Source: an uncultured bacterium | GTDB lineage: Bacteria > Elusimicrobiota > Elusimicrobia > Elusimicrobiales > Elusimicrobiaceae | Reading direction: 5' to 3' | DNA length: 64,000 bases | NCBI GenBank assembly: GCA_949291365.1 | Contig: CASEVJ010000011.1 | Location: 23,661-87,660 of the forward strand | Shown: positions 1 through 64,000 of the stretch, piece after piece | Layout of the letters: every line of letters begins with the position of its first letter | Position numbering within the stretch: the first letter of the stretch is position 1 | Made by a program: the position numbers and the translations under genes | Notes under the pieces: generated by a model | What the model saw: the letters and a program-made list of their open reading frames with translations, nothing else | Told to the model about the DNA's origin: nothing | The model's database searches: none

Positions 1-74
1 GAATTTACTGACCGCCCGCTACGACTATGCCGTAGCGTTGGCGGAACTTAAAAAAGCGATGGGTACGAGATAAT

Positions 75-1325
75 ATGAAAATAAATATTTTTTCCGGTAT
101 GTGGAATTGGTTTAAACACAGTTCCAAATGGATCAAACTTCTCCTTTTGCTGGTGGTGTGTGCGGCGGGGTTTTTGGTATGGAAGTTTTTCTTCCAAGCG
201 CCGCCTGCACCGCTGTACCGCACGGCTGAAGTGAGAAAAGGCGACATAGAGGATATTGTGGAGGCCTCCGGTCCGATAGCCCCAGTGAACACGACTGAAG
301 TGGGGGCGCTGGTGTCGGGTGAGATTTTGGAAATCTATGTGGATTACAATACGCCGGTGAAAAAAGGCGATTTGATGGCTATTATTGACCCCACCCAAAT
401 CCAGGCCAATTATGACCAGGCCGTTGCCAGTCTTTCCTCTGCTAAAGAGGAGCTGGAATCGGCAAAAATGACCTATAATTTGGCCCAGATTAACTTAAAG
501 CGCTATCAGTCGCTCTATGATAAAGAATATGTGGCCAAGACGGATTTGGAGCAGTATGAGCTGGAGTTTGTAAACGCCAAAAGTTCTTTAAACTCTGCCG
601 AATCGCGCGTGATTCAGGCACAGGCCAGCTTGGACAGCGCCAAAAAAGACCTGGACAATACGCGCATCGTTTCCCCGGTGGACGGGGTGGTGCTGACCAA
701 AAAAGTAAGCGAGGGCCAGTCCTTGACGGCAGGTTATTCCACGCCAGAAATGTTTACGCTGGCGGAAGATTTAACCAAAATGCAGATTGAGGCCAAAGTG
801 TCTGAAGCTGACGTGGTGAAAATTAAAGAAGGCCAAACCGCCGAATTTACCCTGGACGGCTACCCTGATGAAAAATTTTCCGGCACGGTGCGCCAGGTGC
901 GTACTAATTACACGTCCTCTTCCAGTTCTTCTTCCAGCACCTCTTCCTCGTCTTCCACCACGTATACGGTGGTGATTGACGTGGATAATACGGACGGAAA
1001 ATTTATGCCTGGCATGACAGCCACCATTACCATTAAAACCACCGACAGGCAGGGCGTGCTGCTGGTGCCCAACGAAGCGCTGCGTTTCTCCCCTAGCACC
1101 AATATGGAAAAATTTGATACTACCGGTGTGTGGGTGCTGGAGCCGGGGGCCATGCAGCCGAGCCGTATACCGGTTAGCATTGGCATTATTTCGGAAAAAC
1201 GCACCGAGATTACCGACGGCGATTTGCAGGAAGGCCAGCGGGTTATTATATCTGAAAATAAAACCGGTGCAACAACTGCTGCTATGGGTGGCGGGCAGCC
1301 ACCGCGCCCGGGCCGGAGGAGATAA
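75..1325 (+). CDS. Efflux transporter periplasmic adaptor subunit (MacA-like membrane fusion protein)
   Basis: N-terminal TM; VGALVSGEI and IVSPVDGVV lipoyl-like halves flank a coiled-coil hairpin; EADV and FMPGMT motifs; ABC ATPase starts directly after its stop. Confidence 0.9.
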   Translation: MKINIFSGMWNWFKHSSKWIKLLLLLVVCAAGFLVWKFFFQAPPAPLYRTAEVRKGDIEDIVEASGPIAPVNTTEVGALVSGEILEIYVDYNTPVKKGDLMAIIDPTQIQANYDQAVASLSSAKEELESAKMTYNLAQINLKRYQSLYDKEYVAKTDLEQYELEFVNAKSSLNSAESRVIQAQASLDSAKKDLDNTRIVSPVDGVVLTKKVSEGQSLTAGYSTPEMFTLAEDLTKMQIEAKVSEADVVKIKEGQTAEFTLDGYPDEKFSGTVRQVRTNYTSSSSSSSSTSSSSSTTYTVVIDVDNTDGKFMPGMTATITIKTTDRQGVLLVPNEALRFSPSTNMEKFDTTGVWVLEPGAMQPSRIPVSIGIISEKRTEITDGDLQEGQRVIISENKTGATTAAMGGGQPPRPGRRR

Positions 1326-2012
1326 ATGAGTTTGATTGAAACCACAAATTTATATAAGACCTACGTCGTGGGCGATGTGGAAGTACATGCCCTGCAGGGG
1401 GTCAGCATTTCCATAGAGCGCGGCGAATTTGTGGCGGTTATGGGGCCTTCCGGCAGCGGCAAATCTACATTCATGAACATTTTGGGCTGTTTGGATAAAC
1501 CCACCCAGGGCAAATATATTTTGGACGGGATTGACGTGACCTCAACGGAGCTTTCTAAGCTGGCCGGCGTGCGCAACCGCAAAATCGGCTTTGTGTTCCA
1601 GGGGTTTAATCTCATCAGCCGTACAACTGCGGTAGAAAATGTGGAGCTGCCCATGGTGTACAATCATACTCCGTCCCATCTGCGCCGTGAAAAAGCCATG
1701 GAAGCGCTGACGGCCGTCGGGTTGGAAAAGAGGGCCTTTCACATGCCTAACCAGCTTTCCGGCGGGCAGCAGCAGCGCGTGGCGATTGCGCGCAGCTTGG
1801 TGTGTGACGCGCCCATTATCTTTGCCGATGAGCCGACCGGCAACCTGGATACGAAAATGAGTATAGAAGTGATGGATTTGTTCACCCGTTTAAATAAAGA
1901 AATGGGCAAAACTATTATCCTGATTACACACGAGCCCGACATTGCGCAGTATGCGGGTCGTTTGATTACCTTCCGCGACGGGCAAAAAGTAAGCGATGAG
2001 GTGAAAAAATGA
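1326..2012 (+). CDS. ABC transporter ATP-binding protein (MacB/LolD type)
   Basis: Walker A GPSGSGKS, signature LSGGQQQRV, Walker B IIFADEPTGNLD, H-loop ITHE. Confidence 0.95.
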   Translation: MSLIETTNLYKTYVVGDVEVHALQGVSISIERGEFVAVMGPSGSGKSTFMNILGCLDKPTQGKYILDGIDVTSTELSKLAGVRNRKIGFVFQGFNLISRTTAVENVELPMVYNHTPSHLRREKAMEALTAVGLEKRAFHMPNQLSGGQQQRVAIARSLVCDAPIIFADEPTGNLDTKMSIEVMDLFTRLNKEMGKTIILITHEPDIAQYAGRLITFRDGQKVSDEVKK

Positions 2013-3238
2013 TAGATACACTGCTTTCCGTTTTCCGCATTTCGGTCAAAGCCATTTTTGCTAACAAAATGCGCTCTGCGCTGACCAGCTTGGGCATTGT
2101 TATCGGCGTGGCGGCGGTAATTACCATGTTGGCGGTGGGCACCGGCACGCAGCAGAGTATGTCGGAGCGGTTTTCCCGCTTTGGCACCAACATTTTGTAT
2201 TTGCGCCAGCCGTGGGATTTGGACGAAAGCATTTCTTCCCCCAAAGACGTGACGATGGACGACGTGCGCGCCATACGCCGTTTGCCAGGAGTGGAAGCGG
2301 CGGCGCCATATATCAGCTCCGGCTTTGACGTCAAATACGGCTACACTTCCACCTCTATAGACGTGTTGGCCACGGATACCGATATTTTTAAAACCTATGA
2401 CTGGGAAATTGAAAAAGGCCGCGAATTTACCGAGCGGGAAGTGGACGATTACGCCCAAGTGGCTGTGTTGGGCGCTACCGCGGCGCAGACGATTTTCAAT
2501 GATGTGGATGCCGTAGGCAAAACGGTCATTTTTGATAATATTCCGTTTAAAGTGGTGGGCGTGATGAAGAAAAACGGACAGGGCGGCATGGGCTTTGATA
2601 TGGACGAAGGAACGCTTATTCCGTATACCACCGGCAAAGTAAAAATGAACACCGGCTGGAATAAAAGCGACCGCCGCGCATTAGACCGCGTTATTATCCG
2701 CGTAAAAGATTTCAACACCATAGAACAAACCAAAGAAGAAATAGCCAACACCGTGCGCAACACGCACAAAATACACCCGCTGGCGGAAGATGATTTTCAG
2801 CTGGACGACTTTGCCTCTTTTGTGGAAGAAGCCAAAGCCGCCAGCAAAACAATGGGTATTTTGCTGGGGGTGATTGGGGCAGTGTCTTTGCTGGTGGGCG
2901 GTATAGGCGTAATGAACATTATGTTGGTGTCCGTGACGGAGCGCACGCGCGAAATCGGTATCCGTATGGCTATTGGCGCCACCAGTGCTGATATCCGGCT
3001 GCAATTTCTGGCAGAAGCGGTGACGCTTTCCTGCATTGGCGGGTTAGTAGGGGTGCTCATTGGCATTGTGGCTACTTTAATTGTGGCGGCTAACAGTACT
3101 AGTATTCCGGCCCAGTTAAGTATCCCCTCTATTTTTATTGCGTTTGGCTTTTCCGCGGCGACAGGTATTTTCTTTGGGTATTATCCGGCGCATAAGGCCT
3201 CTAAATTAACGCCAATAGACGCCTTACGCTACGAGTAA
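2009..3238 (+). CDS. ABC transporter permease (MacB/FtsX type)
   Basis: RSALTSLGIVIGVAAV start, GGIGVMNIMLVSVTERTREIGIRMAIGA, C-terminal PIDALRYE; overlaps ATPase stop (ATGA). Confidence 0.95.
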   Translation: MIDTLLSVFRISVKAIFANKMRSALTSLGIVIGVAAVITMLAVGTGTQQSMSERFSRFGTNILYLRQPWDLDESISSPKDVTMDDVRAIRRLPGVEAAAPYISSGFDVKYGYTSTSIDVLATDTDIFKTYDWEIEKGREFTEREVDDYAQVAVLGATAAQTIFNDVDAVGKTVIFDNIPFKVVGVMKKNGQGGMGFDMDEGTLIPYTTGKVKMNTGWNKSDRRALDRVIIRVKDFNTIEQTKEEIANTVRNTHKIHPLAEDDFQLDDFASFVEEAKAASKTMGILLGVIGAVSLLVGGIGVMNIMLVSVTERTREIGIRMAIGATSADIRLQFLAEAVTLSCIGGLVGVLIGIVATLIVAANSTSIPAQLSIPSIFIAFGFSAATGIFFGYYPAHKASKLTPIDALRYE

Positions 3239-3649
3239 GTTTTGCCTGTTGCACATACATACGGCCCGGTTGGTATACCGGGCCATTTTTATGCAGTGCC
3301 TGCCGGCGGGGCATCGTTTCAAAGCCGTGCGTGTTGCCGTTCTAAAAAATTTAAAAATACGCAAGGATGTATTTTTGGGTTATTTCCGCAAGAGTAGAGC
3401 AGGAATAGACAGGGTTCCCAGCCGCCGGATTTTGGATAGGCGCAGAATGTCTGCCGGGCAGGCGGACTGTGCTCAGGCGGGGCTCCGGCTGGCAGAAACG
3501 AGGCAAAAATAATCTTTTTCTTTGCTTGCGGCTTGCTTTAATTTTGCTACAGTAATAGAAAGCTCTCGTCGTGAAAAAGGCGGGAAAAATTTTAAGAAAA
3601 AACTGCAATAAAAAAACGCTTTCTGGGTTTATATAAGAGTGGAGACGAC

Positions 3650-4210
3650 ATGAACGGGCAAAGTGATGATGAATTGGTAGTCGGTTTCCAAAACGGAGAC
3701 GAAGGGTGTTTTAATGAGCTGGTATATCGGTACAAAAATATGCTGTACCAGTATATCATGGTCATGGTGCGCGACGAAGGCGCCGCCGGCGATATTTTTC
3801 AAGAAGTGTTTTTGAATTTTTACCGCCGTATCCATGACTACCAGCCGGAAGGAAAACTGAAAAGTTATCTTTTCACGTCGACGCGGAACCGGATTTTGAA
3901 TTATTTCCGCGACAAAGACAAGCTGGTTTCATTAGATGACACCGATGAAGAAGGAAATCCGTATTGGCATGACGAACTGCCCGGCAATGACCCACAGCCG
4001 CTGGAAGGGCTGGAAAAAGCCGAGCTGGCCCAGCGCATACGCAATGCGTCTTTGCGTTTGCCGCCGGCCCAACGGGAAGCGATTTATTTAAAGCAGTATA
4101 TGACGTTTAAAGAAGCGTCTGAACTCTTAAACCGCCCCCTCGGCACCGTATTGGCAGACCATCACCGCGGCATACGGAAAATGCAAAAGATGTTACAGAA
4201 CGAGGCATAA
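3650..4210 (+). CDS. ECF-subfamily sigma-70 factor
   Basis: 186 aa; region 2 (DIFQEVFLNFY...KSYLFTSTRNRILN) and region 4 (LPPAQREAI...TFKEASELLNRPLGTV). Confidence 0.9.
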   Translation: MNGQSDDELVVGFQNGDEGCFNELVYRYKNMLYQYIMVMVRDEGAAGDIFQEVFLNFYRRIHDYQPEGKLKSYLFTSTRNRILNYFRDKDKLVSLDDTDEEGNPYWHDELPGNDPQPLEGLEKAELAQRIRNASLRLPPAQREAIYLKQYMTFKEASELLNRPLGTVLADHHRGIRKMQKMLQNEA

Positions 4211-4212
4211 CC

Positions 4213-4620
4213 ATGAAAAACGAATGCGAAAACATGACCCTGTATTTCTACGGCGAATTGGAGCCGCAGCAGGCCGCCGCGTTCCAAGAACATTTGGCCC
4301 ACTGCCCGCATTGCCAGCGGGAAATGGCTTTCTTGCAGCAGACGCAGCAGGCATTAGTTCCCCCCGCCGCTCCGGAGCAAGTGGTACAAGGCGCATTGGC
4401 GCCGGCATTGGCGGGCAAAGGGTGGTGGCGGCGGGTGTTTAAACCGGCTTTGGCTACGGCCCTGGTGTTAGGGGCAGGCGTATTTCTTTTCATATCCGGC
4501 CCTTTTGGAAGCCGTTTTGATGATGACGGCCAAGAATGGATGGCCTATATTTCCGCAGAAGCTGATGAAGAATACAACAGTTTTGTAGCGGATTTTGAGG
4601 CCTTTGAAGAAAAATTTTAA
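4213..4620 (+). CDS. Zinc-binding anti-sigma factor (zf-HC2/ZAS)
   Basis: HxxxCxxC motif (HLAHCPHC), one TM, starts 2 nt after the sigma stop. Confidence 0.85.
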   Translation: MKNECENMTLYFYGELEPQQAAAFQEHLAHCPHCQREMAFLQQTQQALVPPAAPEQVVQGALAPALAGKGWWRRVFKPALATALVLGAGVFLFISGPFGSRFDDDGQEWMAYISAEADEEYNSFVADFEAFEEKF

Positions 4621-4641
4621 GAAGAAGGAGTAGGAGGAAAC

Positions 4642-5280
4642 ATGAAAAAATTATTGGTATTGGGCACATTACTCGTTTTTAGCACGGCTGCTTTTGCCGC
4701 TCCCAAATGCGAAGGCGATGACTGCCCGGTGAAAAAAGACAAAAAGGCCCGCCATGAAATGGTCATGAAAGGCGATAGATCAGACAGAAAAGCCAAACTG
4801 GAAGCCGACAAAGCCGAACGTAAGGCCCGCAGAGCCCAGTTTAAAGCCAATGAAGAAAAATTGGAAAAACTGGTCAAGGAATACAAAAAAGCCAAAGAAG
4901 GCAGCAAAAAGCAGGCCTCCGCTCGTGAAGAAATTGGCGAAGTATTAAACACCGTGCGTGACGAGCAAATTGAAATTCGCTCCGAGCAAATCAAAGTGTT
5001 TGAAAAACGCTTGGCGGACATGAGAGAAGCTTTGAATAAAGAGCAAGAGCCGGCCGCCAAGAACGCTTGGATTGAAAAAATGACGGATAAAGTCATCGCC
5101 GAAGACGGCGACTTGGGCGAAGCCCTGCGCAGCTATGGCCATATGCCCAAAGGCCCCCAAGCTCGTCCCGAAGGCCTTGCCGAACATCACAAAGGCCCTA
5201 AAGCCGGCCCTAGAGGCCCCTTGGGCCCGGACGGAGAGTTACCCCCTCCTCCGCCGCCGGCTCCGGAAGAAGTTAAATAA
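4642..5280 (+). CDS. Secreted coiled-coil protein (Spy/CpxP/ZraP-like architecture), function unknown
   Basis: Signal peptide ending AFA, charged helical body, Pro-rich tail; RBS GGAGG; third gene of the sigma operon. Confidence 0.75.
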   Translation: MKKLLVLGTLLVFSTAAFAAPKCEGDDCPVKKDKKARHEMVMKGDRSDRKAKLEADKAERKARRAQFKANEEKLEKLVKEYKKAKEGSKKQASAREEIGEVLNTVRDEQIEIRSEQIKVFEKRLADMREALNKEQEPAAKNAWIEKMTDKVIAEDGDLGEALRSYGHMPKGPQARPEGLAEHHKGPKAGPRGPLGPDGELPPPPPPAPEEVK

Positions 5281-5296
5281 AGAAATTCATATGAAT

Positions 5297-5323
5297 AAAC
5301 CCCCGCGTCCATGCGGGGGTTTT
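5297..5323 (+). terminator. Intrinsic terminator of the ECF operon
   Basis: CCCCCGC-gtccat-GCGGGGG followed by TTTT. Confidence 0.8.
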
Positions 5324-5446
5324 GTTGGGTAAGTTTTGTATTTTTGTAGAGTTTTGTACAAAGTGTTTGTTAATTTAAAATGTGGGCTCCTTGCTGGTGC
5401 TGCTTGTGGGGCTAGGTGTACAAAAGTCTTCTCTGTTGGCAATGCA

Positions 5447-5478
5447 GAAACCCCCGTCTGAAAAGACGGGGGTTTTTC
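5447..5478 (-). terminator. Intrinsic terminator (bidirectional shape)
   Basis: AAA-CCCCCGTCT-gaaa-AGACGGGGG-TTTTT, 13 nt beyond the lipoprotein stop. Confidence 0.8.
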
Positions 5479-5490
5479 TATAAAACTAGT

Positions 5491-5811
5491 TTAGTTTAAT
5501 ACTTCTTTCCAAGCGTCGGCTTCGTTTTGCAATTTTTGTTTGGATTCGTCTATTTTGCTTTGCACAGCTTGTTTGGCCAGCTCCGTAGAAAAGCTGGTGT
5601 TGTTGTTTTGGCTGGCTTCCGCGGCAGCTTTAGCGTCCTGATAGGCCTGTTTGGCGTCCATGAGTTTCTGGCGTGTTTCGGCAGATTTCTGCAGGGCTTC
5701 ATCCAAGGTCATCGGCGTATTGGCAGCGGAGGCGGAAGTGGAACCGCTGGTGGCACATCCAACGCCCAAGCACAGGGCGCCCAGTACAGTAAGAGTAAGC
5801 AGTTTTTTCAT
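5491..5811 (-). CDS. Small hypothetical lipoprotein
   Basis: MKKLL signal with lipobox-like LGVGC; start moved to ATG at 5811, after an AAGGG RBS. Confidence 0.8.
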   Translation of the reverse strand: MKKLLTLTVLGALCLGVGCATSGSTSASAANTPMTLDEALQKSAETRQKLMDAKQAYQDAKAAAEASQNNNTSFSTELAKQAVQSKIDESKQKLQNEADAWKEVLN

Positions 5812-6186
5812 GTTTTTCCCCTTCTGGTTAAGATATTTATATTTTATAAAAACTTTTGTGTTTAGGCGCAATCTTTTCTTAATTTTTTGCGTTTATTGTT
5901 TTTGGCGCCCGGGCGCAGACAAGAATGCGGCATCTGGCAGTATAGGACGGAAACGCTATGAAAAAATAGGTTGCGGGAGAGACAAGGGGGCGGTATTTGG
6001 CAGAAAATGTTGTTTCACAGGCAATAAAATGGCTGAAAAAGTAAAAAATGGGAGAAAAAAGAGGTTATTTTTATTTTTCTTTCCGACGACGATGAAATCT
6101 TTCAGCCAAAACTAACCCTTTTCCTCTCTTGTCCTACTGCGGTGCCAAATATTAGCGTAAAAAAATAAAACCATTCGAGGGTAAAT

Positions 6187-7422
6187 ATGCAAATAAAAAC
6201 AACGGCGGGTGTTGTTTTGGGTATTCTTTTGGGCTGTGGGTGTTCTCTTTGGGCGCAGGAGGTGGTCAATCTGACCCAGCACACCGCCAAACACCAGCGC
6301 GTGCTGGCGCGGGCGCATTTATTACACCATGATTCCCTGCAATCTTTTGGCAAAGAGTATTTGGGCTGGGAAGAAGAGGTAACAAAACACCTCGGTCTGC
6401 AGGTAGGGGCCGATATCAGCTACCTGCTTCAGCGAGGTGCCCCCAGCGGCAAACAAACCTCTATCCAGGGCTACTATTACCCTTATGTTACCTGGGATTT
6501 ATTTACCGACACGCGTTTTGGCTCCGGACAGATTAATTTTAACTATACCTATATTCACTATTGGAGTATACAGGGCACCACACTGCAAAACCGCCTAGGT
6601 TTATTATCAGCACAAAACGACTACACGGCAAACCAAGAGATTTTCTCCCAGCTTTCTTACACCCATACCCTTCCGGGGAAAATGGACTGGCTCTCTTTTA
6701 CCATAGGCCAGTTCCCCCTCTATAACTTTGACGGCTCCAACTATTTAGACAATCAGCAAACGGCGCTGTTTAATTATGCCCTGTCCCAAAACGCTACCTC
6801 GGTTTATCCAATAGCCAGCTTTGGCGGTTATGTGCAGGCCGCCCCGGGCAGCTGGACGCTGGCCGCCGGCTGGCAGGATGCCTCTAATATAGATGGGCAG
6901 ACCATACAGTTAAATCACGCTTTTGGCGGGTATTACACATGGTTTGGCTCCATCTCCTACAGCCCCACTATTAAGGGGTTGGGTGCGGGGCAATATTCTT
7001 TTCTGTATTATTACCAGCCGTCCGTGGCGGATCAGCCGGGCATAGGGCGCGGCTGGTCGTTTAACGCCAGCCAAAATTTTGGCAAAAAGTGGGCCGTTTC
7101 CGCCCGGGCCAACGGTTCAGACGGAAACATCAACCCCATTAAAAATTCCTACGCGCTGGCGCTCTCTTATTTAAATCCGCTTGAGCGCAATGAATTGGAC
7201 GTCATCACGTTGGGGGCGGTATATAACCGCGCTGACGGAGAAGCGTTGGGTTATCCTGCCGGCTGGCGCAGCGGGGAAACGGCGCTGGAGTTGCAATGGG
7301 TGTGGGGCATAGGCAAAATGCTGACCATTACGCCTGATGTGCAAATTTATCCGCGGGCTGCTTTAGGCAGCGGCGACCATATAGTCACGGTGGCCGGCCT
7401 GCGGACGACAATTATGCTGTAA
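6187..7422 (+). CDS. aaxA: OprB-family outer-membrane porin, AaxA-like
   Basis: Signal peptide, aromatic-rich beta-strand pattern and OprB-like central segment; first gene ahead of aaxB and aaxC, as in Chlamydia. The symbol rests mainly on synteny. Confidence 0.7.
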   Translation: MQIKTTAGVVLGILLGCGCSLWAQEVVNLTQHTAKHQRVLARAHLLHHDSLQSFGKEYLGWEEEVTKHLGLQVGADISYLLQRGAPSGKQTSIQGYYYPYVTWDLFTDTRFGSGQINFNYTYIHYWSIQGTTLQNRLGLLSAQNDYTANQEIFSQLSYTHTLPGKMDWLSFTIGQFPLYNFDGSNYLDNQQTALFNYALSQNATSVYPIASFGGYVQAAPGSWTLAAGWQDASNIDGQTIQLNHAFGGYYTWFGSISYSPTIKGLGAGQYSFLYYYQPSVADQPGIGRGWSFNASQNFGKKWAVSARANGSDGNINPIKNSYALALSYLNPLERNELDVITLGAVYNRADGEALGYPAGWRSGETALELQWVWGIGKMLTITPDVQIYPRAALGSGDHIVTVAGLRTTIML

Positions 7423-7449
7423 ACATACTGGTCATAAAAGGAGAAAACT

Positions 7450-8061
7450 ATGCAAGATATTCAATTGGGAACACGCTATCCCACCTTGGCGTTTATTTCC
7501 GGCGGGGCCGGACAGGCAGAGGACGGCATTCCGCCGCAGCCGTTTGAAACCTTTTGCTATGACTCTGCACTCTTGCAGGCCAAGATAGAAAACTTCAACG
7601 TGGTGCCTTATACTTCGGTGCTGCCTAAAGAGCTGTATCAAAACATCGTGCCGGTGGACGCAGTGGCCGACCAGTTTAAACACGGCGCAGTGCTGGAAGT
7701 GATTATGGCCGGCAACGGCGCCAATATTACCGAGCACAAAGCCATTGCCACCGGTTTGGGGGTATGCTGGGGCAAAGACAAAAAAGGCAACCTCGTTGGC
7801 GGCTGGGCGGCGGAATATGTGGAATATTTTGACACGCCTATTGATGATGAAATTGCCAAAGGCCATTGTGAGATGTGGCTCAATAAATCCTTAAAACACG
7901 AGCTGGAAATCCGCGGCGTGGAAAAACACAGCGAATTTCAGATGTGGCACAATTACATCAACATTACCAAACCTTTTGCGTACTGCTTGACTGTAATGGG
8001 ATTTTTAAACTTCAAATTCGCGCCGCTGGCGACTGCCAAAGGCGTTAAACCGATGGACTAA
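7450..8061 (+). CDS. aaxB: Pyruvoyl-dependent arginine decarboxylase
   Basis: GTRYPTLAF...[35 protein letters not shown] closely matches chlamydial AaxB as I recall it; the Thr-Ser self-cleavage site is intact. Confidence 0.92.
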
Positions 8062-8079
8062 TGTTTTCTTGGGGGAGAT

Positions 8080-9549
8080 ATGGCAGAGAATAATGACTCG
8101 TCCGTTTCTGCGGTCAAAAAGCTGGGTATTATCGGTCTGGCCAGCATTGTTATCAGTTCTATGGTCGGGGGCGGGATTTTCTCCCTCCCCCAAAACATGG
8201 CCGCCGGCGCCAGCGCCGGGGCCGTGTTACTGGCGTGGATCATCACCGGGTTTGGTATGTATTTTATTGCCAATACGTTTAGCATTCTTTCCCGTGTGAA
8301 GCCGGATTTGACCGCCGGCATTTATATGTACACGCGGGAAGGGTTTGGCCCATATGCGGGCTTTACCATTGGCTGGGGCTACTGGCTGTGCCAAATTTTT
8401 GGCAACGTGGGGTATGCCGTTATCACAATGGACGCACTGAATTATTTTTTTCCGCCGTATTTCCAGGGCGGCAATAATTTGTGGTCTATTATCGGCGGCT
8501 CCATTTTGATATGGGTATTTAACTTTGTGGTGCTGCGCGGGGTGCGCCAGGCGTCGGTGATGAACATTATCGGCACGGTGGGCAAGCTGGTGCCGCTGTT
8601 CCTGTTTATCATTATTTTGCTCTTTAGTTTTCATCTGGATAAATTTGATTTTAACTTCTGGGGCAAAATGGCCGAAGGCGGCAAAAGCTTGGGCGGCTTG
8701 GGCACGCAGCTTAAAAGCACGATGTTGGTGACACTGTGGGCGTTTATCGGTATAGAAGGGGCGGTGGTGATGTCTAACCGCGCCAAAAGCCAAAGCGACG
8801 TCAGCAAAGCCACTATACTGGGTTTTTTGGGGTGCTTGGTGATTTATATTTTGCTTTCGCTGCTGCCGTTTGGGTTTTTAACCCAGCAGGAGCTGGCTTC
8901 TGTTGCAAATCCGTCCACTGCCGGCGTGCTGGAAAAAGTGGTCGGCCCGTGGGGTGCGTGGGTGATGAATATCGGGCTGGTGATAGCGGTGCTTTCCAGC
9001 TGGCTGGCCTGGACGATGATTACCGCCGAAATCCCGCAGGCAGCGGCGCAAAACGGCACATTCCCCAAGCAGTTTGCACGAGAGAATAAAAACGGCTCTC
9101 CCAGTGTGTCTTTGTGGGTGACCAGCATTCTCATGCAGTTGGCTATTTTAATGGTGTATTTCTCTAATAATGCCTGGAACACCATGCTTTCCATTACCGG
9201 GGTGATGGTGCTGCCGGCGTATATTGTCAGCGCGGCGTATTTGTGGAAGCTGGTAGAGGACGGCGAATACAGCCAAGTGGCCAAAAAGGGCCGTGCCGCG
9301 GCGCTGTTTACCTCTATTATCGGCACGGGATATGGCTTGTGGCTGGTGTATGCAGCGGGGCTGAAATATCTGTTCTTGGCGGTCATTTTTCTGGCGCTTG
9401 GGGTGCCGGTGTTTATCTGGGCGCGGCGCCAACAGCAAAACGGAAAACCCGTTTTTGCGGGCACAGGTGAAAAGGCGTTTATGTGTTTGCTTGTGCTGGC
9501 GGCCCTGGTGGCGGTGTATGTGTTTTCCCGCGGGCTAGTTAGTATTTAA
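8080..9549 (+). CDS. aaxC: Arginine/agmatine antiporter (APC family)
   Basis: [61 protein letters not shown]; many TM segments. Confidence 0.92.
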
Positions 9550-9560
9550 AAATCCTTGTT

Positions 9561-9590
9561 AAAAAACCCCGCTTTTAAGCGGGGTTTTTT
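9561..9590 (+). terminator. Intrinsic terminator of the aax operon
   Basis: CCCCGCTT-tt-AAGCGGGG followed by T6. Confidence 0.85.
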
Positions 9591-9812
9591 ATACATGTTT
9601 TCCCCCAACTCTCCGTTTGCCAGCCGGAAACTGAACACCTCCCTCACCAAAGGACAATTGTTTTATATAAATACTCTTGTGGCGGGCACAAAAAGATAGA
9701 CGGGAATTGTTAAATAAAAATCCCCAGGCATAAGCCCGGGGATTTCTCATATTGACAAAATATAGGGGATATGCAAGAATAAGCATATCTTTGTTTTGGC
9801 ACAGGAGGAAAA

Positions 9813-11378
9813 ATGAAAAAACGAATTATTTTGCTGGCGGCCCTGCTGGCGGTATTTTCCCCGCTTGTGTTGCAGGCGCAGTCCTGGCAAATGGTGGGTA
9901 CCCGCGCGATGGGTATGGGCGGCGCCGGCGTGGCTACCGCCTACGGGGCCGACGCACAATATTGGAACCCGGCCGGTTTGGCCACGGAAGAGGACGTAAA
10001 CGATGCCGGCTTTTCTCTGATGGCGGGGGCTAGTCTGCAGGCGGCGGACAATGTATTGGAGGGCGTGAGTGATTTAACGGACATGGCCGACCGCTACAAA
10101 AATTTGGCTTCTGCCATAAAAAACGGCTATACGGCTACAGCAAACGATTTGAGCACTATTTTTGAAGGTTTGGATGATATATCCAAATTAGTCGGCAAAG
10201 ACATGGGGGCCTTGGTGGACGCCCATGCCGGTGCGGGCCTGAAAATCAAAAATTTTGCCGTTACTGCGCGTGCACTGGGCAGTATGGCCATTCTGCCGGT
10301 GGTAGACACGAAAAACATTGGTTTTGCTGGTGCGGGAGCGGGGCTGCAGTTGGGCTCCACCGGCTCTGCCGGCAGCAACCAAACCTCGGCCGACCGCTTG
10401 GCCAGTGCGATAGACCGCTACGGCGTATTTGACGCGTTAAACCAATTGCTCGGCGGCGGTTATGCCAGCAGTCAGGAATTGGCCAATGCGTTTATCAATG
10501 CCGCCGCTGCAGCCGGCGGCACCGGCCAGCAGATTGCCGATGCAGTCAATGCCGCTGTGGGCAGCATGGGCGGCGCGGCAGAGATTATTAACCAAGCGGC
10601 TTCCTCTTCCGGCTCTTATGCGGATAACCAAACACTGGCCATGGCAGACGCAGCCACCTTTGCTGAAGTGGCGGTGGGCTACGGCACCCAGGTCATACCC
10701 GGCTTAAAGCTGGGCGCAAACCTGAAAGTTATTGACGGTTATATGGCCCAAAGCGGTGTGATGATTTTAAGTGACGACCAGGATATTAAAGACATCTTTG
10801 ACAAAGCATACGACAATAAAGAAAACAGCGTCAATATCGGTGTAGATTTAGGGGCGCAGTTTAATTTCTCCAGCGCGCTGGACAGAGAGGTGCTGTTTAA
10901 TCCCCAGTTGGGTTTAACCGTTAAAAACCTCAACGCCCCCAAGTTTGACCGTCCGTCCGCACCGTCGGATTTGGATCCGGCTATCTTGGCACACTGGAAT
11001 ACGGATAAATATCAGCTCAAACCCCAGGTGCGCGCCGGTGCAGCCATTAATCCGCTGCCGTTTATGACGCTGGCTATGGACTTGGACTTGACGGAAAACG
11101 ACACGCTGCTTGATGAAATCAAATCCCGCCAGCTGGCTTTGGGCGTGGAGTTTAACTTGCTGAACCGTCCCACATTCAATATCCCGCTGCGGTTGGGTTT
11201 TAACAAAAACCTTTCTTCCAGCGCAGTGTCGCCTTTTTACACGGTGGGGCTGGGCTTAAATATGGCGCATTTCCACCTGGAGCTGGCCGGAGCGATGAGC
11301 AGCGGAAGTACGGATATTGACGGTACCAGTGTGCCGGATTCCGCCGCCGCTTCTTTCATGCTGGGCTTTTTGTTCTGA
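9813..11378 (+). CDS. TraF-like/FadL-like outer-membrane beta-barrel protein
   Basis: Signal peptide; RAMGMGGAGVA and YWNPAGL motifs; barrel-like C-terminal half ending in Phe. Confidence 0.75.
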   Translation: MKKRIILLAALLAVFSPLVLQAQSWQMVGTRAMGMGGAGVATAYGADAQYWNPAGLATEEDVNDAGFSLMAGASLQAADNVLEGVSDLTDMADRYKNLASAIKNGYTATANDLSTIFEGLDDISKLVGKDMGALVDAHAGAGLKIKNFAVTARALGSMAILPVVDTKNIGFAGAGAGLQLGSTGSAGSNQTSADRLASAIDRYGVFDALNQLLGGGYASSQELANAFINAAAAAGGTGQQIADAVNAAVGSMGGAAEIINQAASSSGSYADNQTLAMADAATFAEVAVGYGTQVIPGLKLGANLKVIDGYMAQSGVMILSDDQDIKDIFDKAYDNKENSVNIGVDLGAQFNFSSALDREVLFNPQLGLTVKNLNAPKFDRPSAPSDLDPAILAHWNTDKYQLKPQVRAGAAINPLPFMTLAMDLDLTENDTLLDEIKSRQLALGVEFNLLNRPTFNIPLRLGFNKNLSSSAVSPFYTVGLGLNMAHFHLELAGAMSSGSTDIDGTSVPDSAAASFMLGFLF

Positions 11379-11396
11379 TAATTTGTTTGCCAAAAG

Positions 11397-11426
11397 ACCC
11401 GCGCTGCAGCAAACAGCGCGGGTTTT
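11397..11426. terminator. Terminator between convergent genes
   Basis: ACCCGCGCTG-loop-CAGCGCGGGT with flanking A and T tracts. Confidence 0.7.
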
Positions 11427-11445
11427 GTTTATACGGAACGATAGA

Positions 11446-12201
11446 TTATACCTCAGGCGGTTTTTTGTTGTTTTTCTCAAAGCGCTGTATTTCCTGCACG
11501 ATGCCCGCCGTCAGCACTGCAGTAGTAATGGCAAATAAAATGAGTCCCGCCGCCACCGTAACAGCGGCAATAGCGCGGCCCAAATAAGTAATGGGATACA
11601 AATCCCCATATCCCAGCGTGGTAAACGTTTCCACCGACCACCACATCGCGTCGAGCATATTACGAAATACCAGCGGTTGGGCGGCGTGTTCCACCCGGTA
11701 AATCATAAACGCGCTCCACACCCACAGCATCAAAATAAAGGCCCCGCAAATCATCAGTTCAGATTTCTTTTTTGCTACGACGGTATTCATCAGTTCAATG
11801 GCGTTGGTATAGCGCATGAGCATTAAAATACGAAATACCCGCAGCATGCGCAAATATCCGGCTCCCAAAATAAAAAACGGAGAGATAGCCAGCAGGTCAA
11901 TAATCATCAGCGGAGTCAGCATATATTTAATACGTCCGCTGATAGGTTTGGCATAGCGGGGGTCTGCCGTGCAGGTAATGAGGCGCAGTGCGTATTCTAG
12001 TCCGAAAACGGCACTCATAAATAAGTCCAAATGCAAAATAAAGCGTTTGAGCCGCGGGCCGGCGTCTCCCAAGCTTTCTATAACGTCTACGGGCACGCTC
12101 AATAAAATAAGCAGAATAATAAAACCGTTGATAGCGTGGGTCAGTTTGCTGCGGTGATTAAACTGTAAGGTGTTGTAAATGGCGCGTTTGATTTGAGACA
12201 T
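11446..12201 (-). CDS. 6-TM potassium channel (ion transporter family)
   Basis: Selectivity filter TTLGYGD; S4-like LRMLRVFRIL. Confidence 0.9.
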   Translation of the reverse strand: MSQIKRAIYNTLQFNHRSKLTHAINGFIILLILLSVPVDVIESLGDAGPRLKRFILHLDLFMSAVFGLEYALRLITCTADPRYAKPISGRIKYMLTPLMIIDLLAISPFFILGAGYLRMLRVFRILMLMRYTNAIELMNTVVAKKKSELMICGAFILMLWVWSAFMIYRVEHAAQPLVFRNMLDAMWWSVETFTTLGYGDLYPITYLGRAIAAVTVAAGLILFAITTAVLTAGIVQEIQRFEKNNKKPPEV

Positions 12202-12264
12202 AGTCCCCCCCTCGTCAGATTAGTAAATAAGCACGCTGCAGGGCAAGCGGTTTTTTGGGTCAGG

Positions 12265-13089
12265 TTATTCTTCCGGTTCCTGTTGGGAAAAATGGACAGC
12301 CGCCGAAATTTTGCGTTCGTTGCAAAAAGCCAGTATTTCTTTGCGCAGTGCTTTCCAATAGCCGTCTTTCTTTTGGCGGTAGATTTGCTCATAGTATTCT
12401 TTGAGCCGGGGGTGTTTTTGGGTAATATACAGCAACACCCGGTGTAACGCGGCGGCGCGCAGTTTCAGATTTTCAAATGTAAACCGGCCGGTAAAAGGAC
12501 GCGCCTCTTCCAAAAGCGTTTTCCAATCCGACAAATAGGGAAACAATGGCGAGATGTGTACCCAGGTGGCAATGCCGTGCCCGTGCAGCGTTTTAAGTGC
12601 CTGCAGCCGCTGCGGCACGCTGCTGGCACAGGGCTCTGTTTCCAGGCGCAGGGCGTCGTCTGCGGTATGTATGGAGAAACCGACAGTGATATCCGGTATT
12701 TGTGTCAGAACGTCTATATCGTGCAATACCAGGGCGGATTTGGTCAAAATAGTAATGTGCGCGCCGCTGTGGCGCAGCTGCAGCAGCAGTTTGCGCGTCA
12801 GCGCGTATTTTTCTTCCAGCGGGTTATAACAATCGGTAACGGAGCTTAAAAATACATTCTTTCCGGCCAAATCTACGGGCCGGGAGGACGTGCTGCGTAT
12901 TTTTACGTCGGTAAACGTGCCCCAGGGTTCATCGTGATTGGAAAAACGCTTCATAAATTCGGCGTAACAATAAATACAGCGGTGCGGGCAGCCGACATAG
13001 GGGTTTATGACATAATCTTCCCCCGGCAGTTTGGAAGGGTTTATGTATCCTCTGGTAACGATTTCCTGCACTTTAAGAGAGTTGTTCAT
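12265..13089 (-). CDS. Radical SAM protein, SplB (spore photoproduct lyase)-like
   Basis: NPYVGCPHRCIYCYA (CxxxCxxC), LSSVTDCY, LTKS. Confidence 0.85.
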   Translation of the reverse strand: MNNSLKVQEIVTRGYINPSKLPGEDYVINPYVGCPHRCIYCYAEFMKRFSNHDEPWGTFTDVKIRSTSSRPVDLAGKNVFLSSVTDCYNPLEEKYALTRKLLLQLRHSGAHITILTKSALVLHDIDVLTQIPDITVGFSIHTADDALRLETEPCASSVPQRLQALKTLHGHGIATWVHISPLFPYLSDWKTLLEEARPFTGRFTFENLKLRAAALHRVLLYITQKHPRLKEYYEQIYRQKKDGYWKALRKEILAFCNERKISAAVHFSQQEPEE

Positions 13090-13118
13090 ATCCGCCCCGA
13101 TATTATATTATAGCAGGT

Positions 13119-13838
13119 ATGGAACAAGCGATAAATTTAATCAAAAACGCCCGCCAGGGCGTGGTGTTTACGGGGGCCGGTGTGTCGGTGGAAAGCGGCA
13201 TTCCCCCTTTTACGGGCCGTGGCGGTTTGTGGAACCAGTACGATCCTAAATTTATAGAAATAGATTTTTTTTATTCCAATCCCAAACGCAGCTGGGAAGA
13301 AATGAAAAAGATTTTCTTTACCTGTATGGATGAAGCCCAGCCCAACAAAGCCCACCAGGTTATCGCCGCGCTGGAAGCGCGGGGCGGCTTTTGCGGCGTC
13401 ATTACGCAAAATATTGACGGCTTGCACCAAAAAGCCGGCAGTAAAAACGTGCAGGAATTTCACGGCACTATACATCAAATGCACTGCCTGGCCTGCGGGC
13501 GCGTCTATTTGACCAAAGACGTCAATTTAGACGTCCTTCCCCCCCATTGCAGCTGCGGCGGGGTGCTCAAGCCGGATTTTGTGTTTTATGGGGAAGGGAT
13601 TCCCCCCGCCGCTTATGAAGCGTCTGTGGAAATGGCCGCTAATGCCGATGTCATGATTATCGTGGGCACCGCCGGCCAGGTGATGCCGGCATGCAGTATG
13701 CCGCTGCTGGCCAAACAGCACGGTGCCAAGATTATAGAAATTAATACGCTCCCCTCTACATATACAGATGGCGTGAGCGATTTTTTCTTTCAGCAAAAAG
13801 CGACGGAATTTTTTGCAGAACTTGAAAAAAATCTTTAG
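13119..13838 (+). CDS. cobB: NAD-dependent protein deacylase (sirtuin)
   Basis: GAGVSVESGIP, TQNIDGLH, HG, Zn cysteines CLAC and CSC, KPDFVFYGE, GTAG. Confidence 0.9.
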   Translation: MEQAINLIKNARQGVVFTGAGVSVESGIPPFTGRGGLWNQYDPKFIEIDFFYSNPKRSWEEMKKIFFTCMDEAQPNKAHQVIAALEARGGFCGVITQNIDGLHQKAGSKNVQEFHGTIHQMHCLACGRVYLTKDVNLDVLPPHCSCGGVLKPDFVFYGEGIPPAAYEASVEMAANADVMIIVGTAGQVMPACSMPLLAKQHGAKIIEINTLPSTYTDGVSDFFFQQKATEFFAELEKNL

Positions 13839-14084
13839 TCTTTTCTGTGGAACTTTCGGGTGCGAAACTGCGCCGGAAATGTGTTTTACAAAGCTCTATG
13901 GCCGGACTTTGATAAAACACCCCTGTCTATGCGGGGGTGCTTTTATGTTAAATATGCCTAGATTATGGAATTTAGGTTTGGGGAGATATGTTTCGGGCTT
14001 TTCCTGCCGGACAGATTTTTCCGGGAGTCGGTTTTCATTTATTCTTCAGCAAAAGCCCCGCTAAATGCGGGGCTTTTGTGTGAC

Positions 14085-14672
14085 TTATAAAGCAGCAGTT
14101 TGGGCAGCCACTTCATCTTCCGTTTCCCGCATGGCATGCAGAACGGTGTCTAATAATTTGTCCAGCTCCCAGCCCAGCATGTCGGCGCCTTGCTTAATGA
14201 CGTCTCGGGAGCAGCCGGCGGCGAATTTTTTATCTTTAAATTTTTTCTTCAAGCTGGCCAGCTCCATATCTTTTGTGCTTTTGGACGGGCGCATGCGGGC
14301 CGCCGCGCCGATAAGCCCGGTCAGCTCGTCGGAGGCAAAAAGAAATTTTTCCATTTCATTTTCCGGCTGTACGTCAGACACCAGCCCGTATCCGTGTGCA
14401 CAGACGGCGTGCACCAGTTCCGGCTCGGCGTTTATTTCCGCCAAGAGCTGTGGGGCTTTTTGGCAATGTTCGGTGGGATATTGTTCAAAATCTATATCAT
14501 GCAACAGCCCGCACAAAGCCCAGAAATCGGCCTCGGCCCCGCGCCCGGAGTGGTTGGCATACCAACGCATGGCGGCTTCTACGGTCAGCGCATGAGAAAG
14601 GTGGAAGGGCTCCTGGTTGTATTTTTTCAATAAATCCAGGGCTTGGCCCCGGGTGATGTGTGTAGCTGGCAT
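14085..14672 (-). CDS. HD-domain (HDIG) metal-dependent hydrolase
   Basis: HALTVE, GLLHDIDFE, HG, DELTGL. Confidence 0.85.
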   Translation of the reverse strand: MPATHITRGQALDLLKKYNQEPFHLSHALTVEAAMRWYANHSGRGAEADFWALCGLLHDIDFEQYPTEHCQKAPQLLAEINAEPELVHAVCAHGYGLVSDVQPENEMEKFLFASDELTGLIGAAARMRPSKSTKDMELASLKKKFKDKKFAAGCSRDVIKQGADMLGWELDKLLDTVLHAMRETEDEVAAQTAAL

Positions 14673-15022
14673 ATATTTCTCCCAAATTAAAAGGCGGCCT
14701 TTGCATGCGGCCCGCCTAAAAAGTGTATTCCGGCTTCCAGCCCGGCAGATGGGGCCGGGGGCCTGCTTTTATTTTAGCAATTTATGAGCAGCTGCTTGTC
14801 CGGGCCAAGTTTTTGGGATAGAGCATATAGCAAATAAGCGGGGCCGAAAAGCCCCGTGGCTTATTTTGTTCCTTTGGCAGAGTCCGAAGCGGAAGCGTTT
14901 CTGCCATAAAATCTGCAAAGCATGCAGAGAGAAGCATGCCGGCGATAGAATTTTTGTGTTTTGGTCGGTGTTAATGAAAAGCAACAAAACGCCCGCTTTT
15001 CAGCGGGCGTTTGTGGCGGGAA

Positions 15023-15388
15023 TTAGTTTCCTTCGTTAAAGCGGTTGGGTCCGGGGGTGCTGGGCAGCAAGAAGAATATAAAAAGTATTAAAGACCCAAC
15101 AGCCGGCACCAGCGCAATCAACAGCCACCAGCCACTGCGGTTGCTGTCGTGCAGGCGGCGTACGCCGATGGACAGGGTAGGCAGTACCATGACAAAGGCA
15201 TACATAAAGTAAAAAACGGTGAACAAAATACCGATAATATTATCTATCGTGCTCAAGAAACCTAAAATGAACGCTCCAATGGCATAAAAAAGAATATACA
15301 TCCAGTATTGTTCTCTGGTGGCGCGTCCTTTGAAACGGATATAGTTTTTGGTAAGCACATCTAAAAAATAAGTTTTAAAAGCATTCAT
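15023..15388 (-). CDS. DUF805 (YhaH/YhaI-like) membrane protein
   Basis: FKGRATREQYW, VRRLHDSNRSGWW, GPNRF. Confidence 0.9.
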   Translation of the reverse strand: MNAFKTYFLDVLTKNYIRFKGRATREQYWMYILFYAIGAFILGFLSTIDNIIGILFTVFYFMYAFVMVLPTLSIGVRRLHDSNRSGWWLLIALVPAVGSLILFIFFLLPSTPGPNRFNEGN

Positions 15389-15506
15389 AACCCTTTTCTC
15401 CTCCTTATAGTCGGAACATCTGATTTACTATAGCACATTTTGACCCCGCTGCAAACCCCTGTTCCGTGCTCTGCATTGAAACAGCAGCCCCGGTGCGCGG
15501 CCTGCT

Positions 15507-16010
15507 TTATATTTTTTTGCAATGGTCTAAAGGTGCGGCAGTGTCCGCCGGGTGTTTGGCGATATCCACCCATTGTGCTTGGGTTAGTTCCTGCAGCTGC
15601 TGCGGCGTCAGTTTGACGGCATTGTTGGGTGCCCCGGCGGCGGGATAGACGAAATCAAAGGGGCGTATGCTTTCGTCCAGGTAAATCCGCACCCCTTCAT
15701 TGAGGGCAAAGGGGCAGACCCCTCCGGCGGGGTGACCGGTAAGTGTTTCCACTTCTTCCCCGTGCGGGAATACGGCCTTTTCTCCAAATACTGCTTTAAA
15801 TTTTTGGTTATCTACCCGCGCCGCCCCGCATACGCAAATAACAATGGGGCCGGTTTTGGTCTTAAAAGCCAGGGTTTTCACAATGTGCTCCGGCGCGCAG
15901 CCCACGGCTTGCGCCGCAAGTTCCACCGTAGCCGAAGATACGGCAAACTGCATATAGTGTTGCAAAAATCCGCGGGAAGCTAAAAAATCTTTTACTTGTT
16001 CTGTTTTCAT
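15507..16010 (-). CDS. YbaK/EbsC-family aminoacyl-tRNA editing protein
   Basis: IVKTL, GHPAGGVCPF, AAG motifs. Confidence 0.9.
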   Translation of the reverse strand: MKTEQVKDFLASRGFLQHYMQFAVSSATVELAAQAVGCAPEHIVKTLAFKTKTGPIVICVCGAARVDNQKFKAVFGEKAVFPHGEEVETLTGHPAGGVCPFALNEGVRIYLDESIRPFDFVYPAAGAPNNAVKLTPQQLQELTQAQWVDIAKHPADTAAPLDHCKKI

Positions 16011-16184
16011 AAATGGCTGCCGCCGTATTTGGCAAATCCGGACGGCTTCTTTGTTAAATTATAGTTTATTTTATGGGCCGGTAAGCATCCAGCCCCGTAA
16101 ATGGCGGCATGTCAGCGGTTTGGGCGGTTATAAGTGTATCGGCGCAAAGAAATTTGGCCCGGAGCATGTGCAACATGCCTGCCA

Positions 16185-17099
16185 TTACGGAAACACTTCG
16201 TCTATCGTTTCCAGTACGGCCAGAAAACATACCCGTACGCCTGCGGCGGAGAGGGCGCCTCTTTCACCCATTTCCCGCCCGGGGTGTATATAATTGCGCT
16301 GCATGCGGGCGGCACGCAGCAGTTTGAGGGTATGGGGTTTGAGAAGGGCCTTCTCCGCGCAGAGCGCAATCAGTTCGGATAAATGGCAATCCAAAAGGGG
16401 CTGGGCTTTTTTCCCGGGCAGAGAAATTTTGGATATTTTGAGTTTTTGGCGCAGATGCCATGCCAGCAATATTTCCAGCATGGCACCGGACAAAGCCGCT
16501 ACGGCGTGCCCGTGCCCAAGCAGGTAAGCGCAGTCCAATTCATCAAAAATATCCAGCAAAGCGGCCCGGCAGCGGCGCGGAGCGGCGGAAAGCTGTTTTC
16601 TTTTTTGCAGATAGCCGGTTTGTTGTATTTCCTGCTCCGTCAGCGTGCGTGCCCGGCGCAGCCACGGCGGCGCTGCAAAGGCGTTGGGGGCGCGGCGTGG
16701 GCGCGGGGCCGGCTCGGCATATCGGCTTAAAGCCGCCAGCGGAGTATATGGGGGCAGATTATTTTCCATGCGCAGGTGCAGGGCGCCGGCCAGTTTGCGG
16801 GTTTGCGGTTCCTGCGGATTTGTTTTGAGCAACTGGCGCGCTATGTGCTGTGCCGGAGCGTTTAACCCCAAACAGACAAAAGACTGCAATAGATTTGGGT
16901 GAAGCAGGCGGTTTTTCTGCTTGTCCGGCGCATAAAGTAAAAGCAACTGGTAAAGCTGCACATTCCAGGTGTGTTTGCCCGCCAAACACACTTCTGTATA
17001 AAGCGCACCCAGCTCCTGTTCAAAGGGTTTTCCGGCCAGCAGGAGCCGTTTGATTTGTTCGGTACGTTTTTGCAATTGGGTTTTTAGTAAACGCGGCAT
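16185..17099 (-). CDS. Hypothetical protein with a TPR-like segment and C-terminal HEPN/DUF4145-like domain
   Basis: C-terminal GAMLEILL...LSELI...ARMQRNYIHP; start reassigned to ATG 17099 (MPRLLK) because the longer ORF overlaps the divergent MFS start. Confidence 0.6.
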   Translation of the reverse strand: MPRLLKTQLQKRTEQIKRLLLAGKPFEQELGALYTEVCLAGKHTWNVQLYQLLLLYAPDKQKNRLLHPNLLQSFVCLGLNAPAQHIARQLLKTNPQEPQTRKLAGALHLRMENNLPPYTPLAALSRYAEPAPRPRRAPNAFAAPPWLRRARTLTEQEIQQTGYLQKRKQLSAAPRRCRAALLDIFDELDCAYLLGHGHAVAALSGAMLEILLAWHLRQKLKISKISLPGKKAQPLLDCHLSELIALCAEKALLKPHTLKLLRAARMQRNYIHPGREMGERGALSAAGVRVCFLAVLETIDEVFP

Positions 17100-17189
17100 A
17101 CATGCATAGTAGCAATTGCGGAGGCCGGACGCCAACTCTTCTGTAAAAAATGCTTTCCGTCGGTCTCCGTAAAAAATATAATAAATAGT

Positions 17190-18563
17190 ATGAGCGAAAA
17201 AGAACAAACTGAAAAAAATACACCGGCGGCTAAAACGTCGTTGAAAGAAGAACTGAAAATTATTTTTTCTTCATCCCGTGCGTTTTGGCTGGTTAACTTG
17301 GTGAACTTTGGGGAAGGAATTGCCTATTTTGGCATACTAACCTTGCTGACGCTGTATTTGGGCGGAAGCGTGGGTATGAGTGATACGATGACCGGAATCA
17401 GCGTATCCACTTTTACCGGACTGGTGACGCTGTTTATGTTTGGCGGCGGTTTTGTATCGGACAAATACGGCGTGCGCAAAGCGCTGACCATTTCCCTCTT
17501 ATTGCTTTTCTCCGGGCGCGTACTGCTGGGGTTTGCCGGCTTGCCGGCCGGATATGGGTTGCCCACGTTGGGCTATGTTATGTCCTGGGCGGCTATTTTG
17601 TTGATGGCATTAGGGTCGGGCATTTTGCAGCCGGCGCTTTATGCCGGGGCCAAAGAATATACCAATCCCAAAGTGTCTGCCATAGCGTTTAGCTTTATTT
17701 ACGCGATTATGAATTTGGGCATTGTGTTTGAGAATTTCATTTCCCCCTTTATCCGCACCGATGAGCCGTTTATCGGCAATATACACGGCCTGGGCTGGGG
17801 AATTATGGGAGTATTCTTAACATGTACGGCGCTGACGGGGGTGCTGCTGCTGGCGCATATCACGCTGTTTACCAGAAAAATTGAAAAAGAATGCCGCGTA
17901 GCTGTAGCTAATGAAGAAGAAAATAAAAATAAAACCTGGAAACAGCGCATAGCCGAAATGCCTTTCCGCGATATGCGTTTTATGTGGTTTATCTTTATTT
18001 TACTGCCGGTGCAGACACTTTTTGCGCATCAATTTCTGACTATGCCGGATTACATTTTCCGTGTATTCCCGCCGGAGGTGGCCGCCAAGTTTGAGTGGAT
18101 TAACGGCATCAATCCGTTTATCATCGTCATTTTTGTACCGTTGATTGCCATGCTTACGCGCAATGTCAATGTGTTTAAAATGCTGATTATCGGCACCAGC
18201 ATTTCCGCCGCTACGACATTTTTGCTTATCGGACAGCGGCCGGATTTGACGATGCTGATTTTGTACGTCATTATCTTTTCGTTGGGGGAGGCGGCCTGGT
18301 CTTCGCGTTTTTACGAATATGTGGGCGATTTGGCCCCCGTCGGACAGGTGGGGGCCTATATGGGGCTGGCGGGCCTGCCGTGGTTTATGGCTAAATTTAC
18401 CACCGGGCTTTATTCCGGCTCCATGTTGGCGCATTTTGTGCCGAAAGACGGCGTGCAACACCCGGGTGAAATGTGGCTGATTTATGCGTTTATTGCCTGT
18501 ATTTCCCCTATCGGGCTGTTATTGACGCGCAAATGGATTGAAGGCGGCAAAGCTAAGGGCTGA
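17190..18563 (+). CDS. MFS transporter (POT/peptide-transporter-like)
   Basis: About 12 hydrophobic segments; motif A GGFVSDKYGVRK; FYxIMNLG-like segment. Confidence 0.85.
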   Translation: MSEKEQTEKNTPAAKTSLKEELKIIFSSSRAFWLVNLVNFGEGIAYFGILTLLTLYLGGSVGMSDTMTGISVSTFTGLVTLFMFGGGFVSDKYGVRKALTISLLLLFSGRVLLGFAGLPAGYGLPTLGYVMSWAAILLMALGSGILQPALYAGAKEYTNPKVSAIAFSFIYAIMNLGIVFENFISPFIRTDEPFIGNIHGLGWGIMGVFLTCTALTGVLLLAHITLFTRKIEKECRVAVANEEENKNKTWKQRIAEMPFRDMRFMWFIFILLPVQTLFAHQFLTMPDYIFRVFPPEVAAKFEWINGINPFIIVIFVPLIAMLTRNVNVFKMLIIGTSISAATTFLLIGQRPDLTMLILYVIIFSLGEAAWSSRFYEYVGDLAPVGQVGAYMGLAGLPWFMAKFTTGLYSGSMLAHFVPKDGVQHPGEMWLIYAFIACISPIGLLLTRKWIEGGKAKG

Positions 18564-18590
18564 CAGCCGGGCCGTTGCCGTAAAATTAAC

Positions 18591-18618
18591 AAAAGCCCCG
18601 TTGCGCAACGGGGCTTTT
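18591..18618 (+). terminator. Intrinsic terminator
   Basis: AAAAGCCCCGTTG-CGC...GGGGCTTTT near-perfect palindrome after the MFS gene. Confidence 0.8.
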
Positions 18619-18679
18619 GTGCAAGGTGCCGCTAATTTTTGTAAAATAATAAAAAAGATGCACCCAGCGTTGTTTTTAT

Positions 18680-18751
18680 GCCCCCATAGCTCAACGGATA
18701 GAGCACCTGCCTTCTAAGCAGGGGATTACAGTTCGATTCTGTATGGGGGTA
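18680..18751 (+). tRNA. tRNA-Arg (anticodon TCT)
   Basis: Cloverleaf: GCCCCCA/TGGGGGT acceptor, GCTC/GAGC D-stem, CCTGC-CT[TCT]AA-GCAGG, TACAG-TTCGATT-CTGTA; CCA not encoded. Confidence 0.93.
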
Positions 18752-19044
18752 TTTTTATGCGCCAAAGAGCGGTTTTTGCCGGCGGACAGAAAGCCGCCGC
18801 CCCGGGCGCAAACGCTTATTGCAGAAAGCAAAAATACATCTGCAAAGAGGCCGCAGGCGTGTGAGCAATATCGGTAGGCGGCGCCGGCGTTTACCGTCCT
18901 AAACAGCGTTTGTTGTGCAGAGCAGCGGTGCGAGCAAAGCGGCTGGGGCCGTGGAATATCTCCCTGCAAACGCTTGCTGCCGGTGCAGAAAAAGGCCGGG
19001 TGTGTTACAATAAACATATATCATTTTGGAGCCGAGAACTATTT

Positions 19045-21060
19045 ATGCCCTCAAAATCCGAAATCCTTTTCCCCCAAAGCCGTTACCAAAAATTTATTGC
19101 CAATTTTGCAGAAGACGCTCTGTTTTTTGTTTTTCTGCTGTTGCTTTTATCTGTGTATCGGGCGGCTTTTTTGTTTAATTTTCGCAGTTTGCTGCCGGCC
19201 GATACGCCTTCTTCGGATATTTGGCTGACGATGTGGTACGGGCTGCGCATTAGTCTGAAAACGGCGGGCGCATTGTTCTTGCCTTCTTTTGTGCTGGGCA
19301 CGCTTGCCCAGCAGATTTATCTGCGCTGGCCGGCCCGACGGGTGCGTTTTGTATGGGCGGCGATTTGTATTACGGGGCTGTCTTTGCTGTTTCAAAGCCG
19401 TATTCCGTATTACCATGAGTTTAATAATGCATTCGGGCCGTTTGTGTTCAATACGTTTCACGATGACGTGTGGGCTATTGTAAAAACTTCCATACAGCAA
19501 TACCAGGCCGTCTGGCGGGTGTTGGCCGGGCTGCTGTGTTCGGCGGCAGGCGTATACGCATTTTATTGGTGGCGCAAGCTGGCGGTGCCGCTGGCGCGGC
19601 CGCTGTTGTCGGTGCGGCGCAAATGGGTGGCGGTGGTCTGTATTTGTGTGTTGTTGGTGCCGACGGCTGTGTTTGTGCGCAAAGGCGGCAGCTTTACCTA
19701 TAACGGGTCTATTTATTGGAAGAACGCCGCCCGCATGACACAGCATTTGCTTAATGAAGCTATTTTGGACGATATACAGGCCTTATATAAAGCCAGCCGC
19801 ATTTATAAACAATTTGCCAAATATTCCAAAGATTTGGACGAGCAAACCGTCCGTGCCGCAGCGGCGCGTCTGATGGGGACGGCTACCTATGAAGAGGATA
19901 GTTTATTGCCGTTGCTAACCCGTAAAGCAGGAGGCAGTTTGCTGGCCCGCAAACCGAGCCATATTTTTGTCATTGTGGGTGAGACCTATATGCTCTGGCC
20001 TTTATTGGAGTCCTATAAAGAGTTGCCCATAGCCCAGGGGCTGCGCGGTTTAATAGGGCGCCAAGACAGTGTGTTTGTGCCTCATTTTCTGCCATCCTCC
20101 AACGGTACGATGTTTGGGCTGACTTCGGTGTTGTTGGGCTTGCCGGAAATTAATTTGCTCACAGCCAACCGCCCTACCGCCCAAAAGCCCTATGAGACGG
20201 CCCTTTCCGTCCAGCTGCGCCGGCAAGGATATAAAACACGGTTTTTCTACGGCGGGTTCCCGTCTTGGGAAAATGTGGGTGCGTTTATGAACAACCAGCA
20301 AATGGATGAAAGCTTTTACTATGCCGACTTTGGCGGGCAGGGCGGCGTGTGGGGTGTGGAAGATAAGCTTTTCCTGCAAGGGGTGGCACAGCATATTACG
20401 CCGGAGCCGTCTTTTAATTTAATTTTGACTAGCTCCAACCACAGCCCGCTGGTGGTGGATATGAGCCAGGAGCCGCAGATTGCTTCCCGGCAGGAAATGG
20501 CCCGCTTTGTGCCGCCGGAAACGGCAGACAAAGAACAGCTCATAGACCGCCTGCAGCATTTCCAGTACGCCGATAAATACCTGGCGAAATTTGTGTTGGA
20601 TATGTATGAAAAATATCCGGACAGTTTATTTATTATTACGGGTGACCATGCAGACCGCTGGACATTGCAGGCCAATCCTTCGCTGTATGAGCGGCTTTCC
20701 GTGCCGCTGGTGCTGATAGGGAATGGGCTTACCCAGCAAGCGCTTTCGGCCCAGGCGGCAGGCAGCCACATGGATATAGCGGCTACGGTGATGGAGTTGG
20801 TGCTCCCCGCCGGGGAAACGTATTATGCGCTGGGGCGTAATGTGCTTGACGGGCAAACCCTAGCCCTGCATGCTTACTACTGGGAAAATAAGGACGTACT
20901 GGCAGATTTAAATTCCGATCAATATGAATTGCTCCCCGGGGTTTCCTCTGCCCCAGTTGCGGAAGTGATGCAGCAGCAGCGCCAAACTCTGCAAGACATA
21001 CAGACGGTTACCGCCTGGCGCGTACTGCATGGTACGGAGCTGCCTGCACAGCAGAAATGA
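19045..21060 (+). CDS. LTA-synthase-family / phosphoglycerol-transferase-like membrane sulfatase
   Basis: About 5 TM, then an alkaline-phosphatase fold with VGET, NGTMFG, TSSNHSP, GDH; start set at MPSKSE. Confidence 0.85.
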   Translation: MPSKSEILFPQSRYQKFIANFAEDALFFVFLLLLLSVYRAAFLFNFRSLLPADTPSSDIWLTMWYGLRISLKTAGALFLPSFVLGTLAQQIYLRWPARRVRFVWAAICITGLSLLFQSRIPYYHEFNNAFGPFVFNTFHDDVWAIVKTSIQQYQAVWRVLAGLLCSAAGVYAFYWWRKLAVPLARPLLSVRRKWVAVVCICVLLVPTAVFVRKGGSFTYNGSIYWKNAARMTQHLLNEAILDDIQALYKASRIYKQFAKYSKDLDEQTVRAAAARLMGTATYEEDSLLPLLTRKAGGSLLARKPSHIFVIVGETYMLWPLLESYKELPIAQGLRGLIGRQDSVFVPHFLPSSNGTMFGLTSVLLGLPEINLLTANRPTAQKPYETALSVQLRRQGYKTRFFYGGFPSWENVGAFMNNQQMDESFYYADFGGQGGVWGVEDKLFLQGVAQHITPEPSFNLILTSSNHSPLVVDMSQEPQIASRQEMARFVPPETADKEQLIDRLQHFQYADKYLAKFVLDMYEKYPDSLFIITGDHADRWTLQANPSLYERLSVPLVLIGNGLTQQALSAQAAGSHMDIAATVMELVLPAGETYYALGRNVLDGQTLALHAYYWENKDVLADLNSDQYELLPGVSSAPVAEVMQQQRQTLQDIQTVTAWRVLHGTELPAQQK

Positions 21061-21559
21061 TGGAACTTTTCAGTTGTTTGGGCCAAGCGTATTTGCGTTT
21101 GGCCCTTTTATTTATTTTGTCCGGGCCCGGATGCGTCCTGCGGGGGTGGTTTGCCTGCCCTGCTTTGGCTTCCAGGGCGTTTGTCTTTAGCTTTATCTGG
21201 AGCGGGCGGTTTTTTTCCTATTTCCCTGCCGAGCAAACAAACGGGATTTGTCCACGGGGCAGGTATGACTTGGCACTTTAAAAGGTTATTTCCCCCGGCG
21301 GAGGGCCGTGGCTCCGTTTCAAACGGTCTGGTGCCGTGGGGTATCGGATTGTATGGATACAGCTTTGGCTTGCAGCAACAGCCCGTTTGTCTGCATTGGG
21401 GGCGCTTGGCTTGCCGTAAAATAGCCCGTGTGGCCGGGGCACTGAAGAGACCAGCAAACAAAGAGCAGTATATTCGCGCGCGGGCGTTCGTATTTACGGC
21501 TATTTTCCTGCTGCAAAATGCTACAATAAATCTAGCCGCGTATCACAGGGGTTTAAAGA

Positions 21560-22798
21560 GTGAAAAAACTTTCCTTTTCTTATTCTAAAATGGGCATGTA
21601 TAAAGAATGCCCCCAGAAGTATAAATTCCGCTATGTACACATGCTGCCCGAATTTCCGAAGTATTATTTTGCTTTTGGCACGGCGCTGCATGAAGTGATG
21701 GAATACATTTATAATCCGAAAAATCCTTCTTTCCCGACGTTGGAAGAAGCGCTCTCTTTTTTCCAAACCCATTGGAACAGCAGCACATTTGAACAAAAGG
21801 GCTATGCTTCCGCCGAAAAAGAGGCCCTGGGGGAAGAGGAAGCCAAGCGCATTATTACCGCCTATTACGGCAAGTACGGCAATTCGTTGGTGCGTCCGCT
21901 GTCGGTGGAAATGAAAAGTACGCTGGACATGGACGGCTTGAGTTTAATTAGCATTCTAGACCGCATAGATTATTTGGGCGAGGGGCGGGTTAAGATTTTG
22001 GACTATAAAACCGGCAAAACCGTACAGCGCGAGCCCGACCAGCTGATGATGTATCAAAAAGTGGCCGAAAACAGCCCTGCCGTTTTGCGTCTGGTGCAGC
22101 AGCTGGATCCGAATGTAAAACAGGTTAAGGTGGAAACGTTAAGTTTTTATCATTTGCCCACATTGCAGGAGCTGTCTTTTGAACGCTGTAGCGATAAAGA
22201 GCTGTATGAATTTTGGCAGAAAGTGCTGGGCGTGGCCGATAATATCCGGGCCGGGCGTTTTGCTCCGAGCCCGGAGGAAAACAAATGCCGCTGGTGCGAT
22301 TACCATAATATTTGCCCTGTCTTTACAGGCAAGGAATACGACGGCCCCAGCGGGTGGGGCGCCAAAATACCCGATGTTCCCCCCCCGTCAGGCAATCCGT
22401 TTGCGTTCCAGCCCGAAAAAACACTTTCCGCCGTTCCTAAAACGGAGCAGGAAATCCTTTCGGAAAAAATAGACCAGCTGGGATCTGTCATAGAGCAGCA
22501 GGCCCGTTTGCGCCAGGAGATAATCTCTCTGATGGAAAAGCTGGGGTATAAGCGGCATTTTGGGGCTAAATTCCGGGCCGAACTGATCCAGCGTACCGCT
22601 TGGGAATTTGACGACAAACCCAAAACCGTGGAAACCCTGCGCCAGCTACATCTGCTGGCTAAAACGCTGGTACCGACGCAAAGCAGCATTCTCGCCCTGC
22701 TGTCAGACCCGTCCGTCCCGCAGCCGGCTAAAGACCGCCTGAGAGCGTTGGCCCGCCAGATACAGCAAACCGAAGTAGAAATTACTGAGGCAGAATAA
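21560..22798 (+). CDS. PD-(D/E)xK RecB-family nuclease with a predicted Fe-S staple
   Basis: SYS...CPQKY, FGTALH, ILDRIDY...ILDYKTG, QLMMY, CRWCDYHNICP. Confidence 0.85.
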   Translation: MKKLSFSYSKMGMYKECPQKYKFRYVHMLPEFPKYYFAFGTALHEVMEYIYNPKNPSFPTLEEALSFFQTHWNSSTFEQKGYASAEKEALGEEEAKRIITAYYGKYGNSLVRPLSVEMKSTLDMDGLSLISILDRIDYLGEGRVKILDYKTGKTVQREPDQLMMYQKVAENSPAVLRLVQQLDPNVKQVKVETLSFYHLPTLQELSFERCSDKELYEFWQKVLGVADNIRAGRFAPSPEENKCRWCDYHNICPVFTGKEYDGPSGWGAKIPDVPPPSGNPFAFQPEKTLSAVPKTEQEILSEKIDQLGSVIEQQARLRQEIISLMEKLGYKRHFGAKFRAELIQRTAWEFDDKPKTVETLRQLHLLAKTLVPTQSSILALLSDPSVPQPAKDRLRALARQIQQTEVEITEAE

Positions 22799-24723
22799 TG
22801 TGGATTAAAAAACCCAAAAGAAGCGATTTCCGTGTAAAACTTTCCATAGCGGTAGTGCTGGGGGCTTTATTGATGTTTGCCCTGTTTCGGCTGGCATTGC
22901 TGGTGCTGAATTATTCGGTGTTTGACTCTTTAAGTGCCGGAGAAATAATTGGCGCGTTTTGGAATGGGATGCGCTTTGACCTATCTGTAATTGCTCTGTT
23001 TATCGGACCGGTTATTTTGCTGTTTAATTTGCCGGTTAATTCGGTGCGTTATGTAAAAAGCTGTGTATTATTGATGGCAGCGCAATTAGTGATAATGGCT
23101 GGATTTTTGGTGGCGGATTTGATTTATTTCCCTTATGTGAAAAGGCATATTGCCGAAGAAATTGTGCAAATATCGGCCGATTGGGGCTTTGTGCTTTCGT
23201 ATATGTTTACCAAAGCATTGCTGCCGCTGCTGCTTTTACTTTTTTTGTTTGGGTTGATAGGTGTTTTTGTACATAAAATTTTTAAATACCGCTATGTATT
23301 TGACCCGTATTATGCCAAAGGAGAACTGACAAAACTGGTGGTATGTATGCTCTTTATTGTCTTGGGGATACGCGGACATTTGGGATTGGGAAAGCCAATT
23401 GGTATTGCAGATGTATATCAATATGCGTCATCTCCGGCGGCAGCGGCGCTGACTTTAAATGGCGTTTTTACCGCTTATCAGGTGGGCCGGAAGGGCAAGA
23501 TAGACATACGGAGTAATTATCCGGCAGACAAAGCTATTGCCAATGTGCAAAAAATGCTTATTGCTCCGGAAGAAATAGTCATTAACGAGCAATATCCTTT
23601 GATGCGCCAGCCCCGTTCTGCCCGCAGCCCAAAGGATATTAATTTTTTCATTGTGCTTTTGGAAGGGTGGCATCCCTATTATGTGGATTCTCTGTCCGGC
23701 AATCACTTTGGCGTAACACCAGTGTTTGACCAAATTGTCAAAGACGGAGTGAATTTTACCAATGCATATGCCGTAGGTTTGCGCAGTATATTTGGATTTG
23801 CCGGCGTGTTAGTGGGGGTGCCGCTGGTTCCCGGGTTGCCGATGTTCGGTTACGGCTTGGAGCTGACCAGCTTTTTCCGTTTGCCGGGAGCCATGAGCGC
23901 GGCAGGGTGGAATACTTTTTTTGCACAAACTTCCAACAGAGATTCTTACCGTTTGTGTGCGCTGGCTTCTTATTTAGGTGTTCAGGACAGTTACGGCAAG
24001 GAAGATATGAGAGAATTGCTTCCTTATATTAGCCGCGCTCCCTTTGGTTATGATTACGATGGGCTGATGTTTGGGGCGGAACGGGCAAAAATCCGTCAAA
24101 ACCGCAATTTTTTGGGAACGGTGTTTACTGGCATTACTCAGGCCCCTTTTGCCCGCACGTTGGAGCGGTTTGATAAATATAAAGGCACCACATGGGACGA
24201 CAGATTTAAAAATGCGCTGTATTATGCTGACTGGTCAATTGGGGAGCTGTTAAAACGCGCCAAGGAAGAGGGCTGGTTTGACAATACGGTTTTTGTCTTT
24301 GTGGCGGATTATCCTTCCGGCGGGCCGGATTCGGATTCTTTATATAACAAATTCCGTATTCCGCTGGTGCTGTATGCGCCCAAGCTTCTCAAACCCCGTA
24401 CTGTACGTTATGTGGTATCCCAGTTGGATATAGTGCCTACACTGTATAATTTGGCCGGGCTGAACGTGCCGTATAGCGCATTGGGCCGGGATATGCTGGA
24501 CGGGCAGAACGCCTCCGGTCGTGCGGCGTTTGTAGTAGACGGAGAAAATATAGGGCTGATTACCCAAAAGGGGGCCATACGCCACAACCGCAGGGAAGTT
24601 GTGTCGGAAGAAAAAATCTCTGATGATTTTAACGCCCAAGAGGCAGAGGAAACTTTGCTCTCTTTGGACAAAGCCGCTTATACGCTGCTAAAAAATAATA
24701 CATGGTATACTGATGAACAATAA
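22798..24723 (+). CDS. LTA-synthase-family protein with degenerate metal-binding histidines
   Basis: TM domain plus LLEGW and RSIFG; ITQAPF and ADYP stand where xNHxP and xDH are expected; coupled start (TAATG). Confidence 0.8.
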   Translation: MWIKKPKRSDFRVKLSIAVVLGALLMFALFRLALLVLNYSVFDSLSAGEIIGAFWNGMRFDLSVIALFIGPVILLFNLPVNSVRYVKSCVLLMAAQLVIMAGFLVADLIYFPYVKRHIAEEIVQISADWGFVLSYMFTKALLPLLLLLFLFGLIGVFVHKIFKYRYVFDPYYAKGELTKLVVCMLFIVLGIRGHLGLGKPIGIADVYQYASSPAAAALTLNGVFTAYQVGRKGKIDIRSNYPADKAIANVQKMLIAPEEIVINEQYPLMRQPRSARSPKDINFFIVLLEGWHPYYVDSLSGNHFGVTPVFDQIVKDGVNFTNAYAVGLRSIFGFAGVLVGVPLVPGLPMFGYGLELTSFFRLPGAMSAAGWNTFFAQTSNRDSYRLCALASYLGVQDSYGKEDMRELLPYISRAPFGYDYDGLMFGAERAKIRQNRNFLGTVFTGITQAPFARTLERFDKYKGTTWDDRFKNALYYADWSIGELLKRAKEEGWFDNTVFVFVADYPSGGPDSDSLYNKFRIPLVLYAPKLLKPRTVRYVVSQLDIVPTLYNLAGLNVPYSALGRDMLDGQNASGRAAFVVDGENIGLITQKGAIRHNRREVVSEEKISDDFNAQEAEETLLSLDKAAYTLLKNNTWYTDEQ

Positions 24724-26179
24724 ATTTATTATCGCTTTAGACCAAGGGAGCTCCGCTTCGCGCGCGCTGGCTATAGATGAAAAAGGACAAGTAGCCGCGC
24801 GGGCCAGCTGTGCCGTGCAGACACAGCGCCATACGGGCCATGCCTCCGCTCCGGCAGCCATAGCTGAATTTGACGCCTGGGAGCTGCTTGCTGGGCAAAT
24901 GGAAGCCCTGACCAATGTATTGGCCCAGGTGCCGACTGACCAAGTTTGCGCCATTTCCGTAGCTAGCCAGCGTTCCACCGTAGTTTTTTGGGATCGGCTG
25001 ACGGGGCGCCCGGTGGCGCCTGCCTTGAGCTGGCAGGACGGCCGTGCCGCGGCGGAAGTCGACGCGGCGGACTTGCCCCAAGAAACGGTGCATCAGCTGA
25101 CCGGTTTATATAAAACGCCGTTTTATTCCGCCCCCAAAATTGCCTGGACGCTAAAAAATGTGCCGCAGGCGGCGCAGGCCGCCCGGGACGGACGTTTATG
25201 CGTGGGGCCGGTGGCGACGTATCTTATTTGGCATTTGACCGGCGGGAAAACATTTGCCTGTGACCCGACGCTGGCCCAGCGTATGCTGTTATTGAACATT
25301 GCTACGCTGAACTGGGAGCCGCAGCTGCTGGAAAGCTTTGGCATAGACCGTGCCTGGCTGCCCCAAATTAAACGTACAGCCGATGATTACGGCGTGTTCG
25401 TGCATGAAGGGGTTTCTATCCCTATACGCGTTTGCGTGGGAGATCAGCAGGCCGCTTTATGTGCCATGCGTGTGGTGTCCGGCGGCGCGTGTATCAATTA
25501 TGGAACTGGGGCCTTTTTTATGCGCAATACCGGCAGCCAGCGCCATCTGTTGCCGGGACTGCTGACCTCGGTCGGGGCCTGCGTTGGCGGGAGCGGGTAT
25601 GAATATTTGTTAGAGGGCCCGGTAAATGCCTGTGCAACGGCTTTTGCGTGGTTGAGTGAAATTGGTTTTTCCTTTTCCACCGAGGAATTAGATGCTTTGT
25701 GTGAGGGCGCCCGCGAGCCGGTGTGGTTTTTGCCGGCGTTGGGCGGGCTGGGAGCGCCTTATTGGGATTTTGCGGCTACGCCGGTATTATCTGGGTTTTC
25801 CCCCCGTACGCAAAAGTCCGATGTGGTGGCTGGCGCCGTGCGGGCCATGGCACTGCTGTTGGCGGATATCGTCTTTTATGCGGAGCGTTTTGGCATTAAA
25901 AGCGCAGAGATAAAAGTAACGGGCGGTTTGTCCCGTTGCCGCTCTTTGCTGCGTGCACAGGCCGATGTGCTGCAAATGCGGCTGCTGCCATGTGCCGAGT
26001 CGGAAAGTACGGCCGTGGGCGCGGCTTTCTTGGCGGCGCCTCAATCCGGAGTGGACTGCTCCCAATGGGAAACCATACGTTTGCTGCCTGCGGTAGAGCC
26101 CACGATGGACGCTGACAACGCGGAAGATTTGTTCCAGCAATGGCATGGCTTTTTAAATTGGTGCAAGCTTCGCAAATAA
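24713..26179 (+). CDS. FGGY-family carbohydrate kinase, glycerol-kinase-like
   Basis: IALDQGSSASR, SQRST, WQDGR, GDQQAAL, YGTGAF, PALGGLGAPYWD, GGLS; overlaps the upstream stop. Confidence 0.85.
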   Translation: MNNKFIIALDQGSSASRALAIDEKGQVAARASCAVQTQRHTGHASAPAAIAEFDAWELLAGQMEALTNVLAQVPTDQVCAISVASQRSTVVFWDRLTGRPVAPALSWQDGRAAAEVDAADLPQETVHQLTGLYKTPFYSAPKIAWTLKNVPQAAQAARDGRLCVGPVATYLIWHLTGGKTFACDPTLAQRMLLLNIATLNWEPQLLESFGIDRAWLPQIKRTADDYGVFVHEGVSIPIRVCVGDQQAALCAMRVVSGGACINYGTGAFFMRNTGSQRHLLPGLLTSVGACVGGSGYEYLLEGPVNACATAFAWLSEIGFSFSTEELDALCEGAREPVWFLPALGGLGAPYWDFAATPVLSGFSPRTQKSDVVAGAVRAMALLLADIVFYAERFGIKSAEIKVTGGLSRCRSLLRAQADVLQMRLLPCAESESTAVGAAFLAAPQSGVDCSQWETIRLLPAVEPTMDADNAEDLFQQWHGFLNWCKLRK

Positions 26180-26500
26180 AAGGGCGGTGCGTTGTTTTTT
26201 GTTTGCAAAACCCCGGGCGTATATGCCCGGGGTTTTGCTATATATAGCTTGCCGGCGGGCTCTGTTTAGCACCCTGTTTTATGAAAAAAAAGAGCGGTGC
26301 TTGGGCTTTAGCTGGACGGTGCCGGCGGTGCAGGGAAATGCGGCGGGGAGTGTGGTAAAGCGCTTTAAAATACAAGGAAAGGGCCGTCTGTAAAACTATC
26401 TTTGGAGCTTTTCCGTTTAAAGGTGAAAAGCGAGCCAAGCCGCTAGGCACAAAAAATCCCGCGCCGTTTGAAAGGCGCGGGATTGTGGAGTAAAACTATG

Positions 26501-28393
26501 CTATTCCGTCAATACGGTGGGCTGAAGCGCTTCCTGGGTAGCTGTGGCTGCATTGTCCAGTCTCTCCAAGCGGGCTGCCACTTCAGCTTCAATTTCCGCT
26601 TCCCGTTTAGCTTTGGCTTGTTCTAATTGTTGTTGTAAATCAACCAATTCCTGGTCATGCTGCATCATTTCTTGTTCCACTTCTGCGCGTAATTCTTCTT
26701 TCTTTTTAGCCAGTGCTTCTTCCTGCAGTTGTTTGACCAAGGCCTCTTCTTCAGCCAGCTGGGCCTCTAACGCTTCCACTTCTTTAAGCTTTTCCTGGGC
26801 CAGCGCTTGCGCCTGCGCGCGCAGTCTTTCCTGCTCTTCATTGGCTAATGCCTGGGCAGCGGCGCGGGCTTTGAGCTGCTCCTGCAGTACGGTGTGTTTT
26901 TTAACTTCCAATACTTTCATGACGGGAGACTGCGGCATTAAATCGGCCGCTAAAGCAAAGGCGTCTTTACCTTCTTTGTTTACGGCGGTCAAATCTACGT
27001 CATTTTTTACCAGGATTAAGGCGCCCTTTTCATTTAAGTTTTTAATGGCGTGCATCAGGGCCGAGTTGCCGTTGTCGTCCTGGCGGTTTAAGTCTGCTCC
27101 GTTCTCTATCATCCACTGCAGAGCATCAATGCCATTTTCGGTGGTATACATCAGGGCTGTTTTGCTTTTGGCATCGGCGGAGTCAATGGAGAAATATTCC
27201 GGCGTAAGCACCTGCATAGAGGGAATATTCTGGTTTTGCGCGGCGGCGATAAATACGTTTTGGCCGTTATTGTCTACAATGTTGATATCGGCTCCCATGC
27301 GCAGCAGCTGGCGCATGAGCCCGGTCTGTCCGTTTTCTGAAGCGAAGAAAAGAGCCGTGCGTCCGTTTTTGTCTTTCAGGTTTACGTCCGCTCCATTGGA
27401 GACCAATACTTGGGCGGCTTTTTCCTGCCCGGCGGCTGCGGCGGCGCTCAAAGCCGATAAACCGGTGGCCGGGTTTTGATAGTCCGGATTAACATTGTGT
27501 TTTAACAAAATACGAATATTATCCACACTGCCCTGCTGGGCCGCATAGATGAGCGGGGTGTTGCCCATATTGTCAGGCATGTCTATCGCCCGGGGATCAA
27601 GCTCCAACAATTTTTCGGTCAGGCGGCGGTCATTGGCGCCCATGGCATGTATCAGCGCGGTTTTGCCCAAGTCGTCCTTGGCTTTAACGTCGGCTCCGTT
27701 TTCCAATAAGTAATTAACGGCGTCCGTTTGCCCGGCTGCGGCGGCCGCCAGCAGCGGAGTAACGCCATAGCTGGAGGGCAGATTTACGGAGGCGGTGCCT
27801 TCTTCTACCAACATACGCAAAATTTCCATATTGCCTTTTTCGGCTGCTACCGTCAGCGGCGTAATGCCGGCATAGTTGCGTTCGTTTACGTCTACATTGG
27901 CGTAAATCAACGTGCGGACACGGTCAAAATCCTGCGTTTTAATGGCGCGTACCAACGAGGTATCATAAACAAATTTTGTCTTGGCCAGCTCCCGGGGGCC
28001 TAATGTCTCTCCCTGGTATACGGCCTTTTCTTGCCCAAATACTTTGCCGCGGTAAAGGTCTGACTGAATTTTGCTTCCGTCCATTGCAGTCGGGTTTTCC
28101 CCTAGTTTATTGCCTTTATAGGTAGCTTGTTTGGCGCCAAACACTTCTCCTCTTTTGGAAGGTGTTTGGGAACCCAGCACAGTGCCGCGGTAAATATCGC
28201 CGGGTACGTTTGAACGGGCCACTTCGGCCTCAATCATTTCTTCCCGGGTTTTTCTTTCTTCCTGTTTAACAGGTTCTTCTAACCCTTTAATAAAGACGGG
28301 TTTGCCGTCTACATAAATAATGTCGGGCTCTTGCGCCATGACGGCAGGAGCCAAAGAGAAAGCCAGCAACAACGTTAAGTAGAATTTGTTCAT
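26501..28393 (-). CDS. Secreted ankyrin-repeat protein with a C-terminal coiled coil
   Basis: Signal peptide; repeated GxTPL/TAL-xxAA ankyrin units (roughly ten by eye); Glu/Ala/Gln-rich tail; GGAGG RBS before ATG 28393. Confidence 0.88.
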   Translation of the reverse strand: MNKFYLTLLLAFSLAPAVMAQEPDIIYVDGKPVFIKGLEEPVKQEERKTREEMIEAEVARSNVPGDIYRGTVLGSQTPSKRGEVFGAKQATYKGNKLGENPTAMDGSKIQSDLYRGKVFGQEKAVYQGETLGPRELAKTKFVYDTSLVRAIKTQDFDRVRTLIYANVDVNERNYAGITPLTVAAEKGNMEILRMLVEEGTASVNLPSSYGVTPLLAAAAAGQTDAVNYLLENGADVKAKDDLGKTALIHAMGANDRRLTEKLLELDPRAIDMPDNMGNTPLIYAAQQGSVDNIRILLKHNVNPDYQNPATGLSALSAAAAAGQEKAAQVLVSNGADVNLKDKNGRTALFFASENGQTGLMRQLLRMGADINIVDNNGQNVFIAAAQNQNIPSMQVLTPEYFSIDSADAKSKTALMYTTENGIDALQWMIENGADLNRQDDNGNSALMHAIKNLNEKGALILVKNDVDLTAVNKEGKDAFALAADLMPQSPVMKVLEVKKHTVLQEQLKARAAAQALANEEQERLRAQAQALAQEKLKEVEALEAQLAEEEALVKQLQEEALAKKKEELRAEVEQEMMQHDQELVDLQQQLEQAKAKREAEIEAEVAARLERLDNAATATQEALQPTVLTE

Positions 28394-28822
28394 GTTTTCC
28401 TCCAATGTTTATATTATAGCAATAGGAGAGAGTTTTTGATAAAAAATTTTGAAAATCTTTTTATAATTATAAATGATAGTCAAAAAGAGTTATCTGTATG
28501 TAAATAAAAAGAATTTAGTCCATAGGTTAAAAAAAATTTGCATTTTTCTTCTATGCGTTGTATCATAGAAATATAGTTTTTCTCCCCCCAGAACCTTTCG
28601 ATTTACCCCCCGAATGGTTCTGAAAAAGAGCAGGGCACATCCCCCTGCTCTTTTGTTGTATATAACTTTCGCGCTATGGAAGGCCTGTCTGCTGTTCCAC
28701 ATTTCCCTATTACTTTATCGTATATAAACACCCCGTCTGGGTCAGGGCTTGTGAATATACAAACGGTCCTGCGTACGTTCGCTCCCAGCTGGACAAAACT
28801 GCCTGGGGCTTGAGAACATACA

Positions 28823-28850
28823 AACAGCCCCCGCGGCTGCGGGGGCTGTT
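28823..28850 (-). terminator. Terminator of the ferredoxin gene
   Basis: AACAGCCCCCGC-ggct-GCGGGGGCTGTT; followed by T on the minus strand. Confidence 0.75.
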
Positions 28851-28871
28851 GGGTAAACAAGAACTGTAAGA

Positions 28872-29042
28872 TTACAGCGCAATAGCGCTTACCGGGCAGG
28901 TGCCGGCGCAGGCGCCGCATTCAATGCATTTGGCAGCGTCAATGGCGCGTTTGCCGTTCTGTTCGGAAATGGCGCCGACCGGGCAGGAAGATTCACAGGC
29001 GCCGCAATTAATGCAGACTTCGGGGTTTACTTTGTAAGCCAT
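28872..29042 (-). CDS. 2x[4Fe-4S] ferredoxin, 56 aa (not in the ORF track)
   Basis: Manual translation MAYKVNPEVCINCGACESSCPVGAISEQNGKRAIDAAKCIECGACAGTCPVSAIAL*; two CxxCxxCxxxCP motifs; AGGAG RBS. Confidence 0.95.
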   Translation of the reverse strand: MAYKVNPEVCINCGACESSCPVGAISEQNGKRAIDAAKCIECGACAGTCPVSAIAL

Positions 29043-29219
29043 AAATTTGTTTCTCCTGAATGATTAATTTTGGGATACTTTCATTATACCAAAAATATTT
29101 TTGCTGTAAGCACTGCCTGGGGAAAAGCCGGTTTTTCACTCGGTAAATATTTTGCTCTCGCTCTTGCGCGGGGCGGGCTTGGTGTGGTACAATATAAAAG
29201 TAAGGAATAACTAACTTTT

Positions 29220-31196
29220 ATGGAAACGCAACCTCTTTTAACTCTTTTTGATTTGAAACCCGGCGCCTGCGCTGAAATAGCGGACGTGCAAACCGACGCA
29301 GCCCAAGCCGGCAAACTGGCTGCCATGGGGCTGGCCAAAGGCCAAACGGTGGTGCGCAAAGCCGGCAAAAACCCGCTAGTCGTGTCCGTATGCGGCAGTG
29401 AGGTAGCATTGGGCCCCCGTACTGCAAAAAAAATACGGGTGGTGCCCTGCAGCCAGGACGGTTCTGCGCAGGGGTTTGTCCGTCCCCGCACTTTTTTAAT
29501 GGCGGGCAATCCCAACGTGGGCAAAAGTTTGCTTTTTTCCCGTTTGACGGGGATAGGCATTTTGTCCTCCAACTTTCCGGGGACGACCGTGGGGCTTAAC
29601 TACGGCACGACCGTTTTTGACGGGGAAACCTATAATATCATAGACATTCCAGGGCTTTATCGTCTGGAAGAAAAATGGCTGATAGAAGGCAAAAAAAGAG
29701 ATTTGTTTAAAGAGCTGGAATATGATTTTATCGTGTGCGTGGCCGACGCGTCCCATTTAGAGCGTAATTTGTATTTCACGCTGGAGCTGATGAGCTTGGG
29801 CAAACCGGTGATTTTGTTGCTTAATAAATTTGACGAAGCCCAGCGCAAAGGCATTATGATTGACGTGCGCGGCCTTTCCAAACGGTTGGGTATCCCGGTG
29901 ATTGCCGTGGTGGCTACGACCGGGGAAGGGCTGAAGCGCTTGGAAGTGACGGTGGGGCATTTGGCTAAAAACGCCGGCAAACAGCCGCGCGTGCTGGATA
30001 TCCCCCCCGCTCCGGAAGATAAATGGCGGCTCATCGGCGGCATAGTGCGCCAGGTGCAGAAAATACGCCACAAACACGCCAGTTTTACCGAGAAACTGCA
30101 GGCCTGGGCCACGCACCCCGTCAGCGGGCTGGCTATTGCGCTGGTGGTGCTGCTGGTGTCGCTCTATATTATTGTGAATGTAGGGGAGCTGATTATCGGC
30201 CTGCTGGAGCCGCTGTATGAAAATTATTATTTCCCTTTCCTGCAGAAACTGTTTGCCTCTTTGGAAGGGACGCCTTGGTATTTGTTTTTGCTGGGAGACG
30301 GCGGAGAGCATTATTTCGGCGTTTTATCCGACGGGCTGAAAATCGCCCTGGTGGACGTAATGCCCTATGTGCTGGTGTTTTATTCGCTGTTAGGATTTTT
30401 GGGAGATTTGGGGTATTTGCCGCGCTTGGCCGTTTTGTTAGACCGGCTGCTGCACCGTATCGGGCTGCACGGATACGGGGCTATCCCCATTATGCTGGGT
30501 TTTGGCTGTAAGGTGCCTGCGGTAATGGGCGTGCGCGTGCTGGAAAGCCGCCGCGAAAGAGTCATCGCGCTGGCGTTGATTTTGGTGCTGGCGCCGTGCA
30601 TATCCCAGACCGCGATGATTTTGTCCATGCTCTCCCCGTACGGGGTAAAATACTTGCTGGTGGTGTTTGGCGTGTTGTTTATAAACGGCATTTTGGCCGG
30701 GACGATTTTGAACAAACTGCTTAAAGGCGATACGCCGGAAATGTTTATGGAGATCCCTTCCTGGAGCGTTCCCCAGCTGCGCCCGCTGGCGCGCAAAATC
30801 TGGCTGCGTATGAAAGAATATTTTGCTGATGCGCTGCCGCTGATTTTGGCGGGGGTGCTGTTTGTTGATTTGATGCAGTTTTCCGGCATTACGGACTGGC
30901 TGGCTAAAATTTTCCGCTATCCGGTGCAGTACCTGCTCAATTTGCCGGTAGAGGCCACGCCGGTGCTGTTTTTGGGGTTTCTGCGCAAAGATGTGTCTAT
31001 TGCACTGCTGGAGCCGTTTCATTTGCCGCCTGACCAGCTGGCGGTGGCCTGTGTGTTTATGGCGATGTATTTGCCCTGTGTGGCCACTTTCTTTGTCATG
31101 CTGCGGGAGAACGGGCTGAAGGATACGCTTAAAATTGTAGCGCTTACCTTTGGGCTGGCACTGGTCAGTGCGTCAGTATTGCGTTTGCTGATGTAA
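29220..31196 (+). CDS. feoB: Ferrous iron transporter, FeoA-FeoB fusion
   Basis: N-terminal FeoA-like domain (KLAAMGL...GSEVALG); G1 GNPNVGKS, G2 NFPGTTV, G3 DIPG, G4 NKFD; membrane domain GFGCKVPA and YLPCVAT. Confidence 0.9.
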   Translation: METQPLLTLFDLKPGACAEIADVQTDAAQAGKLAAMGLAKGQTVVRKAGKNPLVVSVCGSEVALGPRTAKKIRVVPCSQDGSAQGFVRPRTFLMAGNPNVGKSLLFSRLTGIGILSSNFPGTTVGLNYGTTVFDGETYNIIDIPGLYRLEEKWLIEGKKRDLFKELEYDFIVCVADASHLERNLYFTLELMSLGKPVILLLNKFDEAQRKGIMIDVRGLSKRLGIPVIAVVATTGEGLKRLEVTVGHLAKNAGKQPRVLDIPPAPEDKWRLIGGIVRQVQKIRHKHASFTEKLQAWATHPVSGLAIALVVLLVSLYIIVNVGELIIGLLEPLYENYYFPFLQKLFASLEGTPWYLFLLGDGGEHYFGVLSDGLKIALVDVMPYVLVFYSLLGFLGDLGYLPRLAVLLDRLLHRIGLHGYGAIPIMLGFGCKVPAVMGVRVLESRRERVIALALILVLAPCISQTAMILSMLSPYGVKYLLVVFGVLFINGILAGTILNKLLKGDTPEMFMEIPSWSVPQLRPLARKIWLRMKEYFADALPLILAGVLFVDLMQFSGITDWLAKIFRYPVQYLLNLPVEATPVLFLGFLRKDVSIALLEPFHLPPDQLAVACVFMAMYLPCVATFFVMLRENGLKDTLKIVALTFGLALVSASVLRLLM

Positions 31197-31549
31197 GACC
31201 CTGCCTGAAATTTGAAAAGAGCGCAAAACAGCTTGTTTTGCGCTCTTTTATTGTATCTGGACGCCAGCCATGCCAAGAAGAGGGTTTATTTGCGCTGGAG
31301 AACAAAAAGAGGCGGTTGTTTGTTCCTGCCATACGACAGGGCTGGAAAGGAGAAAATGAGCCAAACAATCGCTCTTTCCCACAAGCATGTCTTGAACTGT
31401 AAGATTGCGCTTTCTTTTGTGCCCACCTCACACCAAATCGGGGAAATGCGGTGCTGGTCTGTAGCATAAAGCACTTCGCTGGCTTTTACAGCCGGAGTAT
31501 GTGGTTTTTTGAGCATAAAAAATCCCTTCCGGGCGGAAGGGATTTGAAA

Positions 31550-32011
31550 TTAGTTGGCGCTTCCGTAGCGGCCAATGTCCACCGGGATAGGTACGTCCCC
31601 CAGCGGTGTTTCAAAGTAAGCCGTGCCGACTAAATGGTAATTTACGGTTGCACTGCCCATACTGACCAGCCCCAGCAATTTACTGCTGAAAACATCCATC
31701 GGCACAGTCAAATACACTTTTTGGTTTTTGGTGGCGCCGGGTTCCACGCGTACGTTTTCAAAGCTGACGTCTGACACTTTGACGTCTTCCATAAACATTT
31801 CCCCTTCAAATTTCTTAATGGCGGCGGCGTCCTTGCGGTTTAAATTGGTAATGCCCACATATACATTAAACGAAAGGGAATTGACATTGTAATCCGAAAT
31901 TTCCACCCCGCGCAGGGCGTAGGTGCAGTTGGCAAAGCTTTCCGCTTCCTGCACGCTGGCGCAGGCGGTAAAGAACAAAGGGGTAAGCAACAAACAAAAA
32001 AGTTTCTTCAC
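31550..32011 (-). CDS. LEA type-2 (WHy) domain lipoprotein
   Basis: Lipobox FTAC, N-x-N motif (ITNLN), beta-rich; GTG start. Confidence 0.75.
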   Translation of the reverse strand: MKKLFCLLLTPLFFTACASVQEAESFANCTYALRGVEISDYNVNSLSFNVYVGITNLNRKDAAAIKKFEGEMFMEDVKVSDVSFENVRVEPGATKNQKVYLTVPMDVFSSKLLGLVSMGSATVNYHLVGTAYFETPLGDVPIPVDIGRYGSAN

Positions 32012-32146
32012 AAAGGCCTCCTTAAAATATACAGCATAAGATCATTTTATAACATTTTTCGGAGAGATGTTTAAAAGGAGTTCTGAAGCGGATTTCGTTT
32101 GTTGTATAATAATAAAAAAGACGTGAAAAAGATGGAGATAGTTACT

Positions 32147-33382
32147 ATGAACGACCTACAGAAAAGAATTTATGACCGTTTTGCCTGCTACGTCGCGGTA
32201 GAAACCACCAGCGACAGCAATAGCCAAACTGTGCCCACCACAGCTACGCAGTTGGCTTTTGGAAAACAATTGGCCCAGGAAATGAAAGACCTTGGCCTTT
32301 CTAACGTGGAAATAGACAAAAATGGTTTTGTGTTTGGAGAAATACCGGCCAATGTTCCCGGCGCACCCGCTATTGGGCTGTTGGCCCACATGGATACGGT
32401 GGAAGATTACTGTGGCAAGAATATTCGCCCCGTGGTGCATGCCAATTACCAGGGCGGAGATTTGGTTATCAATGAAGAAAAGAAAATGTATCTGACCACC
32501 CAAAACGCCCCCCACTTGCTGGACTGCATAGGCCATGATATTGTAACCTCCGACGGGAATACACTTTTGGGCGGGGACGATAAAATCGGCATTGCTATTA
32601 TCATGACGCTGGCGGAACATTTGCTCTCTCACCCGGAAATTAAGCACGGCCCGGTCAAAATTTCATTTACCATAGATGAGGAAACCGGCACCGGCGTGGA
32701 ATATTTTGATTTGGAGCGTTTTAAGGCGGATTTCGCCTATACGGTGGACGGCAGCTTGCTGGGAGATATCGACTGCGGTAATTTCAACGCAGACAAATTC
32801 CTTATTTCCATCATAGGCAAAAACTGCCACCCCGGCGCCGCCAAAGATTTTATGGCTAATCCGGTGCGCATAGCGGCAGATATTGTATCTTCCTGGCCGG
32901 AGAACAAACTGCCGGAAACAACGGAAGGCGAAGAGGGTTTTATTCTTTTTAAAGATATAGAAGGCGGCTTGGATCATGCCACCTTGGGCGGGATTGTGCG
33001 TCATCATGATTTGGCGGCTTTTGAGCAGTTTAAGAAAGATTTGGAACAGATTGTGCAGGAAAAACGCGCCAAATATCCCAATGCCAAAATTAATTTGGAA
33101 ATCACTGCGCAGTACCGCAATATGCGCCAAGTGTTGCAAGAAAAGCCCCAGGCCATGCAGGCATTGGAACAGGCGTTGAAAGAAGAAAATATTGCCTACC
33201 GTCTGACGCAGGCCCGCGGCGGTACTGACGGAGCGCGGCTTTCTTTGCGCGGGCTGCCTACGCCCAATATTTTCGCCTCTTATGAAAACCCGCACGGCCC
33301 TTATGAATGGTTAAGCTTGCCTTGGAGCGAAAAGACGTTCAATGTATTGCTGCGTATTTTGGAGAATGCCGCTAAAAACTGA
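32147..33382 (+). CDS. pepT: Peptidase T (M20B tripeptidase)
   Basis: AHMDT, LLGGDDK, DEETG, VDG, HPGAAK, RGGTDG, HGPYE; start chosen 9 nt after GGAG. Confidence 0.93.
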   Translation: MNDLQKRIYDRFACYVAVETTSDSNSQTVPTTATQLAFGKQLAQEMKDLGLSNVEIDKNGFVFGEIPANVPGAPAIGLLAHMDTVEDYCGKNIRPVVHANYQGGDLVINEEKKMYLTTQNAPHLLDCIGHDIVTSDGNTLLGGDDKIGIAIIMTLAEHLLSHPEIKHGPVKISFTIDEETGTGVEYFDLERFKADFAYTVDGSLLGDIDCGNFNADKFLISIIGKNCHPGAAKDFMANPVRIAADIVSSWPENKLPETTEGEEGFILFKDIEGGLDHATLGGIVRHHDLAAFEQFKKDLEQIVQEKRAKYPNAKINLEITAQYRNMRQVLQEKPQAMQALEQALKEENIAYRLTQARGGTDGARLSLRGLPTPNIFASYENPHGPYEWLSLPWSEKTFNVLLRILENAAKN

Positions 33383-33910
33383 CGACGTCTTTTTCCCCCC
33401 CACCCGGGGCAAAGCCGCAAACTATAAAAGTATCTAAAAGCCGCCCTTAATAGGGCGGTTTTTGTATGTACAAAACCCGGGTTAAAAAATACCATTTCCC
33501 GCTTTCCCTGGCGGCACTAAGGCGGGGTGCATTTCTGTTCTGCGGGGCTGTCAGTTATTTTGCCGGGGAAATGGGCCGCACGGTGCCGCAAAACCGGGTA
33601 GAGAATGAAGCTGGCTAAAAGCAGATGCCACGAATATATGTAAGGAAAATTTAGGAACCGGGGAAAACAAGCCGGCAGGACTTATTGTTTACGTTATGGT
33701 GGGGCAGATTACTTTTCCACCGGCTCTACCGCCACACGGACGCAGATTTATTGGCTGTGCCCTGACAGAGCAAGTTACATTTTCCCGTGCGGACGTGGGG
33801 CTCATCAGATAGGGTACTCAAGTCCTTTGCGGTGCGTGGGATTTGCTCACAGTGCCAGCAAAGGGCCCGTAACGTCCGGCAGCGGCCGCGTGAACGGGCT
33901 GCAGAGCATA

Positions 33911-34942
33911 CTAGCGGGATTTGTGATGCCAGCCGTATCCGGCTGACACGGGCCGGCCGGCCGCTTTCAGCTGGGCTTCCAATTGCCGGCGGGCCCGGGC
34001 GGAGGGCATAGAGGCGTTTTTACCGGGATAAAGCGCATAGTTTTTGCGCTCCTCTTCCCCGGTAATATTGGGCATAATGACATTAGCGCCGCTTTGCAGG
34101 GCCTTAAAACGGCCTTGCGCTTCCAAGGTTTCCATAGAGGTAGTGGCTGGAATATTGATATCCGGAAGAAGCAGCCGGGCCAGCGCCATGACTTTCAAGG
34201 CCGGTGTTAAACGCGGGACCGGAGCGTCTTTGAGCGGGGTGTCCGGATTGGGGATAAAGGGCCCCAGTCCAATCATATCCGCCCCCAGTTGTTTAAAAAA
34301 TAAAATGTCCCGCGCTAAAGAAAGTTCCGTCTGTTCGGGCAGCCCCACCAGTACGCCGGTGCCGGTTTCATAGCCCAGCTCTTTTAAATCCTGCAGACAG
34401 CGCAGCCGGTTTGCCAAGCTCATGCCTGGGTGGTATTTTTCGTACAGGGCGGGATCGGTGGTTTCTATGCGCAGCAAATAGCGGTCGGCTCCGGCTTCTT
34501 TAAAACGCTGATAATCACTACGGGGCCGTTCGCCTATGCTTAGCGTAACAGCCAACCCTAACCCCTTGATTTGGCGCAGCAGCGGCACCAAAATATCCGC
34601 CGTAAAGAAAGGGTCTTCCCCCCCTTGCAGTACAACTGTTTTATAGCCGTATTGCACGGCTTTTTGGGCCAAGGCGAATATTTCCTGCGGTGCCATGCGG
34701 TAACGCGTTATAGCGCGGTTTTGAGACTGTAAACCGCAGTATAAGCAGTTGTTGCAGCATATGTTTGTAAATTCTATCAGCGCGCGCAGATGTACTTCCG
34801 GCCCTACATATTTTTGGCGCACGCGGTCAGCCGCGGCAAACAAGGCGTCGTTGATATGCTGGTCTTGCAGGAGCTGTAGCAGTTCGGATTGGGTCAGTTC
34901 GTGGGCCGTTTCTGCACGGCTAATTAGGGCCATACTATCCAT
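33911..34942 (-). CDS. hydE: [FeFe]-hydrogenase maturase, radical SAM
   Basis: LRALIEFTNICCNNCLYCGL, LQGGED, GADRYLLRIET, GPFIPNPDTP, YALYPGK. Confidence 0.85.
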   Translation of the reverse strand: MDSMALISRAETAHELTQSELLQLLQDQHINDALFAAADRVRQKYVGPEVHLRALIEFTNICCNNCLYCGLQSQNRAITRYRMAPQEIFALAQKAVQYGYKTVVLQGGEDPFFTADILVPLLRQIKGLGLAVTLSIGERPRSDYQRFKEAGADRYLLRIETTDPALYEKYHPGMSLANRLRCLQDLKELGYETGTGVLVGLPEQTELSLARDILFFKQLGADMIGLGPFIPNPDTPLKDAPVPRLTPALKVMALARLLLPDINIPATTSMETLEAQGRFKALQSGANVIMPNITGEEERKNYALYPGKNASMPSARARRQLEAQLKAAGRPVSAGYGWHHKSR

Positions 34943-35000
34943 AATTATAGTGTATAAAAAAACCCCTGTCAGATGACAGGGGTTTAAACAGATAGGTTTT

Positions 35001-37739
35001 TTAGCGCGCCTGGACGGAATCTAACAGGTTTTTGGAGTCCGATATCGTGGGATCCAGGGTATTCGTAACCGTGTTGTAATTGAAGCGGTACGAAATTTTA
35101 AAGCTCTGCGGATTCTCGGGCGGTATCTTGACCAGAATGGAATAATTGTCCGGCTCTACGGCAGTGGTAATATTCCATTCAATCATCTGCTGGGCCGCCG
35201 GGTGACGCGAATTAATGAGCTGCTGCAGGGTTTGGCCGTTGGCTAAAGGGAAATTTTGGACTTGCGCCAAAATGGGATCCAACGGATTAGCTGCCGGCTG
35301 TACAGGCATCATTGGGGCATTTTGCCCATAGGCCTGCTGCGGCATGCCGGGCTGCATGGCTCCCGCCGGCATTTGTTGCTGGCCGGGCTGTAAGCCCGCC
35401 TGCGGCATTTGCTGGGTATAATCCTGCGGCATTGCTTGGGGCATATCCGCCGGGGCTTGTTCGGGCTGCTGCGGCAGCATTTCATTTAATTGCTCATCCA
35501 GGGCCTGTTGCTCTTGGGCAGAGGAAGAGGATTTGATGAAATTAAACTGCGGCGGCAGAATTTCCAGATATCCCAGCATGACGTAAATCAAGGCCAGGAT
35601 AATGACAGACACCGCTGAGCCCAACACAATTTTAGTACCTTTGCTGCTGCCGGGCTTAATGTCGGCCGCTTTCATGTCGTGCTGAGTGTTGATATCTAAG
35701 TCCGAATCCGTCAAATCCAAACGGTTAGAGTCACCCGGTTCTTTGACCATAGGCACAGTTTTGATGTCCATGGTGGCGCCGCGTTTAGTTTTAATCGTGT
35801 TTTCCAAAATTACTTTGGATACCGTCAAATCTGCCTCATCTTTTTTGGAAGTAAGGATTTCTTCCACGGCTTCTTCCTTCTCTTCCTCTTTCTTGTCTTC
35901 GGAGGCAGCGCCGCCGTATTCTTTAGGCAAGGCCGATTGAGCAGCCGCTCCGGATGTTTGGGCCGGCGGAATGAAATCCGAAATTAGATAGGTGGATCCT
36001 TCTTTTAATTCCACTTCCGTTAGGTCATTGGGATTTTGCGGAGCGGGGGCTTCTGCCAAGGTTTCCTGTTGAAAACTTTCCACTTCTTCAGCCGGTGATT
36101 GCGTTTCTTCCGGCAGCGGGAATTCCTCCGTAGGTGTGCGCTCAGTGAATGCTTCTGCTAAGTCTGCCTGGGAAATCAAACCGTCGTCTTCTCTTTGCGG
36201 CTCTATTTTTTTACCAGGCACCAACTCTTTAATAGTTTCCGTAATCTCTTTCTGTTCTCCGCCGACAGCTTCATTGGGGTTCATGGGAGTTACAGCGTCA
36301 GAAAGGACATTGCCGCCAAAGGGTGTCTGCGCCGGGGCATTGTCGGCAACTGCCGGCACCGGCTGCTCCGGTTCTTCAGTTTGGGCAATATTAAGCTGGG
36401 GCTGATCGCCCAAATTTAAATCCAGAGATTCTTTTTCCGCTGGTAAATCCATCGGGGCCGGTTCCGCCGGGGCCTGCGGCTCATCGGCCGTAGGCAAAGA
36501 CAAAGCCGGCTCATCAGCCGTAGGCAAAGACAAGGAGGGTTCCTGCGCCGGGGTCGGTTCCGCCGGGGCCTGCGGCTCATCGGCTGTAGGCAAAGACAAA
36601 GCCGGCTCATCAGCCGTAGGCAAAGACAAGGAGGGTTCCTGCGCCGGGGCCGGTTCCGCCGGGGCCTGCGGCTCTTCCGTTTGAGCAATACCCTCTATAC
36701 CGGAAAGAGCCGGTTTTTCGGCTTGTTCGGCTTCTTGTATGGCTTGTGCGATTAAATCATTTTGTTGTGCCGGAGCCGTGATTTCATTGATAATTTCTTC
36801 CCGTTTTTCTTCGGTAATTGGCTGGCCGGGCGCCTGTACTGCGGGCTGGGGTGGCTGTTGGGGAGCTTGCGGCTGCTCTTTATTTTCTTCTCCGTCTAAA
36901 GAGAGCACAATATCCGGCGTTTGTTGGGGCGCGGCGGGCTCCTGCGCGGCTGGTTCTTCAGCCGGTGTTTGCGGCTGGGGCTGCTGTGCAGGCAACGCGG
37001 CGTCCGTAGTTATTTTGGCCGAAGAAAGCAAATCCTGGAAAGTGGCTTCTTTTTCAGCTTCGGGCTGTACTTTGGCATTATACAGCGAATCCAGCGCCGA
37101 GCGCAGAATCAATTCTTCGCCGCCTTTTTCTGATAAATTTTCCGTTTTTCCAGAGCCGATTTCAATTTCATCTAAAAAGTCTACGGGTTTGGCCTGGGGG
37201 TTGGAGCTGGCCTGGGCAACCAGCTGTTCGGCATGATTTACCAAACTTTCCGTATTGGTGATGGTGGCGTCTTCATTGACGGGTTCGGATACGGGCTGGG
37301 GTGCCGGGGCAGAAAACGGCTGCGGCTGGGGAGCCGGAGCTGCTGCCGGAGCACTGTGGGCCGCTGCTTCTAAAGCGGCGTCCAGTTTTGTCTTAAGGCC
37401 TTCTATTTCCCGGGTTAAATTGTCAATCTTTTCTATTAAAATCTGCGTGACAGAGGTGTCCGCTACCGGCACCTGAGTAACCGGCGAAGTGGCCGTAACA
37501 TCGGCTGTTTTGCCCTGGATGGTATCCAGTTCTTCTTGGGTCAGCGGAGCGCGGGTCATCGTTTTGGATGCCTCGTCAAATTCAAAAATATTGGAAGCTT
37601 TCACCCATTCCTGGCTGCCGCCCTCTTCTATTTCTTCGGAGCAAATCAGCGTTTCCGGCGTAAAGCCGTCTAATGAGACGAGTTTTTCCTCGTCGTAGGG
37701 ACCGTCCACCTTATCATTAATATAAACCCAGTATCTCAT
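35001..37739 (-). CDS. Membrane-anchored protein: N-terminal GYF_2-like domain, long acidic Pro-rich linker, TM, C-terminal domain
   Basis: YWVYINDKVDGPY start; about 600 aa low-complexity E/P/A/Q; TM IVLGSAVSVIILALIYVMLGYL. Confidence 0.75.
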   Translation of the reverse strand: MRYWVYINDKVDGPYDEEKLVSLDGFTPETLICSEEIEEGGSQEWVKASNIFEFDEASKTMTRAPLTQEELDTIQGKTADVTATSPVTQVPVADTSVTQILIEKIDNLTREIEGLKTKLDAALEAAAHSAPAAAPAPQPQPFSAPAPQPVSEPVNEDATITNTESLVNHAEQLVAQASSNPQAKPVDFLDEIEIGSGKTENLSEKGGEELILRSALDSLYNAKVQPEAEKEATFQDLLSSAKITTDAALPAQQPQPQTPAEEPAAQEPAAPQQTPDIVLSLDGEENKEQPQAPQQPPQPAVQAPGQPITEEKREEIINEITAPAQQNDLIAQAIQEAEQAEKPALSGIEGIAQTEEPQAPAEPAPAQEPSLSLPTADEPALSLPTADEPQAPAEPTPAQEPSLSLPTADEPALSLPTADEPQAPAEPAPMDLPAEKESLDLNLGDQPQLNIAQTEEPEQPVPAVADNAPAQTPFGGNVLSDAVTPMNPNEAVGGEQKEITETIKELVPGKKIEPQREDDGLISQADLAEAFTERTPTEEFPLPEETQSPAEEVESFQQETLAEAPAPQNPNDLTEVELKEGSTYLISDFIPPAQTSGAAAQSALPKEYGGAASEDKKEEEKEEAVEEILTSKKDEADLTVSKVILENTIKTKRGATMDIKTVPMVKEPGDSNRLDLTDSDLDINTQHDMKAADIKPGSSKGTKIVLGSAVSVIILALIYVMLGYLEILPPQFNFIKSSSSAQEQQALDEQLNEMLPQQPEQAPADMPQAMPQDYTQQMPQAGLQPGQQQMPAGAMQPGMPQQAYGQNAPMMPVQPAANPLDPILAQVQNFPLANGQTLQQLINSRHPAAQQMIEWNITTAVEPDNYSILVKIPPENPQSFKISYRFNYNTVTNTLDPTISDSKNLLDSVQAR
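36454..36674. repeat. Intragenic tandem repeat, 96-nt unit, about 2.3 copies, with an internal 30-nt sub-repeat
   Basis: Units start at 36454, 36550 and 36646; they encode EPAPAQEPSLSLPTADEPALSLPTADEPQAPA. Confidence 0.92.
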
Positions 37740-37837
37740 GTTTTCACCCTAGCATTTAAAAATAAACCATCACGATACAAGCATACAAAATTATCTTTCT
37801 TTTGAATAGCCCTTTTTATAGATTTTCCAGAGGGCGT

Positions 37838-39403
37838 TTAGGCCTCTTTGCTGGTCATGCGGGCTTTTTTGTATTTTTCCAACAATTTATCCAGCTCTTC
37901 GGTAGAGGTTTTATGGGCCTGTATATTGGCCATCATATCTCCCACCAGCTCCAAGGAGGAGCCGTCTTCCAACATGTCTAACACAAACTTGGAAATGCGT
38001 CCGTCCGACATGCCATTTAGTTCCCCCACCAAGGTCTGCAGGGCAAACTCATGCTTGGCCCGGTCAGTTTTCCAGAAGGTGTAGGGTGCAAGAGATTTTT
38101 CAAAGAAAGCCAAAATCTCTTGAGCCGGTTTGGTACCCAAGTAATTTTTTAACGCTTGCGGGGCCAGCCCCTGCGTCAGCGTTTGGGCTTTTAAATCACG
38201 CAGATAAGCGGCCTGTTTGTGGGCTTCCTCTTCGCTTAATGTACCCAACAAAACTTTGCAAGCCAGCTCTTTATTTTCCATTTTATCGAGGCAGAAGGGC
38301 AGCTGCTCTAATATTTCGTCCATCTCCCGTTCAATTTGCACGAAAGTTTTCTGCCCGGCAAAGCGTTCTGCAATATCGTATTCATATCCCAGGTACGCTT
38401 CTTTTTTAGACAGGGCTTTGCGCAGCAAAATACGTTCCCGGCGCAGGCCGGCTTTTTGCTGGGCCTTTTCAAAGGTGGGCTCTGTGCCGTCCAAAAGCAC
38501 TTGCACGGCAAGGCCCAAATTTTCTTCTTTCTGGCTTACATGCGGCAGGCGGGCCAACACGGCGTCAAAAGCGTCTTGGATATCCTGCGGCGTTTTGACT
38601 TTCAAATACCGGCACGCGATAATCATTAAATCTTCTTCCAATATTTGCCCTTTGAGCAGCTTGGAAGTCAGGGCGATGTCCTGCGCGTCTTTTTGCGTGA
38701 TTTGGCACAGCAGCACTTTAGCCGCCAAGGAAGCGCAGAGATTTTCATCTTCATTGATTTTGACCAGTGCTTTCATCAGTTTGGCAAAAAGTTTGCCAAA
38801 GTCCATTGCGCCGGGCACGGTATATATAGCCAGCAGAGCGGCTGTCACTTTGACGGAGAGATGATATTTGTCTGCCGCTTCGTAGATGGCTTTTTTGTTT
38901 TCTTCCAATATTTTTTCATTAGGCGCCAAATCTTTCTGCGCCTGCAAAATCAGGCAGTCCAAAGCGTGCTGGGCTTTGTCGGCATCCTCCATTTCTTTAT
39001 TTTCGCGGACGTCTTTTAAGGCCTTGGCAAATTCCACATCAAAAAAGCGTTCCGAGCCGAAAGAGGCATAATAGTTCAGCAGCAAATCCGTCGCTTCCGG
39101 CGGTGTGTCCAGCGCGCCGGCCAGCTCTGCCACAGATACAGCGTTGTTATAAACGCGCAGCTGGCGCAGGGCGGCGGGAAGCGTAATTTCATCAAGCAGC
39201 ATTTTAGCTACAATTGTGTCCGACATTGCGCTGGCTTCCCCCAGTTGTGCGGCAATGTCTGCAATATCCTGCTGCAGGCATTGCAGGGATTTCTTGTTTT
39301 CCAACGTATAGACCAATTTGGCGGCGTAATCGTCGTCAATATTAGGGAGCATTTTGTAAATAGTGCCCAGCATACCGCTGCGTTTGGTTGCTTTTTCTGT
39401 CAT
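37838..39403 (-). CDS. Hypothetical all-alpha protein with internal repeats
   Basis: 521-aa ORF; recurring LAxKVLL-like motif; no family recognised. Confidence 0.7.
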   Translation of the reverse strand: MTEKATKRSGMLGTIYKMLPNIDDDYAAKLVYTLENKKSLQCLQQDIADIAAQLGEASAMSDTIVAKMLLDEITLPAALRQLRVYNNAVSVAELAGALDTPPEATDLLLNYYASFGSERFFDVEFAKALKDVRENKEMEDADKAQHALDCLILQAQKDLAPNEKILEENKKAIYEAADKYHLSVKVTAALLAIYTVPGAMDFGKLFAKLMKALVKINEDENLCASLAAKVLLCQITQKDAQDIALTSKLLKGQILEEDLMIIACRYLKVKTPQDIQDAFDAVLARLPHVSQKEENLGLAVQVLLDGTEPTFEKAQQKAGLRRERILLRKALSKKEAYLGYEYDIAERFAGQKTFVQIEREMDEILEQLPFCLDKMENKELACKVLLGTLSEEEAHKQAAYLRDLKAQTLTQGLAPQALKNYLGTKPAQEILAFFEKSLAPYTFWKTDRAKHEFALQTLVGELNGMSDGRISKFVLDMLEDGSSLELVGDMMANIQAHKTSTEELDKLLEKYKKARMTSKEA

Positions 39404-39415
39404 AATCTCTCGCCT

Positions 39416-39985
39416 TTAACAGGATTTTAAAAATACTTCAATATGTTGGCGGAACTTTTTGTCCCAATCTTCGTCTTTAATAAATTCCAAATTGGCTTTA
39501 ATGTTTTCCACACAGCAGCGTATGGCACATTTAAGCAGATATTGCCCGCAATAAATGTCCGAGATGATTACCGGGGCGATGTCGTCTTTGATGATATCCG
39601 TTTCCCGCAGGCATTGGATAGCCGTGGTGGCAGTGTCCGTCGGTACGCGTGCGGCATATACCAGGGCGCTCTGCATGGCTTTTTGGCGGTCGGCATCTTC
39701 TTTGGGCAATTTTTTAGCCACCAGATACGCGCTGTAGGCGGCGCCGTCCTCCTGAATATAATTATTCAGCTGGCCCTTTAGCGCGCCGAGCTTGCGTATG
39801 TGCTGTTGCAATTTGTTTTTCGTTTCCGGAGCCGTTGTTTTTCTGTTGGCGGTAGTTTGGGCGGCCATCAGGATAAGAGAACAGCCCATAGCTGCGGCCA
39901 TGGCAGCCGCGGCTCCCCCTCCTGGAGTAGGGTCAGAAGAGGCCAGGGCTTGATTAAATTTTTCAGCTGCTTTAAACCATTCCAT
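39416..39985 (-). CDS. Cyclodeaminase/cyclohydrolase family (FTCD C-terminal domain)
   Basis: ALASSDPTPGGGAAAA, EDGAAY, AARVP, ISD, ENIKANL. Confidence 0.85.
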   Translation of the reverse strand: MEWFKAAEKFNQALASSDPTPGGGAAAAMAAAMGCSLILMAAQTTANRKTTAPETKNKLQQHIRKLGALKGQLNNYIQEDGAAYSAYLVAKKLPKEDADRQKAMQSALVYAARVPTDTATTAIQCLRETDIIKDDIAPVIISDIYCGQYLLKCAIRCCVENIKANLEFIKDEDWDKKFRQHIEVFLKSC

Positions 39986-40041
39986 AAAATCCCCAATATT
40001 AGAACTATTTGCTGACGCATACCGCCTTATCGGCGGGGCAA

Positions 40042-40890
40042 TTACATAATGGTGCCGGAAGGCAAATCCGAATATTTTTTAATACGCAGCATTTTCAGGC
40101 GGTCTTCGTCAATGCCGGTACGGCTGAAAAACACATGCTCAATAGCGCTGGCCGGCGAGATGTAAATACCGCGCTTGACTCCTTTGGGGTCTGCATTGAG
40201 CCCCAGCCAAACGTAAAAAGTTTTTATATCGTTAAAATTTTTAATTTCCAGCTCTGCCGCGGCCCGCTGCAAAAGCGCCGCATCGCCAAATCCAGACGTT
40301 ACCGCTGCGCTGTGATAGCCACAGTTCTTGGCGGCGCATACGTCGCGGTGCGTATCCCCAACCACGTAGACTTGGTCGGGCGTGAATTTGGTTTTAAATT
40401 TCTTTTCGGCGCGTTTGACCGCGGCTTTAAGCATTTCTTCGCGGGTATGTCCGTCCTCACCGTAGCCGCCGAAAGAAAAATAGGAAAGCAACCCGGAGGG
40501 CTCCAATTTTATCTGGGCGCCTTTTTCAATATTGCCGGTGCCCAAGCCAAGAGCAATTTCTTTCTCCTGGGAAAGTTTTTCCAGCAGTTTTTTGACACCG
40601 GTGACCAGCTTGTAGGTTTTTTTCTTGCAGGCGCTTTTTACTTCCGCCGGCAGGAGTTCCAGATATTTATCGTAAATTTTTTTCACTTCCGCTTTAGACG
40701 CTTTTTTCCCTTTGACCAATTGGTATACCAAAGCAAAATTATCCGTATCGGTTCGCCCGGAAATTAAACTGTGTTCAAACTGGGGGTGCTTTCCGTAAAG
40801 CGCTTTGACGGCTTTGGTAAGAGCGGTTCTTCCGGCCCCTCCGGCGTAAACCAATGTGCCGTCCAAATCAAAAAGTACCAGTTTTTTCAT
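40042..40890 (-). CDS. HAD-superfamily hydrolase
   Basis: LFDLDGTL, GRTD, TGN, VVGDT. Confidence 0.9.
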   Translation of the reverse strand: MKKLVLFDLDGTLVYAGGAGRTALTKAVKALYGKHPQFEHSLISGRTDTDNFALVYQLVKGKKASKAEVKKIYDKYLELLPAEVKSACKKKTYKLVTGVKKLLEKLSQEKEIALGLGTGNIEKGAQIKLEPSGLLSYFSFGGYGEDGHTREEMLKAAVKRAEKKFKTKFTPDQVYVVGDTHRDVCAAKNCGYHSAAVTSGFGDAALLQRAAAELEIKNFNDIKTFYVWLGLNADPKGVKRGIYISPASAIEHVFFSRTGIDEDRLKMLRIKKYSDLPSGTIM

Positions 40891-41780
40891 TTTGTTGTTT
40901 CTCCTTGCTTGCTGACGATGCCCGTTACGATGTACGCTCCGCCCATGGCTAATATAAGCCCGAGCACTTTAAATACGGTAATCTGGTCTAACCCCAGCAA
41001 TACCGACAAAATAAACGTCATGACCGGGTAAGACAGAATGATAGCAGACGCCTTGCCCAAGTCCATGTGGCGTATGGCGTAATACCAAAATGTATTGCCC
41101 ATAAAATAGTTAAGAACAGCGCTAAAACCCAGCGTCCACCATAAAGTCGGTGCGGGCTGGAACACCAGTCCCTGGGTGGCCGCTACGTATATTATAAGCA
41201 AAAACAGGGCAGGCAGCGCAAACAAAGCGCGCGCGGCGGCTATTTGGGCGGGCTTCATATCTGCGGGCAGTTTTTTGGCAAAGATATGGCTTACTTGGAA
41301 CATCCACAAACAGCCCACAATCATCAAATCCCCTTTCAGCTGCACCGAAAAGCCCGCCTGCCACAAAAGCAGCGTTACCCCAGTTACCACTAGGGCCGAC
41401 CCGCCGATTTGCTTCCAGGTGGGGCGTTCCTTTAAAATCAGCCACGAAAGAATAATGGAATAGACTATTTCAAACTGGTTCAAAATGGCCCCGTTGGTGG
41501 GGGTGGTGTAATTGAGGGCAATCATAAATACCGTCATAGGCAACGCCGTGCCCAACGTGCCCAGCCCCAAAAACTGCCAGAAAAGCTTGCGCTCAAAAAT
41601 GACTTTCCAGCCGCCCGTTTTGATTAAATAGGGAGTAAAAAACAGCACCGCTCCCATACAGCTCAAACAGATAAATAAAGCAGATGTGATATACGGTACG
41701 GCATATTTGGTAACCACCAAGTTGGCTGCGGTTACAAACCACGCTACCCAAATAGCGGCTACAGGTGAGAATTTTTTCAT
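40887..41780 (-). CDS. DMT/EamA-family transporter
   Basis: 10-TM pattern, two EamA halves, ILKER motif; start set at MKKFSP. Confidence 0.88.
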   Translation of the reverse strand: MKKFSPVAAIWVAWFVTAANLVVTKYAVPYITSALFICLSCMGAVLFFTPYLIKTGGWKVIFERKLFWQFLGLGTLGTALPMTVFMIALNYTTPTNGAILNQFEIVYSIILSWLILKERPTWKQIGGSALVVTGVTLLLWQAGFSVQLKGDLMIVGCLWMFQVSHIFAKKLPADMKPAQIAAARALFALPALFLLIIYVAATQGLVFQPAPTLWWTLGFSAVLNYFMGNTFWYYAIRHMDLGKASAIILSYPVMTFILSVLLGLDQITVFKVLGLILAMGGAYIVTGIVSKQGETTK

Positions 41781-42664
41781 ACTTGCTCCTGTTGTTTCTT
41801 GACGATTATACTGACCCAATATGCTCCCGCCAGCGTCAGTGCCAAGCCAAACAGCTGGTAGAGGTGTAAAGTTTCAAATCCCAATAGTAACGATAAAATA
41901 AACGACAAAACGGGGTAAGACAGATAAATAGCCGTTACTTTGCCCAAGTCCAGCGCGCGTATGGCCTGATACCATAAAATCATGGCCCAGCCATATTTAA
42001 AAATGCCGGTGTAAAGAAGCACCCACAGGGCGGTAAATCCTGGTTTGAACGTAAGCCCTTGCGGGGTTGTAAAAGATAAAAAGAGCAAAATAATGGCCAA
42101 AGCCGGCAGTGCGTAAATATTGCGTGCGGCGGCAATGACGCGGTGGTCTAAATGGCTGGGTAATTTTTTGGCCAGGCAGGAGGCGGCCTGCAGCATCCAG
42201 GTACAACCCACCACCATTAAATCCCCTGTCCAGCGGGGAGTATACTGCTCTTTAAGCAAAATAAGCACTACGCCGGCCAGAATGAGCATGCTGCCCCAAA
42301 TTTGCTGTTTGGAAGGGATTTCTTTTAAAAATAAGGCCGCGATAAGCAGCGAATAGAAAAGCTCCGATTGCTGCAGGATGGCCGCATTGCCCGGCGTGGT
42401 GTAATGCAAGGCCCAAAGCAAAATGGAGAAAGGCAGAGCTGTGCCAAAAGTGCCTATAAACAGAAATTTCCAGCGGGTTTGCGCAGCAAAGAGTTCCCCC
42501 CATTTATGATGACGGGTTAGCCACGGGGCAAAAAAAGCCACTGCTGCCAACGTTCCCAGAAAGACCAACAATACAGGGCTGACTATGCCAACGGCGTACC
42601 GTCCGGCTATGGGGGAAGCCCCCACAATAGCCCAGCACAGCCATACTGCTAACAAAGGATTCAT
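41777..42664 (-). CDS. DMT/EamA-family transporter (tandem paralogue)
   Basis: 10-TM pattern; shares GTLGTALP/GTFGTALP and AIRxxDLGK with its neighbour; 4-nt overlap. Confidence 0.88.
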   Translation of the reverse strand: MNPLLAVWLCWAIVGASPIAGRYAVGIVSPVLLVFLGTLAAVAFFAPWLTRHHKWGELFAAQTRWKFLFIGTFGTALPFSILLWALHYTTPGNAAILQQSELFYSLLIAALFLKEIPSKQQIWGSMLILAGVVLILLKEQYTPRWTGDLMVVGCTWMLQAASCLAKKLPSHLDHRVIAAARNIYALPALAIILLFLSFTTPQGLTFKPGFTALWVLLYTGIFKYGWAMILWYQAIRALDLGKVTAIYLSYPVLSFILSLLLGFETLHLYQLFGLALTLAGAYWVSIIVKKQQEQV

Positions 42665-42762
42665 CGTGACTCCGAAGAAGTAAATATAATAAATTATATC
42701 AAAAAGCGGATTGCTTTTCCGACGGGGATTTTTTATTTTTTTCTTTTTATTTGGGCGGAGTT

Positions 42763-42791
42763 TTGCCAGCGGGAATTAATTTTGCTAAAAT
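42763..42791 (+). promoter_or_regulatory. Sigma-70 promoter for tRNA-Leu
   Basis: TTGCCA-17 nt-TAAAAT with a TGn extended -10. Confidence 0.6.
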
Positions 42792-42837
42792 ATACAAGTA
42801 ACAAATGAGTTTTCCCTCGCAGTACAGACGCTTTTTA

Positions 42838-42919
42838 GCGCGGGTGGCGGAATTGGTATACGCGTGCGTTTGAGGGGCGCATGCCTCACGGCTTGGGGGT
42901 TCGAGTCCCCCCCCGCGCA
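42838..42919 (+). tRNA. tRNA-Leu (anticodon GAG)
   Basis: GCGCGGG/CCCGCGC acceptor, discriminator A, TGCGT-TT[GAG]GG-GCGCA, long variable arm, GGGGG-TTCGAGT-CCCCC; CCA not encoded. Confidence 0.93.
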
Positions 42920-43257
42920 TGATTTATATCCGGCGACAGGCCGGATTTTTTATGTCTAAAGCGGGGCGAGTGTACAGGAACGATAAACGGGGAGCGCACA
43001 AACTGCTTTGTGCGCGTGGGGACGAGAAAGGCGGAGCGATGTTTTTGTTTGAGCGAAGCAAAAGGCAAAAACCGCGAGCCCGGCCTGCAGGCGTTTGCCG
43101 TCAGGCAAACGACCGGAAGGCGAGTTCAGTCCCCGCGCATGATTTATATCCGGCGGCAGGCCGGATTTTTTATGCCCAGATTTCCACGCGGGCGGGGTAT
43201 GGATTATGTTAAGAGCGGGGAGCGCACAAACTTCTTTGTGCGCGTGGGGATGAGAAA
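42911..43257 (+). repeat. tRNA-Leu 3'-end-associated direct repeat, about 220-nt period
   Basis: CCCCGCGCATGATTTATATCCGGCG(A/G)CAGGCCGGATTTTTTATG at 42911 and 43131; CGGGGAGCGCACAAACT(G/T)CTTTGTGCGCGTGGGGA at 42988 and 43216. Confidence 0.9.
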
Positions 43258-43316
43258 ATGGCTCAATAGTTGGACTTGAGAAGGGTACAAGCCGTGCAAA
43301 AACTTCCATGAAAATC

Positions 43317-43850
43317 TTAAGGTTTTATGACCTTTTCAAAACGGAAAAATTCGTCCCGGCCCAAAGGGTTTTCCCCTTCAGATAACTGATAGCGGGGATT
43401 GAGCGGGAAATGATGTTTGTTTACAAATTCCACTATTTTAAAACCACATTTATTGAGATAGAAATGTATATTTCTTTTTTCAAAATAAGGTGTTACTAGT
43501 TCCCACGCTTTTGCTTGGGGATAGTGTTTTTCCAGCGTTTGCCAGACCAATTGTCCAATGCCTTCCCCCTGTAATTTGGGGGAGATGAAGAATAACTCCA
43601 AAAAAGCCCGCTTGCAGGTAGCATCATATTGCACTACGGCTCCGCCGCATTTTTCTGCGTTGCAGAGAGCATAGTATGCCTCTGTCCCGGCGGTATTGAG
43701 GGTGTGATTAATTTCTTTTTCCGGGGGAAAGGGCTCTGTGATGGGAAAATGGTTTTTTAGGGCGGCAGAAAAGGCCTCTTGAATGGCGGCAACAAAAGCA
43801 GATCTGTCTGCCGGAGAAACGGGAATGAGTGCAATGGTTTTCTTTGTCAT
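43317..43850 (-). CDS. GNAT-family N-acetyltransferase
   Basis: LFFISPKLQGEGIG acetyl-CoA motif; NIHFYLNKCGF. Confidence 0.85.
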   Translation of the reverse strand: MTKKTIALIPVSPADRSAFVAAIQEAFSAALKNHFPITEPFPPEKEINHTLNTAGTEAYYALCNAEKCGGAVVQYDATCKRAFLELFFISPKLQGEGIGQLVWQTLEKHYPQAKAWELVTPYFEKRNIHFYLNKCGFKIVEFVNKHHFPLNPRYQLSEGENPLGRDEFFRFEKVIKP

Positions 43851-43945
43851 ATTTATCTTCCGCTGCTACTTTATTTTCCCATATAAAGACTAAAAAATGC
43901 AACAAAAAACCCGCGCCAAAAGCGCGGGTTTTATCGGTCAAATTC

Positions 43946-44242
43946 TTATTTGCCCGGAGTGACCGGAGCCGTAGGAGCCGGAAGATTTACTTTGTCTAAT
44001 ACAGACGAAGAGGCCTTGTTGTTATAAGACACCGTCAGCAAAATAGAAGTGATAAATAACAATACCGCCAAACCGGCAGTTAGTTTGTTTACGGCGTTAA
44101 AAGCGGTGGGGCTGGCAAAAATATTATCTGCGCCGGAGGCACCAAAAATCCCGGCGGCGGAACCTTTTCCGCTTTGCAATAAGATGAGCAAAATCAACAA
44201 AATGCACGCAAAATAGTGAATGATGAGAAGAAGCGTTTGCAT
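43946..44242 (-). CDS. secG: Preprotein translocase subunit SecG
   Basis: Two TM; ILLQSGKGSAAGIFG and NKLT; AGGAG RBS. Confidence 0.9.
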   Translation of the reverse strand: MQTLLLIIHYFACILLILLILLQSGKGSAAGIFGASGADNIFASPTAFNAVNKLTAGLAVLLFITSILLTVSYNNKASSSVLDKVNLPAPTAPVTPGK

Positions 44243-44533
44243 AAATTTTATATCTCCTGTAAAAGTAACGTATTTATTATACAATTTTTACCGCATATAT
44301 GTGTATGATACAGACGCAGCGGATAGAAATGACATGTGGATACCCTCGGCTATTTACATGAAATGTTTAGGTGTTTTGTTACAAGGTAATTTTCTGCAAA
44401 AATAATTTCTTCTATATGAGCAGGAAAGCCACTGGGTGAATGTGGTCTCTGCATTTGATTTCTGGCGTTTTTTGGGCCCGGGGCAAATAAAAATCCCCCC
44501 GCCTAAGTCGGAGGGATTTGTTTGTGTCAGGGG

Positions 44534-44793
44534 TTATTTTGTCAAAGACACAAGTCTGGGCAATTCTTTGGACAAAAATAGACCGGGCCCCAAACAACAG
44601 GGCCCGGTTTGTGTCAATAAGCTGGGGGAAGCCCAAAGACTTGCCCTATTTGGTCAATGCGACCAAACCCGGCAATTCTTTGGGCAAAAATAGACCGGGC
44701 CCCAACAATAGGGCCCGGTTTGTGTGTCTATAGCTGGGGGAAGCCCAAAGACTTGCCTTATTTGGTTAAAGCGACCAAACCCGGCAATTCTTT
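44534..44793 (-). repeat. Tandem array of pgk 3' ends with a 112-nt period (three 36-nt gene ends, two 76-nt linkers)
   Basis: Stop codons at 44758, 44646 and 44534; copies encode KELPGLVALTK*, KELPGLVALTK* and KELPRLVSLTK*; the linkers are near-identical and each has a CCGGGCCC/GGGCCCGG hairpin. Confidence 0.93.
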
Positions 44794-45951
44794 GCCTTCC
44801 ACAAATTCCATACTGGCGCCGCCGCCCGTGGAAACGTGCGAAAACGCTTTCTGGTCAATTTTGCCTTTCTTGAGCACATTGACGCTGTCGCCGCCGCCGA
44901 TGATGGAAATGGCGCCGTTTTTGGTGGCTTCAATCATCGCATTGGCAATTGCGTAGCTGCCTGCGGCAAAATTGGGGAATTCAAACACGCCCATAGGGCC
45001 GTTCCAGAAAATCGTTTTGCATTTGAGCAGTTCGTCGGCAAACAATTTCTCCGTCTTGGGGCCGATGTCCATGCCTTCCATGTCGGCGGGAATGGTGTCG
45101 GACACGACGGCTTCTGCCGTTTCGGAAAATTCTTTAGCTAGGCGGAAATCCACCGGCATCAACATTTTGACGCCTTTAGCTTCGGCTTTAGCCATAACCT
45201 GTTTGGCTTCTTCAATTTTGCTTTCATCAAGCAGGGATTTGCCCACTTCCATGCCTTTGGCTTTCAGGAAAGTATAGGCCATGCCGCCGCCGATGATGAG
45301 CACATTGACTTTGTCCAACAAGTTGTTAAGCAGCATAATTTTGTCGGACACTTTCGCCCCGCCAATGACGGCTGCAAACGGGCGGGCCGGATTATTGAGG
45401 GCTTTACCCAAAAATTCCACTTCTTTCTGCACCAAGAAGCCCATAGAGCCCGGCAGATATTGCGCAATAGCGCTGGTAGAGGCGTGGGCGCGGTGCACGG
45501 TGCCGAACGCTTCCTGCACAAACACTTCACCGTGTTTGGCCAGCTGTTTGGCAAATTCGGGGTCGTTCTTTTCTTCTTCGGGGTGGAAGCGCAGGTTTTC
45601 CAAGAGCACAATTTCGCCGTTTTTGGCGCTTTCCACTACTTTGTCAGCTTCCGGGCCGACGCAGTCTTTGGCAAAGTGCACGGGAACGCCGAACACTCTC
45701 TGCACTTCTTCCGCCACTGGGGCCAAGCTAAATTCCGGCGCTACTTTGCCTTTGGGGCGGCCCAGGTGGGCCATCAAAACGATGCGGCAGTTGTTGTCAA
45801 GCAGATGCTTGATAGTTTTTTCCGTGGCAACGATGCGTTTGTTGTTGTCCACTTTGCCGTCTTTGAGGGGCACGTTGTAGTCCACGCGCACCAATACTTT
45901 TTTGTTTTTCAAATCTACGTCCTGCACTTTTTTAATGCTGTCAAAATTCAT
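44758..45951 (-). CDS. pgk: Phosphoglycerate kinase
   Basis: RVDYNVP, HLGRP, LLENLRF, GGAKVSDK, WNGPMG, GGGDS, STGGGASMEF. Confidence 0.98.
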   Translation of the reverse strand: MNFDSIKKVQDVDLKNKKVLVRVDYNVPLKDGKVDNNKRIVATEKTIKHLLDNNCRIVLMAHLGRPKGKVAPEFSLAPVAEEVQRVFGVPVHFAKDCVGPEADKVVESAKNGEIVLLENLRFHPEEEKNDPEFAKQLAKHGEVFVQEAFGTVHRAHASTSAIAQYLPGSMGFLVQKEVEFLGKALNNPARPFAAVIGGAKVSDKIMLLNNLLDKVNVLIIGGGMAYTFLKAKGMEVGKSLLDESKIEEAKQVMAKAEAKGVKMLMPVDFRLAKEFSETAEAVVSDTIPADMEGMDIGPKTEKLFADELLKCKTIFWNGPMGVFEFPNFAAGSYAIANAMIEATKNGAISIIGGGDSVNVLKKGKIDQKAFSHVSTGGGASMEFVEGKELPGLVALTK

Positions 45952-46021
45952 TTCTTTCACCCCTTCTACATTAGAGAAAGCAAAGGCGGCTTTTGCAAGC
46001 CGCCTTTGCTTGTAAGACAGA

Positions 46022-47077
<1,056 letters not shown>

Positions 47078-47105
47078 CTATTTTACAAAATTTTTACACG
47101 CGTGA

Positions 47106-47831
47106 TTAGTTGCGGCTGCTGTTGGTGCGGCCCAACAGGCGCAAAATTTCCAGATACAGCCATACCAGCGTAATCAACAGCGAAAAACCGGCATACCATT
47201 CCATGTATTTCGGTACGACCACATGGGAGGTCAGCTCATCAATAAAGTGAAAGTCCAGCAAGAAGTTAAACGCCGCCACGCCGCAAATCAAAAGGTTAAT
47301 GCCAATGCTTAACGGGCTGGTGCTGGAAAAATAGCTTACATTGACTCCAAAGAGCATCAAAATAATAGAAACTACATAGAATATCGCAATAGCACCCGTG
47401 GCCGATACGATACCTATTGCCAGCCCGCGGGTAACTTTGATGATTTGCGTTTTGTACAAGAAAAGCATGATAAAAAACACCAGCAGCGTAATGGCAACGG
47501 CCTGGGCCACGATGCCATGGTATTGGGCGTTGTAGATGGCGGAAATCCCCCCCAGTACTAGCCCCTCTCCCACTGCATACAGCGGAGCGAGCATAGGAGC
47601 GGTATTTTTGTTAAAGATAATAATCAAGCTTATTGCAAAAGTGACCAAAGCGATAAGCCCCGTATAGGCCGCTATAGCCGTATGATGAAAGCTGATCATG
47701 CCTGCCACTGCACATAGCAACAGCAGGAAAAATGTTTTATTGATTGTGCCCTGCAGCGTCATAGCGCTGCCGGTGCGGTTGAGGGCCTGTTGGTAGGCCT
47801 TTTCATTAAAGAGCGGATTGCCGCTTGCCAT
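47106..47831 (-). CDS. Bax inhibitor-1/YccA-family membrane protein
   Basis: MTLQGTINKT, LYAVGEG, LLDF, TLVWLYLEILRLL. Confidence 0.85.
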   Translation of the reverse strand: MASGNPLFNEKAYQQALNRTGSAMTLQGTINKTFFLLLLCAVAGMISFHHTAIAAYTGLIALVTFAISLIIIFNKNTAPMLAPLYAVGEGLVLGGISAIYNAQYHGIVAQAVAITLLVFFIMLFLYKTQIIKVTRGLAIGIVSATGAIAIFYVVSIILMLFGVNVSYFSSTSPLSIGINLLICGVAAFNFLLDFHFIDELTSHVVVPKYMEWYAGFSLLITLVWLYLEILRLLGRTNSSRN

Positions 47832-48046
47832 AGAATTTCCCCCTTATAGTAAGATACTTTTATTCTATAAAATTTAGCATGCTTATCCCAGTTTTTTCTT
47901 AAGAGAAGCCGCCCCGTTGAAAACAGCCCTAGTGTTTTTCTATGTTTGGGCTTTGTATCAGCCCGCTCTGGAGAGCGCCGGAGCACTGTTAGCAGAAAAG
48001 TAAAACGCCCTGACCGGCAGTCAGGGCGTTTTGAAAAGGGGTGGAA

Positions 48047-48949
48047 TTATTTGAAATAGGTCTCATCCACCATTTTTCTTTTAATTTGTTCCCAGTCTTT
48101 CGGAGACTGCGGCTGCACATTGTCCTGCAGGAATTTAACCGTTTCCTGGGAGAAGAACTGATAGTCTCTGCCGGATTGGCGTTTTTTGACGTCCACATCC
48201 GTCAAGTTAAAGCCCAGCAAAAATTCTTCCGTAGAAACGTCCGGGTTCATGCCGAACACCGGGTCGCCCGTATCTCCGTCAATAAATTTCCAGCCCAGGC
48301 GGAAACAGCCGCTTTCCGTGCAAACATTGCTGATGTTTACCGTAGCGCAGGTGCGTTCGGAGCAGACCAATACCTCACGGTTCAGCTTCACTTCCGAAAA
48401 AGTACTCTTTAACATTTGCGGGTTTTTGGGAATAAACAAGTTGGCCGCCGGTTTTTGCTGAATAGCGTCTCTTAACGCTTGATTATTGGGGTCAATGCGT
48501 ATTAAAAACAATTTGCTGTCTTTACTGGCGGCAATATTTTCTTTAGAAATAACCTGTTTGCCGATTTTGACGTTTTCAATCCAGCGGATAACTTTTTCCT
48601 GGGATTCTTCCGGGACATCTCCCGCCCCTCTGTAACTGAAAAGCGTACCCGTGTCAGACAGTCCCACACACGCCATAGAGGCCAGCAAGTAGTGGGAGCT
48701 GATACGTACGGCGGGGCAGTCTTTTACCAATCTGCTGCCTTTAGCATCTACATCTGTAAACATGGAATCTACCGTAATTTTGAGCGGGATTACATTTTTA
48801 TGCGCTGTCGGAGAAGGTGACATCAGCAGCTCTTTTTGTTGGGTGGCAGCGTGGTTCAACGCTTCGCTGAAATCATCTTGGGAAGCGGCATGCGTTACCG
48901 GGGCACACAGGCCCAGTACGGTAAGAACAATAAAAAGTTTGCGGTACAT
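48047..48949 (-). CDS. Secreted protein with a degenerate trypsin-like fold
   Basis: Signal peptide; C-x15-C segment CPAVRISSHYLLASMAC; GDTGDP; GGAG RBS. Confidence 0.6.
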   Translation of the reverse strand: MYRKLFIVLTVLGLCAPVTHAASQDDFSEALNHAATQQKELLMSPSPTAHKNVIPLKITVDSMFTDVDAKGSRLVKDCPAVRISSHYLLASMACVGLSDTGTLFSYRGAGDVPEESQEKVIRWIENVKIGKQVISKENIAASKDSKLFLIRIDPNNQALRDAIQQKPAANLFIPKNPQMLKSTFSEVKLNREVLVCSERTCATVNISNVCTESGCFRLGWKFIDGDTGDPVFGMNPDVSTEEFLLGFNLTDVDVKKRQSGRDYQFFSQETVKFLQDNVQPQSPKDWEQIKRKMVDETYFK

Positions 48950-49447
48950 AATATCTCCTTTTTTGAGGTCTATACCCATAATATAATTTGCCGCGGCCAG
49001 GTTTCAAGGGACAAAAGGCCCATTTTGCTCCGTACCAAAGGGCCCAGAAGCTTTTCCCTGTGGCAAAAGCTGAAATGTCCAGCAGTACAAAACAGGGCGT
49101 ATTCTTGGTGTCAATTCTTCTTCGCAGAAGAGTTCCTCCCCGCTGCCGGCCCAAAACGACTGGCCCATTTTCTCTGTCTGCGCCCGGTGGTAGTTGTATG
49201 CTGTTCATTACAAAGGCCTATTTTTGCTCATGGTTGTGTGTTAGAAAAACAGGTTGATTGGCCGGGTGTGTATGCTTGCTGTTTCATTTCTAAATACATT
49301 GCCAGCCAGCCGCTAATAAACAGGACTCTTGTACAAGCTGTTAGCCAGCGTGCAGAAATGAGCGAAGCCGGCAAAAGAGGTTAGCACGAAAAAGGAGAGC
49401 CCTTTCTATCTCTCAACCCTTTTTGGATTAGATGGGATTTCTGCATA

Positions 49448-49477
49448 AAAAAACCCCGCCGTAGCGGCGGGGTTTTG
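49448..49477 (-). terminator. groEL terminator
   Basis: AAAAAAACCCCGCCG-tag-CGGCGGGGTTTT. Confidence 0.8.
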
Positions 49478-49494
49478 GGATATTGCGGTTTAAA

Positions 49495-51132
49495 TTACAT
49501 CATGCCGCCCATTCCCCCCATGCCGGGCATCGCAGCCGGCCCGTGGGAATGTTCTTTTTCCGGAGCGTCCGCCACCAGCGCTTCGGTCAAAAGTACCGTA
49601 GCGGCAATGGAGGCGGCGTTTTCCAACGCGGTGCGTACCACTTTGGCCGGATCTACTACGCCGGCTTTCAGCAGATCACCGTAGGTGCCGTTTTCGGCGT
49701 CAAAACCGTCGGCCTGGCCTTTCATGGACAATACTTTGTCCACCACGACCGCGCCGTCTAACCCCGCGTTGACTGCGATTTGGCGCAGCGGAGCCGTCAG
49801 GGCTTTGCGTACGATGGAAATGCCCGTTTTAACATCTTCATTATCGGCTTTGATAGCGTCCAGCGCTTTTTGACAGCGTGCTAATGCTACACCGCCGCCC
49901 GGGACGAGCCCTTCTTCCACGCCGGCTTTGGTGGCGTTTTTGGCGTCTTCCACTTTGGCTTTTTTGGCTTTCATTTCCGTTTCGGTGGCGGCGCCTACGC
50001 TGATGACGGCTACCCCGCCGGAAAGTTTAGCCAGGCGTTCCTGCAGTTTTTCTTTGTCGTAGTCGCTGGTAGAGTTTTCAATCTGTTTGCGGATTTGGTC
50101 GGCGCGCTGGGCAATGGCGGCTTTGTCGCCTTTGCCGCTGACGATAGTGGTGTTTTCTTTGTCTACCACAATGCGGTCGGCCTGGCCGAGCATGGTAATT
50201 TCGGCTTTGTCCAGCTTCATGCCGCGCTCTTCGCTGATGACTTCACCGCCGGTCAGTGTGGCAATGTCCTGCAGCATTTCTTTGCGTCTGTCGCCAAAGC
50301 CGGGGGCTTTGACCGCGCAGCCCTTAAGCGTGCCGCGCAACTTGTTGACTACCAGCGTAGCCAGCGCTTCGCCGTCCACGTCTTCGGCCACAATCAGGAA
50401 CGGGCGGCCGCTCTGCACGATTTTTTCCAAAATCGGCAGCAGGTCATTCATAGAGGAAATTTTCTTGTCGGTAATGATAATATAGGCGTTTTCCAGCACG
50501 CATTCCATTCTTTCCGGGTCGGTTACGAAGTACGGAGAGATGTAGCCGCGGTCAAACTGCATGCCTTCCACCACTTCCAGCTTGGTTTCGGCGCTTTTGC
50601 CTTCTTCTACCGTGATGACGCCTTCGTGGCCTACTTTTTCCATGGCTTCGGCAATCAGTTCACCGATGACGCGGTCGTTGGAAGAAATGGTGGCAATTTG
50701 CGCCTTTTCTTCTTTGGTTTTGACCGGTTTCTGCATTTTGGCCAGTTCTTCTTTGACGGTGCTGACGGCCGTTTCAATGCCTTTTTTCACCAAAGTCGGG
50801 TTGGCTCCGGCGGTAATGTTTTTGATGCCTTCTTTGAGCAACGCATCAGCCAATACAGTGGCGGTGGTGGTACCATCGCCGGCTACGTCGTTGGTTTTGG
50901 CGGCCACTTCGCGGATAAGCTGGGCGCCCATATTTTCAAATTTGTCTTCCAGTTCAATATCTTTGGCAATGGTCACGCCGTCGTCAATGATAAGCGGGGA
51001 GCCAAACTTTTTTTCCAATACTACGCTGCGGCCCTTGGGGCCCAGGGTTACTTTGACGGCATTGGCTACTTTTTCAATGCCGGCTTTCATTTTAGCGCGG
51101 GATTCATCACCAAATACAATTTGTTTTGCCAT
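49495..51132 (-). CDS. groL: Chaperonin GroEL
   Basis: [38 protein letters not shown] tail. Confidence 0.99.
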
Positions 51133-51151
51133 AAAAATTCATCTCCTCTTA

Positions 51152-51445
51152 TTACCCTAAAATCCCCAAGATTTCGTCTTGGTGGATAATCAAATACGTT
51201 TCATCGTCCAGTTTAATTTCCGTGCCGGAATATTTGCCGTAGAGCACCCGGTCGCCTTTTTTCACATCCATGGGCATGCGGTTGCCTTTGTCGTCCAATT
51301 TGCCCGGCCCGGCAGCCAGCACTTCCCCCTCCATGGGTTTTTCTTTGGCGGTATCGGGAATGATAATTCCGCCTTTCATGGTTTCACGTTCAATCGGCTT
51401 GACGATTAATCTGTCGCCAAGGGGCTTAATTTTCACATCGCTCAT
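51152..51445 (-). CDS. groS: Co-chaperonin GroES
   Basis: [26 protein letters not shown]; AAGGAG RBS. Confidence 0.98.
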
Positions 51446-51493
51446 ATTCACCCACTCCTTATAGTATTTGAATTGTTTCCGCCGGGTTTTAAA

Positions 51494-51520
51494 CTAGCAC
51501 TCCAGCGGGATTAATGCTAA
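51494..51520 (-). promoter_or_regulatory. CIRCE operator (HrcA site)
   Basis: Minus strand TTAGCATTA-N9-GAGTGCTAG against consensus TTAGCACTC-N9-GAGTGCTAA (3 mismatches), upstream of groES. Confidence 0.8.
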
Positions 51521-51547
51521 TTTAGCATAAAAAAAGATAATTGTCAA
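51519..51547 (-). promoter_or_regulatory. Sigma-70 promoter of groESL
   Basis: Minus strand TTGACA-17 nt-TAAATT with TGn extension; abuts the CIRCE. Confidence 0.7.
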
Positions 51548-52164
51548 TAGTTTGTCAAGATTGCTAAAAAAGAATTTTGCACTAGGAGCTTTTTGAGTTT
51601 GCTTTTTAGACGACAATCTCTCTTTTTTAAGAGGCGGAAATAACTAAAAAACAATAAAGGGTTGGGAGATAAAAGCAACTTAAATTAATAATTTTTACGC
51701 GTTTTACATAAAGGCAGTTAGCCCCTGTAAATGCGGCCGGGAATGGAGAAGACGCAGGGCTTTGGGGCTGTTGGGCAATAGGCATGGCAAGTTGCAAGTA
51801 GAGTCCTTATCCTCATATAAACACATAACATGTTTAAAACGCAAAATAAGCTGGAAATATGCCTGCGACGGAAGGGACGGCTGCAAATTACGTGGAGATA
51901 AGATGGATAACGTGTTAAATGGATAGGCGGCAGAATAAAAGCCCTGAATATAACCCCGGGGCTGTGCTGTGTGTAATAACATACTCCGGCTGGAGAATTT
52001 CTATCTCTTATCGTCAACTCCGGATATATTCTCAAGACGACGCAGAAAAACCGTCACAAAAAAAGACACTGCTAGTTTCGCAGCGGCCCAAATCAAGCGA
52101 AACGAGAATTTGGAAATAAAAAACCCCGGACGCAAGCCCGGGGAATGTCATAATAACAACAGGA

Positions 52165-52992
52165 CTATTTATGGAGCGAAAAAATTTGGCGCACGCGTTG
52201 GGCAAAAGAAAGCTTTTTGGGCGGCAGAATTTTAATTACAACGGCAGAAATATTATCCTGCCCGTCCCTTTCGTTAGATACGCGCACCAAATGTTTGCAA
52301 AGTTTGACAATGGGCAAATCCTTTTCTTTGTTTAAAATTTCCCCAATGGCCTGTTCCGTCAGCCCTTTATAGAGTCCGTCTGAACATAATACCAACACAT
52401 CTCCTGCTTTGATGGGAAATTTCAGCAAGTCAAATTCAATGTTTTTCTTAATGCCCATTGCCCGCGTCAATACGTTTTGTATTTTGCTTTTGTCTGCATC
52501 CGCTTTAGACAAAAGCCCGCGGCGCACATGCTCCATAGCCAGGGAATGGTCGGTGGTAATCTGGATAATTTTATTGTCGCGGTAGAGATAAATGCGCGAA
52601 TCCCCCACATGCACGGCAATGGCGCAGTCTTTATCAAACAACACCCCCGTCAGGGTAGTGCCCATCATTTTGTAGATATCAGAGGACTGGGCAGTGGAAT
52701 AAATAGCCGCGTTGGAAAGGTTTGCCGCCATAAGCAATTTACGCTCTGTGGGGGCCAACTTGGGCAAAAAAGTATCTGGGATTTTGAGCGCACCGGTATT
52801 GATTTTGCGTATGGTTTCCGCCAGCACGGAAACGGCAATGCTGCTGGCTATTTCGCCGGCGCTGTGTCCTCCCATACCGTCTGCCACTACGCCCAGCCCC
52901 AAATCAGAGGAAATAAGAACGTTGTCCTCGTTCTTTTCCCGGATTTTTCCTATATCGGTAACGGCGGCAAACTCTATATCAAAGGTGCTCAT
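52165..52992 (-). CDS. PP2C-family Ser/Thr protein phosphatase
   Basis: IREKNED, VADGMGGHSAG, HVGDSRIY, LCSDGL, GQDNIS. Confidence 0.93.
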   Translation of the reverse strand: MSTFDIEFAAVTDIGKIREKNEDNVLISSDLGLGVVADGMGGHSAGEIASSIAVSVLAETIRKINTGALKIPDTFLPKLAPTERKLLMAANLSNAAIYSTAQSSDIYKMMGTTLTGVLFDKDCAIAVHVGDSRIYLYRDNKIIQITTDHSLAMEHVRRGLLSKADADKSKIQNVLTRAMGIKKNIEFDLLKFPIKAGDVLVLCSDGLYKGLTEQAIGEILNKEKDLPIVKLCKHLVRVSNERDGQDNISAVVIKILPPKKLSFAQRVRQIFSLHK

Positions 52993-52998
52993 AGGTTA

Positions 52999-55314
52999 TT
53001 AATCCTCTTTAAACAGAATCCCTCCAGCGCAGTTAAAGCCCGCCATGATAAATAACATCAGCACCATAAATGAATAGGCATTGTTGTCTTGCGCGTTTTG
53101 GTTAAAGTTGCTTAACGGATAACTTAAGGCATAGTCCCAAATTTGGAAAGTCGCTTTATTGGGGCCGTCCAAGTAATAATTGCTGAGCAAATAAATAAAC
53201 AGCGGCCGCTGCTCTGGAGTAATAAACGGCCCGGCGTATTTTACAATTGCCTCGTCCAGCGTTTTATATTTTTCTTCCGGAGTCATGTAATTGACGGCCT
53301 TTGTAGCTGCAAAAGAGCTGAAGAGCTGAGGGCGGGAAATGCCCAAAAATTCTTCCTGCTCCATGGCTTTCTTTTGCTTTTCGGTGGGTTCCCCCATCGG
53401 AATGGCGGCTGTCAGCGTATTGAAAGAGGTTTGGATATTGCTGGCCAGCCCAGAGATGTTATACGTCCAGAAACAGCCCAATGAGAGCAAAAAGCACAAG
53501 GAAGGCAAGAGAATACTGTGTTCGGCCTTGGCTGCCAAATAGTAGATGGCCAAAATGGCAAAGAGAAAAGCCCCTGTAAAGAACAGTTTGACAGTCATGC
53601 CGCTGATGTCTGGCACAATAGTCAAAGACGTGGCCCGATACACCAATACCACGGACAAAATGACCAGCGATGCGCCCAAAATACGCTCCGGCCAGGTGCG
53701 GCCTAAACGCCAGCAGAGGGAAATAACCCAGGCCGCCGCCACAAGCAGATAGCACAGGTAATATTCCGGGGAGAAAAGGTATTCCCCCACATGCGTAAAG
53801 GTAAAGAGCGGATTGTCCGGAGTAAATAGCCCCGCTAAATACGCCGCTACAGCCAAAGCCAACATAATAGCGGTCGTTTTTGCATAGGCCTTGACGGAAG
53901 ATATACTAAATATTGCCGTCAGAGCTGCTACCGACAGAGCACTGTAGAGCAGCTGTCCTTCCACAAATTTACCCGAAAATACCGGTGCCAGCAAATTGGC
54001 CATAAATCCGGCGTTTTCTTCAACGTAAACAGAGCATGCTTTCCCAAGGGAAAAGAAAATATAGCTGCATACCGCGGCAAAGACCAAAAACAGCGGCAGC
54101 AACACGCACAGCTGAATCAGCATTTTGGCGTGTTTTTTAACCTGTATGGCTGCCAAAGCCGTGGTAGAGGACGGAACCGTCTTTTGCTCCACCTGCTGTT
54201 TTTGTTCAGGCACCAATTCCTGCGTGGGTGCCAGCGGAGGAGCTGATTTGGGCGGGTTATCGTCCATTTCATTGCCCATTTCGTCTAATTGGGGCATTTG
54301 CACCGGAGCGCGGTGGGCCGGCTTGCTCTGTTTTTGGGAGAGCGCACGCAGCGCATCTGTACCGTTCATTTGGCGGATACTGGCCGTGCTGTGGTGCTCT
54401 TCCTGTACAATTTTCAAAGGCCCTTCAATGCCCAAATCAATAGCCGCCCGGCCGTGCATGGTTTTAACGCGCAGCTGTTCTTCGGCGCGCATTTTGTTGA
54501 AATACATATACGTTTCTTTGGCGGTTTGGAAACGTTCGTCCGGATTTTTGCTCATTAGTTTCTGGATAGCCAAAGAGAGCCAGCCGGGCAAATCAGAACG
54601 CAGTTTAGACGGATTTGGCACGGGCTCGTTGATATGTTTCTGAATAATTTCAATGGTGTTTTTGCCATTATACGGGAAATGCCCCGTCAGCACATAATAC
54701 ATGCTGGCGCCGATGGAGTAGAGGTCTGCGCGGGTGTCAATATCTTTGCCCAGCGCTTGTTCCGGCGCAATAAAATAGGCGGTGCCGGCCAGCTCGGTCG
54801 TTTTGGTGGAGCCCTTTTCTTTGTCTACTTTTTTAGCGATACCAAAGTCTACAATTTTGGGCTGTCCTTGCGGCGTAATCAAAATGTTGGAAGGTTTGAT
54901 ATCACGGTGGATAATCCCTTTTTCATGAGCGACGGAAAGCCCTTTGAGCACTCCTTCAAACAAATCCAGCACGCGCCCAATCGGCAATACCCGCTCTTTT
55001 TTAAGCATGGCAGAGAGCGTCTGTCCTTCTACGAAAGACATGACGATAAAATAATAGCCCTGCTCTTTGCCTACATTATACACGTTAACGATATTGGGAT
55101 GATCCAGCTCCGCAATAGCGCGGGCTTCCGTTAAAAAAAGCGTAACGGCTTTTTTATCGTTGGCTAAAGCCGGGCTTAATATTTTTACGCATACAATACG
55201 GTTGAGCGCTTTATGGCGGGCTTTAAATACGGCCCCCATGCCGCCTTCGGCTACTTTAGTTAAAATCTCGCAACCGGAAATTTCCTTGCCTACCAATGAC
55301 TGACCATCCAGCAT
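52999..55314 (-). CDS. Hanks-type Ser/Thr protein kinase with a multi-pass membrane domain
   Basis: EGGMGAVF, VCVK, HRDIKPSN, DFG, GTAYFIAPEQ, DLYS; about 8-9 hydrophobic segments; start set at MLDGQ. Confidence 0.92.
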   Translation of the reverse strand: MLDGQSLVGKEISGCEILTKVAEGGMGAVFKARHKALNRIVCVKILSPALANDKKAVTLFLTEARAIAELDHPNIVNVYNVGKEQGYYFIVMSFVEGQTLSAMLKKERVLPIGRVLDLFEGVLKGLSVAHEKGIIHRDIKPSNILITPQGQPKIVDFGIAKKVDKEKGSTKTTELAGTAYFIAPEQALGKDIDTRADLYSIGASMYYVLTGHFPYNGKNTIEIIQKHINEPVPNPSKLRSDLPGWLSLAIQKLMSKNPDERFQTAKETYMYFNKMRAEEQLRVKTMHGRAAIDLGIEGPLKIVQEEHHSTASIRQMNGTDALRALSQKQSKPAHRAPVQMPQLDEMGNEMDDNPPKSAPPLAPTQELVPEQKQQVEQKTVPSSTTALAAIQVKKHAKMLIQLCVLLPLFLVFAAVCSYIFFSLGKACSVYVEENAGFMANLLAPVFSGKFVEGQLLYSALSVAALTAIFSISSVKAYAKTTAIMLALAVAAYLAGLFTPDNPLFTFTHVGEYLFSPEYYLCYLLVAAAWVISLCWRLGRTWPERILGASLVILSVVLVYRATSLTIVPDISGMTVKLFFTGAFLFAILAIYYLAAKAEHSILLPSLCFLLSLGCFWTYNISGLASNIQTSFNTLTAAIPMGEPTEKQKKAMEQEEFLGISRPQLFSSFAATKAVNYMTPEEKYKTLDEAIVKYAGPFITPEQRPLFIYLLSNYYLDGPNKATFQIWDYALSYPLSNFNQNAQDNNAYSFMVLMLFIMAGFNCAGGILFKED

Positions 55315-55474
55315 AAATAACCTCTGCGCATTAATATAATTAGAAAGCGTTTTATTTATTATACAAAAACTGCTTGCTTTTGCCGCCTGCAAACCGTTAC
55401 AATATATGCGGGCCCCCTTATCATAGCATATTTTTCCTTGCGCTACACGGGGCTTTGCAAAGCGGAGGGTTTTT

Positions 55475-55945
55475 ATGGCAGAAAGCAGTTTTGCGGTTCT
55501 TAACAATATTGGCGTGATTAAACTGGATGAATCCAGTGAAATCCGCTTTTCCATAGACGCATACCGCGGCTATCGCTATGCGTCTATACGTAAATATTTG
55601 ACGTCCGGGGCTTATACGGGTGCCACCCGTGCCGGTATTACCATGACTCCGGAGATTGTCAAAGCCGTGGCGCCCCTGTTGGCAGGACTTTCTGATGAGC
55701 CGGCCCAGCTGACGGATGTGGAGTTGGGCAAATTTGCCAAAAGGCCCGGTATGTCCGTGGTGGTACGGGTCAGCAGTTTCAAAGGGACGCGCGGGTTGGA
55801 TTTCCGCCAGTGGCAGGAAGATGAGGCCTATAAAGGGTGGACGAAAAAAGGCATTCGTTTGCCAATAGATAAAATTAAGCAGATAAAAGAGCTTTTTGCA
55901 AAAATGGCTCAGGCATTGGAAGAAAAACCGTTGGAGCAACAGTAA
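55475..55945 (+). CDS. Protein with two tandem PC4/YdbC-like domains
   Basis: IDAYRGYRYASIRKY...TRAGITM and VSSFKGTRGLDFRQW...TKKGIRL both fit the PC4 pattern. Confidence 0.7.
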   Translation: MAESSFAVLNNIGVIKLDESSEIRFSIDAYRGYRYASIRKYLTSGAYTGATRAGITMTPEIVKAVAPLLAGLSDEPAQLTDVELGKFAKRPGMSVVVRVSSFKGTRGLDFRQWQEDEAYKGWTKKGIRLPIDKIKQIKELFAKMAQALEEKPLEQQ

Positions 55946-56115
55946 GTATTTGCGCAAAAAGAAATTTCCCAGATATAGCATAATGGCCAAAATGTTTTCA
56001 AGATTAAGCGAATTGATAAAAGATTCTGAAAAAATGCTTGCAAAATCTTGACTTTTTCATTATGCTTAATATATAGTGATAGAGATATATCACTGCTGTA
56101 ACATGAGGTGAAAAT

Positions 56116-56775
56116 ATGAAATCCTTCCTGATAAGCTGTTTGTTAGTTCTCTCCTGCGGCATGCTGTATGCCGAGGAAATGAAGTTTGTGACGCTGCTTT
56201 CGCAACCCGTAGGCAGCTTTTCCAAAGTGGAGCTGTTGGATACGGCTAAATCGGCCGACATCTTCCACTTGAATTTCTGCAATACCGGCGTTACTTCCGG
56301 TTCCATTACCGTAAGTGGTACCGGTACACCGGTGGATGTGGAAAAATTGCTGGTGCGCAGCTCCGCTTCGTTGACTGGGAACCTGAAAACCTTTAGCGTT
56401 TCTAACAGCATAAGCGTGGGTTCCGGGGCGAATTTTACGGGCGGCAAATTAGGTGCAGATACCGCCTATGTGGACAAAGTTTCTGTAGATGACGGGAACG
56501 GCACTTCTGGGGAAGCTAGCTTGACTGTAATGCAGAACCTCTCTCTTAAGACGGCCAATTTCCGCACCATGGATATTGCGAATATTGCCGTCATGGATTC
56601 TCCGGCTGTTGCTACTGCCAAATCTTCTTCTTTAAGCTGGAAAAAGGTTTCTGGTACTTCTTCGGAAACGGCCGCTAATACCAAGGCATACTTGTTAACG
56701 GGCACCCCTAGCATAGTGGCAGGATATAATCCTGATTTAAAACCGGGAAACGGCGGTGTCCGCCCTAGAAATTAA
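56116..56775 (+). CDS. Secreted Ser/Thr-rich beta-structured hypothetical protein
   Basis: Signal peptide ending LYA; GAGGTG RBS; terminator at about 56790-56820. Confidence 0.75.
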   Translation: MKSFLISCLLVLSCGMLYAEEMKFVTLLSQPVGSFSKVELLDTAKSADIFHLNFCNTGVTSGSITVSGTGTPVDVEKLLVRSSASLTGNLKTFSVSNSISVGSGANFTGGKLGADTAYVDKVSVDDGNGTSGEASLTVMQNLSLKTANFRTMDIANIAVMDSPAVATAKSSSLSWKKVSGTSSETAANTKAYLLTGTPSIVAGYNPDLKPGNGGVRPRN

Positions 56776-57192
56776 CTATATGTATTCTGAAAATCCCGCC
56801 GCTAAAACGGCGGGATTTTTGGTTTATAGGAAATATCATTAGTACCGGAAAATATTTATTATGGGTGAAAAATCCGGATGATTGGGAAATAGATGTTGTA
56901 TCCAAAAAGCAGTTAATTTTCCCCCCAATGCTAGGTGGCAGGATTTATTCCTCCTAGTATGGATTGGCAAATGGCAGCCCTGTGCTAACTTTGTTTAAAG
57001 TGCTGACATTTTATTTCCAAAGATATTTTACCGGGCTTACTTTATGTTGTCCGCTAAAAAACGGATTTAGGAAGCCATGTTTCCCGGATAGGGAACAGCT
57101 ATTCATGTTCTGGGTTATGGGCCAGCATTTAATCAGAGATACAATAAAAAATCCCTCCGTTGTGCGGAGGGATTTTTTACTGCAGAAAGAAG

Positions 57193-59403
57193 CTATTTGT
57201 TTTCCCCTTCGTTTTGTTTGTTTTTGCTTTTAAACAAAGAGGTAATTCCTTTTACTGCGTTTGTGGCGGCGCCCACCGTATCTTTTACTGCATTTTTGCT
57301 TACTTCTACTGCGTTTGCGCCGATATCAGCCGTTTTATTGACTACGGCTTTGGCGGCATTGCCGGTGCCGGTAACGGCATCTACGGCAGTCTGGGGTTTG
57401 AGCAAGCCCTTGACTAATGAGGTTGCCGTGTCGGCTACGTCCAGTTTGCCGGAAGGATCACTTAATGTGCCGCCAATTTTGACGACAATAGGCGTCTGGG
57501 ACGTCAGCACACTGGCGGATACACGCATATCCAGTGCTTCCGTTTTGAAATTGATATTGCCGCTAGCTTCAATATCGCTTACAGCAGTATCAAAATGCGT
57601 TTCTTGCACGGTCATCAGCCCGTTGGTGAATGCGTAGCTGCCAGACCCGGAGGAGAAGGTGATGTTCCCTTTATTTTCGCCTTCTGGTTTCGGGAAAATA
57701 TCCAATCCCAGGGCCGTTGTCACTTTATTCACTAATGTCAGCGGCAACATTAGAATTTTAACAATGCGGTTTTGGCGCACAAACTGTCCCAAATCCGTTA
57801 CCGCTCCCTCTTCCAATGAGAAAGACACGGTTCCGCCGGCGTTTTTCATTGTGGCGCTGGCTTTGGTTAAATCCGCTTTTAAGTGAACACCCTGGGTTGT
57901 GAAATACGGCACGGTAATCGGGCCCAGATTAATGTTTGCGCGAACATTAAACAATGTCTCCGGGCCGTCGGAAGCTGCCGCCAGGGACGTTTCGCTTTCT
58001 TCTGCGGAAGCAGCGGTTTGGGCGCTCTCTTCCCCAAAAGAGGGCAGCGTGTCCAGCGTAAGTTTGTCCAAGTCAAAATCCAGGGCCAAATCCAGCACCG
58101 AGCCCAGATTTTTATAGGCAAACGAGGTGGAGAATTTCTCTTGGTTAAGTAGCCCTGTCAGTGAAGCGCAGGAAATATCAGCCAGTGAGTTAATGACAAT
58201 ATCACCCATCATATCGGCTAAAGTCAGCGGGTTATAGCGCAAGGTCAGTTTATTAAGTGTTATTTTGCCGCGGACGTCCTGTCCATTGTTTTTATCCGTA
58301 GCAGTTAAATTTCCTGTAATGGTGCCGCCAATGCCATAGCCGGAGAGCATCTGGGCCATTTGGGCCACTTGCTGCATGTTGATATTGATGTCGGCACTCA
58401 TGTTGTAGGTAGGCGCTTTTTCTCCCCAGCCGGCATTGCCTTTGACCGTGATGGCAGAGTCAGACAAAGAGAGCTTGGCCTGTTTAAGCGTGGCCGAAGA
58501 TGTATCCAAATTCGCTTCCGCCGAGGCCGTGAACAACAAGTCCGGCAGCACAAAATCCGGCAAATCCGGCAGAATATCCGTCAAAGCGGTATTGGAAACG
58601 CCGGTAATTTTGCCGGTTAAGTCCACAACCGGCGCCGTTAAATTTTTGGCCCCGCCCCATACGGAAACTTGAATATTTTTGTAAGCCAGTGATAAGCTGT
58701 TTAACGTTACCTGGGCTTTGGCCATATCCAGCCCGGCCAAGTTGGCTTTCAGGCGGGCGTTGAAAGGCACCGTTACGGCCAGCCCGGCCCAGTCTTTATA
58801 GTCGGTAGTGAAAGAGAGCGAAACATCAAATTCCTCATCTAAACTAAAACCGGTAATCTCCAAATTCAAGTGGGTAATGGAGGCATCCATGCCGCTTTGG
58901 GCGTCTTTGTAATGCAAATTGCAGTTGGTGGCGTAAATCCGATGAGCCAGCAAAACAAAGTCCGAAGCGGAGGTGTCCGTCTGGGGTTGTTCTTCTGCCG
59001 GCTGGTCGGTGGAGGTAATTAAATCGTCAAAGTTAAACACTCCGTTCTTGTCTTTGCTTACGTTTACGTCCAGCCCTTCCAAGCCAATGGTGCCTATTTC
59101 AATGCGTTTTTGGAAAAGAGGTTTAAAAGCGATTTTTACGACGGCTTTATCCGCCTTGGCAAAAGTGCCGTCGGCGAAAGTGCCCCTTTCGGATATGGCA
59201 AAATCTTGCAGCGTAATGCCGATTAAGTTGAAGGAAACCCCGTCAAAATTAACTTCGCGGTGCAAGGTTTGCTGGGCATAATTTTGCGCCAGGGATTTGA
59301 TTTTCTCCGGCGGGAACATGATTTTAAGCGTAATCAGCGCCGCAATCAGTAACACGACGGCCACAGCCGCCAGAACAGCTATCCATTTTAGTAGTTTTTT
59401 CAT
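57193..59403 (-). CDS. AsmA-family protein
   Basis: N-terminal TM, beta-taco-type repeats, C-terminal GNINF...VKIGGTLSDP. Confidence 0.85.
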   Translation of the reverse strand: MKKLLKWIAVLAAVAVVLLIAALITLKIMFPPEKIKSLAQNYAQQTLHREVNFDGVSFNLIGITLQDFAISERGTFADGTFAKADKAVVKIAFKPLFQKRIEIGTIGLEGLDVNVSKDKNGVFNFDDLITSTDQPAEEQPQTDTSASDFVLLAHRIYATNCNLHYKDAQSGMDASITHLNLEITGFSLDEEFDVSLSFTTDYKDWAGLAVTVPFNARLKANLAGLDMAKAQVTLNSLSLAYKNIQVSVWGGAKNLTAPVVDLTGKITGVSNTALTDILPDLPDFVLPDLLFTASAEANLDTSSATLKQAKLSLSDSAITVKGNAGWGEKAPTYNMSADININMQQVAQMAQMLSGYGIGGTITGNLTATDKNNGQDVRGKITLNKLTLRYNPLTLADMMGDIVINSLADISCASLTGLLNQEKFSTSFAYKNLGSVLDLALDFDLDKLTLDTLPSFGEESAQTAASAEESETSLAAASDGPETLFNVRANINLGPITVPYFTTQGVHLKADLTKASATMKNAGGTVSFSLEEGAVTDLGQFVRQNRIVKILMLPLTLVNKVTTALGLDIFPKPEGENKGNITFSSGSGSYAFTNGLMTVQETHFDTAVSDIEASGNINFKTEALDMRVSASVLTSQTPIVVKIGGTLSDPSGKLDVADTATSLVKGLLKPQTAVDAVTGTGNAAKAVVNKTADIGANAVEVSKNAVKDTVGAATNAVKGITSLFKSKNKQNEGENK

Positions 59404-59655
59404 ATATAAATTATAACACTTTCCCCCGCTGCACCGGGCAAAGAATGGGATTATAAGGCAAATATCCTGCTCCCTTTTTCAAACTCTTGGGGGCGGGCTC
59501 TGGCTAGGTGAGCCGTCCGGAGCGGGCGGTTTTAGGGCTTTTCCTCTTGGAAAATATTCCGCCGGCTTTTCGTTTTCCCTGCGTATATAGCGCAATAAAA
59601 ATCCCCGGGTTTGCCCGGGGGTTTTGTAGGGAAATCTCCGGCTGGGCCGGGGAAT

Positions 59656-59946
59656 TTATTTTTTATGGTCTTTGAAATCGCCCACGTCTATCACATCTTC
59701 TTTATTCGGCGGCGTCAGCCCGGAGCGGTATTTGCGGATATCCTGCCGTATCATAGCCAACACTAACAGCAGGAAAGTAGCGTCATCTGTAATGCCTAAA
59801 AGAGGCATTACATCCGGCAGGAAATCCACCGGGCTGATAATATAGACCACACAAAGCAGCGCGAGCAAAAACGTTTTCCACGGGAACGGATACCGCCCCT
59901 GGCATATTGCCCCAATCATAGAGAAAAAGTCTTTTATGTCGCGCAT
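59656..59946 (-). CDS. DUF1232 (YkvA) family protein
   Basis: YIISPVDFLPDVMPLLGITDD. Confidence 0.9.
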   Translation of the reverse strand: MRDIKDFFSMIGAICQGRYPFPWKTFLLALLCVVYIISPVDFLPDVMPLLGITDDATFLLLVLAMIRQDIRKYRSGLTPPNKEDVIDVGDFKDHKK

Positions 59947-59956
59947 AGAGTTCCTG

Positions 59957-61759
59957 TTATGCCAGCGGTTGGTCAGACACCGGGCCCGGCATGCCGGACA
60001 ACGATTTCATATCCGGCTGGGCTTCTTCTGCTTTCATGTGCAGAATGGTTTCCGTGATACGCATGGCATAATCCCCCATGCGTTCAAAGTTGTTTAAAAT
60101 ATCGCCGTAAGCCGTGATAGAGGACGGCGTGGCCTGCTGCCCCTGTGAAATGCGTACATTGCGTTCTTCGCGCAGTGTTTTGCGCATGGCATTGAGCTCG
60201 TTTTCATTTTTGACGGCGGCTTTAAACATGTTTTCCGCTTCTCCCGTCCGGTGCGGGTTGGGGAACTGCAAAATCACTTCGCGGGTATTGCGGATAATTT
60301 CTTTGGTCTTTCTGGCCATAGATTCCATATTTTGCAAGTCCTTCTCGTTGAAAGAAGGAGGATTGGTGTTATGGAATTTTTCCAGAATTTTGGCAATTTT
60401 TTCTCCGCAATCGCCCATTCCTTCTATGCTGTTGGTTAGGTCAAACAGGGCCACCGTCTGTGCAACGGCGTGACGGGAGAGGTTGCCGTGGCTCATTTGC
60501 GTCAGATAACTGTTAATTTTGTGCTCCAGTACGTCTGTCGTTTTTTCGGCGTCTTTGGCGTCGGAAATCAGACGCTCAAAGAGTTTGTTGTCGTCAGTTT
60601 TAAGCGCGTGCAGCAGCTTGTCGGTCAGTTTGGACACAAAGCTCATCATGCGTTCCACTTCTTTGCGCGCCGTCAGCACGGCCAATTCCGGCGTTTGGTT
60701 AAAGCGCGTATTGAGGTAGACCAATTCGCTGTCCTGGTGTTTGTCTTCCCGTTTGGTTTTGGGGATAATCAGCAAGGTCAGTTTGGCCAGCTGTTTGAGC
60801 AGCGGCAGCATGATAATGGTGTTAAGCACGTTGAATACGGTATGGAAAGCCGAAATATGATAGGGCAGAACCGAATTCAAGGTTTCCGGATCGGTCATAT
60901 AAGGCGAACCTGGCACCAGCCAGTCAATTAACGCAATAAAATGCTTGAAAATCAAGCTTACCCATATCACACCTATAAAGTTGAACAAGAAATGCCCCAT
61001 GGCGGCCCGCTGGGCAGTTTTGGTAGCCCCCAGGGCAGCCAGATTGGCGGTAATGGTGGTGCCAATATTTTCCCCCAGCACCAGTGCGCAGGCAGTCGGG
61101 AAATTAATAATACCGGCCGCGGCGCAGGTAAGCGTCATGGCCATGACCGCGCTGGAAGACTGCAGTATCATGGTCAGTATCGTGCCGGTAAAAATCAGCA
61201 GGATTAAGGTCAGAGCGCTGTCTGGGGTAAATTTGGAGAGCCATTCCACCACAAACGGGCTTTGGGCAAAATCGGCTGGGATGGCGTTTTTCATAATGTC
61301 TAATCCCAGGAACAATAAACCAAAGCCAAACAGCCCTTCCGCCGCCCGCCGTACAGCCACCCATTTAGAGGGCAGGAACTGGCAGAAAAACCCTATGGCA
61401 ATTACCGGTAGGGCAAAGAGAGATATTTGTATTTTAAATCCAAATAAGCTTACAATCCACGCCGTCATCGTGGTTCCAATATTGGCTCCGAAAATGACGC
61501 CTAAGGACTGGTAGAGGTTAAGCAACCCCGCACTGGCAAAGCCCACCACCATAACGGTCGTAGCGCTGGATGACTGGATAATAGAGGTTACCAGCATACC
61601 AGAGAATGTGGCCGCAATCCGGTTAGTTGTGGCGATAGACAACATTTGACGCATCTTAACGCCGGCCATTTTTTGCAGACCGTCGCTCATGATTTTCATG
61701 CCGTATAGGAAAACCGCCAGGCCTCCCAATACGTTTAGTGTTATTAGCACTGTGTTCAT
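59957..61759 (-). CDS. Na+/phosphate cotransporter family protein with PhoU-like C-terminus
   Basis: IQSSSATT and LQSSSA repeats, GANIGTT/GENIGTT, ERMGD. Confidence 0.92.
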   Translation of the reverse strand: MNTVLITLNVLGGLAVFLYGMKIMSDGLQKMAGVKMRQMLSIATTNRIAATFSGMLVTSIIQSSSATTVMVVGFASAGLLNLYQSLGVIFGANIGTTMTAWIVSLFGFKIQISLFALPVIAIGFFCQFLPSKWVAVRRAAEGLFGFGLLFLGLDIMKNAIPADFAQSPFVVEWLSKFTPDSALTLILLIFTGTILTMILQSSSAVMAMTLTCAAAGIINFPTACALVLGENIGTTITANLAALGATKTAQRAAMGHFLFNFIGVIWVSLIFKHFIALIDWLVPGSPYMTDPETLNSVLPYHISAFHTVFNVLNTIIMLPLLKQLAKLTLLIIPKTKREDKHQDSELVYLNTRFNQTPELAVLTARKEVERMMSFVSKLTDKLLHALKTDDNKLFERLISDAKDAEKTTDVLEHKINSYLTQMSHGNLSRHAVAQTVALFDLTNSIEGMGDCGEKIAKILEKFHNTNPPSFNEKDLQNMESMARKTKEIIRNTREVILQFPNPHRTGEAENMFKAAVKNENELNAMRKTLREERNVRISQGQQATPSSITAYGDILNNFERMGDYAMRITETILHMKAEEAQPDMKSLSGMPGPVSDQPLA

Positions 61760-61835
61760 TTTTTCTCCTTTTTATTTTTATCCTTTTTGATAACTGCAAA
61801 AAAGGGAGGGCCCGAACGGGCTCTCCCTTTCAAAA

Positions 61836-62699
61836 TCATTGTTCCGCCGCCTCAAGCGAGGGCTTATTGTCCGTCTGCTCAGTCAGCAGGCCTGCGCTGC
61901 TGCGGTCTAAATACAAAGCAATAAGCGGTATCTGTACCACCAACATAATTAACGCCAGCACCGGTATCCCTAATATACCGAAAATCCATGCCAACTGTGG
62001 CAGTGCCAGCGTAGCGATAAACGTCACTAGCCACAATGCTGCCGTTGCCGTCAGGGATATGACACTTGAAATGATAGTCAGCACAAGCAAAAGCCCCAGC
62101 GTTCTCCAAAAATATCCTTTTACCAGGCGGAAAGATGTATATAGGGAGCCCAAAACTCCTTGTTCGCTTAATATCAGCGGATAAGGGAACAAAGCCATAT
62201 ACACCATAACTATTGCCCATATCACCATAGCCACCATGAAATAAAGCGCTAGTGCTATAGCCAGTATTTCCGGAGTGAAGCCCACCGCATACAATACAGC
62301 AGCTCCAGCCAGCGCCGCCAGAAGCAACACAATACTCAAGGCCAGTATAAGCAAGAAGCTCCCCCACACCACACGCCAAAAACGCGGCCAAGAGTCTTTC
62401 AGGGCCTGAAGCGGAGAAGGAGAGCGTTTGCATACAAACAAGACCAAAGCCGTTAAGAAAAACGTGCCGGCCAGCATAGAACCTATAGCGGCCACTAAGA
62501 CGCGGAAGGGATATTGCTGCTGCATGGCACTTTGTGTAATAGGGTTAAATCCAAATAAAAGCCCCATCAGCAGCCAGTTGAAGGCCGGGCCGAAGCAGGC
62601 CAGCAGAAAGAAAGGTGCAAAACGGTTCTTAATTTCCTGATAAGAACGGGATAACAGTTCCGATAGCGTCAACAGTGAAACCTCATTCGGTGTTTTCAT
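61836..62699 (-). CDS. Hypothetical multi-pass membrane protein
   Basis: About 6 TM; SLYTSFRLVKGYFWRTLG motif; paralogue of the upstream gene. Confidence 0.75.
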   Translation of the reverse strand: MKTPNEVSLLTLSELLSRSYQEIKNRFAPFFLLACFGPAFNWLLMGLLFGFNPITQSAMQQQYPFRVLVAAIGSMLAGTFFLTALVLFVCKRSPSPLQALKDSWPRFWRVVWGSFLLILALSIVLLLAALAGAAVLYAVGFTPEILAIALALYFMVAMVIWAIVMVYMALFPYPLILSEQGVLGSLYTSFRLVKGYFWRTLGLLLVLTIISSVISLTATAALWLVTFIATLALPQLAWIFGILGIPVLALIMLVVQIPLIALYLDRSSAGLLTEQTDNKPSLEAAEQ

Positions 62700-63844
62700 A
62701 ACGGTTTATCCGATATTTTAATAGTTTGCGGTTCGTCGTTTTCCTTGCGTTGGGCGGATTGTTCCTGTTGTTTGCGCATCTGTTCTTCATTTTCCGCCAG
62801 CTGTTTAGCCATATCTTCATCAAACAAAATGGTCGGCATGCGGTCTTCTTCCTGTTCCAGCGTCTGGGCCAAGTGTTCTTGTGCGCGGTAGACCTGGTCT
62901 AAATGGCGGGCTGTATCCGGGTCAGCATCGGAGTCAGTGCGTATGGAGGCCTGCTTCAATGTGACCCCTTCCGCCAGCGTATTGGTGGCGGAGGCAGGTT
63001 GGGAGGCGTCTGCTTGTTCGGCGGGTTGGGATTCCCGGTTTACCCCACTGCGGCAAGCATAGTCCAAACTTAAAAATAACCCAGTGAAAAAGGCCTGCAC
63101 CGTAAGCGTGATGTACAAATAAATCAGACAAACGACAATCACAGCGGTTATCGTTGTGGCGGAGGGCTGAAGTAAAAATAAAGGGTTTACCTGGCTCATC
63201 AACAAAAGCATTATTTGCGGGGCCGTCGCTTTGATAATACATACCGCCGCCAATCCTAAAAACAGGGCTAACACGAACAGCCCGGCCATATAGCATATAA
63301 TGCGGACATAGTATTTGGCGGCCAATTCCCAGCTGTAGCGCAAGGCAGTAAAGGGGCCTTCATCGCGCAGGGCAATGGCATGCAGCGTAAAGAGGAAAGG
63401 AAGCATGGCGAAAAACAATGCTATTGTACAAATAGCCACTACAGCCGAAGAGTTGGCCAGCTGCGCCGCAAAGAGCACCGCATACCACGCCGCTGTTAAA
63501 AGCACTGAGCTGATACAAAAGTAGATTGCCGGAATAAAAGAGCCAGACAGCCCTTCCCAGGCCGAAAAGCCCCTCTGTTCTATTTTGGCGGCTAAAATTT
63601 GGGTGCTGGCCGTCAGAAAAACAAAATATAGTAAGGTGCCGAATATGAGTATGGGAATGTAAAGCACCAGGGTAATCTGCGGGCCGAAGAAAAAGCTGGC
63701 TCCCATTATAATCCCCGCGCACATCGCTATAATCAGTCCCAGCAACAGAACCAAAGCCAATACAGAGCCAAAGGCCTGATTGGCCACTTTTAACGAGTGG
63801 AATAAAAGCGAAAAGAAAGGAATAGGGCCGTTTCTAATTTCCAT
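62696..63844 (-). CDS. Hypothetical multi-pass membrane protein with an acidic cytoplasmic tail
   Basis: About 6 TM; ALRYSWELAAKYYVRI motif; ATGA overlap with the downstream paralogue. Confidence 0.75.
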   Translation of the reverse strand: MEIRNGPIPFFSLLFHSLKVANQAFGSVLALVLLLGLIIAMCAGIIMGASFFFGPQITLVLYIPILIFGTLLYFVFLTASTQILAAKIEQRGFSAWEGLSGSFIPAIYFCISSVLLTAAWYAVLFAAQLANSSAVVAICTIALFFAMLPFLFTLHAIALRDEGPFTALRYSWELAAKYYVRIICYMAGLFVLALFLGLAAVCIIKATAPQIMLLLMSQVNPLFLLQPSATTITAVIVVCLIYLYITLTVQAFFTGLFLSLDYACRSGVNRESQPAEQADASQPASATNTLAEGVTLKQASIRTDSDADPDTARHLDQVYRAQEHLAQTLEQEEDRMPTILFDEDMAKQLAENEEQMRKQQEQSAQRKENDEPQTIKISDKPL

Positions 63845-64000
63845 GAATATGTCCTTTGTCTTATCAGTATTATAGCAAAATCCGTACGCGCACGCGCGCT
63901 CAATTTTAAACGGCCGCTTATGAGGCCGTCCGGCAGTTGTGCTAGCGGGTAGCCAGCGCCCGCGCCGCCGCCGCAGCCGAGGCCCATGCCCAGTGCAAAT

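What the first reader, a model, noticed from the sequence alone, without database searches (positions are those of the whole stretch)
44534..44793. Array of alternative pgk 3' ends: candidate 112-bp miniature integrative element
SEEN: the last 12 codons of pgk occur three times at an exact 112-nt period. On the minus strand, copy 1 (the live gene end) is AAA GAA TTG CCG GGT TTG GTC GCT TTA ACC AAA TAA. Copy 2 is ...GTC GCA TTG ACC AAA TAG, with 3 changes, all silent. Copy 3 is AAA GAA TTG CCC AGA CTT GTG TCT TTG ACA AAA TAA, with 9 changes against copy 1: 6 at codon position 3, none at position 2, and 5 of 7 altered codons synonymous. Only AAAGAATTGCC is identical in all three. The two 76-nt linkers are nearly identical and each carries a terminator-like hairpin. 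Copy 3 is followed by a different terminator-like hairpin (about 44489-44519). KNOWN: integrative elements that target a gene's 3' end carry a replacement end and displace the original downstream. INFERENCE: neutral decay of a slippage duplication should not favour silent sites, so each copy was probably once the translated Pgk terminus. This fits two serial insertions of a 112-bp att-only element at the 11-nt core, with copy 3 as the ancestral end. No recombinase is in the window, so it would have to act in trans.
Basis: partly seen in the sequence, partly recalled or inferred. Interest (0 to 1): 0.85.

Follow-up and report, generated by a model that had tools for sequence, protein, structure and literature searches.

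The report
Rotating stack of spare pgk tails
Behind the glycolysis gene pgk of this gut Elusimicrobiaceae bacterium lies an old, genus-wide row of spare "last 12 codons plus terminator" modules; they gain, lose and swap places by ordinary recombination and stay translatable, and nothing shows they are a tiny mobile element.

Summary
On the minus strand, pgk (44758-45951) is followed by two 112-nt units and a third 94-nt unit. Each unit starts with the last 12 pgk codons and ends in an intrinsic terminator.

The array is not private to this genome. In 96 genomes of the genus, 90 carry the translatable 36-nt tail and 52 carry 2-5 copies. Number, order and type vary: type A has a hairpin across the stop codon; type B has an inverted repeat around its terminator.

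- Silent copies differ from live ones mostly at silent sites (70 synonymous versus 22 replacement codons; about 80% replacement expected by chance).
- The live type switched at least 6 times on the pgk tree, and sister genomes differ by loss of the first unit.
- Two 99.35%-identical contigs differ by one 112-nt unit. Its breakpoints lie in an 8-nt repeat inside the tails, not in the 11-nt "core".
- Apart from XerC/XerD-like proteins, no integrase-, resolvase-, HUH- or RT-family hit was found, and no copy turned up elsewhere in the genome, phages, plasmids or viral contigs.
- Orthologous units diverge about as fast as silent sites.

Verdict: a locally recombining stack of spare pgk tails, not an att-only mobile element. 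This scan reached the same reading on another genome of the genus (e1-5235889).

The parts
44758..45951 (-). pgk coding sequence (397 aa from ATG MNFDS...; the ORF is open from GTG at 45960). It ends in the live tail KELPGLVALTK*.
   Evidence: ORF list; NCBIfam PGK match, E 1.4e-165; the exact 397-aa product is on record in other assemblies.
44682..44793 (-). Unit 1, type A, 112 nt: live 36-nt tail (44758-44793), 3' arm GGCAAGTCTTTGGGC, spacer with ACACAAAC, terminator, tail GCCC.
44739..44800 (-). Hairpin of unit 1 that spans the pgk stop codon. The last 12 codons pair with the sequence just after the stop.
   Evidence: Folds with z -4.6 as DNA and within the RNA fold. The same hairpin is predicted in type-A units across the genus. 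Cognate arms pair better than non-cognate arms, P<1e-4.
44694..44719 (-). Intrinsic-terminator-like hairpin 1 (11 pairs, followed by CTATTTTT).
44570..44681 (-). Unit 2, type A, 112 nt: silent tail (44646-44681) that still reads KELPGLVALTK*, with 3 silent changes against unit 1.
44631..44685 (-). Hairpin of unit 2. The 25-nt arms include the GCCC that ends unit 1, so the stem spans the unit junction.
   Evidence: Inverted repeat I2; fold z -6.9.
44582..44608 (-). Intrinsic-terminator-like hairpin 2.
44476..44569 (-). Unit 3, type B, 94 nt: silent tail (44534-44569) reading KELPRLVSLTK*, then CCCCTGACACAAAC, its own terminator and the tail GCCCCGGGC. Against the live type-B tail of L010 it has 4 changes, 2 replacement and 2 silent. 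The other type-B tails of the clade also read GGA, GCT, CTC and ACG at these four codons, so the tail looks to be drifting.
   Evidence: The unit as a whole is 93% identical to the live unit of L010.
44491..44519 (-). Intrinsic-terminator-like hairpin 3, belonging to the type-B unit.
43946..44305 (-). secG (98 aa, 43946-44242) with its own promoter-like site (44276-44305). This is the conserved downstream neighbour that bounds the variable interval.
   Evidence: NCBIfam secG; promoter scan; gene calls in L309.

Best explanation
The array is a locus-bound tandem stack of pgk 3'-end modules that dates back to the ancestor of this gut Elusimicrobiaceae genus.

Each module holds the last 12 pgk codons plus stop, a structured 3' segment and an intrinsic terminator. 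In type A the tail pairs with the sequence just after the stop. In type B an 8-9-nt inverted repeat encloses the stop and terminator.

The stack changes by ordinary homology-driven events between in-register copies: unequal crossing-over or replication slippage at short identical stretches, probably helped by the hairpins. Units are duplicated, deleted and re-ordered. Any in-register crossover that involves the first unit leaves pgk with a complete, correct end, so these events are harmless. They also change which module is translated.

Every module lineage therefore spends part of its history as the live terminus, and fresh copies are made from live ones. That would explain why silent copies differ from live ones almost only at silent sites, while the most distal copies, once stranded, decay and are lost.

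Shown here: the anatomy, the genus-wide variation, the silent-site bias, switches of live type between sister genomes, and one whole-unit deletion with breakpoints inside the tails.

Inferred: the molecular route (RecA-dependent or slippage), the rate, and whether the extra hairpins and terminators are useful or merely tolerated.
For: 1. Genus-wide and variable. Of 96 genomes, 90 have the translatable tail: 38 have one copy, 31 two, 15 three, 5 four and 1 five, always on one strand (only G107 had one hit on each strand), with neighbouring hits mostly about 90-140 nt apart. The control pattern gives 0. Orders include A-A-B, B-A-B, B-A-B-A, B-B-A-B', A-B-A and X-Y-X-Y.

2. Recombination caught in the act. 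L290 and L291 are 99.35% identical over 6.6 kb and differ by one 112-nt indel bounded by the 8-nt repeat GCTTTGAC inside an A tail and a B tail. The hybrid tail still reads KELPGLVALTK*.

3. Switching of the live module. Live type A versus B needs at least 6 changes on a 65-row pgk tree (4 of them outgroups), and single versus multiple needs at least 16. Sister pairs differ by the first unit: L028 A-B-A versus L270 B-A at 97% pgk identity, and L259 Y-X-Y versus L255 X-Y-Y at 95%.

4. Genomes encoding the identical 397-aa Pgk differ at 64-83 silent sites over the gene, and 7 of these fall in the last 25 nt, which marks a module swap.

5. Coding-like constraint on silent copies. In 22 live-versus-silent pairs there are 70 synonymous and 22 replacement codons. 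Changes by codon position are 26/10/84. Random expectation is 80% replacement, and 0 of 5000 simulations were as low. Nearest-neighbour pairs give 7% replacement for live-live, 9% for live-silent and 20% for silent-silent.

6. Distal copies are often truncated or frameshifted (L255, L258, L260, L261, L264, L278).

7. Vertical descent. Non-coding parts of orthologous units are 0.83-0.98 identical where pgk third positions are 0.78-0.91.

8. No mobile-element machinery or second location was found.

9. Outgroups have one tail, no hairpin and no array. In two of them secG starts 8 nt after the pgk stop.
Against: - Pure unequal recombination does not by itself explain how two structurally different module types (A and B) first arose, or why both persist in scattered lineages.
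- Some arrays show tails that differ at 8 of 36 silent sites while their non-coding parts differ at 1 of 76 (G043). This needs mosaic exchange at conserved blocks (the tail start, ACACAAAC) or import from other lineages.
- Parallel amino-acid changes occur in both tail types of one lineage: Thr in the clade of this genome, and Val>Ala in G045. These imply stronger or more frequent exposure to selection than the observed switching rate obviously provides.
- No reads could be examined, so within-population heterogeneity, rates and circular products are unknown.
- The genome is 93% complete.
Confidence: 0.7

Rival explanations
1. First reader's model. Each 112-bp unit is a protein-less, att-only integrative element that a recombinase encoded elsewhere inserts at the 11-nt core AAAGAATTGCC. 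Each insertion supplies a new pgk end and pushes the old one downstream.
For: - The repeats begin sharply at the same codon in all species.
- Proximal copies complete the gene and distal ones decay.
- The 3' arm of type A is complementary to the junction plus tail start, like a folded site.
- This scan's earlier, unchecked notes describe tiny gene-end-replacing cassettes in other phyla.
- A dispersed element family linked to tRNA genes exists in this same genus.
Against: - The only resolved recent event has its breakpoints at GCTTTGAC inside the tails.
- Irregular partial units are joined at other microhomologies (L015, L256, L272).
- Only XerC/XerD-like recombinases are present, the unit has no dif-like site, and no integron integrase passes its cut-off.
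- Arrays occur in genomes with only two integrase-family hits, while integrase-rich genomes may have a single tail.
- The unit is confined to this one locus and absent from viral, phage and plasmid collections.
- Units diverge like silent sites between species.
Confidence: 0.07
2. C-terminal displacement by imported DNA. The different tails are pgk ends captured from other species or strains of the genus. DNA is taken up and recombines with a long homologous anchor in pgk and a short match at a resident tail. The donor's end plus terminator is stacked in front of the resident one, as proposed for rhs tips.
For: - Tails within one array can be as different at silent sites as tails of different species, while staying translatable.
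- Many silent units are closest to the live unit of another species. One example is L256 unit 1, 94% identical to the live unit of L042 where pgk is 86% identical.
- The neighbouring interval holds variable pilin-like genes, consistent with a recombination-prone spot.
- The rhs model is published (PMC2935791).
Against: - For close species pairs, unit divergence tracks pgk silent-site divergence.
- pgk itself shows an even spread of differences up to the last 25 nt, with no sign of a recent imported block.
- Alternating patterns and sister-pair differences are explained by deleting or duplicating resident units.
- No donor-recipient pair with near-identical units was found.
Confidence: 0.15
3. 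Selected RNA function. Each unit is kept because the hairpin, the single-stranded ACACAAAC segment and the terminator act in RNA. They could serve as a 3'-UTR stability or processing element, as redundant terminators insulating secG, or as small RNAs derived from the 3' UTR. On this view copy number is under selection. This can coexist with the recombination mechanism.
For: - The hairpin across the stop codon is conserved across the genus with matching changes in both arms: TTGCC with GGCAA in 12 of 17 units, and CTTCC with GGAAR in 6 of 7. Cognate arms give -13.9 versus -11.8 kcal/mol, P<1e-4.
- ACACAAAC is kept in both unit types although it is not a genome-wide motif.
- The array has persisted in small, streamlined genomes.
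- Unit non-coding parts are slightly more conserved than third codon positions.
Against: - 38 of 96 genomes manage with one tail, and several singles lack the hairpin.
- There is no Rfam match.
- No promoter-like site is called inside the array on the pgk strand.
- An RNA function would not require silent copies to stay translatable.
Confidence: 0.2
4. Assembly artefact or mixture of strains collapsed into one contig.
For: Many relatives' contigs break inside the array.
Against: An independent assembly from another sample has the same array with 1 mismatch in 4 kb, and a Logan contig carries units 2 and 3. The units differ enough (8%) to be resolved, and the architecture recurs in dozens of genomes.
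Confidence: 0.01

Closest known systems
C-terminal displacement arrays at rhs (and CDI) loci
   Same: An intact gene is followed by a row of dissociated alternative 3' ends that begin at a conserved junction. Homologous recombination is the proposed driver, and older ends are pushed downstream.
   Different: rhs tips encode different toxin domains and are thought to be laterally acquired. Here all tails encode the same 11 residues of a housekeeping enzyme, each comes with a terminator and no gene, units are about 100 nt, and descent looks mainly vertical.
Integrative elements in gene 3' ends and their integrase-less remnants (CIMEs). Examples: tandem accretion at tRNA or protein genes (Guedon et al. 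2017, PMC5704250), ssrA islands of Dehalococcoides (PMC3146451), and e14 in icd leaving icdC (own knowledge).
   Same: The gene's end is duplicated, the proximal copy completes the gene, the displaced copy differs mostly at silent sites, and tandem stacks are possible.
   Different: There is no cargo, no integrase, no second location and no fixed crossover point. The units are two orders of magnitude smaller than known CIMEs.
Tandem-repeat arrays evolving by unequal crossing-over or slipped-strand mispairing between short direct repeats, stimulated by intervening hairpins (textbook mechanism; own knowledge)
   Same: Whole-unit gains and losses among close relatives, breakpoints in short identical stretches, and partial homogenisation within arrays.
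   Different: The repeat straddles the end of an essential gene, so each event changes which copy is translated. The copies also keep a coding-like substitution pattern.
Silent-cassette systems (Neisseria pilE/pilS, Borrelia vlsE) and shufflons that switch a gene's 3' segment (own knowledge)
   Same: One expressed gene sits next to promoter-less partial copies of its 3' part that can replace the expressed version.
   Different: Those systems create protein diversity by gene conversion or by a dedicated invertase. Here the alternatives are synonymous, and the events seen are deletions and duplications.

Membership tests
Site-specific integrative element / att-only (CIME-type) remnant | Direct repeats of the target gene's 3' end bracket the inserted DNA, and the proximal repeat completes the gene. 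| tested here: met
   Three in-register pgk tails; the first completes pgk.
Site-specific integrative element / att-only (CIME-type) remnant | A cognate site-specific recombinase, in the element or elsewhere in the genome. | tested here: not met
   The own genome (93% complete) has two PF00589 hits, both XerC/XerD-like, and no resolvase, Y1-HUH or RT. Many array-bearing relatives also have only two. No integrase lies between pgk and secG in the relatives inspected.
Site-specific integrative element / att-only (CIME-type) remnant | Strand exchange confined to one fixed core sequence. | tested here: not met
   The L290/L291 indel is bounded by GCTTTGAC near the 3' end of the tails, not by AAAGAATTGCC. 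Odd partial units are joined at other microhomologies.
Site-specific integrative element / att-only (CIME-type) remnant | The element exists outside this site: an attP form, other loci, or near-identical copies in unrelated hosts. | tested here: not met
   Single locus in the own genome. Zero hits in IMG/VR patterns, phages and plasmids. Inter-species divergence matches that of silent sites.
Site-specific integrative element / att-only (CIME-type) remnant | Excised circle and restored empty site detectable in reads. | not testable with these tools
Tandem array evolving by unequal homologous recombination or slippage | Head-to-tail units in constant register. | tested here: met
   TRF period 112, 92% matches. 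Neighbouring copies lie mostly about 90-140 nt apart in 52 genomes.
Tandem array evolving by unequal homologous recombination or slippage | Close relatives differ by whole units. | tested here: met
   L290 versus L291, 99.35% identical, differ by one 112-nt unit. Sister species differ by the first unit.
Tandem array evolving by unequal homologous recombination or slippage | Breakpoints fall in short identical stretches at variable homologous positions. | tested here: met
   The 8-nt GCTTTGAC. A CCGGGC junction in L015, and other partial units.
C-terminal displacement array (rhs/CDI type) | The alternative ends encode different C-terminal domains, with cognate immunity genes. | tested here: not met
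   Nearly all complete tails read KELPGL(V/A/T)AL(A/T)K*, and no ORF accompanies them.
C-terminal displacement array (rhs/CDI type) | New ends are acquired laterally. | tested here: inconclusive
   Some silent units are closest to live units of other species, but divergence tracks silent sites in close pairs.
Integron cassette / attC site | IntI integrase and attC with R''-L''/L'-R' boxes (GTTRRRY core). | tested here: not met
   The integron-integrase models score far below their cut-offs on the two Xer-like proteins. By inspection, no GTTRRRY box is at the unit borders.
Xer-dependent integrative element (IMEX) | A dif-like 28-bp site in the element. | tested here: not met
   The dif-like candidates found in the genome do not fall in the array (G000:C11:68136-68453), and by eye (no alignment made) the units show no likeness to them.

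The most novel reading that the evidence does not exclude
The pgk-tail modules might not be passive repeats. They could be a locus-adapted relative of the protein-less, hairpin- or guide-bearing 'gene-end-replacing' cassettes that this scan has reported behind tRNA, topA, gyrB and rpsJ genes of ultra-small bacteria.

A clearly dispersed member of such a class sits behind tRNA genes in this very genus: a family with a 98-nt core, found in 92 of 96 genomes.

On this reading, the arm complementary to the tail start guides an unidentified enzyme, acting in trans, to insert or exchange modules at the pgk end.
Probability: 0.08. Interest if true: 0.85.

Novelty: new variant of a known kind. Interest (0 to 1): 0.5.

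Why it matters
Stacks of displaced gene ends are normally read as footprints of integrating mobile elements. This case is an essential housekeeping gene whose stack is best explained without any mobile element, so it is a caution for att-site and island finders.

It is also a natural experiment. Promoter-less, untranslated copies of 12 codons keep a coding-like substitution pattern across about a hundred species. That makes indirect selection on currently unexpressed copies directly measurable. One could ask how often a silent copy must be exposed for selection to keep it intact.

The conserved hairpin built from the last codons and the 3' UTR shows synonymous sites shaped by structure. Finally, the locus explains why many assemblies of this genus break right after pgk.

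Tried and rejected
- **Consensus fold.** RNAalifold on a MAFFT alignment of 30 type-A units found no hairpin, because the 3' arms were mis-registered by indels. I replaced it with single-sequence folds and a cognate-versus-non-cognate arm test.
- **DNA uptake sequence.** ACACAAAC is not enriched genome-wide: 41+25 occurrences against about 41 expected.
- **Diversity-generating retroelement.** The differences between copies are not adenine-specific, and no RT is present.
- **Type B as a MITE.** It has 8-9-nt inverted repeats and an apparent 8-nt flanking duplication AAAGAATT. I rejected this because the unit exists at this one locus only and the genome has no multi-copy IS-sized repeat.
- **Cassette reading.** The variable pilin-like genes are not bracketed by tails. 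They lie between the array and secG, and the tails are always clustered right behind pgk.
- **Xer/dif-like site in the unit.** None found.
- **Short ORFs reading the silent tails.** None is conserved (by inspection).
Full report
**1. Observation**

On the minus strand, pgk (44758-45951; NCBIfam PGK match; the exact 397-aa product is on record elsewhere) ends in AAAGAATTGCCGGGTTTGGTCGCTTTAACCAAATAA. The same 36 nt recur 112 and 224 nt downstream, with 3 and 9 changes respectively.

- Tandem Repeats Finder reports period 112, 2.1 copies and 92% matches.
- Changes in copy 3 fall 3/0/6 on codon positions 1/2/3, giving 5 synonymous and 2 replacement codons.
- Three terminator-like hairpins are called, at 44694-44719, 44582-44608 and 44491-44519.
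- secG follows with its own promoter-like site.
- An independent assembly from another sample has the same array with 1 mismatch in 4012 nt, so it is not an assembly artefact.

**2. Anatomy**

There are two unit types.

Type A is window units 1 and 2. It consists of the 36-nt tail, then GGCAAGTCTTTGGGC, which is complementary to (GCCC)AAAGAATTGCC at the start of the tail. The last 12 codons and the stop therefore lie inside a hairpin of about 55 nt (inverted repeat I2; DNA fold z -4.6 and -6.9; RNA fold z -5.7 for the whole array). A spacer ending in ACACAAAC follows, then a GC-rich terminator and a short tail.

Type B is window unit 3. It consists of the tail, 2-9 nt, GACACAAACAAA, a different terminator, and a tail (AGTCCGGG-like). 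In intact copies this tail is the inverted repeat of CCCGGACT inside the coding tail.

The unit occurs nowhere else in the 1.39-Mb genome. There is no Rfam match.

**3. Who and how widespread**

Related contigs are named Elusimicrobiaceae, Elusimicrobium sp. or Candidatus Avelusimicrobium, from animal and human guts.

A strict translatable pattern (AARGARYTNCCNGGNYTNRYNGCNYTNDBNAARTAR, at most 1 mismatch) was searched in 96 genomes of the genus.

| Hits per genome | 0 | 1 | 2 | 3 | 4 | 5 |
|---|---|---|---|---|---|---|
| Genomes | 6 | 38 | 31 | 15 | 5 | 1 |

Hits were always on one strand (only G107 had one hit on each strand), with neighbouring hits mostly about 90-140 nt apart. The reversed control pattern hit nothing. 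Orders of unit types include A-A-B (this genome), B-A-B, B-A-B-A, B-B-A-B', A-B-A and X-Y-X-Y.

More distant Elusimicrobiaceae have one tail and neither hairpin nor array. In two of them secG starts 8 nt after the pgk stop. Same-order genomes from other families matched only within pgk coding sequence.

**4. The silent copies look like coding sequence**

In 22 distinct live-versus-silent pairs, 70 altered codons are synonymous and 22 are replacements, and 11 of those 22 come from two truncated copies. Changes by codon position are 26/10/84. Random placement of the same number of changes gives about 80% replacement codons, and 0 of 5000 simulations were as low as observed.

Nearest-neighbour comparisons between genomes give 7% replacement for live-live pairs, 9% for live-silent and 20% for silent-silent.

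Genomes that encode the identical 397-aa Pgk differ at 64-83 sites, all silent. Seven of these sit in the last 25 nt, because one genome uses an A tail and the other a B tail. Both tail types carry the same lineage-specific residue: Thr in this clade, and Ala for Val in G045.

Part of the silent-site difference between A and B is tied to structure. A tails pair with their 3' arm and B tails (GGACTY) pair with their distal inverted repeat. Among A units the Leu-Pro codons covary with the arm: TTGCC with GGCAA in 12 of 17 units, and CTTCC with GGAAR in 6 of 7. Cognate arms give -13.9 against -11.8 kcal/mol for non-cognate arms (permutation P<1e-4).

Window copy 3 decomposes into the old A-versus-B silent differences plus four further changes against the live B tail of L010. 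Two are replacements (Gly>Arg, Ala>Ser) and two are silent. The other B tails of the clade that I read (L011, L245, L290) also carry GGA, GCT, CTC and ACG at these codons, so the four changes look private to this genome. This is what a stranded copy drifting neutrally would show.

**5. How the stack changes**

Contigs L290 and L291 were found through their identical GAPDH. They are 99.35% identical over 6.6 kb (43 mismatches) and differ by exactly one 112-nt unit. L291 reads A-B-A'-B'. L290 reads A-B-[A'/B' hybrid]. The deletion is bounded by the 8-nt direct repeat GCTTTGAC near the 3' end of the two tails, and the hybrid tail still reads KELPGLVALTK*. This is homology- or microhomology-driven. 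It is not an exchange at the 11-nt 'core'.

Other partial units are joined at further microhomologies, for example ACAAACCGGGC|TTGGTCGC in L015.

On a tree of 65 pgk sequences, including 4 outgroup rows, the live type (A or B) needs at least 6 changes and single versus multiple needs at least 16. Sister pairs differ by the first unit:

- L028 A-B-A versus L270 B-A, at 97% pgk identity.
- L259 Y-X-Y versus L255 X-Y-Y, at 95% pgk identity.

Distal copies are often truncated or frameshifted. Non-coding parts of orthologous units are 0.83-0.98 identical where pgk third positions are 0.78-0.91 identical. This fits vertical descent with mild constraint rather than recent spread.

**6. Tests of the mobile-element reading**

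- Recombinases: the genome (93% complete) has two tyrosine recombinases, best matching XerC and XerD, and no resolvase, Y1-HUH transposase or reverse transcriptase. It has no multi-copy IS-sized repeat.
- Across 61 genomes of the genus, many with arrays have only two integrase-family hits, while some integrase-rich genomes have a single tail.
- The DNA between the array and secG in relatives holds one to three convergent pilin-like genes, and no recombinase.
- The tail or unit is absent from IMG/VR, from GenBank phages and from PLSDB plasmids.
- The unit contains no dif-like or attC-like site.

**7. Interpretation**

The best-supported reading is an old, locus-bound tandem stack. It turns over by unequal recombination or slippage between in-register copies. 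Because any in-register crossover regenerates a complete pgk end, such events are harmless and keep changing which module is translated.

Module lineages therefore alternate between live and silent states, and new copies are made from live ones. This explains the coding-like divergence, while stranded distal copies decay.

What remains inferred:

- The molecular route and the rate.
- How types A and B first arose.
- Whether import from other lineages contributes. Some silent units are closest to live units of other species, and one array has tails differing at 8 of 36 silent sites next to nearly identical non-coding parts.
- Whether the hairpin, the ACACAAAC segment and the extra terminators are useful in RNA.

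**8. Comparison with what is known**

The closest described pattern is C-terminal displacement at rhs loci (PMC2935791). After that come displaced gene ends left by integrative elements and their integrase-less remnants (PMC5704250; PMC3146451).

The pgk stack shares the row of displaced ends. It fails the defining tests for a site-specific element: no recombinase, no fixed crossover and no second location. It also fails the defining test for rhs-type diversification, because all tails encode the same peptide. I file it as a new variant of a known kind.

An earlier follow-up in this scan, on another genome of the genus, reached the same reading (e1-5235889). I saw that note only after reaching mine. 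Its rhs comparison is reused here after I checked the paper.

**9. Seen in passing**

The neighbouring tRNA-Leu repeat is a different matter. A conserved 98-nt core (window 43026-43123, and once more behind tRNA-Thr on another contig) belongs to a multi-copy family present in 92 of 96 genomes of the genus.

- In the 11 loci inspected where a tRNA was called (one further locus was cut at a contig end), the core lies about 80-110 nt behind a tRNA gene, which may be Leu, Thr, Asn, Met, Val or Gln.
- In the Thr and Val copies read base by base, it is preceded by a copy of that tRNA's acceptor 5' strand; most copies shown carry a conserved hairpin there.
- In four of the five copies shown, and at the two own-genome copies, it is followed by a copy of the T-stem and acceptor 3' strand plus a terminator; the Asn copy shows no such repeat.
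- It is sometimes in tandem.

Earlier notes of this scan describe look-alike elements in Patescibacteria. That family is the better candidate for a tiny element or a tRNA-like RNA gene, and it deserves its own follow-up.

Noticed in passing
window 42920-43260 (+), 98-nt core at 43026-43123; second copy G000:C5:183344-183442 (-); relatives L298-L308: A conserved 98-nt core (AAAGGCGGAGCGATGTTTTTGTTTGAGC...GACCGGAAGG) belongs to a multi-copy family present in 92 of 96 genomes of the genus, with up to 12 scored copies per genome. In the 11 loci inspected where a tRNA was called (one further locus was cut at a contig end), it lies about 80-110 nt behind a tRNA gene (Leu, Thr, Asn, Met, Val or Gln). 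In the Thr and Val copies read base by base, it is preceded by a copy of that tRNA's acceptor 5' strand, and most copies shown carry a hairpin with the loop region CAAACTGCTTTG there. In four of the five copies shown, and at the two own-genome copies, it is followed by a copy of the T-stem and acceptor 3' strand (plus CCA where encoded) and a terminator; the Asn copy shows no such repeat. Tandem copies occur at about 199-nt spacing (L303). There is no Rfam match. It could be a family of tRNA-like RNA genes or a tiny element that targets tRNA genes. Earlier notes of this scan report look-alikes in Patescibacteria.
   Followed up: partly
G000:C5:138593-138830 (outside the window): tRNA-Ala(CGC) is followed by two further copies of its terminator at a 102-nt period. 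Each copy is preceded by a roughly 65-nt sequence about 65% similar to the 3' two-thirds of the tRNA. This is a third 'gene end plus terminator' array in this small genome.
   Followed up: partly
Relatives: L122 3203-5050, L124 3061-3585, L245 4563-5108, L247 1820-2356: In many genomes of the genus the interval between the pgk-tail array and secG holds one to three convergent type-IV-pilin-like genes (N_methyl motif, GFTLIELLVVV...). This window has none. The interval is therefore a variable spot flanked by conserved genes.
   Followed up: partly
L049 and L050 (more distant Elusimicrobiaceae): In these two genomes secG starts 8 nt after the pgk stop, with no terminator, hairpin or array. This may be the ancestral tight pgk-secG arrangement. 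No tpiA lies between pgk and secG in any genome inspected.
   Followed up: no
window 36453-36674, inside the 915-aa ORF at 35001-37748 (-): A 96-nt repeat, 2.3 copies at 97% identity, lies within a long open reading frame. Not examined further.
   Followed up: no
G000:C6:54832-56835 (outside the window): Tandem repeats of about 363-399 nt at 83-87% identity. They were not examined.
   Followed up: no

Follow-up and report, generated by a model that had tools for sequence, protein, structure and literature searches.

The phosphoglycerate kinase gene (pgk) of the window (the whole stretch of 64,000 nucleotides analysed here, from a genome designated G000 that is 93% complete) is followed by a tandem array of short units, each of which contains a substitute for the final 12 pgk codons, a terminator-like hairpin and sequence complementary to both of its own ends. 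Judged on sequence comparison, the units are real, conserved and under compensatory change, and they appear to be gene-tail mini-elements whose end-joining fold is unusual and for which no enzyme is known. With modest confidence, we read the unit as a non-autonomous miniature integrative element (about 90-120 bp) at the pgk 3' end that would insert in the hexamer AAGAAY via a folded, end-joined intermediate, using an enzyme supplied in trans. The palindrome with which the analysis is concerned (44632..44684) sits in a 112-bp tandem repeat copying the last 12 pgk codons. The array comprises the following features.

44758..45960, minus strand: pgk, phosphoglycerate kinase, 400 aa, the target gene (open reading frame, NCBIfam PGK match).
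44758..44793, minus strand: core 1, the live last 12 pgk codons (KELPGLVALTK*), read as supplied by unit 1 (sequence and relatives).
44787..44792, minus strand: AAGAAT, the putative join hexamer of the live site, in the Lys-Glu-Leu codons and within the pseudo-palindrome GGNA-N6-TNCC (join mapping).
44743..44757, minus strand: antisense arm of unit 1 (pairing energies).
44718..44725, minus strand: ACACAAAC motif, at the foot of terminator 1 (sequence comparison).
44694..44719, minus strand: terminator-like hairpin 1 (fold).
44681..44693, minus strand: T-tract and tail of unit 1, source of the CCC in the palindrome (sequence).
44632..44684, minus strand: the palindrome itself, formed by tail 1, core 2 and arm 2 (fold energies, repeat search).
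44646..44681, minus strand: core 2, a displaced synonymous copy of the pgk tail (sequence comparison).
44631..44645, minus strand: antisense arm of unit 2 (pairing energies).
44570..44614, minus strand: ACACAAAC motif, terminator-like hairpin 2 (44582-44608) and tail of unit 2 (sequence, fold).
44534..44569, minus strand: core 3, a decayed copy (KELPRLVSLTK*), head of a short-class unit (sequence comparison).
44474..44527, minus strand: body of the short-class unit, with ACACAAAC, terminator-like hairpin 3 (44491-44519) and a decayed tail antisense to core 3 (sequence, fold).
43946..44242, minus strand: secG, the conserved downstream neighbour bounding the array (profile match, relatives).

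Re-reading of the sequence confirmed the palindrome as it had been described in the earlier note, with 13 of 14 outer positions paired on the minus strand (a single A.G mismatch) and 7 of 7 inner ones, and the live pgk copy (44744-44796) indeed has GGC where copy 2 has CCC. The copy 2 hairpin had a minimum free energy of -29.7 kcal/mol as RNA (z -7.0; none of 200 dinucleotide shuffles was as good) and of -19.7 as DNA (z -8.0 in comparison to dinucleotide shuffles); the live copy also folded, more weakly (-21.3, z -3.8). The earlier note had made its reading depend on compensatory changes among homologues and on a fold better than that of codon-preserving shuffles. Compensatory change was found among homologues (see below) and, with the arm held fixed, copy 2 beat 98% of such shuffles (p 0.019), whereas the live copy was not significant (p 0.10). 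The suggestion that TTG in copy 2 perfects the inner stem has to be reversed, since TTG-ACC also occurs in this unit type in five close relatives (G021, G011, G054, G014, G093) and is the clade's common state, so that the live TTA, likelier the derived change, breaks the stem. As far as the contigs show, the array is no assembly artefact: two overlapping contigs of one run, possibly the source sample, span 44200-44824 with zero differences, a contig of a run from another study spans 44200-44613, also with zero differences, and arrays of the same build are present in many independent assemblies.

Each unit combines spare codons, an antisense arm, ACACAAAC, a terminator and a tail, and 83 of 84 complete units measured 85-124 bp. 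Long units follow the order core, antisense arm directly 3' of the stop codon, spacer, ACACAAAC, GC-rich terminator-like hairpin, T-tract and tail, while short units have no arm and a tail that is antisense to the core; a terminator-like hairpin was present in every unit. The array in the window has two long units (1 and 2) and a decayed short one (3), whose type is intact and live in three relatives (G021, G014, G093). Because units 1 and 2 are of the same type, the sequence at 44632..44684 equals the junction of a circular unit. Across 119 displaced cores, similarity to pgk was lost sharply upstream of the Lys codon, and displaced and live cores within one genome differed by 395 synonymous and 33 non-synonymous codons, an excess inflated by the use of a pgk-like pattern to find the cores. 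The arm is missing altogether from many relatives, and the ACACAAAC motif also lies 5' of a few unrelated terminators in G000. REP-like palindromes (the GTCATCCTGAAC... and GTCATTCCCGA... types) were seen directly 3' of the pgk stop, replacing the arm, in several units at loci L066, L067, L064, L058, L074 and L157.

Evidence for an end-joining fold is that an arm matches the tail of its own unit. In unit 1 the proximal half of the arm pairs with the core start and the distal half with the unit's own tail, and the earlier note had proposed that the full outer stem needs a unit's own tail joined to its own core. This was borne out in a set of 107 distinct complete units, from which two duplicate metagenome loci had been removed; for the 84 units that have an arm, we measured the extra arm-core pairing contributed by the 9-base left neighbour. 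The arms of live units fitted their own downstream tail better than the real upstream sequence of pgk in 33 of 47 cases (7 ties, 7 worse), and in mixed arrays the own tail of displaced units beat the tail of the upstream neighbour in 14 of 16, although the units are mutually related and these counts overstate independence. Over 40 tail classes, the mean gain was -3.81 kcal/mol compared to -1.73 with permuted tails, with no overlap in 200 draws, and tail and arm changed together (GCCCA/TGGGC, GTCCA/TGGAC, GCCGGA/TCCGGC, CCAC/GTGG, ACCGA/TCGGT, GTCAAAA/TTTTGAC). Short units reached the same result by the other route, their tail pairing with the own core better than with the mean other core in 12 of 12 and better than with the next core in 10 of 12 (1 tie, 1 worse; RNA energies). 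About a quarter to a third of units were misfits (in a first pass, 19 of 72 were not above the mean foreign tail), several of them visible chimeras. In both classes, then, pairing brings the two ends of a single unit together. The joint is common to a circle and to a same-type dimer such as units 1-2 here and therefore does not prove a circle; that a unit passes through one is what we infer. A comparison of folding strands gave mismatch counts favouring antisense (AC 42, GT 19) and energies favouring sense (61:21, DNA), with an uninformative terminator control, and a MAFFT alignment of 12 junctions was poorly registered and set aside.

Pairing between core and arm tracked codon changes, with 80 of 99 long units beating codon shuffles. 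The inner 7-bp stem was better than codon shuffles in 56 of 99 long units and in the top 5% in 11, and we rejected it as a general feature; one subclass, in which the arm begins immediately at the stop, retains it (-5.5 or better in 9 of 15) across differing amino acids (LVALTK, LTALVK, LAALAK and, in two units, the one-codon-longer LVALETK). An alternative explanation is that the hairpin is an RNA feature, either a stabiliser of the pgk mRNA 3' end, as the earlier note had offered, or a source of read-through small RNAs processed like the tRNA-linked repeats (TLRs) of Escherichia coli. Core-arm pairing is present in live copies and follows the codons, every unit has its terminator-like hairpin, and TLRs are transcribed by read-through according to the available part of their description (PMC8144298). 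However, the distal partner of the arm is a tail 3' of the terminator, which was preferred over the true upstream mRNA sequence (33 vs 7) and which an mRNA stabiliser cannot account for; many relatives are without any arm, and an Rfam scan returned no family at gathering score in the array, tRNA-Leu alone reaching it. We regard an RNA role as very unlikely. In contigs from a single RNA run of a relative, coverage ended at 44745.

The point of joining was mapped from positions at which the own and the next core differ. Using DNA energies, the arm preferred the base of the next core at positions 0-1 (15:6), neither core at positions 2-4 (6:4) and its own core at positions 5-13 (19:6, 23:10, 21:10, 18:7; about 70%), which is a step and no gradient, and the switch between positions 1 and 5 places the exchange in the hexamer AAGAAY. 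This hexamer is the loop of the short-unit junction and also separates the halves of the pseudo-palindrome GGNA-N6-TNCC, which is dictated by the codons G-K-E-L-P. A second measure, concordance among units whose bodies are alike, agreed from position 10 on and was flat at 4-7, and stem position 4 was the usual mismatch, being paired in 42 of 78. An alternative explanation without a dedicated enzyme is an old tandem duplication of the pgk end and its terminator, possibly by ATTT microhomology, that has since been turned over continually by unequal recombination or slippage, with quasi-palindrome template switching copying the tail into the arm in same-type dimers. Consistent with this, same-type and alternating arrays are common (G097, G105, G014, L158, L165), 112 of 119 tails have an ATTT that precedes the core by 11-14 nt, close to the position (14) of the ATTT in pgk itself, our enzyme searches found none and the element was found at pgk only. 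Such turnover nevertheless predicts a gradient of exchange along the core, and breakpoints in the terminator that the units share, against the step seen at positions 1-5, and it fits poorly with the linkage between arm and own tail in the 14 of 16 mixed-array units. It also leaves unexplained the two structural solutions, the persistence in more than half of the genus and the near-identical bodies in distant hosts described below, and we consider it unlikely.

A pgk homologue was present in 40 of 41 genomes. Within the genus, the core pattern was found in 89 of the 95 other genomes, and 8 of 49 genomes of other genera matched once each, while a reversed control pattern gave zero matches. By hand count among the matches listed, about 52 of these 95 related gut-bacterial genomes have 2-6 copies of the last 12 pgk codons; 33 matches lay outside those listed, and ten of the genomes concerned were looked up singly. 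Every fetched core lay in the pgk-secG interval or at the end of a contig in that region. A tandem-core pattern applied to one genome per species returned 33 stretches, 30 of them titled Elusimicrobia (some Ca. Avelusimicrobium) and 3 'uncultured bacterium', and no repeat was found in seven genomes from other families of the order. Plain pgk ends with neither arm nor motif stand alone in three genomes (G052, G055, G057) and close arrays as the last member in four others (G023, G071, G079, G102). In close relatives, the order of units was short-long-short (G021), short-long-short-long (G014) or long-short-long-short (G011). Identity of pgk in the genus goes down to 82%, and non-coding bodies were 84-88% alike in hosts whose four-fold pgk sites were only about 40-75% alike; short units fell on several branches of a crude 210-bp tree. 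Together, the likeness of bodies across distant hosts and the scatter of short units suggest horizontal spread or strong constraint.

Further loci carrying these arms, for which the earlier note had recommended a search, were not found by BLAST, the core pattern or a terminator-module pattern. BLAST of the array region returned no other copies in G000, a scan of 1494 ORF ends in G000 gave no second array of the same build, and of the 47 matches to the terminator-module pattern, which came from 33 of 145 genomes, 45 adjoined a pgk core and two were on other contigs (G096:C20, G106:C19). Literature listings contained no account of pgk-tail repeats in this lineage. The pgk-secG interval often holds a pilin-like gene on the opposite strand between the array and secG, and in many relatives (for example L033, L042, L032) it is a hot spot for one to three such genes.

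If the unit is an integrative element, it would leave and enter as a closed circle whose joint is kept together by the folding of a single strand. The arm of long units would act as a splint across tail and core, and in short units the tail would pair with the core directly, leaving AAGAAY as a 6-nt loop. Strand exchange within AAGAAY would insert the unit, restore pgk and shift the old tail downstream, and later ordinary recombination between cores could duplicate, delete and mix units. A double-stranded circle of 100 bp is hard to bend, and for this reason the model leans on a single strand, which we likewise infer. The enzyme would be encoded off-locus, and our guess is a tyrosine recombinase provided in trans by a passing phage or integrative and conjugative element (ICE), given the 6-bp spacer inside GGNA/TNCC. 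The earlier idea of mobilisation as structured ssDNA or RNA thus stands in part: the end-joining fold and the compensatory change speak for it, but helpers of the attC/CTX, HUH or reverse transcriptase type do not.

Two tyrosine recombinases were identified in G000, best scored as XerC and XerD, and at least 16 array-bearing genomes have only two. Y1, reverse transcriptase (RVT_1), resolvase and IS110 were not found in G000 with positive controls. Y1 is patchy in the genus (30 of 96 genomes), as is RVT_1 (16 of 96, none listed at pgk), and neither HUH or reverse transcriptase helpers of the kind suggested earlier nor the notion of a retro-element mobilised by reverse transcriptase found support. 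Searches for IntI at E 1e-45 and for Y2 each gave 0 of 96 genomes, with the respective control silent too. By these searches, no enzyme family tested tracks the arrays. A conventional dif-like site (ATAA-N6-TTATGTTAA) was present in 41 of 61 genomes and lies 53 kb away in G000 (C11:14637); it has no motif in common with the pgk junction. Two genomes (G045:C7:22776-23271, G061:C27:2624-3138) have pairs of inverted dif-like sites that are separated by about 480 bp and resemble pdif modules, and in another a Y1 (IS200-type) transposase lies directly behind the array (G100:C1:111730-112095).

A further explanation is that the units are classical microCIMEs, that is, att-site scars of larger phage or ICE elements that integrated at pgk as dsDNA and lost their interior, with the inverted repeats as integrase binding sites rather than a fold. 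In the portions of the literature available to us (CIME definition, PMC5704250; PMC7563491), microCIMEs of Streptococcus salivarius are gene-less, measure 130-220 bp, occur in tandem at the 3' ends of the protein genes fda, rpmG and rpsI without an integrase of their own, and are found beside ICEs or IMEs with cognate integrases. The pgk units are likewise gene-less, tandem and flanked by direct repeats of the 3' end of a gene, and short units look canonical, with an 8-10-bp inverted repeat around a 6-bp spacer. In contrast, pgk arrays consist of micro units only: no integrase-bearing parent was seen at pgk by eye, from ORF starts, among 107 loci, of which 84 could be followed as far as secG, three scans of viral contigs gave 0 matches to attP, no parent was seen in metagenome contigs, and blastn of pgk against phage records gave no gene-end match among the 10 of 15 records listed. 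The prophage integrase near the array of L165 was rejected as a pgk parent as it sits at tRNA-Leu. The tail-side arm of long units varies over 40 classes yet stays complementary, which fits structure over binding sequence, and the uniform unit lengths are unlike independent deletions; complementary ends with compensatory change are also absent from the available part of the S. salivarius account (PMC7563491). We therefore judge scars of this kind to be quite unlikely. The element in L165 (about 6990-9900) is prophage-like, with a 366-aa tyrosine integrase-like ORF, and is inserted after tRNA-Leu.

Other known systems resemble the pgk units in part. TLRs follow tRNA or rRNA genes at ten loci, where the last 18-19 bp are repeated in one to five short units with terminators, and the origin of TLRs is unexplained in the portion of the description at hand (PMC8144298). 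The pgk array similarly consists of short units downstream of a gene, with a copy of that gene's 3' end and a terminator in each, but it is found at one protein-coding gene, repeats 36 bp of synonymous codons and has an end-joining arm. Integron attC sites, as set out in the part of the source available (PMC7439510), are imperfect hairpins with an RYYYAAC ... GTTRRRY R box and an outer arm that is variable yet complementary, which pairs perfectly only with the unit's own other end, and they are joined near the outer end. The outer stem of pgk units is also variable in sequence and complementary to the own other end, the join is near the outer end and there is an unpaired spot close to it (stem position 4). 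However, the pgk junction lacks the RYYYAAC box, as the earlier note had said of both attC boxes, and instead conserves AAG/CTT within AAGAAY; it has no conserved extrahelical G/T and no cargo gene, its target is the codons of a housekeeping gene, and attI was not found.

In CTX-type integration at dif, a folded single strand of attP rebuilds the recombination site for XerC/D in trans. The folded-strand idea and the presence of XerC/D in G000 are points of likeness, whereas dif in the genus is conventional and elsewhere, unlike the pgk junction; attC- or CTX-type machinery is thus not supported. HUH elements (IS200/IS605, REP, IS91) have a sub-terminal hairpin with a short conserved foot motif and follow a single-stranded circle model, and the pgk unit has a comparable hairpin and foot motif. 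To our knowledge, HUH elements do not duplicate 36 bp of target, nor do they stay at one locus, in contrast to pgk units, which were found only at pgk with a 36-bp duplication in a genome that gave no Y1 match.

Several other repeats were observed. In the window, a second repeat lies at 42911-43257 beside tRNA-Leu (42838-42919), with 42-44-bp segments at about 220-bp spacing, one of which overlaps the tRNA end, and similar sequence follows in relatives; a coding tandem repeat of 96 bp (2.3 copies) lies at 36453-36674. On the minus strand elsewhere in G000, an imperfect tandem repeat of about 65-130 bp follows an ORF end (C11, about 16500-16700; different build, no ACACAAAC) and a degenerating 48-bp tandem repeat lies at another (C5, about 159400-159690).

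Short repeats of gene 3' ends such as TLRs and microCIMEs are usually read as dead scars. The co-evolved pairing ends and the exchange in one hexamer point instead to active, structure-dependent movement of about 100 gene-free bases into a fixed site, and they provide a precise substrate and join point for tracing the enzyme. A tentative extension, possible though less than likely, is that there is a class of minimal, gene-free selfish elements of about 100 nt, TLRs included, whose own fold joins their ends (by self-splinting or with a read-through RNA copy of the arm as the splint), which would share an enzyme of host or phage, replace the tail of an essential protein gene and even alter its C-terminal residues so that the fold is preserved. 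If the favoured reading of the pgk units is true, they would constitute a very small site-specific insertion system that rewrites the C-terminus of a protein together with its terminator.
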